In this document: positions 1 to 64,000 of the stretch, in pieces
How positions within the stretch are numbered: the first letter of the stretch is position 1
Layout of the letters: the number at the start of each line of letters is the position of its first letter
Assembly: GCA_965603825.1 (NCBI GenBank)
Contig: CBFDEM010000004.1
Coordinates: 806,001-870,000 of the forward strand
DNA: 64,000 nt
Origin: Blepharisma stoltei ATCC 30299
Lineage: Eukaryota > Protista > Ciliophora
Direction of reading: 5' to 3'
The notes under the pieces: generated by a model
Database searches by the model: none
Told to the model about the DNA's origin: nothing
The model's input: only the letters and a program-made list of their open reading frames with translations
Translations under genes and position numbers: made by a program

Positions 1-579
1 AATGGATTAAACATATTAATTGCGATAAGCACTGCTGTAATTTTTTATTGCAGTATAGCATGATGCTATCTCTTCTTAGCAAATATACAGAGATATTGAT
101 GGCAGAGCAAATACAATCTGTCCTTGAAGCAGTACAATGCTCAGCAAGATAATAAAATTTGATTGCCAAAAAGAGTTATAAATCAATGATGAGGTCCATA
201 ATAATGCACTTAATAGGAGTATCTCAAGAAATAGAAGCTTAAATAATAATAAATATCAAACAACTACAATACTGACTTTCATAGGTTTGGGCTTTATAAA
301 TGGTAGTGGATCATTACCTTATTTATTCATCCTTAAATAAATTATTAAACTACTAATCTTTACTCTACAAAAATCTGTGATATCATTATTTCTTATTTAA
401 AATTTCTCAACAACATATATCTCATTCATTTTTATTTTTAAATTATAATTATTTGACTTTAAAATTAATTAATCAACAACTCATCTTAATGCAATCTATT
501 AAACAATTTTTAGCAGGCTATCTTTTAATGATTCTTTGCAGCTTAATATTATTATTTAAATATAAATATTACAATTTAT

Positions 580-2511
580 ATGTCAATATCATATGATATA
601 TCAAGGATAATTCAAATACTGCAAATTCCTTCTAGACTTCGTAGCAATGAAGACATTGCTTATCTTATGACTCACACATCTAAAATAGACTTTTTTAAAA
701 AGATAACTGAAGAACAAAAATCATCTGAAGTTCATGAATACTGCTGCCAAGTAATGACATTTGAGGAGCATAATCCAGAAGATATAATAGTAAATTTTGG
801 TGAAAACGGATCTAATTTTTACATTGTTCTAAAAGGGTCAGCTTCAGTCAATATTCCTACAAAGAAAAAGATAGCAGTAAATCTCAGAGATTTAAAGAAA
901 TATAGACTTAAAACATTTTTATTAACGCTTTATGATGGAGAAGATGAAGTCCCTGAGATAAATCTTGACTTAAAAAAAAAGAAAAGAAGAGTCGGGAGAA
1001 TTTTCAATGCGGTTGATCTTAATTCACTTAATACTGCCATGCAAGAAAAGAAAAATGAAGACAATGGTAATCAGCAATTGAATGAATTTTCTAAAATAAA
1101 CGATCTATTTAAAGACAAAATTGATGAAGAAAAGGAAATAATTCTTGGTTTTTTGTCTAAGCAAAATCCAGGAACAAGATTTGTAGAAGTAGAAACTGAG
1201 AAGTTAAGTAAAGTTGCTATCATAAATGAAGGCGGATCCTTTGGAGAGCTATCTTTAATAAGTGAAAGACCTAGGGCTGCTACAATTATAGCAGAAGAAA
1301 AAATAATTTTAGGAGTCCTCTCAAAGGTAAACTTCAAAAAAATTCTTGGAAATCTAGCAGAAAAAAAGCTCAATGAAAAAATTAAATTTCTTCAAACCTT
1401 GCCAATGTTTTCGAATTGAAGCAAAATTGCTTTGTATAAATTAGGATTCTATTTTTCAAGAATTTTATATAAGAAGCATCAGTTTGTATATAAAGAAGGT
1501 GATCCAGCTAACACTGTATATTTTGTAAAGTCAGGAGAGTATAAGGTAAAAGTAAATTAGATTACAAAAATCCATAGTGAGCTAAAAGGGGTTGTTGATA
1601 CTTCATCTCTTGGTTCTCAAACAAGCCGGCTAAGTAGTCATAGCTCTGTTCTTAGACTAGGAAAAATGAGGAAAAAAAGTATCAAAAAGCAATTGCAGTT
1701 AGTGATCAAAGGAAAAAATGAAATGATAGGAATGGAAGAAGCATTGGAGAATTTTGAAAAAAGGATTCACTCTTGTCAATGCATATCTGATGAAGGCGAG
1801 GTGTTTTGCATAAGTAGAGATGTAATTATCATTTAGAATTTGAATATTGGGATAACTTATCCTGATACATGAGCCCAAATAAGAGATAAACATAATGCAA
1901 ATTATGCATTTTATAAACAAAGGGCCATCCAATTAACAAAAATTGAAGAGGTAAAAAAATCATTCGATTTTAGATCATTAAGTAAATTACCTGTTGAGCA
2001 CTTGGAAAAAGAAAAAGAAGAAACTGAAAAATTAAAAGAACCAATTCCAAACATTCAAGAAAAACTTATAAAAGATGGCCTTCCAAGCGTTTTAGATAAA
2101 CAACTTAAGCATTCTTCAACACTAACAACCCCAAAGCATAGAAGATTTAGATCATCTCCAGGCCCAAGCCCATGCCCATATCCAGGCACAGAAAGAGAAA
2201 AACCTATAGATTTGCCTATCTTCAAAGAAGATAGGCAAATAGTTTTCTATAATAGAAAAATTGACACTGGGACTCCAATATTTAATAATCTTAAAAGTCC
2301 GCAGGGTTTTAATACTGACTCTAAAAGAAGTACTGAAACAAATCCATACGAAAAATTTATTGATAAAAGATTTGCTCCTCGTAATTTTTTTAGCAATTGT
2401 AATTCACCAGCTTCTTCAAATAGAAAAGCTGATAGTGCGGAAGGAGGGCTTACTGCGAAGTTTAAAGATTATACAGCTAGAGTTTTGAGAAAATACTCAG
2501 ATGAAAGATAA
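580..2511 (+). CDS. Cyclic-nucleotide-binding domain protein, copy 1 (two CNBDs; join 580-1545,1561-1821,1837-2511; ~633 aa)
   Basis: FGE..FYIVLKG and SFGELSLI..PRAAT phosphate-binding cassette; second CNBD VYKEGDPANTVYFVKSGE. The frame stays open with TGA=Trp and removal of two 15-nt introns, and ends at TAA. Confidence 0.9.
1546..1560 (+). other. 15-nt spliceosomal intron GTAAAAGTAAATTAG
   Basis: GT..TAG with A at position 10; in-frame TAG; same position in all six paralogs. Confidence 0.9.
1822..1836 (+). other. 15-nt spliceosomal intron GTAATTATCATTTAG
   Basis: GT..TAG with A10; in-frame TAG; conserved position. Confidence 0.9.
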
Positions 2512-3422
2512 TATTAATTTCTTTAAATTTCTAATATTTGATTGGAAATCTGTATCATTATTATCTAATTACGCAAATTAATCTTTATATTCTTTAGTTT
2601 TGAAACGTAAATTTGCCAACCTTCTACTTTTATAGTCCATTTTTACTCAATTTCTAAATTTTCTTTAGCAATCACACTAAGTCTATTATATCTTCAATTG
2701 CTTCCAATGGGTTCACTGAAAATCTCTGCTAAGCAGGCCAATTATATCAATATTTTAATATCATTAAATTTCTCGACCAACTACGATTTATACCATATTT
2801 TTCGTTATTTTCCATTAGAGCTGGTTTAAAATCGTCTAATTTTCCTCTGTTTTAAATAAAATCATTTATCTTTTTAGGCTAAAACAATTATAATTTGCAA
2901 TCTATTTTCTTTAAAGTAAATTCTACCTATTAGCAATTCTGATGTCCATAGTCAAGCCGTTTGCCCTATTCTCGGATAAATATGAAGCCTTTTTACATCT
3001 CTAAATTCCATATCAATTATACCACTGATCTATAGTTAAAATGCTTTTTGATATCCCAGCAAAATTTAAACCTGCAAGATATTTAAAAAATGTATTTTTT
3101 AAGAAAATGCTTTAATGAGTAAATTATGTAATATTTTAAATTAAAAATGTATTCATTGTCCTCGTAACTAATTAATACAATTAAAATCCTTGCTCAAAAA
3201 AAGGAGACTCTGATTTCTCTACTCCCTTTTTAAGAATTTCGATAAGAGCCTAAATTATATACAGCGTCATTTTAATTTTTAACCTATAATTTTAGCTTTA
3301 AAATGAATTAATCAACAGCTCATCTTAATCCAATTTTTCAAACAATTCTTATCATAATCTAACTTTTAATAATTGCCTTATCTCAAGTGCTATTCTATAT
3401 ATAAATAAATACTAGTAATTGC

Positions 3423-5360
3423 ATGTCGGCATCATATGATATATCAATAATTACCCAAATATTGCAAATTCCTTCCTGGCATCGTAGTGAAGAAGACATT
3501 GCCTATCTTATGGCTCTTACATCGAAAATAGACTTTTTCAAAAAAATAACTGAAGAACAAAAATCACCTGAAATTCATAAAGCTTGCTGCCAAATAATGA
3601 CGTTTGAAGAGCATAACCCAGGAGATATAATAGTAAATTTTGGCGAAAACGGATATAATTTTTACATTGCTCTTAAAGGGTCGGCATCAGTAAATATTCC
3701 TACAAAGAAAAAGGTCACAATAAACATCAGCGATGCAGAGGCAGATAAGCTTAAAAAACTGTTTTTGACGATTAATCTCGAAGAAGACGATGTGTCTGAA
3801 ATAAAGGTCGATCCAAAAAAGAGAAAAAGAAGATGCGGCCAATTTTTCAATGCGGTCGATCTTGTTTCCCTAAATACTGCTATGAAAGATAAGAAAAATG
3901 AAGGCAATGATAATCAGCAGCCAACTGATTTTGGAAAAATAGTAGATTTATTTAAAGAGAAAATTGATGAAGAAAAATCAGTAATTCTGGATTTTTTGTC
4001 TAAACAAAGCCCAGAAGCAAGGGTTGTAGAATTAGAAACTGAGGAGTTAACTAAAGTCTCTATGATAAATGAAGGGGAATCCTTTGGGGAATTGTCTTTA
4101 ATAAGTAACAAGCCCAGGGCTGCTACAATTGTAGCAGAAGGAAAAATGATTTTGGGTGTTATATCAAAGCCAAATTTTCAGAAAATCCTTGGAAAACTTG
4201 CAGAAAAAAAGCTAAATCAAAAGATTGAATTTCTTCAAGCTCTACCAATGTTTTCGAATTGAAGCAAAATATCTTTATATAAATTAGGACCTTATTTTAC
4301 AACTATTTTATATAAGAAGCATCAATTTGTATATAAAGAAGGTGAGCCTGCCAACACTGTATATTTTGTAAAATCTGGAGAATTCAAGGTAAAAATAAAT
4401 TAGATTACAAAAATCCATAGTGAGCTGAAAGGAGTTGTTGATACCTCATCTCTTGACACTCAGACAAGTCGACTAAGCAGCAATGGAGCTGTTCTGAGAC
4501 TAGGAAATATGAGGAAAAAAAGCATCCAAAAGCAATTGCAATTAGTAATCAAAGGAAAAAATGAAATGATAGGAATGGAAGAAGTATTGGAAAATTTTGA
4601 TAAAAGGATTCACTCTTGTCAATGCAATTCTGACGAAGGCGAAGTATTTTGCATAAGCAGAGATGTAATTATCATTTAGAATTTGACTATTGGAATCACC
4701 TATCCTGATACATGAGCTCAAATAAGAGATAAGCATAATGCAAATAATGCATTTTTCAAGCATAGAGTTATCCAATTAACAAAAATTGAAGAGGCAAAAA
4801 AAACATTAGATTTAACATCATTAAGTAAATTACCTATTGAGCACTTGGAAAAAGAAGAAAATGAAAAATTATCAGAATCAATTCTTAATGAACAAGAAAA
4901 ATCTTCAAAGGAGACTAGATATAGCGCTCCAGATAAACAATTTAAACAATCTTCGCGACTAATGACTCCAAAGCATAGAAGATTTAGATCCTCTCCAGGG
5001 CCAGGCCCAGAAAAAGTAAAAACAAGAGATTCTCATGTCCTCGAAGAAGACAGATCAATAAATTTCTATAATAGAAAAATTGATACAGGGATTTTAAATC
5101 TTGATAGCCCTAAAGAACCTCAAAATTTTACTAGTGTTTTTAAAAGAAGTACTGAGATAAGCCCATATAAAACAATGATTAATAGAAGAATGGCTCCACC
5201 TAATTTCGTTAGAAATTATAAACCACGAGCTTCTTTAAATAGGAAAGCTGATAATGTAGCAGAAAAACTTGCTACAAAGTTTAAAGATAATTTAAACCAA
5301 AGCTTCAGAAAATATTCAGAAGATACCTACAAAAGGGAAGATTATAGTTATATGTTTTAA
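3423..5360 (+). CDS. CNBD protein, copy 2 (introns 4389-4403, 4665-4679)
   Basis: Paralog of copy 1 with the same motifs; open with TGA=Trp; ends at TAA. Confidence 0.9.
4389..4403 (+). other. 15-nt intron GTAAAAATAAATTAG
   Basis: Matches the intron consensus; conserved position. Confidence 0.9.
4665..4679 (+). other. 15-nt intron GTAATTATCATTTAG
   Basis: Matches the intron consensus; conserved position. Confidence 0.9.
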
Positions 5361-5900
5361 ATTCCTAATTCTTAATTGGAAATATGATTTCAATATTAAT
5401 CTTTAATCTATTTCCTTAATACTTAAACATCTTATTTTCTATCACCTCTTTTCCTGATTTATACTTTTATCATCAACTTTAAGCAATTTCTTGAGTCACT
5501 TGATAATGGGCTTGCTGAAAATCTGACTATGGAAGACAAATCTACGGTTATCGAACTATATTTTTAATGCCAGCCTTTATTTATTGAGCTCATTATAGGC
5601 TGAGCTGTATAAATCTTTTAAGGAGTTAATTTTAAATTTTTAATAATTGTTGAAAATAATGGCAATTTTGAAAAATATTTCTTTTGGAAGTATTTTAAAT
5701 ATAGTAGCATTGCCTACTAGTTCATTTATAGCTTTATAATAAAAATAGATTTATATTTTCTGCTAATTTCTATATGAATTCGACATAGATAAGAATAATA
5801 TATTTTGACAAGAAAATTAGAATATTTTAAGCTTAAAGCTTTATATAAGTTGAATCGATCATATAATTATCTTCTTTGCTCTATAAAATAGAAGATTGTG

Positions 5901-6030
5901 GTGCCACTACTCCCTATTTAATAAGTTAAAAGCAACCTAATTTTACTCATTTTCATTTTTATACTATAACTTGACTCTAAAATGAAATAATCAACAGCAC
6001 ATCTTAGCACAATTTATCAAAAAATTCTTA
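5901..6030 (+). promoter_or_regulatory. Conserved upstream blocks of the CNBD paralogs (example shown for copy 3)
   Basis: A CTCCCTATTTA-like block (~-190) and an AATCAACARCWCATCTTA-like block (~-110) recur upstream of the copies (the first is degenerate in copy 1), while the more distal spacer is not alignable by eye. Confidence 0.45.
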
Positions 6031-6099
6031 TCTCACTATCATTTTTTGATAATAACATAGCTTATAATGTAATTCTATATTAATAAATACTATTAATTC

Positions 6100-8049
6100 A
6101 TGTCAACGTCATATGATATATCAAGAATAACCCAAATACTTCAAATTCCTTCTAGGCTTCGTAATAACGAAGATATTGCCTATCTTATGTCTCTTACTTC
6201 GCAAATAGACTTTTTTAAAAAAATAACTGAAGAAGAAAAATCATCTGAAATTCATAAAGCTTGCTGTCAAGTAATGAAAGTTGAGGAGCGTAATTCTGGA
6301 GATGTTATAGTAAATTTTGGTGAAAAAGGCTATAATTTTTACATTGTCCTTAGTGGGTCAGCCTCAGTAAATATTCCTACAAAGAAAAAGGTCAAAATAA
6401 CACTGAGTGACGCAGAGAGATATAAACTTAAAAATATTTTTTTGACGCTTGATCTTGAGGAAGATGATGTATCTGAGATAAGTTTTGACTCAAAAAATAA
6501 GAAAAGAAGAGAGGCAAAAATTCTTAATAAGGTTGATCTTATTTCACTTACTACTGCCATTCAGGAAAAGAAAAATGAAGACAGTGATAATCAGCAGATA
6601 AATGAATTTTGCAAAATAAATGATTTATTCCAAGACAAACTTGATGAAGAAAAGAAAATAATTCTGGAATTTTTATCAAAACAAAACCCAGAAGCAAAAG
6701 TTGTAGAAATAGAAACTGAAGCGTTAGCCAAAGTTTCTATAATAAAAGAAGGCGAATCCTTTGGAGAATTGTCTTTAATAACTAATAAACCTAGAGCTGC
6801 GACAATTATAGTGGAAGAAAAAATAATTTTGGGAGTCCTCTCAAAGCCAAATTTTAAAAAAATTCTTGGAAACCTCGCAGAAAAAAAGCTTACTGAGAAA
6901 ATTGACTTTCTTCAAGCCTTGCCAATGTTTTCTAATTGAAGCAAAATTGCTTTGTATAAATTAGGACCTTATTTTTCGAGAGTTATATTTAAGAAGAATC
7001 AGTTCGTTTATAAAGAAGGTGATCCAGCGAACACAGTATATTTTGTAAAATCAGGAGAATTTAAGGTAAAAACAAATTAGATTACAAAAATCCATAGTGA
7101 GCTGAAAGGAGTTGTTGATACCTCATCGCTTGAGATTAAAAATAACGGAAGAAGCAACAATGGCGCTGTTCTTAGATTAGTAAATATGAGGAAAAAAAGC
7201 ATCCAAAAACAATTACAATTAGTGATCAAAGGAAAAAATGAAATGATAGGAATGGAAGAAGTATTGGAAAATTTTGATAAAAGGATCCACTCTTGTCAAT
7301 GCATATCTGATGAAAGCGAGGTATTTTGCATAAGCAGAGATGTAATTATCATTTAGAATTTGACAATTGGAATAACTTATCCTGAAACATGAGCCCAAAT
7401 AAGAGATAAACACAATGTAAATTATGCATTTTTCAAGCATAGAGTTATCCAATTAACAAAAATTGAGGAGGCAAAAAAATCTTTAGATTTAAAATCATGA
7501 AATAAACTGCCTATTAATTATTTGGGAAAAAAAGAAACTGAAAAATTAGAAGAGCCATATCCAAATATGCAGAAAAAATCTGTAAAGGAAGCTAGGTTTA
7601 GCTCTCCTGATAAAGAGTATAAGCAGTCATCATGGTTTACAACTCCAGAGCATAAAAGAATTAAATCTTCTCCAAGCCCATGCCAATATACCAACCCAAA
7701 AAGAGTAAAAACTGAAGAGTCTCCTGTCTTCAAAGAAGACAGGTCATTAATTTTCTATAATAGAAAAATTGATACTAGGACTTCAAATACTGACAGTCCT
7801 AAAAGACCTCAGAGTTTTACAACTGTTTTAAAAAAAAGCACTGAGACAAGCCCTTATAATAAGATCGCTCATAGAAGAGTAGCTCCGCCTAATTTCCTGA
7901 GAAATCATAAACCAAGAGCTAATTCTATAAGAAAAGTTTATAATGCTGCAGAAAATCTTGCTGAGAAATTAAAAGAGAAAGCAAATCTAAGCTTGGGAGA
8001 CTATTCAGCAGAAATGGAAAAGAGAGCATATAAGAGTTTTTTTCTTTAA
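6100..8049 (+). CDS. CNBD protein, copy 3 (introns 7066-7080, 7342-7356)
   Basis: Paralog with three in-frame TGA=Trp; ends at TAA. Confidence 0.9.
7066..7080 (+). other. 15-nt intron GTAAAAACAAATTAG
   Basis: Matches the intron consensus; conserved position. Confidence 0.9.
7342..7356 (+). other. 15-nt intron GTAATTATCATTTAG
   Basis: Matches the intron consensus; conserved position. Confidence 0.9.
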
Positions 8050-8618
8050 ATTTTAATACTTTGATGAAAAATATGTTTTCAATATTATCTATTGCTGAAT
8101 TTTTCAGCAAGCTTTTATTTATACTCCATGAGTGATTTTTGATCGTCTTGGGGTGAATATACAGCAAAATCTATGAAAAACCAATAAATAAAAATTGGAT
8201 TTCTTGGTCTATTCTTATTTGGGATCTAATTTATAAGTTCTAACTACCTGAGTTTGCTATGGCTTGGGTTCATAAATTGTTTTGTGAGCTATTTACATAA
8301 AATGATCATTCCGAAGATAGGCAAAATTGTTAGGATAAGAATATTAAATTACATCTTATAAAACCTTATTTATTGTGCAATTAACTAGATTATATATTAT
8401 TAATAATTCATGTTAAGCAAAAAAGGAGAATGTTCCCTATTTAAGAATCCATATCATTAATTTTATTATTTTCATTTTTAATCTATATTTTGACTTCAAA
8501 ATTAATTAATCGACAACTCAATTTAATGCAGTTTATCAAAAATTTCTTATCAGACTATAACTCTTGCTAGTTTTTATAGCTTAAAATGCCATTCTATATA
8601 AATAAAATTAAAATTTAT

Positions 8619-10568
8619 ATGTCAGTATCATATGATATATCAAGAATTACTCAAATTCTGCAAATTCCTTCTAGACTTCGTAGTCAAGAGGATATTGCCT
8701 ATCTTATGGCTTTAACATCAAAAGTAGACTTTTTTAGAAAAATAACTGAAGAACAAAAATCATCTGAAATTCATAAAGCTTGCTGCCAAATAATGACGTT
8801 TGAAGAGCGTAAAATTGGAGATACTATAGTAAATTTTGGTGATAACGGATTTAATTTTTACATTGTTCTCAAAGGGTCTGCTTCAGTTAATATTCCAACA
8901 AAGAAAGAGGTCAAAATAAATCTCAAAGGTGTAGAGACTGATAAACTTAAAAAGATTGTTTCGACACTTAGTGATGAAGAAGATGATATAGGTGAAATAA
9001 AATTCGACCCAAAGAAAAGAAAGCGTCGTGCTGGAAAAATTTTCAATGCGGTTGATCTTATTTCACTTAGTACTGCTATGCAAGAAAAGGAAAATGAAGA
9101 AAGTGATAATCAGCAGTTAAATGAGTTTTGCAAAATAAATGATTTATTTAAAGACAGACTTGATGAAGAAAAAGCAATAATTCTGGATTTTTTATCAAAG
9201 CAAAATCCAGAAGCAAAAGTTGTAAAAATAGAAACTGAGGAATTAACCAAAGTTGCTATCATAAATGAAGGAGAATCCTTTGGAGAATTGTCTTTGATAA
9301 GTAATAAGCCTAGGGCTGCTACACTTATTGCAGAAGAAAAAATAATTTTGGGAGTCATATCAAAGCCAAATTTTAAAAAAATTCTTGGAAAATATGAAAT
9401 AAAACGGCTAAATGAAAAAATTGACTTTCTTCAAGCTTTACCAATGTTTTCTAATTGAAGTAAAACTGCTTTATATAAATTAGGACTTTATTTTTCAAGA
9501 GTTTTATACAAGAAGCATCAGTTCGTATATAAAGAAGGCGATCTAGCTAACACTGTTTATTTTGTAAAATCTGGAGAATTTAAGGTAAATCTAAATTAGA
9601 TTACAAAAATCCATAGTGAATTGAAAGGTGTTGTTGATGTCTCATCTTTAGATACTCAATCAAGCAGGCTAACCAGTAATGGCACTGTTCTTAGATTAGA
9701 GCAAATGAGGAAAAAAGGTATCCAAAAACAATTACAATTAGTAATCAAAGGAAAAAATGAAATGATAGGAATGGAAGAGGCTATGGAAAATTTTGATAAA
9801 AGAATTCACTCTTGCCAATGCTGATCTGATGAAGGCGAATTATTATTCATAAGTAGAGATGTAATTAAAATTTAGAATTTGAAAGTTGGAATAACTTATC
9901 CTGATACATGAGCCCAATTAAGAGACATTCACAATGCAAATAGCACATATCTTAACCAAAGAGTTAAACAATTAATAAAAATTGAGGAGGCTAAAAAATC
10001 GTTGGACTTAAAATCATGAAGTAAATTGCCAACTACCCTTCTGAAAAGAGAAGAGACTGAAAAACTTAAAGAGATATTTCCAAATATAAAGGAAAAGCCT
10101 GCAAAGGAAGCTAGATATAGCATTCCCGATAAAGATCTAAATCACTCTCCACGATTGTCCCCAGAGCATAAAAGGTTTAGATCTTCTCCAGTTCCAAACC
10201 AATCTCCATATTCAGAAAAAGTAAAAACTAGAGAGTCGTCTGTCTTCAAAGAAGACAAATCAAAAATCTTCTATAATAGAAGAGTTGATACTGGGATATC
10301 AAATCTTGATAGCCCCAGAAGTCCTAGTTGTTTTACTACTGACTCTAAAAAGAGCACTGAGACAACCCCATATAAAAATTCTTATCATAGAAAAGGCGCT
10401 CCACCTAGTTTCTTTATAAATTTCAAAAAGCGAGCTTCTTCTTCTAATAGAAATGGTGAAAATGTGGCCAAAAAAATTGCTGAGAAATTTAAGGATCATG
10501 CAGATAAAAGCTTGAAAGATTATTCAGCAGAAATCTATAAGAGGGCATGCAAGAGCTATTTTCTTTAA
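8619..10568 (+). CDS. CNBD protein, copy 4 (introns 9585-9599, 9861-9875)
   Basis: Paralog. Start placed at the ATG homologous to the other copies (MSVSYDIS). Four in-frame TGA. Confidence 0.9.
9585..9599 (+). other. 15-nt intron GTAAATCTAAATTAG
   Basis: Matches the intron consensus; conserved position. Confidence 0.9.
9861..9875 (+). other. 15-nt intron GTAATTAAAATTTAG
   Basis: Matches the intron consensus; conserved position. Confidence 0.9.
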
Positions 10569-11206
10569 ATTTCTAATATTTAATAAGAATATAGTTTCAA
10601 TATTATAATTCTTTTGTAAATTTCATTTGAGCTCATATATAACTATTCTGCATCCTATTATAATTCTTCCACCTAATTATATGAAACTCTATTTCAATTA
10701 TCTAAATTGAATATTAGTGTAATGGCCAATGATATTTAAATATGATTTTCTAATAAAAAATTTAGCACATTTCGATAGAATACGATTTTAGATATCTACC
10801 TAAGAAAATTAGGCAATATTTAATTAATACGTATTTGCTGTGTCTTGTATATTAATAATTTTTGCTCCACAAATAAGCAAAATGTGACGCCACCACTCCC
10901 TATTAAGAATTCTCAACAATATTAATTTTATTCGCTCCATTTTAAATCTATATTTTGGCTTAATTACTCAACAACTTATCTGAATGCAATTTATCAAGCA
11001 ATTATTTATTTAATTGGCATCTAGATCTTGTACTGATAGAAATCATTCATCTTTACTTGCTAAAACATTAAACAGCCACCTGTTCTAATAAGATTTAGGC
11101 CTTTTATTCTGTAAATAACTCAGAGTCAAATTTATTATAAGACTATAAATTTTGATAAAAGCCGTAGCTTAAAATATAATTTTATATAAATTAATACTAA
11201 AATTGT

Positions 11207-13114
11207 ATGGAAACAGCACATGATATATCGAGAATAACCCAAATATTGCAAATTTCTCCGAAGCTTCGTAGTGAAGAGGATATTGCATATCTTATGGCTC
11301 TTACGTCGAAAATAGACTTTTTTAGGAAAATAACTGAAGAACAAAAATCATCAGAAATCCATAAAGCTTGCTGCCAAGTAATGACATTTGAGAAGCATAA
11401 CCCTGGACATTTAATTGTAAATTTTGGTGAAAAAGGCTCAAATTTTTATATTGTTCTTAAAGGATCGGCATCAGTAAACATTCCTAGAAAGAAAAAGGTT
11501 ACAATAAGTCTTAGAGATCTAGAGACAGATAAACTCAAAAAAATTATTTCGATGCTTCATAAAGAGGAAGACGATATATCTGAAATAAAGTTCGACCCAC
11601 AAAAAAGAAGACGAAGGGGTGGAAGAATTTACAATGCGGTTGATCTTATTTCACTTAATAGTGCCATGCAAGAAAAGGAAAATGAAGAAAGTGATAATCA
11701 GCAGTTAAATGAACTTTACAAAATAAATGATCTATTTCAAGACAAACTTGATGAAGAGAAAGCAATAATTCTGGATTTTTTGTCTAAACAAAATCCAGAA
11801 GCAAGAGTTGTAGAAATAGAAACTGAGGATTTAACCAAAGCTTCTATCATTAATGAAGGGGGTTCATTTGGAGAATCTGCTTTAATAAGTAATAAGCCTA
11901 GAGCTGCAACACTTATAGCAGAAGAAAAAATTATTTTGGGAGTTATATCAAAGCCAAGTTTTAAAAAAATTGTTGAAAACCTTGCAGAAAAAAAGCTCAA
12001 TGAGGTACTTGAATTTCTTCAGGCCTCAGGAATGTTTTCTAATTGAAGCAAAATTGCTTTATATAAATTAGGACCTTATTTTTCAAGAATTTTATATAAG
12101 AAAAATCAGTTTGTATACAAAGAAGGTGAGCCAGCCAACACTGTATATTTTGTAAAATCTGGAGAATTTAAGGTAAAAATAATTTAGATTACAAAAATCC
12201 ATAGTGAGCTGAAAGGAGTTGTTGACACCTCATCGCTTGAGACTAAAAATAATCGAATAAGCAGCTCTGTTCTTAGACTAGGACAAATGAGAAAAATTGG
12301 TATCTTAAAACAATTGCAATTAGTAATTAAAGGAAAAAATGAAATAATAGGAATGGAAGAAGTGATGGAAAATTCTGACAAAAGAATCCATTCTTGTCAA
12401 TGCTGATCTGATGAAGGTGAATTACTATGCATAAGCAGAGATGTAATTAACATTTAGAAATTGTCTAATGGAATAACCTCTCCTGATACATGAGCCCAAT
12501 TAAGAGATAAGCACAGTGCAAATAATGCATTTTTCAAAGAAAGAGTTATCCAATTGATAAAAATTGAAGAGGCAAAAAAGTCACTAGATTTAACATCGTT
12601 TAGTAAATTGCCTATCAAGTGTATAGAAAAAGAGAAAGAGGAAATTGAAAAATTAAAAGAATCTCCAAATATAATGGACAAGACTATGAAGGAAACTAAA
12701 TCTAGCTCTCCTGATAAAGAAGTTAAATGCTCCTCGTGGTTTATATCCCCAAAGCATAGAAAATTAAGATCTTTGCCAAGCCCAAGCCCGAGCCCATATC
12801 CAAGCCTAGATAAAGTAAAAATTAGAGATTCACCTGTCTTCAAAGAAGACAGATCAATTTTGTTCTATAATAGAATAATTGGCACTGGGATATCAAATTT
12901 TGATAGTCCTAAAGCCCCTAAGGGTTTTACTATTGGCTTTAAAGAAAGAATTAAGAAAAAAAAACAAATTGTTCATAGGAGAGTGGCTCCTCCTAATTTC
13001 TTGAGAAATTATAAACAGAGGGCTTCTAGTTGGAAAGCTGATAATATAACTGAAGAGCTTGCTGCAAAATTTAAAGATTATGTGAATCGAAGCTTAAGGA
13101 AATATTCAGAATAA
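11207..13114 (+). CDS. CNBD protein, copy 5 (introns 12173-12187, 12443-12457)
   Basis: Paralog with the cassette variant FGESALI; ends at TAA. Confidence 0.9.
12173..12187 (+). other. 15-nt intron GTAAAAATAATTTAG
   Basis: Matches the intron consensus; conserved position. Confidence 0.9.
12443..12457 (+). other. 15-nt intron GTAATTAACATTTAG
   Basis: Matches the intron consensus; conserved position. Confidence 0.9.
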
Positions 13115-13864
13115 TCTACAAGATAGATAATCATTAATTATTTAATTTCTAATATTTTATGGGTAAATATGATTTGCTATTATACTCATTGCTATTTATG
13201 GAAATAAATATATAATCTACTTGCTTACTTGTAATAATAACTATAGGCTATATAAAATGATTTAAGCCCCACAGAAAAATATTAATAGGCAACAAAGATA
13301 ATAAATCAGACTCTTGATTTTATATCATTCTTTACATATTTCTGCTTTTATCTGCAGAAAATAACAATTTTCTATAGTCTCAAGAGTTTTGTTAACCGTT
13401 TTGCAGACTTTCTGCACCTTATATTAAAAAAAATTACCAGTCTTAGAGCAAGATAAACAAAAAAACTGTTTATTGATAATATTTTAAAACTAAGGATCCA
13501 TAAGCATCCTATAATCTTTTTGAAAATCTGAATAGATAATTTTATCTAATTCATATAATAATTTTTATTGCAAAGTAAAAAATATCTTGAAATAATAATA
13601 TCAGATTGAAATCTTATTTTTTACGTTCTTAAATAAATTATATAATTAATAATTCTTGCTGAAAGTTGAGGTCACTCCTCCCTATTTACAATTTTACAAA
13701 ACATTTATTTAACTCATTTTTATTTTAAAACTATAATTGACTTTAGAATAATTTAATCGACAACGCGTTTAAATGCATTTTACGAAATAATTCTTATAAT
13801 ACTATAATTTTTTGCAATTACTGTATCTGAAAATGTCATTCTTATAAATAAATACTAAAATTGC

Positions 13865-15826
13865 ATGTCAGAGTCATATGATATATCAAGAATAACTCAA
13901 ATATTGCAAATTCCTTCAAGACTTCGTAGTGAAGAAGACATTGCTTATCTGATGTCTCTTACATCGAAAATAGACTTTTTTAAGAAAATAACTGAAGAGC
14001 AAAGATCATCTGAAATTCATAAAGCATGCTGCCAAGTAATGACATATGAGGAGCGTAATCCAGGAGATATAATTGTAAAATTCGGAGAAAACGGCTATAA
14101 TTTTTATATCATCCTTCAAGGGTCAGCATCAGTAAATATTCCTAGAAAGAAAAAGGTCACAATAGATCTCAGCGATGTAGAGGCAGAAAAGTTTAGAAAG
14201 ATTTTATCAACGCTTAATAAAGAGGAAGATGACATATCTGAAATAAGGCTTGATTCAAAATTAAGGAAGAGAAGAGGAGGGGCAATTTTCAATGCGGTTG
14301 ATCTTATATCACTTAATACTGCTATGCAAGTAAAGGAAAATGAAGACAGTGATAATCAGCAGTTAAATGGAATTTTGAAAATAAATGATTTATTTAAAGA
14401 CAAACTTGATGAAGAAAAAGCAATAATTCTGGATTTTTTGTCTAAACAAAATCCAGAGGCAAGAGTTGTAAAATTAGAAACTGAGGAGTTAAACAAAGTT
14501 GCTATCATAAAGGAAGGAGAATCCTTTGGAGAATTGTCTTTAATAAGTGATAAACCTAGAGCTGCTACACTTATTGCAGAAAAAAAAATAATTTTGGGAG
14601 TCATATCAAAGCCAAATTTTCAAAAAATTCTTGGAAAATACGAAGCAAAAAGGCTTAATGAAAAAATCGAATTTCTTCAATCTTTGCCAATATTTTCGAA
14701 CTGAAGTAAACTTGCTTTATATAAATTAGGACTCTATTTTTCAAGAATTTTATACAAGAAACATCAATTCGTATATAAAGAAGGAGAACTAGCCAACAAT
14801 GTGTATTTTGTTAAATCCGGAGAATTTAAGGTAAATCTAAATTAGATTACAAAAATCCACAGTGAGCTGAAAGGAGTTGTTGATACTTCATCAATTGAAG
14901 CTCAAGGAAGCCGAATAAGTAGTAATGGCTCTGTTCTTAGACTTGGGAAAATGAGGAAAATTGGTATCCAAAAACAATTACAATTAGTAATCAAAGGAAA
15001 AAATGAAATGATAGGAATGGAAGAAGCTATGGAAAATTTTGAAAAAAGGATCCATTCTTGCCAATGCTGATCTGATGAAGGTGAATTATTATGCATAAAC
15101 AGAGATGTAATTAATAATTAGAATTTGACCGTTGGAATAACTTATCCTGAAACATGAACCCAAATAAGAGATAAACACAATGCAAATAATGCATTTTTCA
15201 AGCAAAGAGTTTCACAATTAATAAAAATTGAGCGAGCAAAAAGATCATTGGATTTAAGCGCATTTAGTAAAATACCTGTTAAATTCTTGGAAAAACTGGA
15301 AAAAGAAAAAGAAGAAAATGAAAAATTAAAAGAGCTAGCTCCAAGTGTACAGGAAAAGCCTGTAAAGGAAACTAGATCTAGTCTTCCAGATAAAGAAATT
15401 AATCATTCTCCAAGAATAATGCTCCCTGAACTTAAAAGGTTCAGAACTTCTCCAAGTCCAAGCCCCTCTCCAAGCCCAGAAAGAGTAAAAACTGAAGAGT
15501 CACCTGTCTTCAAAGAAGACAGGTCAATAATTTTCTATAATAGAATTATTGATACTGGGCTATCAAATCCTGATAGTCCACAAACTCCTCAAAGCTTTAC
15601 CCCTGGAATTAAAAATAGAAATAAATCAAATCCCCATAAAAAGATAGTTCATAGAAGAGGCGCTCCACCTAATTTCTTGAGAAATTATAAACAAGCTATT
15701 TCTAATAGAAAAGCTGATAATGCAATAATAGAAGAAATTATTATGAAATATAAAGATGATCTAGATCAAAGCTTGAGAAAATGCTCAGCAGATACCAAGA
15801 GAGAAGATAATAGTTATTTTCTTTAA
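13865..15826 (+). CDS. CNBD protein, copy 6 (introns 14831-14845, 15107-15121)
   Basis: Paralog with three in-frame TGA; ends at TAA. Confidence 0.9.
14831..14845 (+). other. 15-nt intron GTAAATCTAAATTAG
   Basis: Matches the intron consensus; conserved position. Confidence 0.9.
15107..15121 (+). other. 15-nt intron GTAATTAATAATTAG
   Basis: Matches the intron consensus; conserved position. Confidence 0.9.
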
Positions 15827-15906
15827 ATTTCTTTTATTTATGAGAAATGTGCTCTCAATATAATAATCATTGTTGAATTATGCAAATTAATTTATAATCT
15901 CCTTAC

Positions 15907-17088
15907 TTAATACTTCAACCCTCTTAGTTTTCTATCATCTCTTTGCCTATTTTCTACTTTAATCTTCCATTTTTGTGCAATTTCAGAGTTTCCTTTTAGC
16001 AGCCAAACTAAGTCTTCTCTATATCTCCAGTCACTTGGCAAAGGGTTCACTGGAAATCTGTGGAAAACAGGCCTATGATTATCAATATTCCAATATTCAG
16101 TATCCCCTATCACTAAATTTCTCAGCCAGCTACCATTTATATCACAAATCTTTTCGTCATTTTCTGTAAGGACTCCTCTAAAATCGTCTAATTTGCCTAC
16201 TGCTTTCGAAAAAAATCCTTTTTTCTTTTCAGGCCCAAAAACAATTGTAGCTGCAAGTCCATTTTCTCTATCAGTAAACACCATTTGACCTTCCCAATTA
16301 GCCGTTCTGCTGCCCATAATCATACCTCCTGCTCTAAATCTAGGATAAGTATACGAAACTTTTTGTCCATCATTAAATTCAATATTAACTGTGCCTTGGA
16401 ATCCTCCAATTAGAGAATTTTTCTTGAATTTCCCAGTCAATTCTAAATGTCCAAGAATTTTAAAATGCCTATTTTCCAAATAAAAATTTGTAATAGGTGG
16501 ATGATGCGAAGTATGCTCACAAAATGCTTTCGTCCCATCAGGCCATTCCGCTTGCAAAGTTTCGCCTAAGAGAGGATTAAATGGCTTTTCCTGTGAAGGG
16601 CTTATATAAAGCCCTGCAATGGCCATGGCCATAACTCTTTTGAATTTTTCTAATCGGTCTACTCTGTTTATGCCATCAAAATAAACTGGCATGAAGCTTC
16701 ATCTGTCAAGCATCCTTTCTAAGGTCGACCTTGGCTCAAACAGTCTAATAGGCAAGCTAAGCCCAACAACTCCTTTGCCTTGCAATAAACAAGCAGTTAC
16801 CTGTCCTATAACGTCAATTATGATACCTTTTTGCTTTGCTAGAACTTGTTCATCGACACATTTGAGACCTCCTTCACTCAAAAATTCGTACCCATGCAGC
16901 TGAGATTGTTTGTCGCCTGACCTTTCTCGGTTTAAAACACGTAAAGAAGTGTAGGTAGGAGGAGGAGCTTCTCGATCATACGGGCAGCCAAGTAAAAGAG
17001 AATAGGGTAAATACCCAATCTCTCCTGACCAAATTTCTTGGTGTCTGCCATCACGTGGAGTTGTGCAAGGGTCGTCAATGCTCTCCAT
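15907..17088 (-). CDS. Oxysterol-binding protein-related protein (short ORD-only type, ~393 aa)
   Basis: LPIRLFEPRSTLER, KPFNPLLGET, EHTSHHPP and LPSDWRYRED motifs. Two track ORFs join in frame through TGA at 16699-16701. Confidence 0.93.
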
Positions 17089-17382
17089 TTTAATGTTGAA
17101 TGTCGATTATAAGTAATAAGCGATAAAGAAAAAGCTAATTAAATCGGAAAGATATCTGTTTATTTAAAGCAAAAATGCATGCTTATTTTTCCTTATTGAT
17201 TTACTCTTACTTTTAACTGCCAAGTTTTGCTGGTTACTAAAAGGAATTAAATTATGTCTTTTATGAATAATTATTTGCTAATTGGTGCAATTTAAATTAA
17301 TAGCCCAAAATTATTTCAGAAAATAAATGTTATTTATAATAAAATAATTAAAAGCTATAATAAACATAAATAAAGTCAATAA

Positions 17383-18867
17383 TTACATAGAAAACTTACT
17401 TATATATGTGCAAAAATCTTCTATACTAATGACTTCTGTGTTTAACACCCTAACAATCAGCTCATTCAGCCTCTCAGGGCTAACTTGGCAGTACAAAACC
17501 AAATTTTCAACTGCTAAAAATCCATCTTTATTGTCGTCCATCATGTCAAACACATCATAAATAAACTGCTTCTCATAAATCTTAAAGGTAAACCCCATAA
17601 AATAGTCATGGGCTATAGTTCTATTTTGTTGAACATCAAGCAACTCATGCACAAGTCATCCCCATTCTTGGTTAAATATGCCTCCTGTGTATTTAGCAAG
17701 CATTTCAATCATGATATCTATATAAATATATCCTGTTTGGCCTGAATCTAGCTCTTTTCATATACTTTCAGGATAAAATTCTTCTCAAATTCTATTACTT
17801 TTCAGCAGTGCATTATAAACACATATCTTAAAAATCATCCCCAGCTTAAATTTAGGTAAAAGGGTGCCTGATTCAGCTACTGTGTGAAAGAAATTTGTGA
17901 TGTTTTGGTATAGCTGCAAGCGTTTTTCTTGAAAATAAGAAGGGAAATAAGAGCTTTCTAACAATTCAGCAGCTCCTGGCCTGGTGGTGTCTTTCCTGAG
18001 CATAGTTTTGATAAAGCTTTTTATTTCAAAAGACTGCTGCTTATAGATTGGGTCACTTGCAACTTTTCCTTTATTGACAGCTTTGATTATTTCGACGTAG
18101 CCTTTCCCTTGGAAAGGCTGATGTCCTACTAGCATTGTGTATAAAATTACTCCAGTGGATCAAATATCACACTTTTCATTGTACCTACCAGCAAAAACTT
18201 CAGGGGCCATATACAATGGACTTCCATACCTTTCAGCCAATGTGAAGTTTTTCAATTCTCCTGTGTTGCTAAAACTAATGATTTTTACCTCAGTCTTTTC
18301 TTTGTCTTTAAACATCACATTTTCTATGCACAAAGCTCTGTGACACAGTCTTGCTGCGTGCATATGTTTCAGTCCAAATAAAATCTGGGCAGTAATATTC
18401 AGTGCCTGGCTGTAGTTTAGTCTCTGTTCTTTTGCAAGCAAATCAAAAATTTCTCCTCCTTTGCAAAGTTCAATGACTAAGTGTATGTGCCGTGATTCAA
18501 GAAAGACTTCAAATAATTTAACTAAATTAGGATGGTTTAGCTTTGACATAATGGTAATCTCATTCATTATTGCTGATAAATTAAGCCCTGCTTGTGATCT
18601 AAAACCTACGTCATTTCCACTAGCAGAAACAAAAGCATCATCTGCTAATGTGTATGACTTGACTGCTCTTCTTATGTTATAAATTTTGTGGGTGCAGATT
18701 CGAACTTGCGCGTAAAGAGAGCGTTTATTACCATCAATACGGTGGCCTATATGATAAAATTGTTTGATTTTTGTCCCTTCATCATGAATTAGTAGTGCTG
18801 AGTTGGATACAGAATATTTTAGGTTACTATATTGATGGGATATCACTGATTGAGCGGCAGGGTTCAT
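17383..18867 (-). CDS. CDPK-like kinase-fold plus EF-hand protein, probable pseudokinase (~494 aa)
   Basis: RAVK, HPNLVKLFEV, YMAPE and D-I-W(TGA)-S-T-G motifs; C-terminal EF loop DDNKDGFL. Continuous frame through four TGA. HRD and DFG are altered. Confidence 0.85.
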
Positions 18868-19226
18868 TGCACTTGCAAAAAATTATCATAAAAATGAAAT
18901 AATAGAAATTGTTTTCAAAGCTATTTAGCTATGAAGAAGGAGACTTAATTAGTCATCCTAATATTTGATATTAAGATTTGAGGATTTTAAATATTAATTT
19001 ATTATTCCATATTTAAATAAATTTTTATGAATTAATTCTTTTTTGGATCTGACTGGGATTTTTCTAGCAGTTTATTGATAAAAATTATAATTTTTTTATT
19101 CTGAATTCACTGCGGAATATTATTAAAATCAATAAAAATAGAATTTAATAACTATTTTCGATTTTTTATGTAATCAAAAATTTTAAATAATTAAATTTGA
19201 TGTATTAACTTAAGGTATATGGATAA

Positions 19227-19736
19227 TTAGAAAACATTTGGCTGATAATTCACAATGTTTTCTTGTATCATTTCTCTATCTCTTCTATCTTCAGTCACTT
19301 TCTTTTGAAGATTATCAGTATGCTTTGCCATAGCCGCTAAGCGGTTTTCGTTTTGCATTTGAATCAGTTTTGCTCTTCTCTGTGCTTCCCTCTGCCTTTC
19401 AAGGTCTTCCATCATTCTTCTATGCTCTTCGACCCTTGCGTTAGTTCTTTCTTCTTTTTCTCTTTGTTCTTTTGCCTGCTGTTCTCTCATAATTAACTGG
19501 AGCTGGGCGTCTTGGCTTATTCTTTGTTTATAGGCAGCTTTTTCTTCTGTGCTTCCGAATAAAGCAACACGGCGACTCTCAGCGATTTGGTGCCTTTTAG
19601 CTTTGGCTTGCTCTAGCCTTGCCTGTTCTGCTTGGTATTCGGAGTCAAGAGAAGTCTCGTTTCTTCCATTGTAAGGTTTAGTCTTTCTAAACATAACGTT
19701 ATTCCTAGAATCCTCCATACTAAAATTTATGGCCAA
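19227..19736 (-). CDS. Hypothetical charged coiled-coil protein (169 aa)
   Basis: Intact ATG-TAA ORF, E/R/Q-rich and helical, GC-richer than its flanks. Confidence 0.8.
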   Translation of the reverse strand: MAINFSMEDSRNNVMFRKTKPYNGRNETSLDSEYQAEQARLEQAKAKRHQIAESRRVALFGSTEEKAAYKQRISQDAQLQLIMREQQAKEQREKEERTNARVEEHRRMMEDLERQREAQRRAKLIQMQNENRLAAMAKHTDNLQKKVTEDRRDREMIQENIVNYQPNVF

Positions 19737-20062
19737 ATTTTAAATTTCTATTATGAGATCAAAAATTTTGACTTATCAGTATTCGTTAAAAGAAGGGGAT
19801 TGATGGAAAGATTAGAAAAGTTCAAGAATTTTTGGAAATTGGATTATATTAAAATTTTAAAGAAAATGAGCAGGATGAAGCTAAAATCTTTTGAAAATTC
19901 TTAGATAAATACCTAAACCAAATAAAATTTGCATTTACCACATAAAAATCATTTAAATTTTTTATTTTTTTATTTATCCACACAACAGTCACAGAATCCA
20001 AACTTTTGCATTTACCCTATATAGCTATTCCAATATACGGACATTTTTAATAGTCGCCATTG

Positions 20063-20869
20063 ATGAGCCAACAACGCAAGCAGCAAAGGGAAGAGGACAT
20101 TCAACTTTTGTTAGCCGTAAAAGCACATCTCGGCACAAATAATGTCAGCGAATTTATGAAACCTTATGTTTTCACAAAACGTGCAGATGGACTTAACCTC
20201 ATCCATTTAGGAAAAACATGGGAAAAACTAATGCTTGCCGCAAGAGCTATTGTCGCCGTCGAAAACCCTCAAGACGTCATCGTAATCAGTGCTAGGCCAT
20301 ATGGTCAGCGAGCAGTCTACAAGTTTTCTCAATACACAGAAACCTCATATCTCGCCGGCCGCTGGACTCCTGGAACTTTTACAAACCAAAGAATTCCAAA
20401 ATTCATGGAGCCTCGCCTTATTATCGTAACAGACCCTCTCACCGATTACCAAGCCCTTCAAGAAGCTTCCTACGTAAACGTCCCGACCATTGCTTTTTGT
20501 GACACAGACTCCCCTATGAAATTCGTCGACATTGCAATTCCTTGCAATAATAAAGCCAAAAATTCCATCGCCATGATGTATTGGCTACTTGCCAGAGAAG
20601 TTTTGTACCTCAGAGGAGCTTTAAGTAGGTCTCAACAATGGGACGTCATGGTCGATTTATTCATATGGAGAGATATCGAGGCTGAAGAAAAGGCTGCCAA
20701 AGAGCAAGGACAGGTTACAAGAGAAGCTAGAGTTCATAAACAAAAAGAAGAATGGGACCAAGGAGCTGGAGAAGCAGCAGAAGAGCAAGAAGCAGGAGCA
20801 TGGGATGAAGGAAACTGGGGAAACCAAGGTGAAGGAGAAGAAGCAAACCCACCTACATCTTGGGATTAA
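20063..20869 (+). CDS. RPSA: 40S ribosomal protein SA (uS2)
   Basis: [24 protein letters not shown] and IAIPCNNK motifs; acidic Trp-containing tail. Confidence 0.98.
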
Positions 20870-20901
20870 TAAATAATCCTTATTGATTAATATTGGTTAC
20901 C

Positions 20902-21834
20902 TTATTTTCGGAGCTCTTCTTTGGTTTTCTGCTGTAGGTAGTATTTTTTTGCAGCATCTTTGTAGAGGTCCCAGGTGATGAACATGACTACGCACCAAGG
21001 CCCAAGTCTCATCCAGAGGAACATGAAGCCGTTGTAAAGAGCGCTGAAACCTTCATTTTTGATGATTTTCTTGAAGCAGTCTAAAGGACTTGTGTATCTC
21101 ACTTCACTCCCTTTAGGCACATTAGGATCTTCTTTGGTCGCATTCATATATCTTGTTTTGACGACGTCTATTGGTGAGCTTGCTACAGCTGCTATAAACC
21201 CTGCCATGACTGAAGCCCAAAACCTAGTCCATAATGAATCTTCTCTCATAGAGAAGTTTTTCATTAGCAAAGCTTTAGAATTGTCATAAGTTCCGAGCTC
21301 AGCGGCATTCACTACAACTGATCTGTAGATATTTGGAGAGCTTCCTTTATAAAATCCATGGACAAATCCATCTTTTGACCATGTCTTTTTTAAACAGTCA
21401 ATCAGGCCAGAATATTTTTCTTTTTTTGCGTCGTTTATGACTCTGACTTTGCAGACGTCTAATGGAGTGACTAAAAAGGATGCGAAACCACCACAGCCAG
21501 CGCCAAATACAAATCTTTGCCAAAATCCGCCTGAAGCAAGGTCATCTCCCATCAAAAATTTAACTTTGTCGTAAAGTGAAATCCTGATTCCTGAAAAAGT
21601 GAATTGTCTGACTAAGGCAGGGATCATTCCTCTATAGAAAGCTCCAATGCCTCCAGTCTGATAGGTATGAGTGATTATATGGAAAATTCCTCTGTATTTC
21701 ATTGCGCCTTGAGTCCCTCCTAATTGCATTCTAGTTTTGAGCATATCCATAGGGAATGTTACTAGCTCAGCTGTAGTAGAAGAGATGCTACCACCCAAGA
21801 AAGAGATTATGAATGGAAGTTCTTGTTGGCTCAT
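20902..21834 (-). CDS. Mitochondrial carrier (SLC25; UCP/dicarboxylate/oxoglutarate carrier-like)
   Basis: Three PxDxxKxR motifs; RSVVVNAAELGTYD; RLGPW. Confidence 0.93.
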   Translation of the reverse strand: MSQQELPFIISFLGGSISSTTAELVTFPMDMLKTRMQLGGTQGAMKYRGIFHIITHTYQTGGIGAFYRGMIPALVRQFTFSGIRISLYDKVKFLMGDDLASGGFWQRFVFGAGCGGFASFLVTPLDVCKVRVINDAKKEKYSGLIDCLKKTWSKDGFVHGFYKGSSPNIYRSVVVNAAELGTYDNSKALLMKNFSMREDSLWTRFWASVMAGFIAAVASSPIDVVKTRYMNATKEDPNVPKGSEVRYTSPLDCFKKIIKNEGFSALYNGFMFLWMRLGPWCVVMFITWDLYKDAAKKYYLQQKTKEELRK

Positions 21835-22711
21835 ATTTAATTATAACAAATCATAAAATCAGTAACATCTGAAAATGGATAGCTATGATGAAAATTCAGC
21901 ATGGCAGGTCAGAATTTAAGGAAACTTGAAAATACCAAGCCTAAGTTGTGGAAAAATATTATTATTAAGATATTGTAAAAATTATATGAGGAGCTTTAAG
22001 AATTTTCAATATTATTGATTTTTGAAAAAGGTCACAAATGACAATAATTTAAGGTGAAGCATAAATTAAAAAAGTTATATAAAATTTATTGCAATATAAT
22101 TGCTTCAAGACTTTGGATTTAAGACTTAAAGACGATTAAAAATATTTAATTCTAATTATGAATTAATAAAGTTAATAAATGGATTATAAAATACATCCAA
22201 ATTATTGATACTTAATGCCATTTAATAAACAAAAATTTGTGCGGCGCTCTAAAAAAATTAAATTTTTAGGATAAGTTCAAAATACCCAATAATATAAATG
22301 AGTTTATTCTAATTATTTGCTGAAATTAGTATAAATTAAAATTTGATACATAAAGCTTTAAACTATTGACTGAAAATATTAAAAGGGATTTTCCTATCTA
22401 AAGTGATTTACAATTAAAACAAAATTAGAATTAAAATATGGCAAAAAATTCAAGATGATGCAAAGTGGTAGACTTATAACCAAAATATTATAAAATATTA
22501 ATAAACATCACACAAAAAACTAATCTCTGCATCCTTTCCATAATTAGACCTTACTAAATTCCCAAACTAATAAATTATCCTTTATCTTATCCTATATGAT
22601 ATTTTTGCATTTAACTAACTCCAAACTCTCTATAGCTTTAATTAAAGATAGTAAGCTATATTACCGAAAATAAAAAAACTGATTCTGAGAAGTAGGTTAC
22701 AATAATAAAAA

Positions 22712-25222
22712 ATGAACGACATGCTAGAACAGGCTTTTCAAGTTCAAGCCGGGAACGTTGCACTTGCCTCAGGAGGGATTGACAGTGCTGATAATTATAA
22801 AAAACGGCAAACTGTAAGTGACAGTGTGACCTATGCAAATTTAGAGGTGGCCAAAGACCATCGTAACAAAACAAGCCTCAGACAGTTTAAAGATGATCGC
22901 TACTATAAATACCCGATCATTGGGACTAATCTATCCACTTTAGGTGAATATGGAGTTGGTCTGGAGCTTTATTTTCAGTTTATCAAACAATTCGCAATTA
23001 TTTTTTTCATTATTTCTGGCATATCGATATGGCCGATCTATGAAAACTACCAAGGCAATTATTTAGCTGACACAGCACAAAAAGCATCATACACTTTTAT
23101 TTCCCTTGCAAATCAAGAAGGTCCTGAATTTAATTACACGTTATATTCAGAAGCAGACTCAATGCTAGATACTGTTAAAGATAATCAAATGAACATCACT
23201 ATCGCTGACTTGATCTATACGTGCTTTTTCATCATTTTTTTGGTTTATTTGGAGATTTATGTTAAAAGAATCATAAAGAAGCGACGACTTATGACGGTAA
23301 CTCCTGGATCTTTTGCAGTTGAAGCTAAAGGTTTTCCAAAAGAACCATTGTCAGCCCAAGAAGTTAAGGATCATTTCAGTCAATTTGGAGAAGTTGCGGA
23401 AGTTGCTTTTGCCAAAGATTTTTCAGGAAGATTGTTTTTTTATAGTAAACGAGCACAAATCAGTATAAAAATTGGTCATGAAAAGCTAAAAAACAAAAAC
23501 ACTTTGCAGCTTAGAAACCTGCAAAGACAAATGTCAATTTTTGACAGGAAGCTATATAAAGCTGATAATGGGAATGTTAAAACCTTTAATGAGCTTCCAG
23601 TCATAAGAGCATTTATTATATTTAATAAAGTCGAAGACAAAAAAAACTGCCTTAAAGAGTATAAAAATTCTTATATAGAATGTTGCTGCTGCCGAAAAAT
23701 GAAAAAACATTTAATGTTCCGAGGAAAGCACGAGCTTAAGGTGAAACAAGCCCCAGAACCTTCAAATATTTTATGGGAAAACATTGAATACCCTCGTTGG
23801 AAGCGAAACGCTCGCAGAATCTTTGCGATTGCTCCCACTTTAGCCCTAATGATTTTGTCAATAGCTTTAATTTATGCAATAAAATACTTGCAAAACGAAA
23901 TTCCAAACGAAAACCATTGCTCAGAACTAGACGTCAAAGATGAATCATTATCAGCAGCTAAACAAGACTACACAACGAATGATCAAATATACTGCTATTG
24001 CAAGCAGCAAAATTGGTACAAGCTTTTTAGCGATAGTGATCTTAATTCATATTGCACCGATTATATAGAAAAAGTATCCCTTACGAGCTCTGTCCGATTT
24101 CTTTCCAGCATAGGTATCGTTTTTATAAATACCATTCTGAGGATTATGCTAACCAAACTGACCAAATTTGAAAGAATTTCGACAGTCAGTGGGATGAGGA
24201 TGTCAATGATGTCAAAAGTTTTCATTGCAATGTTTATTAACACTGCCCTTATAACGCTACTTGTTAACGCCAATTTTCAATCTTTGTGGTTTGTACAGAG
24301 ACTGGCATTTAAAGAGTATCTTTTTAATGGAGACTATAAAGACTTTTCAAGAGAGTGGTATGAAGACGTAGGTGCTACCATTATAGCGACTTTATTAGTG
24401 AGCATTGCCCTTCCTCATTTTATCAACTTATTGATATTTTACCCAATTGGGGTTATTAAGCGACATTGCTGCCATAAAAAATATATCACACAATACCAGA
24501 TGAACGCTGCTTTTACAGGGCCTGAATTTGATATTTCTTCAAGAACCTCAGTAATCCTTACTGTAATTTTTAGTTGTTACCTTTATTCTGGAGGAATTCC
24601 TTTACTAAACATTGTATGTTTTGTCACCTTGGTCGTCATCTATTGGACTGATAAGTTCCTAGTTTTAAGGCACTACCGTAAACCTCCAGTATATTCCGAG
24701 CTGATGTACAAGCGAGTTGGCTATTTTTTACCATTCGGAATAATGCTGCATTGTGGGTTTTCTTTATATATGTATGGGAGCCAAGATATTTTCCCCAGAG
24801 AATATGTTCCATACACAGACTCAGACACTGGAGAAACTTATATTGAAGATGTCAGAACTGAGACTATAGGAGACAGAATTTGGGTATTTCCAGGGAGGGT
24901 CAATATTATATTATGTGGGATTTCGTTTTTAATTTTTGTCTGGCAGTTCTTTTTGAAGGACTTCTTGAAAAGTAAGCATAAGAACCAGGTTTTGACAGAA
25001 AGGGCTGAGAGAACTTATATGGAGGAGCTGAAGAATTTGAGGGCAATAGGCATACATAGCTATAATATAATGGAAAATCCAAGCTACGCGCCACTTGTGA
25101 TATCGATGAATTCGACTGCTGAGCAGACTAAAAAAATGGGAGCTTCAGCTATTAATAACACTGTTGAAATAGCTTCTAAAGACGCTAAAGAAATTATTTC
25201 TGATGGGCAAGGGACAAACTAA
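22712..25222 (+). CDS. OSCA/TMEM63 (CSC1)-like channel protein (836 aa)
   Basis: GLELYFQF, RRM-like cytosolic region (HFSQFGEV..AFIIF), APEPSNILWEN, YWTDKF..LR.YRKPP; multiple TM helices. Confidence 0.82.
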   Translation: MNDMLEQAFQVQAGNVALASGGIDSADNYKKRQTVSDSVTYANLEVAKDHRNKTSLRQFKDDRYYKYPIIGTNLSTLGEYGVGLELYFQFIKQFAIIFFIISGISIWPIYENYQGNYLADTAQKASYTFISLANQEGPEFNYTLYSEADSMLDTVKDNQMNITIADLIYTCFFIIFLVYLEIYVKRIIKKRRLMTVTPGSFAVEAKGFPKEPLSAQEVKDHFSQFGEVAEVAFAKDFSGRLFFYSKRAQISIKIGHEKLKNKNTLQLRNLQRQMSIFDRKLYKADNGNVKTFNELPVIRAFIIFNKVEDKKNCLKEYKNSYIECCCCRKMKKHLMFRGKHELKVKQAPEPSNILWENIEYPRWKRNARRIFAIAPTLALMILSIALIYAIKYLQNEIPNENHCSELDVKDESLSAAKQDYTTNDQIYCYCKQQNWYKLFSDSDLNSYCTDYIEKVSLTSSVRFLSSIGIVFINTILRIMLTKLTKFERISTVSGMRMSMMSKVFIAMFINTALITLLVNANFQSLWFVQRLAFKEYLFNGDYKDFSREWYEDVGATIIATLLVSIALPHFINLLIFYPIGVIKRHCCHKKYITQYQMNAAFTGPEFDISSRTSVILTVIFSCYLYSGGIPLLNIVCFVTLVVIYWTDKFLVLRHYRKPPVYSELMYKRVGYFLPFGIMLHCGFSLYMYGSQDIFPREYVPYTDSDTGETYIEDVRTETIGDRIWVFPGRVNIILCGISFLIFVWQFFLKDFLKSKHKNQVLTERAERTYMEELKNLRAIGIHSYNIMENPSYAPLVISMNSTAEQTKKMGASAINNTVEIASKDAKEIISDGQGTN

Positions 25223-25661
25223 ATAATAATTACCTATAATTTATATATATAGAAAAATATTTTTTATTTGGAGAATTTTGCCTACTGAATCATTATAGGA
25301 TTAAGATGAAAAAATAAGATCATCGATATTGTTTAATTTCACTTGTAAATAAAAAATATAATAACTTGTCGATAAATATGATTTAATTACAAACATTTTT
25401 TCATTAATCAAGCTTGAACATCAATTCTGACTAATTTTCTTTTTCCATGCATTTAATAAAATTAGTTTATAATTTTAAAACATTTTATTCAAAATTTTAA
25501 GCCAGAAAAATGTCAACAAAAATTTGTTAACAAATATATCATTTTTTACTGTTTATGACCCAAAGAAAAATCCCAAAAATTTTCTTATAAATAATCATCT
25601 CATGTTTGTTGATTTAATTTCATTTCAGCTATTAAATATACCTAAAGAATCAGTGGCAAAA

Positions 25662-28412
25662 ATGGTTCTGGCAGCGTTCTTTTATAATCTTGGCAAATTC
25701 AATGCCAAACACCCCATCCTGGTTATTTGTCTCTCGCTTCTTGCTACAATCATATTTTCTATTGGTTTTATATTTTTGGATGTCCAAACCAATCCACAGA
25801 AGCTCTGGGTTGACCCTGGCTCTAGATCAAACCACGAGCAAAATTATTTTGAGGACAAGTTCGGCAAGTTCTACCGTGTTGAGCAGGCGATTTTCAGCCA
25901 CAGGACAGATCCTGAGCATACTGATGTTTTTCAAAAAGAATTTCTAGCAGAATTGTGGGAAGTCCAATCAAGAATTGAGAACGCAGAAATTTTATATGAT
26001 AATTCTCTTCATACTGTGGATAGCTTTTGCTACAAGCCAGTTCATGGGAAAGGATGCTTTATTTCCTCTCCAATGGACTACTGGAAAATGAATATTACCC
26101 AGCTAGAAAGCGACAATGATATTAAGCTAACTGCGCAGTGTATCAATCAAATTGAAGGCCAACAAATATTATGCAGTGATAGAAACAATATCCCAATTAT
26201 CAGAAACTTAACGTTTGGTGGGATTTCTTGTGAAGATGGCACCCAAGGTACTTGCCAAGCTTGCAAAATCAAAGCAAAAGCATTGATCATTACATTTTTG
26301 CTTAATAATAATGACGAAACCAAAGATATGGGCGTTGAGAACTGGGAAAAGCATGTCTTCGAAAAATACATGAAAGACTTTAACGATGACAATACAAAGC
26401 AGCTTAAAGTCGCATATTACTCAGAAAGATCAGTCCCAGACGAGCTTGACAAAGAAGACTCTCAAAACTTTATTTATGTCGTGATTTCTTATCTCTGTAT
26501 GTTTTTATACGTCTCAATGGCCATTGGGACTTTCCCATCAAGGCTGCATACTAGGTTTATGGTTGGTCTTTCAGGTGTTATTTGTGTAATTTGCAGTGTT
26601 TGTATATCAATCGGTATTACTTCTTATGCTGGAATTCCACTGTCAATGATCAGTATTGAAGTCGTGCCTTTCTTGATTTTGGCTATTGGGGTTGATAACA
26701 TGTTTATCATTTCTATGGGAGAAAGCAAAGAAAGAGATATCTTGAAGAAAAAAGGGATCAAAGATCATGCAGAAATTATGGGATGTGCACTAAGAGAAGT
26801 CGCCCCTACAATTACAGCTGCTGCGTTTTCAGAATGTGCTGCATTTATGGTTGGCGCCACAACCAACGTGCCAGCCCTGACTAACTTTTGTATCACAGCT
26901 GCAATTGCTGTTCTTGCTGACTACTTTTTACAGATAACAGCCTTTGTAGCAGTCATAGAGCTTGACTATAGAAGATGGACTGGCAGAAGAATTGACTGTT
27001 TCCCTTGTTTTGACCTCGAAAAATCAGTCAAAGAGCCACGAAGGCGACTGGTCAAAAAATTCGTCAAAAAGATCTACGCCCCAGTGATATTCCACCCAAT
27101 CACCCAAGTCTGCTTAGCAATTACCTTTGTTTCTTTATTTATTTTATCATTCGGCAGCTATGATGACATCAACTTAGGCCTAACCGAACAAGTCACCTGC
27201 ATCCACAAGTCTGATCTTTATAAATACTTTGACTCCTATGACGATTATTTACAGACTGGAGCTATTGCTTATCTAGTATTCAAAGACATTAATTATACAA
27301 ACCCCACAAATCAGCAGCTTCTCAGCCAAATGAGTGATGCACTCAGTCAAATGAGCAAAACAGTGCAGCCGCCAGTCTACTCTTGGGTAAAAGCCTTAAA
27401 CAGCTACATAAATGATGTAGAGCCTGAATGCAACAATTCTCAGGTCGCCAGTTTTGATTTTAATACACAAGTGAGGCTATTTTTGACAGTCAGTATTGAT
27501 AGCATTTGTTGTAAGAAATTTGGGGTCTGTGGAGAACAGTATGAGACTGATATTATTTTTGACGATGATGGAGAAATTAAGGCGAGTCGGTTTAGGTTCC
27601 AGCATACAGCACTAAAAGACCAATCTGATTATATTGATGCACTGAGAGATACGAGATATGCAGTTGATACTATTGGAGCCGGATTAGTACCAAATATGAA
27701 GACTAACCCTTCAATGAGCAATTATCAATTGAGATTGTCACAGGAGTGAATTGATACTACAGATTCGTATACTTCGGATGAGAGGCTGGCATTTAGCTAT
27801 TCGCTGTTTTATGTGTTTTATGATCAGTATAGGACTATTAGAGGAGTAGCGGTACAAAATCTCTTTTTAGCGTTTGCGGCGATTATTTTGGCTATTGAGC
27901 TTTTGACTAATATTTATGCAGCGCTCTTAGTAACATTGATGGTAGCAGGGACTTCTTGGGGCTTGATTGGATTTTTATACATTTGGAACGAGCTAGCTGG
28001 AGGCTATAAAACAGAAATTAACGCAGTCAGTGTCGTTAACCTTGTCATGTGCTGTGGTCTTGCAGTAGAATTTTCAATCCATATTATGACTTCCTTCTTG
28101 AAATTCACTGGGACAAGGAAAGAAAGAGCCAGAAAAGCCTTAGTGGATATGGGAAGTGTCGTTATGACAGGAATTGCTTCAACCAAGCTGATTGGAGTCA
28201 TTGTACTTGGGCTAGCACCTAGTCTTGTGTTTAACTTGTACTATTTTAGAATGTATTTTGGAATGTTTTGCCTTGGTTTCTTCCATGGGCTAGCTTTTCA
28301 ACCAGTTCTACTTATGTATATTGGTCCTCCTTCTACAAGTACAGAGGAGCCAAAGAAGATTAATGGGTATGACTCAAAGATCGATGGGACCTCGTTGAAA
28401 GAGCTAAGTTAA
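25662..28412 (+). CDS. NPC1: Niemann-Pick C1-like sterol transporter lacking the N-terminal domain (~916 aa)
   Basis: P.KLWV, FGKFYRVEQ, sterol-sensing domain EVVPFLILAIGVDNMF, YSLFYVFYDQY, NAVSVVNLVM..GLAVEF..H, LYYFRMY. Joined through TGA at 27747-27749. The start could alternatively be 25602. Confidence 0.93.
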
Positions 28413-28440
28413 TATTTTCTGAGAATTTTTTTTAATAATT

Positions 28441-29073
28441 TTATCTATTAAAGTTAGATTGATATTGAGGCTGGCTTGGCAAAGGTTGGTTTGGCAAAGG
28501 TTGGTTTGGCACAGGTTGATTTGGCAATGGCTGGAGTACTGGATAAAGCCCTTGCTGTGGGTTATTTTGAACTATTGGAACTCCAAATTGAGGGTATAGT
28601 GCTTGGGCTGGCACTTGATTTGGCGGCTGCTGATATTGGTTTTGGTAGTTTTGAAATGAGTTTTGGGGAGCCTGGCTATTTGGCTGCGCATAAGTGTATG
28701 GAAGCTGATTAATATTTTGAGGTGGGATATATGAAGCTTGATTCGAATTAGAAGGAGCCTGAGGCTGCCTAACACTTTCAACTAAATTTTCTCTCAGCTC
28801 AGAACGGACACGCCTTCTTTTCACAAATCTGACTCCGCAATAAGCACAGAAGCTGAACCCAAGAATAGCAACTACAATTCCTGTAATTATTCATACCCAA
28901 GTTTCATCACTGATATGATATAAGCAATCCCCATCATCTTGATCGTCATCATCGTCCCAGTGAAAGTTCACCTGTCTTCTAATTTTATTATTTTCCTCTT
29001 GACTTCCATATACACTTTGAGTTAGTATAGAAATTGTAAGGAAAACACATTGGTTCATAACAGTTCGTAACAT
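28441..29073 (-). CDS. Type I membrane protein with Pro/Gln-rich cytoplasmic tail (~210 aa)
   Basis: Signal-like N-terminus, acidic ectodomain, TM helix WV-W(TGA)-IITGIVVAILGFSFCAYC, KRRR stop-transfer and QPLPN repeats. Two track ORFs join in frame. Confidence 0.8.
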
Positions 29074-29365
29074 TTTTATAAGTATTTTATCCAGCAAAAT
29101 TATTAGATCAGTATATTATAGCAACAACATAAATTATAAAATGGGGATTCATATTTTTTGGAATCAATGATTATTTTCTCAGTTTTTTATATGGCTGATA
29201 AAGATAAAGAGCTATTAATTGCTGTTCTGAAGATTCACCCTCAGCCATTTCGCGTTAAATATCACATAGCGCATTCCTTTTATTCCACCATTAAGAATAT
29301 TTATTATTTTCAATTTCACATAAGAAATTTTAATGATTAAGGTAGGGATCGCAAAAACTAATAAG

Positions 29366-29743
29366 CTATAAGAGTTTGTTAAACTTCTCAGCCACAACTT
29401 GAGGGTTATCTTCAGAAAGCTTTCTAATTCCATGACTTCGATGATCAAATGTACATCCATGTGCCTCAGGAACCCTATGCTTAGCACAAAAAGGATAATT
29501 GCATTTGCATTTGAAAATCAGAGGCCCTACTCTTTTCTTACAAGTCCAGCATCGATCAGATTCATATAAAGGTTCAGGTGCCTCTATTTTATTTTCTTCA
29601 GGAAGTGCTTGGCTGCTTGAAATTAGTTCTGGTAAGGCCTTATCTGCTTCCTTTTTGAGGGTTTCTAGTTTAAAACACTTGGAGCACATTCCGTCTTGGC
29701 TGCCGAAAAACATTTTGCAGCACCTACACATTTGAGAATCCAT
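29366..29743 (-). CDS. A20/AN1 zinc-finger protein (ZFAND5/6, plant SAP-like)
   Basis: N-terminal C..C..FG....MCSKC; C-terminal CWTC...CKC...FCAKHR.PE.H.C.FD. Confidence 0.93.
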   Translation of the reverse strand: MDSQMCRCCKMFFGSQDGMCSKCFKLETLKKEADKALPELISSSQALPEENKIEAPEPLYESDRCWTCKKRVGPLIFKCKCNYPFCAKHRVPEAHGCTFDHRSHGIRKLSEDNPQVVAEKFNKLL

Positions 29744-30200
29744 ATCAATTTTTATCGCTTGTAAAACGGTTTACAATGAAAATTAAACAATTTAATGGTA
29801 ATGGGGAGGGAAATAGGATATAATGAAAGAAGAAAATAAAGCTAGGGGGGTTTTGGGGAAAGGACTTAAATTCATCAGTTAAAAAGATTTTAGTTGAGAT
29901 ACATAATTAGTGAATTATCATGATTTTTAAATATGGTTTTTCAGGATATTTGACTTATTATAATTTATGTCGTTGATTAGAATAAAATAAAGAAGAGATC
30001 TATTTAATTGACCAATAGATTTGTAATAATTCAAAAAAATATTAACATTGAGAAAGAGGTATTTTAAAATTAAATTTTGTGCATATTTTGGGTGAGTTTA
30101 TTTTAATTTCTCCTAAAAATTAAAATTTCAATAATTTAATTATCTATTTTAATCATCTAATCCTTACTTTATTAATATATAACTAATCAAAAAGTTATAA

Positions 30201-31484
30201 ATGTCTAGTAGCAAAGACAAGCCTCAACCAGAAAGAAATGAGTATGGCAGAAGAATTATCACCCTGCCTTATATAAAAAGACTTTGCATATACCAAGGCC
30301 TTTATGAAAATCCTCAGCTTAATGCCTATCTTTATCTCCACTTTTTAGGGATCTCTGAAATTCAAAACCTAGATGAGTATACAAATTTATATGCATTGTG
30401 GCTTGAAAATAATTTAATAGAAAAAATTGATGGCCTAAGCAACCTCAAAACACTGCGATGCCTTTATCTCCAAAACAACAACATCAATAAAATAGAGAAT
30501 TTGGATCAGCTGACTGAACTGAGGACTCTCAATCTGTCACATAATCGTATTGAAAAGATTGAAAATTTATCAGCCTTAACGTCTCTTTCTGACTTAGACT
30601 TATCTCACAATAGAATATCAAGCACAGAAAACCTTAAAGGTCTAACTCAAGTTCCTTCTTTAACATCAATAGATTTAAGCTTTAACAATATTTGTGACGT
30701 TGAAGAATTTTTCACTGTTTTTACCTCTCTGAGCAATCTCGGATGTTTATATTTAAAAAACAATAACTGTATCAGATATATACCAAATTACCGAAAAACT
30801 TTAATTGCAAGGATTCCGTCATTGAAACATCTCGATGAAAAGCCAGTATTTGAGGTTGAACGATTAGGCTCTGAAGCATGGTTTACAGATGGAAGAGAAG
30901 CTGAAATGCAAGTAAGAAAAAAATATTACGATAATCAAGACGCTGAAAGACTAAAACACTTCATGGATTATTCCCGACTTGAAATTGAAGGCATTCAAAA
31001 AAAAGAAGCATTAAGAAAAAAACTTGAAGAAGAAAGGAAAGTCCAACAGAGGTCATTAGAAGAATTAAAAAAACAAATTTTAGCTAACCAAGAAGAAGGC
31101 TTTGAACTAGTCTTAGAAGAATTAGAAAAAAAATCAAAAGAACTCTCTGAGCCTATTGATGAAAAATTATTACTGATTTATGGAATAAAAGAAGGAAAAT
31201 GCACCTATAAAACTGGAGAACTAGACAAGTACGGGCACATTATCATTGACGTACCAAACGACAAAGAAGTGCCAGAAAGCTATGAAGAAGAGACCATAAT
31301 GCTCCCACTTTCAGAGCTCCAAATCTCTGAGCTTGAATCAAAATTAATTGAAACCTGCTTCAATTTTGACGAAGCCTATGAATTTTTCAAGTCAAAATAT
31401 ATATGCTCCTCTGATGCCCTGAGACTGAAATGGAGCGATTATGAAATTTTTCTTCAATCTAACCCTCTTGATGAGCTTGATTAA
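30201..31484 (+). CDS. DNAAF1: Dynein axonemal assembly factor 1 (LRRC50/ODA7)-like LRR protein
   Basis: LY..P.LN..LYLH, IQNLDEYTNL.ALWLE, SDS22-type LRRs, LRRcap YRKTLI...L.HLDEKPVF..ER. Confidence 0.88.
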   Translation: MSSSKDKPQPERNEYGRRIITLPYIKRLCIYQGLYENPQLNAYLYLHFLGISEIQNLDEYTNLYALWLENNLIEKIDGLSNLKTLRCLYLQNNNINKIENLDQLTELRTLNLSHNRIEKIENLSALTSLSDLDLSHNRISSTENLKGLTQVPSLTSIDLSFNNICDVEEFFTVFTSLSNLGCLYLKNNNCIRYIPNYRKTLIARIPSLKHLDEKPVFEVERLGSEAWFTDGREAEMQVRKKYYDNQDAERLKHFMDYSRLEIEGIQKKEALRKKLEEERKVQQRSLEELKKQILANQEEGFELVLEELEKKSKELSEPIDEKLLLIYGIKEGKCTYKTGELDKYGHIIIDVPNDKEVPESYEEETIMLPLSELQISELESKLIETCFNFDEAYEFFKSKYICSSDALRLKWSDYEIFLQSNPLDELD

Positions 31485-31508
31485 TCATTATTTTACGTAA
31501 ATTTTTAA

Positions 31509-31913
31509 TTATTCTTTTTTCTGTTTTTTTAGCTTGACAAATTCTGTGAGAGAGGATATTGTTGAGCATATAGAAATCACTACTATTAAACAGCTGTTGA
31601 CTAAGCATGGAATTCCAATCATGATGCACACAAAGAGCCCGCTTTTGTCGAAATAGTTTTGCTTTACAAGAGATTGCCAGTTCTGATTAAGATATGTGTT
31701 AATGGTTTCCAAGATATAGCAGAGGCCTAAAAGAAAGACAAAAATAAACATAATGATTCTGCTATTTTTTCTGAATAGAATAATGAGTAAGAAAAAGAAT
31801 AGATGGGAAGCAAAAATTGCAAGGATAAAAGGCTCAGTGATATCTACAGCGTATAAAAAGGCTTCAACATTTTCGTAAAATCCTTCTGGCTTCTGAAATT
31901 CAACCTTAGGCAT
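31509..31913 (-). CDS. TMEM18: Transmembrane protein 18-like
   Basis: EPF, E.IN.Y...NW......QNYFD..GLF, basic C-terminus. Confidence 0.85.
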   Translation of the reverse strand: MPKVEFQKPEGFYENVEAFLYAVDITEPFILAIFASHLFFFLLIILFRKNSRIIMFIFVFLLGLCYILETINTYLNQNWQSLVKQNYFDKSGLFVCIMIGIPCLVNSCLIVVISICSTISSLTEFVKLKKQKKE

Positions 31914-31970
31914 TATGTTTTATAAATGAAAAATTATTATTTTCTCATATAGTTACCAGATTTACATTTA

Positions 31971-34900
31971 TTAATCACTTTCTACAATTGTTTGCTCAGC
32001 ATTTTCTTTAGAAATTGTACAATAAATCTTCGGGTTTACATACCCTTCACTTTCTCCTTTATATTTGCTTTTAATTGAATCCCACCCTCTTAAATGCCTC
32101 TCCACAATAGTTTGGTGCCTTTTAAACAAGTTCATATAATTCTCTGGGATATCCGGTATAATCACCCTCAACAAATACCTCACAACCATCAAAATCAGCG
32201 CCAGCAGGGCAAAAACCACAAAAATATTATCATTAATAAACGCCACATCTTCAAAAGTTCTCGACGTAAAGCATAAAATCGCTAAATTCGTAAAAATCGC
32301 AGCAATACAATTAAAATTGAAAATTGGCCATCAGGTTCCTATATCTTTTGCTCCCATTGGCTGAGGCCTTCTAACCAAATGCAAAAGCTTGTATTTGTCT
32401 ACTTGAATTTCAAACATTAAAATAACAAAAGCAAGGACACTTGATAATGGAAAAGATACCGCAAATAGTGTGATATAGCCAAATAAGACTGCTAATTCCA
32501 TATAATCTCCTAAGGTGCCGTCGACTTCTCTAGTAACATAAGGAGGCAGCTGCACTTGGGCATCAATATCTTCTCTTAAGACCTCATAATCAGTGACAGA
32601 GATTAAGGCTAATAGTCTTTTGCGATCAGCTTCTTTTTGCTTGAATTCTTTTTGTTTTAGCTTGAATTTTATAAAAGGAATACCGAGCTCTAAGATGTTT
32701 TTGAGAAATGCGACGACAAAAAGGCAAATTAGCTGGGTGTTTAGCTCATCCATACAGTTGGCGCCGATTTTTCGCTCTTTGTGGTTTCCTGTTTTTACAA
32801 TGCATCCTTCTCAGTTTGTTTTGAAAAAAGCTATATAGAATAAAGAGTTAAAGGAGTTTGCAAATTGGAATGCATAGGTTTTTATAACTAAAGAATTCTC
32901 ATACTCACTTTGAGTCCTATGATTTTCCAAATTATTAAGCTTAATTGCAATTTTCCCATATATCATATTGAAGCATTGAATTTGAAATGCGTTTAAAGTT
33001 GAGCAAACTGTCCCTGAATAATCCAGCCCAGATAATGTTAATTTATCTGTCAGCTCCCATCTGAGTATCATAATTGAAGCAACCATCCCAAGGACCACAC
33101 AAACCATAAAAGTTGTAACAACTGCAGCAAGCACAAAATACCTGATTCTCCTTTTTGGATCATAATAAACTTCTTCTAAGTCATCATTTACTGGTGATCT
33201 TCTCAAAGTTCCTCTAAACTGCGGTCTTGCTACTTCATCATCTTCATAATCTGTTTGCCCCCATTCTACAGATAACGCTGATTCTTTTCTCCTTCAAATT
33301 TCCAAAAATGTTGTTGCCCATCCAGAAACATATACACAAAAAATCGCATTAAACCATATCACTTTTGTATCACGTGAGTCAAAGGAATATTGCAAAATAA
33401 ATATTATTAATCCCACATATGAAGATCGCTTGAGAAATTCAGCTGCAAAAGCAATGAAACTGAAATATAACGCAATTTTCTCACCGAAGTAGTTGCGGAT
33501 TTTTCCTAGTGGGAGATTAGTGTCTCAGATTTTGTTGTTTCATTCGTGAATTAGGCCTTGGTAGGCGTCATTTTTGTCTTTTAAGAAATTTAAAGCGTCG
33601 TCTAGGTCAGTGTCTTGGTCAGTGTCGAGCTCGGAGTTGGGGAATTTTGACTTCCCAGAGAGCTCTCAGTGGTTTACAAGTGGAAAATGGCAGACTACTA
33701 GCTCTTTTTGTTGAAGGTAATGGAGTTTTACTTGGCGGGAGATGAGGGATTGTAGAAGCTTAAGCCTGTCAATGTTTTTGAAAATTGAACGCTTATTGTA
33801 CTGGTCGTTTCTGTGTAGTCTTCATAAAAACTTAAATAAATCTACTCCAGATTTAGAATCAATGTTCCTCACATAATCAGAATAAGCTCCAATTGGCTTA
33901 GAAATTTCTAATCTATCTCACAAGCTAAAAAGCATTTTTTTCTTTTTAACTTGTGCATCATTAGACTCTTGTATGCATTTTCTCACTAATTTCTGATAAT
34001 AAGTCATCCTTTGGATAGGCGTCAAATGCAGCTCAGACACATATTTTAGCCCCTCTTTAAGCTTGCTAAGATACAAAGAATAAGCCCTCCAGTTTTCAGG
34101 AGTCACCCCAACTGCAGGGAAAAAGCTATTTTCTGACTCATTTACCTTAAAACAATTCATAATTTCTGGGTAATTCTCATATAGCTCTTTAAGCTTCCCA
34201 GCAATTTCAGGGTCAGAGTTTACAAGTCTTAATGGTCTAAATGATTTATCACATGGCTCCATTGATGACAAATCAGAAACCCCAACTTCTAATTGTAAAT
34301 TATACTCAGTAGATTCCGCTTCTTGTTCTAAATCATTATCATCTGCACATACCAAAATATAAATATATTTGAAATTTGAGCTAATAACTTGCTTTAGATG
34401 TAGTCCTAAGTGAGAGCCAAGTTTTACTAATAAAACATTTCTAAATAGTGTTAACACATCTCTTGCAGGCCCTCCATTATCAGCAAATAAATTACCAGGG
34501 GTTCTTTGCAGCCTTCCTCCAAATTTTAATTTTTTCCCACCCCCTTTTTCAAAGTCATCTAAACTGTCAAAAGCTCCACTAAATGCTGCTTGTTCTGCAA
34601 ATTTATTGGTCCTTGTCAGCTGTGCATTTGAAGAGTATTCAGGATTGAAGCATTTTTGAAAAATTCTTAAAGCTTCTTCTTTAGTAACTGCTCTATTTCA
34701 AAATGAAGAATAATCTGGGTTAGGCAGAGCAATCACATATTCTCAGTTTGAGCCTGAAATAGTCCTTGTAGTTGTGGTAGTGTTTATATTGTTATTTTCA
34801 AACTCTCCTTGGAAATATTTTTTTAAAGCAACTGTTCTGGTTACCTGTACAGTGCTTTTAAATATAAGACTTGTGCTTAGCTTGCTTTGTTTTGGCTCAA

Positions 34901-35090
34901 TAGTTTTTTCTTCAGTCTTTTTAGCAAGTTTGGCTTTTTGCTGAAAAAACGGGTGATTTTCAAGTTTATGAAGCTTTTCTAATAGTTTGTTTCTTTCATT
35001 TAGCAGAACTTCATACGATTGCTGATCTATAACTTGCTGTCTTAATTGGCATCCTATTTGATTTTTAAGCTTAATAAGCTCAAATTCCAT
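31971..35090 (-). CDS. Anoctamin / TMEM16 family protein (~1039 aa)
   Basis: IRNYFGEKIALYF, LENHRTQSEYENSL, F.NSFNSLFYIAF, DYMEL...FGYITLF, EIQVDKYKL, RRP....AKDIG. Five track ORFs form one frame through about ten TGA. Confidence 0.93.
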
Positions 35091-35220
35091 GCAATTTATA
35101 TTAATTTTAAAATTCAATGATTTTTCATATCTTTATTCCTCATTTCTCAATGAATTTTCTTTTAGAAATTAGGCTATTTCTCTTCCAAGTATGGATTTAT
35201 TAAATTTTAACCATTTATAA

Positions 35221-35643
35221 ATGACTTCATTCAAAGAAGCACAAGCTAAAGGCCTTAGATGGCCTGAAGGACCTGATGATCTTTGTCCATCAAAGATAGA
35301 AAACACTTATCTCTATGGAGGTGGCCGTACAAGAAAGTTTAAAATCTTATTAGCAGAAATCTCAATAGCATGGGGAGCGTTCAATGTTGCTCTTGACAAG
35401 TATCTTCTCAAGAATAGACACAATGTGAAGAATAATTTCTTTTTAGAAAGAACAATGATTTGGTCCTCCAGATATTATCTCCCATGCATGCTTGTACTTT
35501 GGGGCTTTATCCCTATTAGTCAAGCTACCTATTGGTGGGTTCTTTGGGTTTCTGTAGGAGCTAAGCCAAATGTTTCTCGTGACCCAGTGCCTAAATGGAA
35601 ACCAGGTGAAAATCCATTTTATGATAAGGCTGAAGAAGATTAA
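35221..35643 (+). CDS. Hypothetical small membrane protein (140 aa)
   Basis: Intact ORF with a Trp-rich hydrophobic segment; all Trp encoded by TGG. Confidence 0.8.
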   Translation: MTSFKEAQAKGLRWPEGPDDLCPSKIENTYLYGGGRTRKFKILLAEISIAWGAFNVALDKYLLKNRHNVKNNFFLERTMIWSSRYYLPCMLVLWGFIPISQATYWWVLWVSVGAKPNVSRDPVPKWKPGENPFYDKAEED

Positions 35644-35793
35644 GCTTAATAGAAGCTAAAATAAGGGATTTAACTCTTAAATTTGACTTTAAAAGTTCTA
35701 GATTTAACCATTTCATAGATTGGGTTTTAAAAACAGCGCAAGATGAAGAAATTAAATAATTTTCTTCACCTCAACAAAAATTAATAAAAATAA

Positions 35794-37713
35794 ATGTCTA
35801 CTCAATTCCTAAACTGCATAATCTGCCAAGAAAAGGCCAAACTAATTTGTTTTTGCTCAAACATATCTCTCTGTGAAAAGTGTATCGGAAAGCATCTCTT
35901 AAATAATCCGTCAATTAATCACAAGCCTGTCCCCTTAAGTGATTCATACTTGTCATCAAAATACACTCAAAATCTTGAAGATTTAAACAAAACAGAAGAA
36001 AAAATCCTACAAGTGGCGGCCTGTCAACAAGAAGTTATCAATGCAATTCAATCTAAGCTTGCTAATGAAATTTTAGAATTAGAAGAATTTAAAAAACTTT
36101 CGCTAGAAGTAATTGCTGAATTTATAAAAGGAATACAAAGAGACGTTATAGATGCCTCAAAAATAATCAATAACTTTGTGACAGAGCAGTGCGATAATGC
36201 TCAAAAAGAGCTGCGAAATGCTTTAGTTTTACTAAAACTTTCACATGATGCAAATCATCCAATTTTAAGCCTACTTTTGCGATGTAAATCTGTAGAAGAA
36301 GTCAGAAATATTGAAATCGCTAAAAAAGACCTAACTTTTAAAGATTTAAAGATAAAAGAAACCATAAAAGACGGGATTTATTTTTGTTTTGATATTGTAA
36401 AAGACAATAATATTCCCGCAAATAAGTTTCCACAGCTGCACCCTGGTGTGAGCTCCAATAAATTAGAATCAATCCGACGAGTCAAAGTAGGAATCCCTGG
36501 GATGGGACATGGGAAATCTGCAGAAATGGAAAAAGAAGAAGTAGAAGAAATCATGACTCCTCATAGAATTGAAAGGACTTTTTCAGAAAATTCACCAGAA
36601 AGAACTCCAACGCCTATTGTTGAAGAAGTTTTTGCGAGGAAAACATTTAATGTTTTGCCTAGATGTAACGAAGATGTAAAAATAGAAAAACTTGATTTTT
36701 ATGATACTCCTTTAATGACAAGGCATATAAGGGATACGCCGATTTCACATAGCAGGACTTTGCCACCTGATAAAGGGATATTTCAAGAAGCACTATCTTT
36801 AGAAGTACCACCGAGGCTTATTAATGAATCTTTTAGGTCAGCTAAGAATATAGAATTAGGATTAATCAAAGGTAGACAATCAATAGAGCCAAGAACTCAG
36901 CAATTATCTCCACAAAAAAATCAGCGCCAGCGGCAATTTGATCCTCTGCCTCCGTCGCTTTATTGCTTTATTCCGGAATCCTCGAAATTAATAATATATA
37001 ATACTTCAACAAAGCACCCAGAATTAATAGATTTTGAATCTGAAGCATTTTATTCAAAAAGTGCTTGGGGTGTAAGCGAAGACGGAAAACTAATTTTAAC
37101 AGGCGGATATGATGGTAGCTCTCGAAAACAAACATTTATGTACAATCTCTATGAAAAATGTATCGAAAAAGCCCCAAACATGATACTTTCAAGATATAAT
37201 CATGCACAAGTTGCTCTTGGGCATTATATTTACGTTATCGGAGGCTTCAATACATCTCCTTTAAAAGAATGCGAAAAATTAAACCTTTTTACCAAAAAGT
37301 GGCAAAAAACCGGAAATTTAATAATCGCTAGAGACTGTCATGCTGCTTGTGTTCACAGCGGGAGGATTTTTGTTGCAGGAGGCACTGGAATAGATTCAAT
37401 AGAAGTATTTAATGCCGTAAGTGAAAAATTTTCATTAATCAGAGTAAGGCTCCCAGTTCCTGGCAGATGCTGTATGTTTCCTCACAATAAAAATATTTTA
37501 TTATTTCAAAGGAACAAAGCCATTTCTTTTAGCCCCACAACAATGTCGTGCACTGAAATCTCAGCCATCGAAGAAGCAGAATGGTGGACTCCTGGTGATC
37601 CTGTGATTACAAGCGATTTTGTTTATTTTATTACACATTTTAATGCTTTTAAATTTCAAGTTGAAACTGGAACAATTGGGCTCGAGTTTTCTTTTAATTT
37701 AGAATTTTACTAG
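35794..37713 (+). CDS. Kelch-repeat protein with N-terminal B-box-like zinc finger (639 aa)
   Basis: N-terminal CxxC..CxC..CxxC..H, coiled region, C-terminal kelch repeats (LTGG, YVIGG, FVAGG). Confidence 0.88.
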   Translation: MSTQFLNCIICQEKAKLICFCSNISLCEKCIGKHLLNNPSINHKPVPLSDSYLSSKYTQNLEDLNKTEEKILQVAACQQEVINAIQSKLANEILELEEFKKLSLEVIAEFIKGIQRDVIDASKIINNFVTEQCDNAQKELRNALVLLKLSHDANHPILSLLLRCKSVEEVRNIEIAKKDLTFKDLKIKETIKDGIYFCFDIVKDNNIPANKFPQLHPGVSSNKLESIRRVKVGIPGMGHGKSAEMEKEEVEEIMTPHRIERTFSENSPERTPTPIVEEVFARKTFNVLPRCNEDVKIEKLDFYDTPLMTRHIRDTPISHSRTLPPDKGIFQEALSLEVPPRLINESFRSAKNIELGLIKGRQSIEPRTQQLSPQKNQRQRQFDPLPPSLYCFIPESSKLIIYNTSTKHPELIDFESEAFYSKSAWGVSEDGKLILTGGYDGSSRKQTFMYNLYEKCIEKAPNMILSRYNHAQVALGHYIYVIGGFNTSPLKECEKLNLFTKKWQKTGNLIIARDCHAACVHSGRIFVAGGTGIDSIEVFNAVSEKFSLIRVRLPVPGRCCMFPHNKNILLFQRNKAISFSPTTMSCTEISAIEEAEWWTPGDPVITSDFVYFITHFNAFKFQVETGTIGLEFSFNLEFY

Positions 37714-38287
37714 ATATTAAGGTTTTATCTGTTTCATTTATTAATTGCTCAAACAGCTCTTGGATGCCTTTTCCAGTCCTTGCGGACGTTTCCATTCATT
37801 TGATTTCGTGTTTTTCAACGAATTTTTTGATTGTTGACTTTTTAATTCTCCTATCATCCTCTATGTCGCATTTGTTCCCAACTAATATTAATATACAATT
37901 TTGTTCACTTTTTTTAAGCTCTTGTATTCAATATTCACAAGAATTTAAAGAGTTCTCATTACACACATCATAAGTTATAATTGCAGCATTTGCACTTTTA
38001 TAGTAAAGATACATCAAAGACTTGAAGCGTTCTTGTCCTCCTGTATCCCAAATATTAATATCAACCAGTCTGTTATCGTCAAGCTTCACATGTTTTTTCA
38101 ATAGACAAGCTCCGAAAGTCTGCTCATAGCTTTCATTAAAAGTATTTTGCAAATATCTATAAACAATTGCGCTTTTGCCAACTCCTGGATCGCCGAGCAG
38201 GATTAATTTTATGTCAAATTGAATGCTTCCGTCGCTTTGAAATAATAAACTTGCTGTTTTAGTAGTAATGCTAAATAAGCAACCCAT
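37694..38287 (-). CDS. Rab5-related GTPase with N-terminal MGC acylation motif (~197 aa)
   Basis: GDPGVGKS, WDTGGQERF, GNKCD and W(TGA)METSA motifs. Reads through two TGA to TAA at 37694-37696. No C-terminal Cys. Confidence 0.88.
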
Positions 38288-38641
38288 TTTCTCAAAATTT
38301 TTATTAATTCGAAATTGGTGAAACTTTAATTGATAAGTGCAGCATATTAAGGTAAGATTTTTTATTAATTTTATATCAGGGATTATAAAGGCTAGCAATG
38401 GAAAAATTTTTATATTTTTTAAAAATTTATGCATGAGAAACTATCGTAAAGTAATTTAAGAGTTTTTTAATTTTAAAGCTGGGATAGAAAAACTGCTTTA
38501 ATTAATTATAAATGATGGAAAACAGTTTTATAGTGTTATGAATAATTTATTTTAGATTATTTTATTGTTTTAATGTAACTTACTGTATGAAGCCATCACA
38601 TTTGATTTTAATTAATTTAACTCAGAAACTAAAATAATAAA

Positions 38642-40102
38642 ATGGGCACATGTATGGCAGGAAAATCAAAAAAGAAACGCACGTATTTAAAGAGTCTCGG
38701 GCAGCTAAAAGTATCTCCAGGGACTTTCATCTCAGAAAGATTAGACAATTTCAACGACGAATATGAAATTGGTGATATGCTTGGAAGTGGGAAATTTTCA
38801 ACAGTTTACCAATGCAGAGAGCGACGAAGCCAAAACCTGCGAGCTGTAAAAATTATTTCAAAAGGCGCGCTAGCCGAAGACCAAAAATCAACCGTAAACA
38901 AACTTCAAGAAATTTCCATAATGAAAAAACTAGACCATCCCAATATCCTAAAAGTCTACCAAATATTTGAAGATCACAAGAATTTTTACATTATAATGGA
39001 ATATTGCTCAGGCGGAGAACTGTTTTCAAAAATTTCTAAAGAACATTTTTTTTCTGAAAAAGAGGCTGCGAAAGTGATGTATGAGCTTCTATCTGCAGTT
39101 ACATATTGCCACGAGCTTAATATCACACATAGGGATTTAAAACCTGAAAATATTCTTTTAGATGAAAAATCTGATGATTTTACTATAAAAGTGGCGGACT
39201 TTGGCAGTTCCGTATTTTTTGATATGAAAAAAAAGCTTTCAGGAATTTATGGATCACTTTTTTATGTAGCTCCAGAGGTATTGACTGGCTCTTATAATGA
39301 ATTATGTGATGAATGAAGCTGTGGAGTCATTTTGTATGTGCTTTTATCAGGCCGTCCTCCGTTTACAGGGAAAAGTGAAGCAGAAATCCTTCATAATATC
39401 CGTTTTGGTGTTTTAATGACAGAAGGACAAAATTTTGACAGGGTTTCAGACGAGGCAAAAGACTTGATAAAGCAGCTTATAGATAGAAATTTAGATACAA
39501 GATTGAGGGCAAAAGAAGCATTAAATCACAGGTGAATTAAAAATAATAAATCCACCACACTTACTGAGCCGAATGCGCTTCATGATGTATTATTGAATTT
39601 GAGGTCGTTTAACTCGAATATTAAGCTGAAAAACGCGATAATTACGTTTATTTCAGCACAGCTTGTTACACACACAGAAACTAAAAAACTTCAAGATGCG
39701 TTTATGATGATGGATAAAGATGGAGATGGGAAAGTGAGCCAAAAAGAGTTGCTAGTTATATATAAAGAAGTTGTAGGAGGGATAAATCCAGAAAAAGATG
39801 TAGAGGAAATAATGAGAAATGTAGATACTGACAATAGTGGGTATATTGATTATACTGAGTTCATTCAAGCTGCTTTAAGTCATGAGATTCTTTTTTCTAA
39901 AAAGAACTTAGAAACAGCTTTTCGACTGTTTGATAAAGATGGAAGTGGGACCATTTCAGCCCAAGAATTAAGGGAGTGTTTATCAGATGGAAGACTGTCT
40001 GATGATTCATTATGGGAAAAAATAGTAGGAGAAGTAGACCAGAATGGAGACGGAGAAATCGATTTGCGAGAATTTCAAGAAATTTTGATGAAAAAAGTAT
40101 AA
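38642..40102 (+). CDS. Calcium-dependent protein kinase (kinase plus four EF hands, ~486 aa)
   Basis: GSGKFS, HRDLKPEN, DFG, APE, DE-W(TGA)-SCG, H-R-W(TGA); four EF-hand loops; MGTC N-terminus. Confidence 0.95.
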
Positions 40103-40583
40103 TCATTTTTAATTTTATGATTTTGCAAGGTGAGCTATGATTAAATTCACTTTTTCAAGTAGTTTTGTATTTTACTTTAGAGATATAAACAATTAAAATC
40201 TTTTAAGGCATTTGAATTTTTGCTATTTTAAATCAAGCCTAAAATAATCTCTAATTGTAAGGTTTTTAAGCCCAAAAGTATTTATTATGCAATTAATAAT
40301 TATTAAATTGCAATATCTCATGAGCTTTAATATCTTTTCAATCCCTTGATTTCTCTTAGCTTCTCATGAATGTTTTATTTATTTATACGTAATTTAGAAT
40401 AGTCTTGATTTTTCAATATAAAATCATTAGCTTAATAAAAATCTCTAAGCTCTATATCTTCTTATAATAATCATACTATCATAACTGCTAAATCTTCATA
40501 TTGAGCATTAAAGTGATTTACATGTTAAAATAAGAAATATCCAACTCACCTTGCTTATTTTAGATTTAATTTATCTATATAAA

Positions 40584-42008
40584 ATGGCCTATACACTTTG
40601 GGTTGGTCTATTACTGATTTCTTTTTCTTTTGCAGCAATTACAGAAGAAAATGATGTATGGGTCCTTAATGAGTCAAATTTCCAAGAAGCTTTAGACATC
40701 CAGCCAGACCTGCTAGTAGAATTTTATGCTCCATGGTGTGGACACTGCAAAAAGCTTGCCCCAGAATACGCAAAAGCAGCTAAAATCCTCAAATCCAAAA
40801 CTCCATCAGTCAGAATTGCTAAAGTTGATGCTACACGAAACTCAAATCTTGCATCAGAGCATGGAATAGAAGGCTACCCTACCCTAAAATATTTCGTAAA
40901 TAAAAAAGCTACTGAATACTCTGGCGGAAGAACCGAAGACACTATAGTCTCTTGGGTTTGGAAAAAAGCAGGGCCAGCTACTATAATTATTGACAATTTA
41001 TCTGACCTTAAAAAACAATTAGAAAATGCTAAAGTTTCAGTCGTGCTTTTTGCTCAAAAAGATGCTGCTGAAGCAAGCATTTTCGAAAAAGTCGCTAAAA
41101 ACTTCGAAGACCTTGAATTTTATTTGTCCACAGATTCTGCAGCTCTTCAAGAATATGGAGTTACTGAACCAAAAGTAATTTTGTTTAAACGATTTGACGA
41201 TAAAGAAGACAGATATGATGGAGAATTTACCCAACCAGAATTGATACAATGGGTTGAGGGAAATAAAAAGCCATTGCTTATGAAATTTGATGACGCAGCA
41301 ATTGAATATATTTTCACAAATCAGCACCCTTGTGTATTTTTATTCAGGTTTGAAAATGATACTGCTCAGTATCACCAAATGGTATCAAAAGTAGGGAAAG
41401 AATTTAAAAAAGACATTGCCTTTTCATATGCAGATCTTTCACTAAGTGAAATGAAAAGACTTGGAGAATATTTAGGATTTGGCGTCAAAGATATGCCAAC
41501 TGTTGCTATTGTGGACCACAAAGACGGGCTTAACAAATACAGAATATCTGAACCGCTAAGTGAGGTTTCAATAAAAACTTTCATTCAAGACTGGAAAGAC
41601 CAAAAACTCACCCCATTTTTAAAATCAGATCCGATCCCAGATAACGAGTTTGACGGAAGCGTAAGAATTTTGGTCGGGAACAACTTTGAAAGCGTCGTTT
41701 ATGACCCAACCAAAGACGTCCTCGTAGAGTTTTATGCGCCTTGGTGTGGCCATTGCCAAGCCCTTGCTCCTGATTATGAAAAACTTGCTGCTGAGCTTAA
41801 AAGTAACCCTAATATTATTATATCAAAAGTAGACGGCACTACAAATGAAGTCAAAGGCGTTAACATCTCATCATTCCCTACACTGAAATGGTTCCCTTCT
41901 AATAACAAAAAAGGTATAGATTTCGATGGAGAAAGAACTTATGATGGGCTGCTCAAGTTCGTGACTGAAAAAGCTACAGCCAAAACAGCTGAAAAAACAG
42001 ATCTTTAA
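40584..42008 (+). CDS. PDI: Protein disulfide-isomerase
   Basis: Signal peptide, two APWCGHC sites, a-b-b'-a' length, C-terminal KTDL. Confidence 0.96.
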   Translation: MAYTLWVGLLLISFSFAAITEENDVWVLNESNFQEALDIQPDLLVEFYAPWCGHCKKLAPEYAKAAKILKSKTPSVRIAKVDATRNSNLASEHGIEGYPTLKYFVNKKATEYSGGRTEDTIVSWVWKKAGPATIIIDNLSDLKKQLENAKVSVVLFAQKDAAEASIFEKVAKNFEDLEFYLSTDSAALQEYGVTEPKVILFKRFDDKEDRYDGEFTQPELIQWVEGNKKPLLMKFDDAAIEYIFTNQHPCVFLFRFENDTAQYHQMVSKVGKEFKKDIAFSYADLSLSEMKRLGEYLGFGVKDMPTVAIVDHKDGLNKYRISEPLSEVSIKTFIQDWKDQKLTPFLKSDPIPDNEFDGSVRILVGNNFESVVYDPTKDVLVEFYAPWCGHCQALAPDYEKLAAELKSNPNIIISKVDGTTNEVKGVNISSFPTLKWFPSNNKKGIDFDGERTYDGLLKFVTEKATAKTAEKTDL

Positions 42009-42229
42009 TTATTTAGAATTATTTGTTTAAATTAATGATAAGCCCCTGCTGATATTTATTAGCTTTTTCTCAATTAAATCGGGGGATTTATTATCATCTG
42101 CTTATTTATGACTCAAAAATCTATTCCTTTCCCCTAAATTCCTACATCTCCAATAAAATTTCTCCTTTAGATATTCATATTTATCATAAATCAGCCAATC
42201 AGTTTTCACGTTAAGGATAAAAATTTAAT

Positions 42230-42565
42230 TTAATCTTCATCACTTTCTTCAGATTCCTCTTTTTTCTCCTCTTCCTCTTCATCCTCAGCATGTCCTGACA
42301 AATTAGCTTTTTCTTGATTATATCTTTCTTTATCTTGGCTTGCTTTTTCTGCGTAAGGAGCCTTTTGGTCATTTGTTAGCTTGCCCCATTCTTGCCCGAT
42401 AACTTTAGATTGCTCAGTGATTTTGAGATCTGGCTGCTCCTCTTTGAGTGTAACCCTTCTTTCTTGAGAATAAAACATAAAAGCTGATTTTGGCTTCTTC
42501 GGGCCATCTTTCTTTACCCTCTTCGATTTTTTAGCGACTCTTGCTTTTCCCGCTTTCTTACCCAT
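42230..42565 (-). CDS. HMG-box protein (NHP6/HMGB-like)
   Basis: PKKPKSAFMFY...W..L...K.PY...A..DKERY; basic N-terminus and acidic tail. Confidence 0.95.
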   Translation of the reverse strand: MGKKAGKARVAKKSKRVKKDGPKKPKSAFMFYSQERRVTLKEEQPDLKITEQSKVIGQEWGKLTNDQKAPYAEKASQDKERYNQEKANLSGHAEDEEEEEKKEESEESDED

Positions 42566-42849
42566 AATAAATTATAATAATCAATGGTAAGCTGAAAAAT
42601 CCAATTTTCGCCAGAAATTATTATCGGGGTTTTCTATTGGCGATAGCTATAATTAGGGCACTTCATATAAATAATAATAAAAATTCACCGTAATAAAATA
42701 TTTCCTATCATTCTACATATATAAAAATTAAAATCTTGTTTTGTAATTTCCTTAAAAGCAGAAATTTATAAGCATTTCTATTTAATTTATTTTATATTCC
42801 TGCCACAATCTCAGCTGATTTTTAAAATTCTCATTTTACGATAATTAAA

Positions 42850-44787
42850 ATGCTTCAAAACTTAGAAGTATCATGCTACTGTGGGACCAAACTAAGCGTT
42901 CAAAAAGGGCTGAAACATATGATGGGCTGCAGTGCATGAAAAAAAAAATCGTCTCTATATCGGGCTGCTGAAAAACAAGTAAAAGAAACTGGCAGCATCT
43001 CACTTTTAAGGCTGGAATGCGAAGCTTTAATGTATGCAGAATTTGACTTGTCTGCAAGCCCTTTGTCTCCAAAAAAAGTTGAAAATTCTTTCCCTGAGCC
43101 AATACTGCCCCCAGAGCTTCCGAGAATAAAGAACCCATTAGAAATAAAACCCAATAATTCAGATTTGATACAAATTCCGACAAGAAAAAAACAAGAAATC
43201 CCTGCTATCATCCCGAATTTCCCAGCTCCAATAGAGCCAGTCAAAAAAAGGAATCAACCTACATCAGAAGAAGAAAGTTTAAAGCTGATTATGGCTTTAC
43301 AAAGAGAACAGGAAGAAGAAAAGCATCAGCAGACTAAGGACGAACTTATGTGTGAAATCTGCAGAAAAGTGTGGCCTGATATGACAAAAATGTTCTTTCC
43401 TGAATGCTGCCATATGATGTGTAAAGACCACATCATACAAACAATTGTAGCTAGATACCCTACAAATACTAAAATTTCATGCCCTAAAGAAGGCTGTGAA
43501 TATGTGTTGTGTAACGAAGAATTAGAAGACTTAATAGGGAAAAAAGAATTAGAAGAGCTAGGAAACAATTCTTTAAAAGAATTCATAGGCGAAGACGCTA
43601 TCATAGTAGAATGCATCTGTGGGGTTTCTTCGATAGTAGACCCAGGAATTGTAGATTATACCTATAAAGATGAAAATGGAGCTGGCATATCTAGAGAAGC
43701 TGCAGAACACATGGCAAAATACCGATTCCGCTGTGCAGCTTGCAACCGCGTTATTTGTGCAAAATGCAAAGTCGAGCCTTATCATCTTGGAAAAACCTGT
43801 GAAGAGCACCAAAATTTCAAAAAATCCAAACATTGCCGATACTGTCAAAAAGTTGTGCATTCTTCTAGGCCAGTCTGCAAAGACCCAGTATGCAGAGCCC
43901 GCTACAGAACGGCTTGTCGCAAAGTCCATTCCTGTGGACATCAGTGCTTTGGGGTAAAACATGAAGCTGAATGCCTTCCTTGTATTGCTGATGGCTGTGG
44001 TAGCATTGCTAATGAGAACGATTATTGTACAATTTGTTATACAGAAGGACTCGGAGCTGCTCCTTGTGTCCAGCTAGAATGTGGCCACGTTCTTCATTAT
44101 CATTGTGTCCTAACTTCATTAGAAAAACGATGGGTAGGACCAAGAATTACTTTTAATTTCGCGAAATGCCCATCTTGTAAAACCTGGGCAAATGCCCCAA
44201 ATAATGAAAAAATCTCTATCAAAATGGCAGAAATTATTGATTTATATAATGATATTGTAGGAAAAGCTGTAAAAAGGCTGAAATTTGAAGGTATGGAAAA
44301 AGATGCAAGGCTGACGAACCCAGAAGACCATTATTATAAGCAGCCAGAAAAATACGCGATGGACAGGTTTGCGTATTATGAGTGTTTTAAATGCAAGAAG
44401 CCGTATTTTGGAGGTAAAAAAGAATGTGAGCAGAATATGGATAGAGGAAATTATGAGGCTTCTGAGCTTGTATGTCCTGGATGTGCTGCTGTAGGATTGG
44501 AAGGACAGAACTGTAGCATGCATGGACTGGAATTTATTGAATTTAAATGCAAATTCTGCTGTAATATTGCAGCGTGGTTCTGCTGGGGGAATACTCATTT
44601 TTGTGATTCGTGCCATACTCAGCAAAATGAAGGGAATTATCTGACCAAAAAGAAAAGAGAAGAACTCCCGAAATGCCCAGGACCAAGCCTATGTCCGCTG
44701 AAAATTAGACACCCTGCTAATGGAGAAGAGTTTGCATTGGGGTGCTCCATTTGTAGGAATCTCAGAGCAAATGAGCTTGGATTTTAG
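42850..44787 (+). CDS. E3 ubiquitin ligase: RING1-IBR fused to a MYCBP2/Highwire-type C-terminal RING-Cys-relay module (~645 aa)
   Basis: The C-terminus follows the PHR-family pattern (CGH.C.GVK.E..CLPC, C.IC.TE.L.AAP..QL.C.H, RW.GPRITF, AYY.C.KC.K.YFGG, KC.FCC, FC.G.THFC, H...GEEFALGC). The ATG at 42850 is in frame through one TGA. Confidence 0.88.
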
Positions 44788-44973
44788 ATTAATGCTACCC
44801 TAATTTTAAATCAAATAATTCTTATTATAAAAATTAATAAGCCATTAAACAGCTCTGATTTTTGTACAAATAATAATAATATTAAACTTAGCGAAAACAG
44901 AAATTTTTACAATTGTATAATCTATTAACATTAACTGCACAATATGTGGCTATTAATATAAATATTTGAAAGG

Positions 44974-46461
44974 ATGCTGTCCAAAGTTCTAAAAACGTTC
45001 TCAAGTCGCACTCCTTTCAGACAAATGAGCTCAGGGCCTTCAACAGAGCCTAATTTCTTGGAAATGGTCAACATGTATTTCGACAAAGCAGCAAAACATA
45101 CAGATATAAAGCCAGAAGTCTTGGAGCTGATTAAAACATGTGATACTGTATTACGTGTAACCCTTCCTCTCAAGAAAGATGATGGGTCTATTAAATACTA
45201 TAAAGCTTATAGAGCACAGCATTCTCATCATAGGCTGCCTTGCAAAGGAGGTACAAGATATGCATTGGATGTTGATCTTAATGAGGTTGAAGCTCTTTCT
45301 TTCCTTATGACACTCAAATGTGCATGTGTGAACTTACCATTTGGAGGAGGGAAAGGAGGAATTACTGTGGACCCTAAGACTCTTTCACTTGGTGAAAGAG
45401 AAAGATTGACAAGGAGATATGCATTGGAATTGAGCAAAAAAGGGTTTTTAAGTCCTGCTGCTGATGTGCCAGGACCTGATCTTGGGACTGGAGAGCTTGA
45501 AATGGCATGGATGATGGATACTTATAAATCACTAAATCCAACAAACTTAAATGCTGTTGCTTGTACCACTGGAAAGCCATTGGAAATGGGAGGTATCCCA
45601 GGCAGAGCAGAATCCACAGGGCTTGGGCTTTATTATGCATTAAGAGAATTTTTGAGAGACAAAAAATATACTGATAAGGTTGAACTTCCTACTGGAATCA
45701 ATGGCAAAAAAGTAATTGTCCAAGGATTCGGTAATGTCGGCTATTGGGCTTGCCACTTCCTCCAAAAAGATGGTGCCAAAATCCTTGGTGTTATCGAGCC
45801 AAGCGGCAGTGTATTTAATGAAAACGGCATTGACGTCGACGACCTGAAAGCTTTCATGATCCAGCACAAAACTCTCAAAGGCTACCCCAAAGCAGAGCTC
45901 GTCGAAAACGGCCAAGAAGTTTTCACCAGAAAAACCGATATCATAATCCCAGCAGCCGTCGAACGATCAGTACACGGCAGCAACGCTCCAAACTTCAATT
46001 GTAAAATCCTCGCCGAAGGCGCTAACGGCCCTACCACTCCTCTCGGTGAAGAAGCCCTCGAGAAAAAAGGCGTCCTGGTGCTCCCTGACCTTCTCATGAA
46101 CGCAGGCGGTGTTACAGTTTCCTTCTTCGAGTACGTCAAAAACCTTGGACACATCAAGCCTGGCCTGCTTACCAAAAGATGGCAAGGAAAACGTAACAGA
46201 AGCATAATAGAAGCCATCGCCACCTTAAAAGGCATCTCCCATGAAGAACTTGAAGCCAAAAGTGCTGACTGGAAAAAACTCGCAGAAGGTGCCAGTGAGC
46301 TTGACCTGGTCTACTCTGGCCTTGAACAAATCATGAGTGAAGCCGTCCAAGAAACAAAAGAAACCAGCGAACGCCTTGGAGTGAACCTCAGAATTGCAGC
46401 CTATGTAAATTCCTTGCAAAGAATTGACGATGCTACACTCAAAGGGACTATAGGACTCTAA
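44974..46461 (+). CDS. GDH: Glutamate dehydrogenase, mitochondrial
   Basis: PCKGGTR, PFGGGKGG, TGKP..GG, QGFGNVG, EGANGPTT, NAGGVTVSFFE; presequence-like N-terminus. Confidence 0.97.
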   Translation: MLSKVLKTFSSRTPFRQMSSGPSTEPNFLEMVNMYFDKAAKHTDIKPEVLELIKTCDTVLRVTLPLKKDDGSIKYYKAYRAQHSHHRLPCKGGTRYALDVDLNEVEALSFLMTLKCACVNLPFGGGKGGITVDPKTLSLGERERLTRRYALELSKKGFLSPAADVPGPDLGTGELEMAWMMDTYKSLNPTNLNAVACTTGKPLEMGGIPGRAESTGLGLYYALREFLRDKKYTDKVELPTGINGKKVIVQGFGNVGYWACHFLQKDGAKILGVIEPSGSVFNENGIDVDDLKAFMIQHKTLKGYPKAELVENGQEVFTRKTDIIIPAAVERSVHGSNAPNFNCKILAEGANGPTTPLGEEALEKKGVLVLPDLLMNAGGVTVSFFEYVKNLGHIKPGLLTKRWQGKRNRSIIEAIATLKGISHEELEAKSADWKKLAEGASELDLVYSGLEQIMSEAVQETKETSERLGVNLRIAAYVNSLQRIDDATLKGTIGL

Positions 46462-46495
46462 TAATAAATCTATTCAAATATTCTTCGTTAATAAA

Positions 46496-49400
46496 ATGAG
46501 TAGAAGTCTCAGTCCAAAGCGAAAACTTGTAGAGCAGAGCTCCAAGATCCAGCACGAAATTTCGCAGAAATATTTAATTGACTCCAGCGCGTCTGTGTTT
46601 TATAAAACAAATTTCTTTGACACTTTGAAAGAACCTTTAAATGAGTCAATTCAAAGGAGAGTGGAACAGAAAAGAAACCCAATGTCAGGGATGAGCCTGG
46701 TTATACCAAACATTGAAGCTAGCAAGGCATCACAGATTGGGGGGATTGCCCAGGAGTTTTTGAGAAATACACAAAAACTGAATCCGAGGATTCTGGAAGC
46801 GTGAATTAACAATACAGTTGCAGATGCGGAGCAGCTAGATATACCAGGGTGTGTAATCAAGCCAGAAAATAGGCTGCCACTTATTAGGTATGGGATTGAC
46901 CGAACAAGCTTGCTGAATGCAGGGCTGCCTCCTCAAGAGGTAGATCGGCTATATAGGTCTTTATTTGTGTACTCAATAGGCTTTTATCAGATGATCCTCA
47001 AAGTATTAGAGCACACTGATAAGAAGTACACAATTGTGGCAGGGATTTGAAAAGTTTTCGCGATTTTGTTAGAATATTGCTGCCAATTAGACTATCAGAT
47101 GATTATTACGACTTTAAATCTGGAAAAAAGGGAAGAGTTAGAGCAGCTAGAAGAAGAATATAAAAAACAGATTTCCCAGATGGAAGAGCACGAAAGGCAG
47201 CTACTAGACAATATAAGCCAAACTAGAGCCCAATTGTTGCAAGTCCAAAGAGATCTGCAAAAAGAAATACAAAAAAGAGAAGAACTTGAAGACGAAATTA
47301 TGCAGAGAGGCTCAGGACATGAAGAAGAAGTAGCAATGAGGCTGCAGTTTGAAAGCAAATTAAACCAAATGTTCGCTAAACAAAGGGATATGCAGACTAG
47401 AATGGCGCAGCTAATAGAAACTATTAATGAGCAGCAGAGGCAGATTGAGATGAAAACTGAAAATTTAAATAAGGAAAAGAAAAGAATTGGCGAGCTTTCT
47501 CAGCACAAAATTGAGCTTGAACAAGAAGTCAAAAGACTTGAAGAAAAAATCAGGCAGCTTGAAGGGCTTAATAACAATTTAGAATCAAGACTTACTGAGA
47601 GCTTTAAAAAAAATGAAGAAACCAGTACCCAGCTAAGCAATTTCCATACTCTTTATAATGAATCTTTAAATGAGCTTGCCCAAAAAAGAATAGAAATTGA
47701 TAATTTAAAATTTGAAGTAGAAGTCACCAAAGTCCAAGTCTCAAAACTCGAAAGCTTAATTGAAGAACTTAAAAATGAACGTGAATTATATACAAAAAGA
47801 ATAGCTGAAATAGAAAATTCTTATAATGAAGAATGCGAAAAACATCAGCATTTTGAACAAGAATATGTCAGAATTAAGGAGTCAGACTCAATGAAAACAC
47901 TAGAGCTGTTTAAATTTCGAGAAAAATCTGAAAAATTCGAAAAATTGTCACATGAGCTGGAAAAAGAAAGGGATAAGCTAAAAGTCCAGCTGGAAAGTGC
48001 TACAGAAATCGCTGAAGAATATAAAATACAGGTAAAAAGAGCTCAAGAAAGAATAGAAGAAATGAACCGAGGGAGGAGAATTGTAGAAGAACAAAATGAA
48101 AATTTAACTGCAAGACTTGCCGAAAGATCTGAAGAGCTTAAAGATTTAAGAACCCAATATAACGAAAACAAAGGAGAGCTGGAAAGATACAAAACCAGAG
48201 AATCCGAGCTGCAAACTGAAATAGCGACTCTACAAATAAAAATCCAAAGCCTCGAAAAACAGTTTGAAACCAATAAAGAAACCTTACAAGAAAAAATAAA
48301 AAGTCTGACTGACATTTTGGCTTCAGAAAAAAAAATCAGGGAAAATTGGATTTATAGGTATGAGGAGGAACAAAAAATCCATTCGCAGACCACAAAAGAA
48401 CTGATGGACGCACAAGATGAATGCAATGAAGGGCAATTAAAAATAAACTCATTGAAATCTTTAGCTGAAGAAAGAAATACACAACTAGAGAAAGCAAAAG
48501 CAAAAGCCCAGGAGCTGCTAGAAGAAGTGCTAGAATTAAGGTCGCAGCATGAAGAACTGGGAAGGAAAAATAAAACTTTGCAAATGCTACTAGACGCTGT
48601 AGATGCTGAAAATAAAGCAAAGCTAGATGAACTGGAAAATGAAATAGAAGAAATCAAAGTAAGCCATGGAATTCAGACAGAAATATTGAAAATGGGTATT
48701 GAAGATGTTTGGTCACAAGCTAATTTCAGCTATGAAAAATTAGGAGAAACTGCGAAAAATTTAGAAAAAACCCAAAAAAATCTAGAAATTACAGAAAAAT
48801 CATTGGATAATGAAAAAGAACAGATGGAGGACCTTACTGAGAGACTGGAAAATAAAATGATGGAGGTTGAAGAATATCGGCATTTAGTCGTTGAACAATG
48901 TGAAAAAATAGTTATCACTAGTGATAAATTAGAAGAAACTGCCACAAAATTTGAAGAACTGAAAAAGGAGCACCAAGATTTCATAGATTTGATACCAGAA
49001 AATCTTAAAAATGAGGCAGATCCTTTTAAAATATTGATAAACGAAATTGAAGAAAAAAAAGCTCAAATTGAAGAAATTGAAGCTATTAAGGCAGCTATGC
49101 AAGATATTGAAGTGCAATATGACTATGAGCCTGAGATTACAGATCAGAACACCCAAACTGAAATAGGATCATCATTTTTCGATAAACTTACCAAGCCAAA
49201 AACTCCAGGAACCAGTAAATCTGGGTCTTCACAAGTGAACCAAGGATTTTTCAATTCGTCGCGAAACAATATGAATAAAGACAGTTCAGGATTTTCGCTG
49301 ATTTCAGATGCAAATGAGTTTCCTCTTAGGAAAAAACTAGAAGAAGAAAATGATATAATAAAAAGAGCAAGCAAAGCAACGGTTATAAGTAAAGACTCAA

Positions 49401-49660
49401 ATATAAGAGAAGAGCTAACTCCAGTACATTTAAGCAGTATGTACAAGCATGAAACTAGCAGATCTTTTACAGGGGAAGGGGAAGATAGCATGGAGCAGAC
49501 TCCAAGAAGTGGCGATGTGAAATTGCCAAGCATAGGCAAAAAAAATCCAAAGCCTCCAAGTCAGCCAAATCCTCTTATTCTAGGAGGAGGACCTCCTGAT
49601 ATAAAGAGATATATAAAGCAAGCAGTCTCAAGGAGAAAAAATGATGTTAACTTTTTGTAG
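46496..49660 (+). CDS. Long coiled-coil protein (~1054 aa)
   Basis: One frame through TGA at 46802 and 47048; globular N-terminus (DRLYRSLFVYSIGF) followed by ~680 aa of heptad-rich sequence. Confidence 0.85.
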
Positions 49661-50004
49661 TTTAAATTAATATTTTCAATTTTATCTATGACTGGAAATT
49701 ATTCAGGTAAACTGTTAAAATTTATATTTCACTATATAGAATCAAAATCATATATTAAAATATGAGGTAAAACGGGCTACAGCAGTAAAAAGAATTTTGT
49801 TTTTTAAAAAATCAAATGATTACAAAAAATTAATTATCCAGAACTCACTCCCTTCACAAGTCTAAATCAGCTAAAAAAATTCAAATTAATTTTCGCTAAA
49901 TAAGAAATCTCTTATTTATTTTATTATTCCCAAATTCAAAAAACTGTTAACATTTTTGAAAATTTTCCTATCATATTTGATCCAACCTAATTGTTATAAT
50001 TTAA

Positions 50005-50658
50005 ATGGACTCTTGTCGAGAGCACAAACATCACAGCTCAAGCAGTTCTGCCCGCAAAGATCCCAAAAACAATACACGACCTGCTAATTCTTTTTCTCTT
50101 GACCCATCTTCTCCAACAAAAAAGCTCAACTCCAACTATGAAGAATTTCAAGCTAACAAAGAAAATGAAGCAGACCAGGCAGAGAAACCTGACCTTACTT
50201 TTCTTTTTAATCCTCTCCGAGATGAAGTAAAGCCATACCATTTAGATGGCGATACTTCAATGTATACAGAATCCTCAATCGTTAGCAGAGCCAATCTTAA
50301 ATCCGAGCCAATGGTCATTGAGAGCATCAATGACTTTATGGACCTGTACCAATCAGACAACAAAGGCTTCATTGGTCGCAAAGAATATGAAAGAATGTAC
50401 AATAAGATCTGCTCAGTTTTACGTATCAGCATCGACCCGAGCGAAAAACGCAAAATTTTAGACGACGACTGGAAAAAAGACTCAAGAGGCCAAGATAAAA
50501 TGTCAAGGGAAATGCTTTTTGACGCCATGTTCGAGCTTTGTGACGTCTGGTGTCCACATATAGACCCAGTTGAGTACAAAGAATTTTTCAGCCAAATAAA
50601 ATTCCGAATCAGATATGAAGGCTATAAAGACAGCTCTGCTTATGATATAATAAGTTAA
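50005..50658 (+). CDS. Hypothetical protein with degenerate EF-hand-like region (217 aa)
   Basis: Intact ORF; SDNKGFIGRKEY loop-like segment; FELCDVW motif. Confidence 0.75.
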   Translation: MDSCREHKHHSSSSSARKDPKNNTRPANSFSLDPSSPTKKLNSNYEEFQANKENEADQAEKPDLTFLFNPLRDEVKPYHLDGDTSMYTESSIVSRANLKSEPMVIESINDFMDLYQSDNKGFIGRKEYERMYNKICSVLRISIDPSEKRKILDDDWKKDSRGQDKMSREMLFDAMFELCDVWCPHIDPVEYKEFFSQIKFRIRYEGYKDSSAYDIIS

Positions 50659-50730
50659 TTTTATAAAAATCATAATTAATTGCCAAAATTAGGCTTCATA
50701 AGCCACTGAATTAAATCTGATATATATTAA

Positions 50731-53700
50731 ATGGTAAAAAGACAACCCCTAGTGGTCGTTTTGCTTAGTGTGCCTTTTAGAGTGGCTGTGGGGATTAGGC
50801 AGCATACAGGAAAAGTGGTGCGATGGGCTTCTGAAGCTATTATACAGTTTATTTTAGGCTTGCTGATGATTTTTAACTTTAGAAGTGGGTTTACTCAGCT
50901 TGCAATCAGCGGAGTTTTCAGAGTGCTCATTTTAAGCTCATTTATGTCTGGAATAGTTTATTCTTATGTGTTAGGATTAAAAAGACTTTGGTATGAAGAT
51001 CACCCTGTTTTATCTGGCTTGATAGTTATAGCTGAGCTAATCCTAGCAGCTTATGTGCTTAAAAAAGGGTGGGGTATGGTATTGCCGAATACTAAAGCAA
51101 AATATAATTTAGCAGTTCGCCAAGGGTTTAAAGACCTTGCATCAGCTATTCTCACTGTTCTTACTATTTGTACATTGGTAGGAATACCAAATCTTAAGAA
51201 TAGTCCTAAAGATGCTGATAAATATTTCATATTTGTCCTCAAAGCTTTCTCATTAGGAATTGCGAATATTGTGGAGCTTCCTTTTATTATACTCCTAATT
51301 GCGTTCCCTTGAAGACTATTTATGTTCTTTTCTGAAGCCCCAAAACTACAAAGCAAAAATAAAAGAATAATGCTGGCTTTACATTATTTTGTCGATGGGA
51401 TTATAGATATCCCATTTATAGCGATTTTACTAATCCTTTTGGCGACATTAGTCAAGGCAAGTTCTATGATTAAGATTATTAAAGAAGGCAGACTTTCTAG
51501 ATCCCTTATTTTTGAGCACTTTTTTATTCTGATTTTAGATGTGATTACATTAATTCTAGGAGCCATTATTTTCTGTGGAATTTTAAGGTCTAAAGCTTTA
51601 TACAAATCAATACGTATAGATCTGGCAAGAAGAGGGGGTGATAGAAGACATTTACTTGGAGATATGGTTATACATTTACTTGATACTATTTTATTTATCC
51701 CAGGGTGCATTATTTTCCTAGCAGTTTTAATTCCAGTGTATAGATTAAAATATATACACTTTGATTTTGACAAAATTGCTAGCAATAGTGAAGATTATCA
51801 AAAATTCCTCTATGAGCTTTTATTACAAATCCCTGAAGAAATTTCTGATTTATTCCATATTGTGCTACTTTTAACCAGCATAGTATTTTTCTGAAGATTT
51901 TTCCCATTTATTCTGACTTTTAGATTTGGGAATGACTGGCATAAAGATGTCCTCAAACTTTTCAAAAGAGGAATTTCTGACATTCCTGCAGGTCTGCTAG
52001 GCTGCTTTATTTTAGTTACTATATATAGAATCCCATTAGCAATAAGAAGAAAAAGACAGCACGAATATTGGTTTTTGTTAATGATGGATGTGACAAAAGA
52101 AATTTTGAAGGATTTTTTGACTCTTCCTTATTTTCTTGTAAAATTGGTATGTCCTTGGAGACTTATTCCTACCATGATCCAGATATGAAAAACAAATATT
52201 CCTAAAGAGCAAAGAAAAATAATGAAACAAGATGGGCTGAGGCCTTTAGAAGACTATCTTACCTTCATCTTTGTGATTATCCTGATTCTATCAATATGAA
52301 GAACTGCAGAAATAATTTCCTTAGTGGTCTCGCATATTCGCCAAGTCATAAACCATGAAAAAGTTACATCATCCTTATTCAGAAAAGTCTTCAGAAAATT
52401 CTGCCAGCTTTTAATAGACTCTCTGATGCTAATTATGATGACTTTAATTTTCGTCATGATAATAGAACTCCCTAACTTTTTTAGAAGAATGCGTTCTTTC
52501 TACTATTTATATAAAGAAAGAAGAGGGATACAGTTTTTGATATACATTCAATCATTATTCCCATCTAAACCAGTCGTCAAAGAGAAAAAAGAGCATATAA
52601 ATAAATTCAACAAAAATGTTTTTACTAATGTTTGCAGCTTTTTGGATATAAAAACATTAGGAAATGTGGCCCAAGCAAATAAGAAATTCAAAGATTTAGT
52701 ATCATTCCCACCTGTATGGAAAGAACAGTATGAAAAATACTGGAAAAGCCATATACCTGCTAGCTCAGTAAGAGAAATCGCATGGGACGATGACTATAAA
52801 AAACTTGCAATCGAAGGCTATACGAATTTTATTGAAAAAAATAAAGACGTTATATTAGATGAACAAGAAAGAGATTATAGGATGGGCGCGAGGGCTATTG
52901 TACTAGAAGAGTTTGTGCTGAGCATTTTCGGTTTTCCTCATATTATAGCTTTACCTGCTAAAGCTGTAGTTTATATCTTGTCAAAAATTGATTATGATAA
53001 ATATTTCCAAGGACCAAGATATTCTAGGTTATTTTCATTTGAAATTTGGGTAAGTCCAGGTGAAAATATCACAATGTTTTATAATTCTTGTAAGAGTGGG
53101 GTAAAACCAGACGAAGACACTTTAAAGAGCTTTTATCATATTCAATTGAACTGTCTTTATATTATTATGTGCATTGTTATGATTATTGTGGAGCAGATCT
53201 CATTTTTTACTTGTGCATTTGATTTTTTGCTGTTAAGAATATTTTCATTTGGCACTGCTATTCCGTTAAATGTATTTGCAGGTCAAAGAAATGCGCAGCA
53301 GTTATGGGCTTTTCAATATGCACTGCAGCTGATAGCTGCATTAGTAATTATAGCTTTAAAGATAGGAATATTAGTATTCCCATTTATGATGTCCTATAAA
53401 TTCACTAATTACACTATTATAGGCTGTGTTTTTGGTCCAGCATATATAAATGTATTAGCTTATTTGGTGATCTATGTGAATTTAATAACAGCTTATAGAT
53501 ACTTCAGCCATTTCCAACAATTTAGACCTCACTTAGCAGGATACTTTATATTTGTTTTTGCTAATAAAGGAATTGATATTGGAGCTATTTTATTGAAATC
53601 TTTAATAGCAATTGTGAAAGGTGTATGGAGACTAATTTCAGAATTTGTAAGAGGACTTACTGTATTTTTACCAAAAGGACAGATTTTTTACCTTTATAAA

Positions 53701-53916
53701 GCAATTTTAATTTCTAGTGGTGGGACTCTTAAAAACTGGGGATATATAGGAGATTTAATATACACTCCTTTAGTTCTTGCTTGGATATTTTGGCCAATAG
53801 CAATTCCATATATATTTGGAAACTGATATCTTATATTACCAATTTTCCCAGTTGTAATATTTTTACTGATTAAAGGTTATGCAATTGCTAAAAATTCATG
53901 GGACGATAAAGAGTAA
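50731..53916 (+). CDS. Multipass membrane protein with an internal F-box-like motif (~1061 aa)
   Basis: One frame through TGA at 51310, 51892, 52186, 52297 and 53824 to TAA at 53914-53916. Many hydrophobic helices. F-box-like INKFNKNVFTNVCSFLDIKTLGNVAQANKKF..L.....VW. Confidence 0.82.
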
Positions 53917-54462
53917 ATATATTAAGGTTAATAGATTTATTAATGGCTATACGTGAATAATTCAAATTATTAATCTGATCAAAAAAATGGCTTATTAATT
54001 GCATATGCGATAACTCTCTATTTAATTTTCGATTTAAATAAAAAGATTTAATCAATAAGCACTTGCAATAAATATTCAAATTAATTAGACGTGCATCTTC
54101 TGCAGCTTTTAAATTAATAAGTATTTAAATTTATAAAAGAAAATCAATATTTTCAAAGTATTTAACATTGAACACTTGATAAAATTTTAGCTTTTATTAT
54201 AAGTTTGATTTATCTTAAACAGCTATTTTCGAAATAAAAACTTTTTATCTAAATTTGCATTTAAAATACAAAAAAGCATGGCAATGCTGAATAATTTTGC
54301 AAAATTTAAATTTTTTGCCTATTCTAGTACAGGTCGGAGGATATGTGATTTCACTTTTGAATATAATAAGTTTTTGGACGCAATTTCATGTAATCCTTTA
54401 GCTTTAAAAAAATACTAATTTTAAATTCAAATTAATGTAAAAAGTCAAACGATTTGTTGAAT

Positions 54463-54984
54463 TTAACTGTTTATCATTAAAAGTGTCAAAAAATTAAAAA
54501 CAGCTTCAATATTGTTATTTCTCTTTGCAGATGTTTCGATATAAACAATATTTAAATTATCTGCTAACTCTTTTGCTTCATCATAAGAAACTTGCCTTTC
54601 GCTTTCTAAATCGCATTTATTTCCTACTAAAACTATAGGTGTATTAGAGCTTATACTGCTCTTTGCTGTCTCATATCACCCGTTAACAGAATTAAATGAT
54701 TTTCTATTTGTTATATCAAATACAAGAAAAATTCCATCCTTAGGCCTTAATTGTGTCGGCAAGGAAGTATTGAACCTTCTATCGACGTTATAATCTCAGA
54801 TTTGGAGCTTAATAGTTTTTCCTAGCATTTTAACTGTGTGAAATTTAAAATCAAATCTCCCTGCTGTGTATGCATATTCATGATAAATCTTGTCACAGTA
54901 TCTAATTAATATACTTGACTTGCCGCACCCATAGTCTCCAATGAAAATTACTTTGAAAATGAAATCATAGTCTTTTGCCTTCAT
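54463..54984 (-). CDS. Divergent Rab1/8-like small GTPase (~173 aa)
   Basis: YDFIFKVIFIGDYGCGKSS, KLQI-W(TGA)-D, LVGNKCDL, IETSAK; two TGA; ends at TAA. Confidence 0.82.
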
Positions 54985-55512
54985 GATTGACTTTTGCTTT
55001 ATAAGACTAGACTTGTTTTTAATAAATTTCCATTTTTAGATAGACTGTTTAAAAAAAATTTATTGAGGTAACCGATCTATTTATGCTTGTTATGATAAGA
55101 CTTCATAATTTTTTGATCCAGCACTAAGGAAAGGTCCGATTTTATAAAATTTCAGTAAATCAATTAAATATTATTATATAAAGAAGTCAGATCAGTAAAC
55201 TTGCATGAGATTCACTTCATTAGAAGAGAAAATTGAAACATCATCATTTAATTTTCCTCAAAAATTTTTTAAAAGCAAATTGACGATCGTTTGTTGGCTT
55301 TTCACAAGCTTTGGCGTACCATGAAGAATTATGACTAATATACCTTTAGCTAACTTTCATTAGTTAAGTAGACTAGTGATTCATTCAAAATTGGCCTTGA
55401 ATTTTGAATCATTATTGTAACCGCTATTAGCCAATTGTGGATTGCCATAATCCCAATAAATCTGTGATAGCTAATATTAAGGTAATATGTTATCAATATA
55501 AATGCTTATTAG

Positions 55513-55986
55513 TTAAATTTTAGTAATTCCTTCCTCCTTAATGACATTAAATCTATGCATTCTTCTGCCTTTCTTCCTCCCATGAGTCCTTGCCTTATGA
55601 TAGTGCTGTAGGTAGCACATCTGGCATTTACCTTTTGCATAGTGTTGACGGTCTTGATGGGGACAAGCCCAAGCTTGCTTGTCCCTTCCAAGTCTGTGGT
55701 AGCAGTTGTTGCACATATTCTTCGCATAATGTTTGCGATCGGTATGCGGACAAGCTGTGATTTCCTTGGCTTTCCGCTTTCCTTCGTCCTCTAGCTTATA
55801 AGAGGAATCAATGGTGTGGTGGTCAACATCCTCCGAAGTAGGAGGTCTTCCGATAAAAGACAGTCCTGGCAAGTTTAGACTTACCGGCCACTGTCCTTCT
55901 ATTGCCATTGGTGACAACAGGGAAAACATGTTCATGAAAACATTTTGTTGGACTTCTTCATATGAAAGTATTGGTATATTTTTCAT
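55513..55986 (-). CDS. Small protein with two tandem CPH..HYAK..C..CY zinc-finger-like repeats (157 aa)
   Basis: ACPHTDRKHYAKNMCNNCYH and ACPHQDRQHYAKGKCQMCYL; basic tail. Confidence 0.82.
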   Translation of the reverse strand: MKNIPILSYEEVQQNVFMNMFSLLSPMAIEGQWPVSLNLPGLSFIGRPPTSEDVDHHTIDSSYKLEDEGKRKAKEITACPHTDRKHYAKNMCNNCYHRLGRDKQAWACPHQDRQHYAKGKCQMCYLQHYHKARTHGRKKGRRMHRFNVIKEEGITKI

Positions 55987-57517
55987 ATTATAGTGATATT
56001 TATACCAAATAAATGATAATCATCATATTATTTGAACGATAATAATATAGGTGCGATTTTTTAAGGGGAAGTTCAAATTTCTAATGACATTGAAATTATT
56101 TAATATATTATTTATTAATTATTTGCAATTTTAGAGAGTCTTAAGTAAAATTAATTGGGTTTGTGAAAAAATATTTTTGTTTCTGATGAGGGAGCTTTAT
56201 ATGGAAATCCATTTCTGTTTTTTATAATTTTAGGTTTTATGATTTCTCTTTAATAATATGTGGTCAACTTCTTTATTTCCCTTTAAAATCTTATTAATTT
56301 ATATCTATTTATAACAAAAGGCAATCTTTAATAGCTAGCTGTTGCTTTATTATCCATAAAAAGTAGGATCAAAGTCATAAGCTAAGTAGCATTCCTATTT
56401 TGCTAATATAGATGATATATTATTTAAATTTATCAATTTTTAAAAAAACTCACATATTTGTTGCATTTATTTTAATATAAAATTCATTTACCTTATAAAT
56501 GTTCCGTAAATCAGAAACTCATTAGACAAATTCTAAAGACAATAAAAATTAATTTGCACTAAAATGCATATGAATACTAGAAAAGTATTAATAATTTATG
56601 CTTTATTATAAAAAATAAAAAAACTTGCTATTACGCAATTATAGCTTGCTGAAATATTTTATTAAAACTTTGAAATTATCAAGCAGTTGCTTGCTGGATA
56701 AATAATATAGTGCAGATTCACTTATTAATCATTATAGAAGCTGTCCCAAGCTTAAACCTTCTGACATTTTTAATATTGAGTAGACAGTCGACATCCTAGT
56801 GGTATTGCTAGGGACATGGGGCAGCACATATAGAAAGCTAATTAAGTAAATTAACTATTTGCTATGCAGATTTAAATGGGCAATCATTTTTCAGCATTTA
56901 ATACTATAGTTAATCTTAATAATTCCATAAATTGCTATTCTATCAAGCAAAGTTACCTATTAAATCGAAAAAATCGTAGATATATTATATTTCAATTCTA
57001 TTCAAAGATAAAATTGTAAATCCCTAAATAATTTCAGCTTTATGCGAATCTGTGGAAGAATTAGTAAATAGTTTTTTACAAATTAAAATTATACACTTAT
57101 AATTTCTTCTAGCTTATGAAAAGAGCACTTAGGACTTAGTTTCTGATATTCAAAATATGATTAGCTAATAATGCTAACCTAAAAATTACAAAAAATCTTG
57201 AAAAATATTAAAAAGGAAAACAAAATTTAAACACTCAAAATTTTTTGGGCATATTCAATTAAAATAACAATCAATAGATAAAACAATACCATGTGTCAAT
57301 AGTTTAAGATTTTAACTTTAATAATGCAATCTTAATGCTTTAATATAATTAATTTTTATTTTTAAGTCTATAAATGACAGAAAAAGCTTTTATAAATAAA
57401 TAATTTCCTTCATTTTTCTATTATTTAAGCTTAAAATAATATTTTCAATATTTATGCATCATTGATGAATTTCTTATTCAATTTAAAGCATAGTTTACTT
57501 ATTCAAGTTTGCATTAT

Positions 57518-58537
57518 CTAACGAGGAAACAATTGCTTAATTGTATTTTCTTGGTCAGGAGTCAATTTTCCTGGTAAATCCACTATAAACCTCACATGCA
57601 AATTCCCTTTATTTGATGGGACATCTTGATGAGGCATTCCTTCACCTTTAATAATCCTCACGGATTCTGGCTGTGTTACCCCAGTGTAATCAATCTGCAC
57701 TACATGTCCATCAAGATGGCTAATTTGTTTCGAATACCCTAGCAAAGCTTCTTTCAGCGTCAATCTAATAGAAGTCGATAAATCGTTTCCTTTCCTTTCA
57801 AAACGTGTATGAGGCTTCAATTTAAGGACAAAGATAATGTCCCCAGGAAACCAATCAGGGCTTTGCTCACTTTGTCCTGGAAATATAATTTCAGATCCAT
57901 TGTCCATCCCTGGCTCAATCTGTACATTAAGAGTTTTCAATGCATTTACCACCTTTTGCCCTCCACAATTAGGACATCTCTCTGCAGCAAGCTAAATAAA
58001 TCTTACAAACCCTCTTCCTCCACATCTTTCGCACTGGACTTGCATTTGCATGTTAAATCCAAAGCCACCCACATTTTGAAGTCTTACACCTTTGCCTCCG
58101 CATGCTTTACAAGGGACAGTTTTTTTGTCTTTTGCTCCTGTTCCTTTGCATTTTTTGCAGAGTTCGTTTCTCCTTATAGTGGTTTCTTTAGCAAGGCCAT
58201 TATAGACATCTTCTAAATCAACTTCTAATTCAAATCGAAAATTCGGGCCTCGTCGCCTATTGAAGAGCTGCTGATCATTAAGCCCATCTTCTCCATAAAT
58301 ATCATAGATTTGCCTCTTCGCAGAGTCAGACAGAATTTCGTTTGCTTTTGTGACTTCTAAGTATTTTTTGTGAGCCTCCTCATTTCCAGGGTTTTTATCT
58401 GGGTGGTATTTTCTACTTAGACTTCTGAAGGCTTTTTTTATTTCAGATTCATCTGCATCTGGAGAAACTTCAAGAACTTCGTAATAGTCGATACCTAGAA
58501 CAATCCCTATGAGAAGGACAAAAAATACACGTGTCAT
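57518..58537 (-). CDS. ER-lumenal DnaJ (ERdj3/DNAJB11/Scj1-like), intron 57992-58006
   Basis: Signal peptide, J domain with HPD, four CxxCxGxG-type repeats (the last restored by splicing), DnaJ C-terminal domain. Confidence 0.92.
57992..58006 (-). other. 15-nt intron GTAAGATTTATTTAG
   Basis: Matches the consensus with A10. Removal joins GRGF to [11 protein letters not shown] in frame. Confidence 0.92.
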
Positions 58538-59021
58538 AAAAATACTTTAATAGGGAAAATCTAAAACTGTTTTGAATTTTGGGATGAACCACTATACAAA
58601 CTAATAAAGAAAAAGAAAATATGACTAGGAGAAATTACTATCAATAATCTATTATTTGATGCATATTGAAATTTTGTAATAATAATTTATTGAGCATTCT
58701 CATATATTATAGAAAACTTATTAATATAATAAATGCTGAAGCGAAATTAATTGAGTTTTACAATAGAAAATAATAAGAGAAGGAGCACTATTTCTTTACC
58801 TAATCCAAGTAAGATTATTAGATTCTTTTCAAACCCACAAATATATAGAATAAAAAAGCAGAAATAGAAAAATATCCACCTATTTTAAAAAGTGCAAAAG
58901 CTTCTGAAATCTATTAAAAATGGGTCAACTCAAAAATCATCAGATGAGTAAAAACTTAATTCAAATCATCAGCTGAGCAACCAACTACGATTTAAGTTGC
59001 AAAAATTCTCACTTATAAACA

Positions 59022-59960
59022 ATGATTGGATTAACTATCACAAGAGATCAAAGCCGATATCAAATGATTAGCAAATTAGGTGAAGGTGCGTATGGAAAAG
59101 TTTATAAGGCAAAGGACACTAAAACCAACTCTATAGTCGCACTTAAAGAATCAGTAATCACTATGGATTCTGAAGGAATCCCAGCTCAGACTATTCGCGA
59201 GATCTGCCTGCTAAGAGACCTTCTTCATCCAGGAGTAGTTTATCTCCAGGACGTCCTCATATTAGAAAACAAGCTTTATTTAATCTTTGAGTACTTAGAG
59301 CAAGATTTACGCTATTTTCTCGACAATTGTGTACTTCCACTGCCTGAGCCGATCATAAAGAAATTCCTGATACAGCTTCTCAATGCTTTAAACTACTGCC
59401 ACTCACATAGAATTATCCACAGAGATCTCAAGCCTCACAATCTTCTATTAGACTCAAATAACGACCTTAAAATCGCTGATTTTGGCCTTGCCAGAGCTTT
59501 CCAGATCCCTTGCAGACCATATACAACTTCAGTCCAAACTTTATGATACAGAGCTCCAGAAATTATTTTAGGCTGCGAAATATATAATACAGCAATTGAC
59601 CTATGGTCTGTAGGGTGTATAATGGCAGAGCTTATGAATGGGTATCCTCTTTTTCCTGGTAGAAATCATATTGATCAGTTATTTACGATTTTCAGACTTT
59701 TAGGAACACCTAATGAGTCTACTTGGGAAGGCGTCACTAATTTTAGATATTATTCGCCTGATTTTCCGAAATGGACACCAGTGCCATTTGAAAGACTGTT
59801 CCCTGGGTTTAGTGAAGTAGGGCTTGATCTGCTTGAACGGCTTTTGTCTATGAATCCTGAAAAAAGGATTTCTGCTAGAGATGCTCTTAATCATGTAATG
59901 TTTATTTAGCCTTTTTTGAAGAGCTCAGGAGTTTTGACTGAGAGATTAAGTATTCATTAA
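59022..59960 (+). CDS. Cyclin-dependent kinase (CDK1/2-like, PAQTIRE), intron 59895-59909
   Basis: [23 protein letters not shown](TGA)-YRAPE. Splicing restores ALNHPFL; ends at TAA 59958-59960. Confidence 0.93.
59895..59909 (+). other. 15-nt intron GTAATGTTTATTTAG
   Basis: Matches the consensus with A10. Removal restores the kinase C-terminal HP(F/Y) motif. Confidence 0.88.
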
Positions 59961-60246
59961 CTTATTAATTTTATTAAAAACTGCCTTTTCTTTAGATTTT
60001 TAGATAAAGCTTCTTTCTGAAACAGTTTTTAAGTTACAATATAAATATTTCACTTTTTTATATATTAATTTATATAAAACCTAAACTTAGCAAGCTTAAT
60101 TAATATAAAACAGCTTCAAAATTCTGATAAAAACCAAAAAAATCGAAAAACTTATAAAATTGTTGCATATTTTTTCTTCTCTTTTAGACACACAAAATCT
60201 AACTTTTGGGTGCCTAATTAAAACTGCAGCTTTAAAAGGATGAACT

Positions 60247-63200
60247 ATGAGTCCCAATAATCGATCCCAATATAATTTAATGGCGTCTGATTACGTTGAC
60301 GAGCTGAAAACAATCAGTTCCAAACTTTCAAACTACAACCACGACCCTGAGCCTATAGAAGAGCTAAAGCGGCTTAACGAGCTCACAAAAACACTGAAGG
60401 ACTCTCCTCAATCCCTACCAGTAGAACAAGCTAACTGTGTAGTCTCATCTCTTCCTTCTTTAGTCGGGTCTTTATTAAACAACAGAAAATATCTCAGCAG
60501 AGAGGCCATCCAGCTAGCCGGTGATATTCTGTCTAACGTCATGCTCATGCTCCCTCATTACTTTTCTTCCCCAAAGTACTTAGAAGCCCTCAGGATGACA
60601 GCAGAACTGGACAGAGCCTTCTACCAAACCTACATGCAGGACGAGCGAGCCATTTCTTGGGCAATCCCTCCTGAGCCAGTCACAGACTCCCCTGCAGAGT
60701 GGCGTGAAGAGCTTAAAGAAGGCGACCTGATTGACGCTGTCAAAGTGGATACCGGCTATGACCGAAAGATATGGGGCACTGCCAAGATCACGTCAATTGA
60801 TTCTGATGACTACTTGTCTATAGAATTCCAAGACGAAGGGTCAGAGTTTGACAGGTTTTTGCCTAAAACCAGCCAAGAAATAGCACCAGTTGACACGAAA
60901 AATAAAGACAAAGAATGGAGACTTAGCCTAGACAAAGACATGATGATTGATGCTTACGATACTGCAAGTACATGGTATAACTCAACTATTCTGGGGAAAA
61001 GATATAAGCAAAATGATCATGGGACTATGACAGCTGAGCTGCTAGTGGGTTATAGAGTTTATGAGGCTTCAGGCGAAAAGTTCGACGATAATGGGAATTT
61101 TAGAGGATGGTCTTCGAAGTATGATGAATGGATTTCTATATGATCCCCAAGACTTGCTTCTTACAACACCCATGCGAGGAAATGGCCAATCCCACTTGTG
61201 ACAGTTATGGAGGAAAATATAATTGATGACTCTAACGACCTTATTGAGGATGCTCCATATGCATTTTTTGTGACCAGACATAAGAAGTCTAAAAGTATGA
61301 TACTTATAAGGAATTTAAATAGGTTACAAATGGCAGGGGTTTTTGACCTAATAGTGGATATCATTAATAACAGAGACCAATGGGTGTCTTTTGAGACTGT
61401 TTATTCACTGACTTATGTAGTAGGAAAACTATATGCGCTATACCATAAAGCATTTGTGACTTCTTACGTTAACAAGTTTAAAGATGCCCTGTTTGGGTAT
61501 TTACTGAGCTGTCCTCAAAATATCATCAGAGATTTCAATAAAGAAAAATTAGACCAAATGCTATCATTAATGGAATCCTTCCTCAAGCGCTTCTATACAA
61601 TTCAAGAGAAAAATGCTATAATTGAGCAGTTTACTTTAGATTTATCATTGATCTGCTTTGAAACTCCTTATTTAGAAAGAAGAATACAAGGACTTAAAGG
61701 GATTATTGATGCAGTCAATAAGTCAAAATACACCCAAACCAGATCTGTAAAAATTGAATCACTGGTAAAATGACTTAAAGACCATGACGTAATTAATGAA
61801 ATTTTTGGCATAAAAGGACACTATCAACTGGTCCAAAGAGCTGCAGAAATTCTCCGTCTTTTTGCGAATGAAAATGAAATTACAGCTTCTGAGCTACAAG
61901 AAGTATGGGGCGCGTCACAGAAAAATGACGAAGATATGAAGCATAGTGTGTATAAAATTCTGGCAGATGTCAGCACAAATCTTAAGTCTGAACATTTAGA
62001 GTTTTTGGTTGACAAAATTGCAGAAATCCCTCCTAATAAGCTTTTTAAAGAAGAAGTCGACCTTTTGCATGAGCTAACTAAATATCCATTAAGAGCTGGA
62101 AATGCAACTAATAGAGCTTGCGAGCTCTTATGGAGCATCTCACTAGATGAAGAAAAATACCTAGACCCCGTCAAAGATTTAGCACTTGAAAACTTTTGCA
62201 GCCTCATGAAAAGCTGGGATTTAAGGAAAAACCGTATCCCAGTCATGATCCAATGTGTTGAAAAAATCAGAGAAAACAAAGCCGTTATCCAGTCTATCCA
62301 AATCATCAAGAAACTTTTAGCTAATTTCTTTGTATACTCAACACCAACAGAACCTACATCAAGAGGAACAATAGTAGACATGCTGATTAAAGAGCACGAA
62401 ATCTTGGTCGCATTTTTTGACAATCTTTATTATTTTAAAGAAAAAGCCGCACAGTGGGGAAAAGGAGAAGATATTAAAAATGCAGTTATTTGTGATAGAA
62501 CTACTTATAAAGACCAAATAGAGCAAAGATTGAGCTTTTTGCATACACTGCTAACGAGCTCTATATCAATAACTTTGTCGCAAAAACAGATGGACACTCT
62601 TTGGGACTTGCTTCTTCAAAACTCTTATTGCAGCGCTGAACGAGAATGCTTTTTGAAATGGCTAGGAGATGTTACTGAGAGCCAAAGCCAAGGCAAAAAA
62701 ATTTTTGATGACTCTGATGTCCATTCTTTCTTCTTAGAAAAGGTCGCAAACCTGAAAAACAGTTACTTTGACATGTCCCCTGAAGGGTTTACAGTATTTA
62801 AGTCATACTTTTTATTAATCAACGCTTCGTTAAGTAATATGAAGCAAAACCCTAAGACTTCTTATTCATCAAATACCACCACAACTTCTACTTATATAAG
62901 CCCATCATATCAAAATGAGTATGCATCTAAAGAATTCGACTATCAAGTAATCACAGCACCATTGTCTTTGGTTGGTATGGAATGTCTGAGAAAAATCATT
63001 ATGGAGGTAAAGAACGAAAAAGTCCTATCACAAGCCTCAGATTTCTTGAATGATTTGTATGATAATCTGAATACATCAGAAAATCTGATAGAAATTAGAG
63101 AAGAGTTTATAGGATTTTGCTTAGGATACCTTAAAAAAGGAATTGTGACTGAAAAGAAAAGAGCACTGTCACTTATGAAAAGCTTTATGGAAGAATGCGA

Positions 63201-64000
63201 AAAGAAAGGAACCGCAGGGCTGAAGTCTCATTCTGCATTATTAAAAGGAGACATCCATAATTTAGTCATATTGAACCAGGTTTCCTACTACCCTCAAAGT
63301 GCTGACATTCCTAGAAGAATTGAGCTAAAGGTATATAGCAATACAACTTTTTGGGAACTCCGCTGCATAATTGGGAAAAAAATCAAATGCATGAGCGATC
63401 AGTTTAAGATATATAGAAGCTTGCTGCAAAAAGAAATAAAAGATAGCGACAATGGAAAAACATTGAGTGATTTGAGGATCAGGGTTAATGAAACTTTTTC
63501 TGTTTATAGAAGAATTACGAATATCCCTAAAGCAGCTTTAACTACGTCTGACAACCAGCTTTCAGAAAAAGCTCGAAAAATATTCAGTCAGTGGTTCCAC
63601 AAATACGCAGACAAGGGTGACAAAATGAGTCCTGAAGGCTGTTCTGCATTTACAAACTCTTGCACTGGCGACCCTTGTAAAGCAACAGACAAGCGTATCC
63701 AAGAATTCTTTACAAGTCACGATGACGACCGAGATGGCTTACTCACAGAGGATAACTTTTTAGAGTTTTATAGACAAGCCTGCATCCAGCGTCCTAACGT
63801 AGTCTGGACTAATTTAGCATCTCACCATTATAGAAACGACTTAAAGTGCTACGATGACGAAGAAGAAGATTTCGTAGACCCAAAAGCACTACCAGGTTTT
63901 ATTTTGACACAAAAACAAGAGAACTTTGACTTGATTTTTTCAGCGCTTAACGAAGAAGACTTGGCAAATGATGCTTGGGATTTAATTATAAAACTCCCCA
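60247..64000 (+). CDS. USP9/24/34-like ubiquitin-specific protease, N-terminal part (runs off the window)
   Basis: Open frame through TGA at 61141 and 61771 to the window end. PYLERRIQGL, helical repeats, a ubiquitin-like segment (VYSNTTFWELR), and AWDLIIKLP. The catalytic domain is not in the window. Confidence 0.75.

Follow-up and report, generated by a model that had tools for sequence, protein, structure and literature searches.

A 64,000 nucleotide stretch of the Blepharisma stoltei ATCC 30299 genome (positions 806,001 to 870,000 of contig CBFDEM010000004.1, hereafter the window) contains an open-reading frame which a preliminary description, made from the sequence alone, read as an RBR-type RING1-IBR pair joined to a MYCBP2-type RING-Cys-relay (RCR) module. 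MYCBP2 is an animal ligase that modifies Thr or Ser, rather than Lys, with ubiquitin. This raises the question of whether a ciliate encodes both parts in one protein and, if so, which of its two RINGs would receive the E2 and what the other would be for.

The first point to settle was the gene itself. Translated with table 4, the frame is identical to deposited protein P0012 and forms a single, intron-less exon ending in a TAG stop (Table 1). P0012 stood for the read-through protein in analyses that required it, with pieces of the window serving elsewhere. UGA is read as Trp in B. stoltei, which has a genome of 41 Mbp (PMC9942806), and the lone in-frame TGA, codon 30, lies in an alignment column that is also Trp in a B. 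stoltei paralog and in Stentor; a 1920-base transcript contig of a close relative (L007) retains both the frame and the TGA. In three RNA-like runs a gap-free, mismatch-free contig of 1939–1990 bases spans the whole ORF, beginning at 42857/42861 and ending at 44795–44850, with flanks free of coverage. The RNA status of these runs is a program's guess, with which the gene-by-gene coverage and the poly-T end of a neighbouring gene are in keeping. One open frame together with one gap-free transcript contig rules out two genes, an intron or a frameshift, so the single protein of ~645 aa that had been proposed is upheld, and an artefact in which two genes or a mis-assembly mimic a fusion is refuted, the more so as the same domain order recurs in ~160 proteins and in the paralog. 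Compared with the close relative, the N-terminal finger region has a pN/pS of 0.27, and RING1, IBR, linker and RCR have values of 0.04–0.08 (0.06 in RING1 alone).

Table 1 Features of the RING1-IBR-RCR gene, with positions counted from the first letter of the window.
Feature	Position	Strand	Basis
Coding sequence of the predicted RING1-IBR-RCR ubiquitin ligase, 645 aa	42850..44787	+	Table-4 translation identical to P0012; one transcript contig
C2HC-type finger, C-x-C-x11-H-x3-C, aa 9–27	42874..42930	+	Ligand conservation
In-frame TGA, Trp30	42937..42939	+	Trp in paralog and Stentor; TGA kept in L007
Proline-rich linker, aa 71–137, not conserved	43060..43260	+	pLDDT <50; mostly missing in paralog
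MIU-like helix, aa 140–155	43267..43314	+	Helix in model; motif pattern
RBR-type RING1, C168–C216, C-x4-C second loop, without basic linchpin	43351..43497	+	Profile, model, conservation
RING1-IBR helical linker, aa 221–250	43510..43599	+	Helices 222–229 and 231–246 in models; HOIP alignment unbroken
IBR/BRcat, C255–C317, 37-residue insert between second and third Cys	43612..43800	+	Ligand conservation, Pfam
Cys/His-rich zinc linker, C329–C383, not Rcat	43834..43998	+	11 conserved ligands
RING-H2 of RCR, C393–C443 (MYCBP2 C4390–C4440), most likely E2 dock	44026..44178	+	Alignment, Ile/Pro conservation
RCR helix-turn-helix linker	44188..44361	+	MYCBP2 alignment; long helix in model
Tandem-cysteine (TC) catalytic domain of RCR	44383..44754	+	E 2e-74, Z 19.1
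C526, upstream mediator-loop relay Cys (C4520)	44425..44427	+	100% of 80 non-redundant homologs
E539, acidic triad residue	44464..44466	+	Glu/Asp in 91% of 80 non-redundant homologs; role from PMC9527308
C578, downstream catalytic Cys (C4572), and W579	44581..44586	+	Cys 100%, Trp 91% of 79 homologs
H589, predicted general base (H4583), and Q592 three residues on	44614..44625	+	His 98% of 80 non-redundant homologs, Gln 85%

The surrounding genes encode a protein disulfide isomerase (40512–42005, +) and a glutamate dehydrogenase (44971–46458, +), the latter with a second, diverged copy visible in the contigs, and a small transcribed gene, HMG-box-like by eye, lies at ~42203–42565 (−); none of the three has a tie to ubiquitin. 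Elsewhere in the window, the ORF map shows a two-gene unit repeated in tandem about six times (547–15823), encoding ~330 aa and ~225 aa proteins (table 4) with a period of ~2.6 kb.

The C-terminal 255 aa form a complete MYCBP2 RCR module, as had been claimed. Residues 358–608 match the MYCBP2 structures 5O6C and 6T7F (E-value 2e-74), and a model of residues 160–645, built on an alignment of 65 sequences (pLDDT 91, pTM 0.73), aligns with 6T7F/5O6C at Z 19.1 over 241–244 residues, with an rmsd of 4.3–5.3 and 45–46% identity; in an earlier model from 12 sequences the catalytic domain was poor (pLDDT 66). The two cysteines picked out by eye in the preliminary description are indeed the relay pair, as C526 and C578 fall on positions 143 and 195 of the 263-aa 5O6C chain, and the structural alignment equates C526 with C4520, C578 with C4572, C393 with C4390 and H589 with H4583 in the numbering of the entry. 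E539 we take to be the counterpart of E4534. A RING, a tandem-cysteine domain, both relay cysteines, the His and the acidic residue, as expected of the RCR class, are thus all present in sequence and in fold, the three-Phe pocket being the exception, and both cysteines are invariant across the family (Table 1). Residue numbers follow the PDB chain, with C4520 as in PMC12664034.

The relay of MYCBP2, its Cys-His-Glu triad and its three-Phe pocket have been described in detail (PMC9527308, PMC6769291; the mechanism also in PMC9120709), and C4520S has been used as an inactive mutant (PMC12664034). The acceptor pocket is where the B. stoltei protein departs from MYCBP2: F584 is kept, as in 97% of homologs, W579 replaces F4573, and Q592 probably stands in the place of F4586, in a register that is uncertain, HMMER placing a 3-residue gap there. 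These three positions are what we assume to be the pocket Phe of MYCBP2. Ester-linked, non-lysine ubiquitination, suggested in the preliminary description, is plausible because the RCR is complete with both relay cysteines; selectivity for Thr, however, is not assured, and because the pocket reads Trp/Phe/Gln rather than Phe/Phe/Phe the predicted acceptor hydroxyl (Thr, Ser or another) is not fixed. The replacement of two of the three Phe could equally be taken to mean that an intact relay serves lysine, or that the protein is a plain RING ligase which forms no ester through its cysteines. We hold this to be very unlikely, as it is difficult to see, were there no relay, why both non-zinc cysteines and the His should have been preserved for more than a billion years, and MYCBP2 itself has no lysine activity (PMC9527308). 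One homolog from an ENA assembly, P0057, which groups with a large, probably gut-ciliate clade, retains both relay cysteines; its catalytic His is replaced by Tyr and its pocket Phe by Ile, and it may be a pseudo-enzyme or have an altered specificity.

Upstream of the RCR, both proposed RBR-type domains were recovered at their expected positions. The zinc ligands of RING1 are 90–100% conserved, the sixth being His (H194) and not Cys, and all eight IBR ligands are 98–100% conserved, along with R292, P310, Y311 and G314. The Pfam IBR profile scores weakly on the window protein alone (E 0.0019) and exceeds its curated cut-off of 24.3 bits in homologs (29.1, 32.0, 31.6, 28.7, 26.4 and 24.9 bits). 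A profile of the RING1-helix-IBR arm finds HOIP, ARIH2 and HOIL-1 among its top matches in the PDB, with RING1, helix and IBR in a single run, and in the B. stoltei genome it returns two RING1-IBR-RCR genes first, followed by ~30 weaker matches, for the most part to RING1-helix-IBR stretches within ordinary RBR genes. Modelled residues 163–328 align with HOIL-1, RNF216 and ARIH2 at Z 9–10, the rmsd of 6–10 being expected because the domains are hinged, and the modelled RING1 aligns with the RING of 1WIM at Z 10.2. Pfam matches to Trm112p, DUF3516 and B-box were all below cut-off and were set aside, the B-box match coinciding with the IBR's second zinc site.

No Rcat follows the IBR, in agreement with the preliminary description: the RBR structural matches end there, each homolog has one Pfam IBR-type stretch, and the next segment, which runs into the RCR, has a different ligand pattern. 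This pattern and the structural matches rule out the zinc linker as a hidden Rcat. In the ESM Atlas, modelled clusters of animal MYCBP2-like proteins can be aligned with the window protein from residue 352, and the linker probably corresponds to the pre-RING zinc region of MYCBP2, a match which we presume to extend over the whole of C329–C383. With RBR matches ending at the IBR and a linker that is likely MYCBP2-derived, the graft point would lie between IBR and linker. The 11 conserved Cys/His of the linker are one short of three zinc sites, and E372, a Glu/Asp in 98% of sequences, may be the twelfth ligand; by eye, the second half of the linker resembles an NF-X1-type finger.

The architecture is not a curiosity of one ciliate. 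Three word searches, covering members of up to ~1130 aa, recovered ~160 proteins (80 non-redundant) with RING1-IBR-RCR, and 163 of 165 scanned proteins run from IBR into RCR, the other two being short fragments. Members without RING1 are mostly N-terminally truncated predictions, with a few in which RING1 is degenerate and the IBR intact. The family includes ciliates (Stentor, Euplotes, Stylonychia, Tetrahymena malaccensis, Protocruzia, Nyctotherus and Pseudomicrothorax), Rhizaria (Paulinella, Nonionella and Bolivina) and, in Amoebozoa, the dictyostelid Polysphondylium violaceum, in which the gene exceeds its coding length and has a dictyostelid-type gene as its neighbour. In all 79 members that could be measured, the second and third IBR cysteines are separated by 37–54 residues, compared with 12–15 in 22 ordinary RBRs of the B. 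stoltei genome, and because this insert is common to all of them the sequences point to a fusion that arose once, early. In a quick, unrooted tree without an outgroup, 66 rows form one clade (SH-aLRT 99) in which all the named ones are ciliates and which splits roughly by ciliate class, whilst rhizarian, amoebozoan and unassigned rows fall outside; on this evidence the family was likely inherited vertically from a time before the ciliates radiated. One further sequence, P0069, reads Trp at many zinc-ligand positions, probably because a sequence with TGA=Cys (Euplotes-type) was translated under the wrong table, and was left out of the conservation counts.

In the B. stoltei assembly (41.46 Mb, 64 contigs) we found two RCR genes, both of the compact RING1-IBR type. 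The paralog (L002:523–2268; G000:C4, ~663273–665018) encodes 581 aa with the same architecture and all catalytic residues, is ~55% identical, has a shorter linker and lacks the MIU-like helix. Separately, an ESM Atlas cluster of 73 proteins, mostly from diatoms, combines an FBA domain (PF04300, F-box associated) with a part that aligns with the RCR (aa 385–645), and as modelled is a second compact protist RCR architecture.

RCR modules in protists are thus already latent in databases, where members carry automatic names such as 'RCR-type E3 ubiquitin transferase' (UniRef A0A8J4PPP8), 'E3 ubiquitin-protein ligase MYCBP2' (JGI) and 'RING-type domain-containing protein'. Among these database names none mentions the RING1-IBR fusion, and we found no experiment on a member. 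We likewise found no paper in the open literature that describes a RING1-IBR fused to an RCR, and the hybrid is apparently undescribed there, subscription journals being largely outside that coverage.

The N-terminal region is more variable. The C2HC-like finger noted in the preliminary description is borne out by C9, C11, H23 and C27, which are 85–97% conserved in the ~55 of 80 homologs having the region; it has no Pfam family match, and ESM Atlas gave weak leads only (e.g. the RNF138 C2HC finger, TM 0.40). A helical bundle follows to ~aa 69, and in the 12-sequence model pLDDT is under 50 for aa 65–138, the proline-rich linker (aa 71–137) being probably disordered. What had been called a UIM-like helix is not supported as a UIM, as it lacks the central Ala of the consensus and has no Pfam match. 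It is closer to the inverted form, the MIU, as we take that consensus to be, although Ile occupies the key central Ala position. Of 63 homologs, 8 show the MIU-like pattern, the canonical Ala being present in three of these, and the helix is not conserved. It is a possible ubiquitin binder. Other members carry PX, RanBP2/NZF or UBA-like domains before RING1-IBR-RCR (P0130, P0134, P0007 and P0064), and the N-terminal slot is filled, according to lineage, by a C2HC finger, RanBP2/NZF fingers, a weak UBA-like domain, PX or MIU-like helices.

Which of the two RINGs docks the E2 can be addressed from the RING positions that contact E2. In the RCR RING, Ile precedes the second Cys in 76 of 79 sequences and Pro follows the seventh ligand in 64 of 79. 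Of 65 RING1 sequences in the family, 35 have I/V/L/M and 31 have Pro at the corresponding positions, and 16 have a Tyr/Phe in the central helix, compared with 22/22, 19/22 and 14/22 in ordinary RBR RING1s of the B. stoltei genome, a pattern-selected control from one genome set against a family that spans three eukaryotic lineages. The window protein keeps two of these three positions in RING1 (I170 and P212, but not T198). Outside the zinc ligands, mean conservation is 0.29 in RING1, 0.47 in the IBR, 0.56 in the RCR RING and 0.59 in the TC domain, and the conserved residues of the arm (D274, S281, R292, P310, Y311 and G314) cluster in the IBR insert and the second zinc site. As the E2 face is conserved in the RCR RING and relaxed in RING1, E2~Ub most likely docks on the former. 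The preliminary description of an enzyme with two potential E2-binding RINGs, in which the RCR replaces Rcat, therefore stands only in part: RING1-IBR without Rcat is present and I170 and P212 are kept, but only about one family member in two retains the E2 face of RING1, and in some the whole RING1 is degenerate.

With the gene, its transcript, domains, conserved catalytic residues, family and purifying selection established, the enzymatic activity is a prediction, and we lean, with modest confidence, towards a compact RCR-type E3 with MYCBP2-like catalysis and an RBR-derived regulatory arm which senses ubiquitin or positions the substrate and is not the main E2 dock. By homology with MYCBP2, E2~Ub would dock on the RCR's own RING-H2, ubiquitin would pass to C526 and be relayed to C578, and H589 would deprotonate the substrate hydroxyl to give an ester bond. 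The arm and its insert might bind ubiquitin or a ubiquitinated substrate, position or switch on the RCR, and so stand in for the large substrate-recruiting body of animal MYCBP2. We suggest this role because the RING1-IBR of RBR ligases binds ubiquitin and because the N-terminal slot varies among ubiquitin- and membrane-binding types; the RING1-IBR helix of RBR ligases binds an activating ubiquitin, and allosteric ubiquitin binding at RING1-IBR occurs in HOIP, Parkin, HOIL-1 and RNF216.

The arm could instead deliver ubiquitin itself, RING1 docking E2~Ub in the open conformation typical of RBRs and handing ubiquitin to the RCR cysteines as a stand-in for Rcat, or both RINGs docking different E2s for one relay. 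RING1, helix and IBR are continuous and RBR-like in sequence and fold, RING1 is under strong purifying selection and has no linchpin, and, with I170, P212 and the C-x4-C loop kept and a pN/pS of 0.06, RING1 of the window protein could still bind an E2. Yet conservation is higher in the RCR RING, for which this route would leave no need, RING1 has a relaxed E2 face and is degenerate in some members, as above, and the mediator loop of MYCBP2 takes ubiquitin from an E2 on the adjacent RING (PMC9527308, PMC9120709), and we consider this route rather unlikely. It is likewise improbable, in our judgement, that RING1-IBR has no part in sensing ubiquitin and serves as a scaffold, structural or autoinhibitory, or uses the IBR insert to bind a substrate or a partner other than ubiquitin: the conserved arm residues in the insert and second zinc site, and a pTM of 0.73 for aa 160–645, suggestive of domains that pack together, would suit such a role, but N-terminal domains of ubiquitin-binder type have been gained independently, which argues for ubiquitin-rich targets. 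A broader proposal seems to us doubtful as a whole, namely an RBR-RCR hybrid whose RING1-IBR would sense ubiquitin chains or receive a second E2, and would supply or gate a relay that esterifies, with its Trp/Phe/Gln pocket, a hydroxyl other than that of protein Thr, in a family as old as the Amoebozoa-SAR split and possibly near the ancestral MYCBP2 module.

To our knowledge MYCBP2 is the sole characterised RCR ligase; at 510 kDa, it has been studied mostly as a 30-kDa fragment. A whole natural RCR protein of ~70 kDa, in ciliates including Tetrahymena and Stentor, in Rhizaria and in one dictyostelid, would allow the regulation and targeting of a relay ligase to be studied at full length. It bears on the age and prevalence of ester-linked ubiquitination among protists, and its differing pocket on what sets the choice of acceptor.

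In architecture the protein is neither a MYCBP2 ortholog nor, lacking Rcat, an RBR. It shares with MYCBP2 the RING-H2, helical linker and tandem-cysteine domain, both relay cysteines, the catalytic His and Glu and all zinc ligands at 44–46% identity, and probably the pre-RING zinc region. It differs in its size (645 aa vs. ~4600), in its RING1-IBR, in its pocket, and in having none of the RCC1-like, PHR and FBD1 body, the gene being bounded by its transcript and neighbouring genes and both genomic RCR genes being compact. RNF213 and ZNFX1 are also transthiolating ligases with two E3-associated parts, and the RING of RNF213 is dispensable for its Cys-based activity (bioRxiv 10.1101/2021.05.10.443411); this likeness is an analogy only, as we found no relation between the catalytic-domain sequences and the B. 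stoltei protein has no AAA or helicase body. With the RBR ligases (HOIP, HOIL-1, ARIH1/2, RNF216, RNF144 and Parkin) it has RING1, helical linker and IBR in common, alike in order and in fold (Z 7–10), but it has the 37–54-residue IBR insert of its family, a relaxed RING1 E2 face and, in place of RING2/Rcat, catalysis assigned to an unrelated domain. The hybrid therefore bears on what an RBR RING1-IBR does without Rcat, and connects two transthiolating E3 classes that have been treated as separate.
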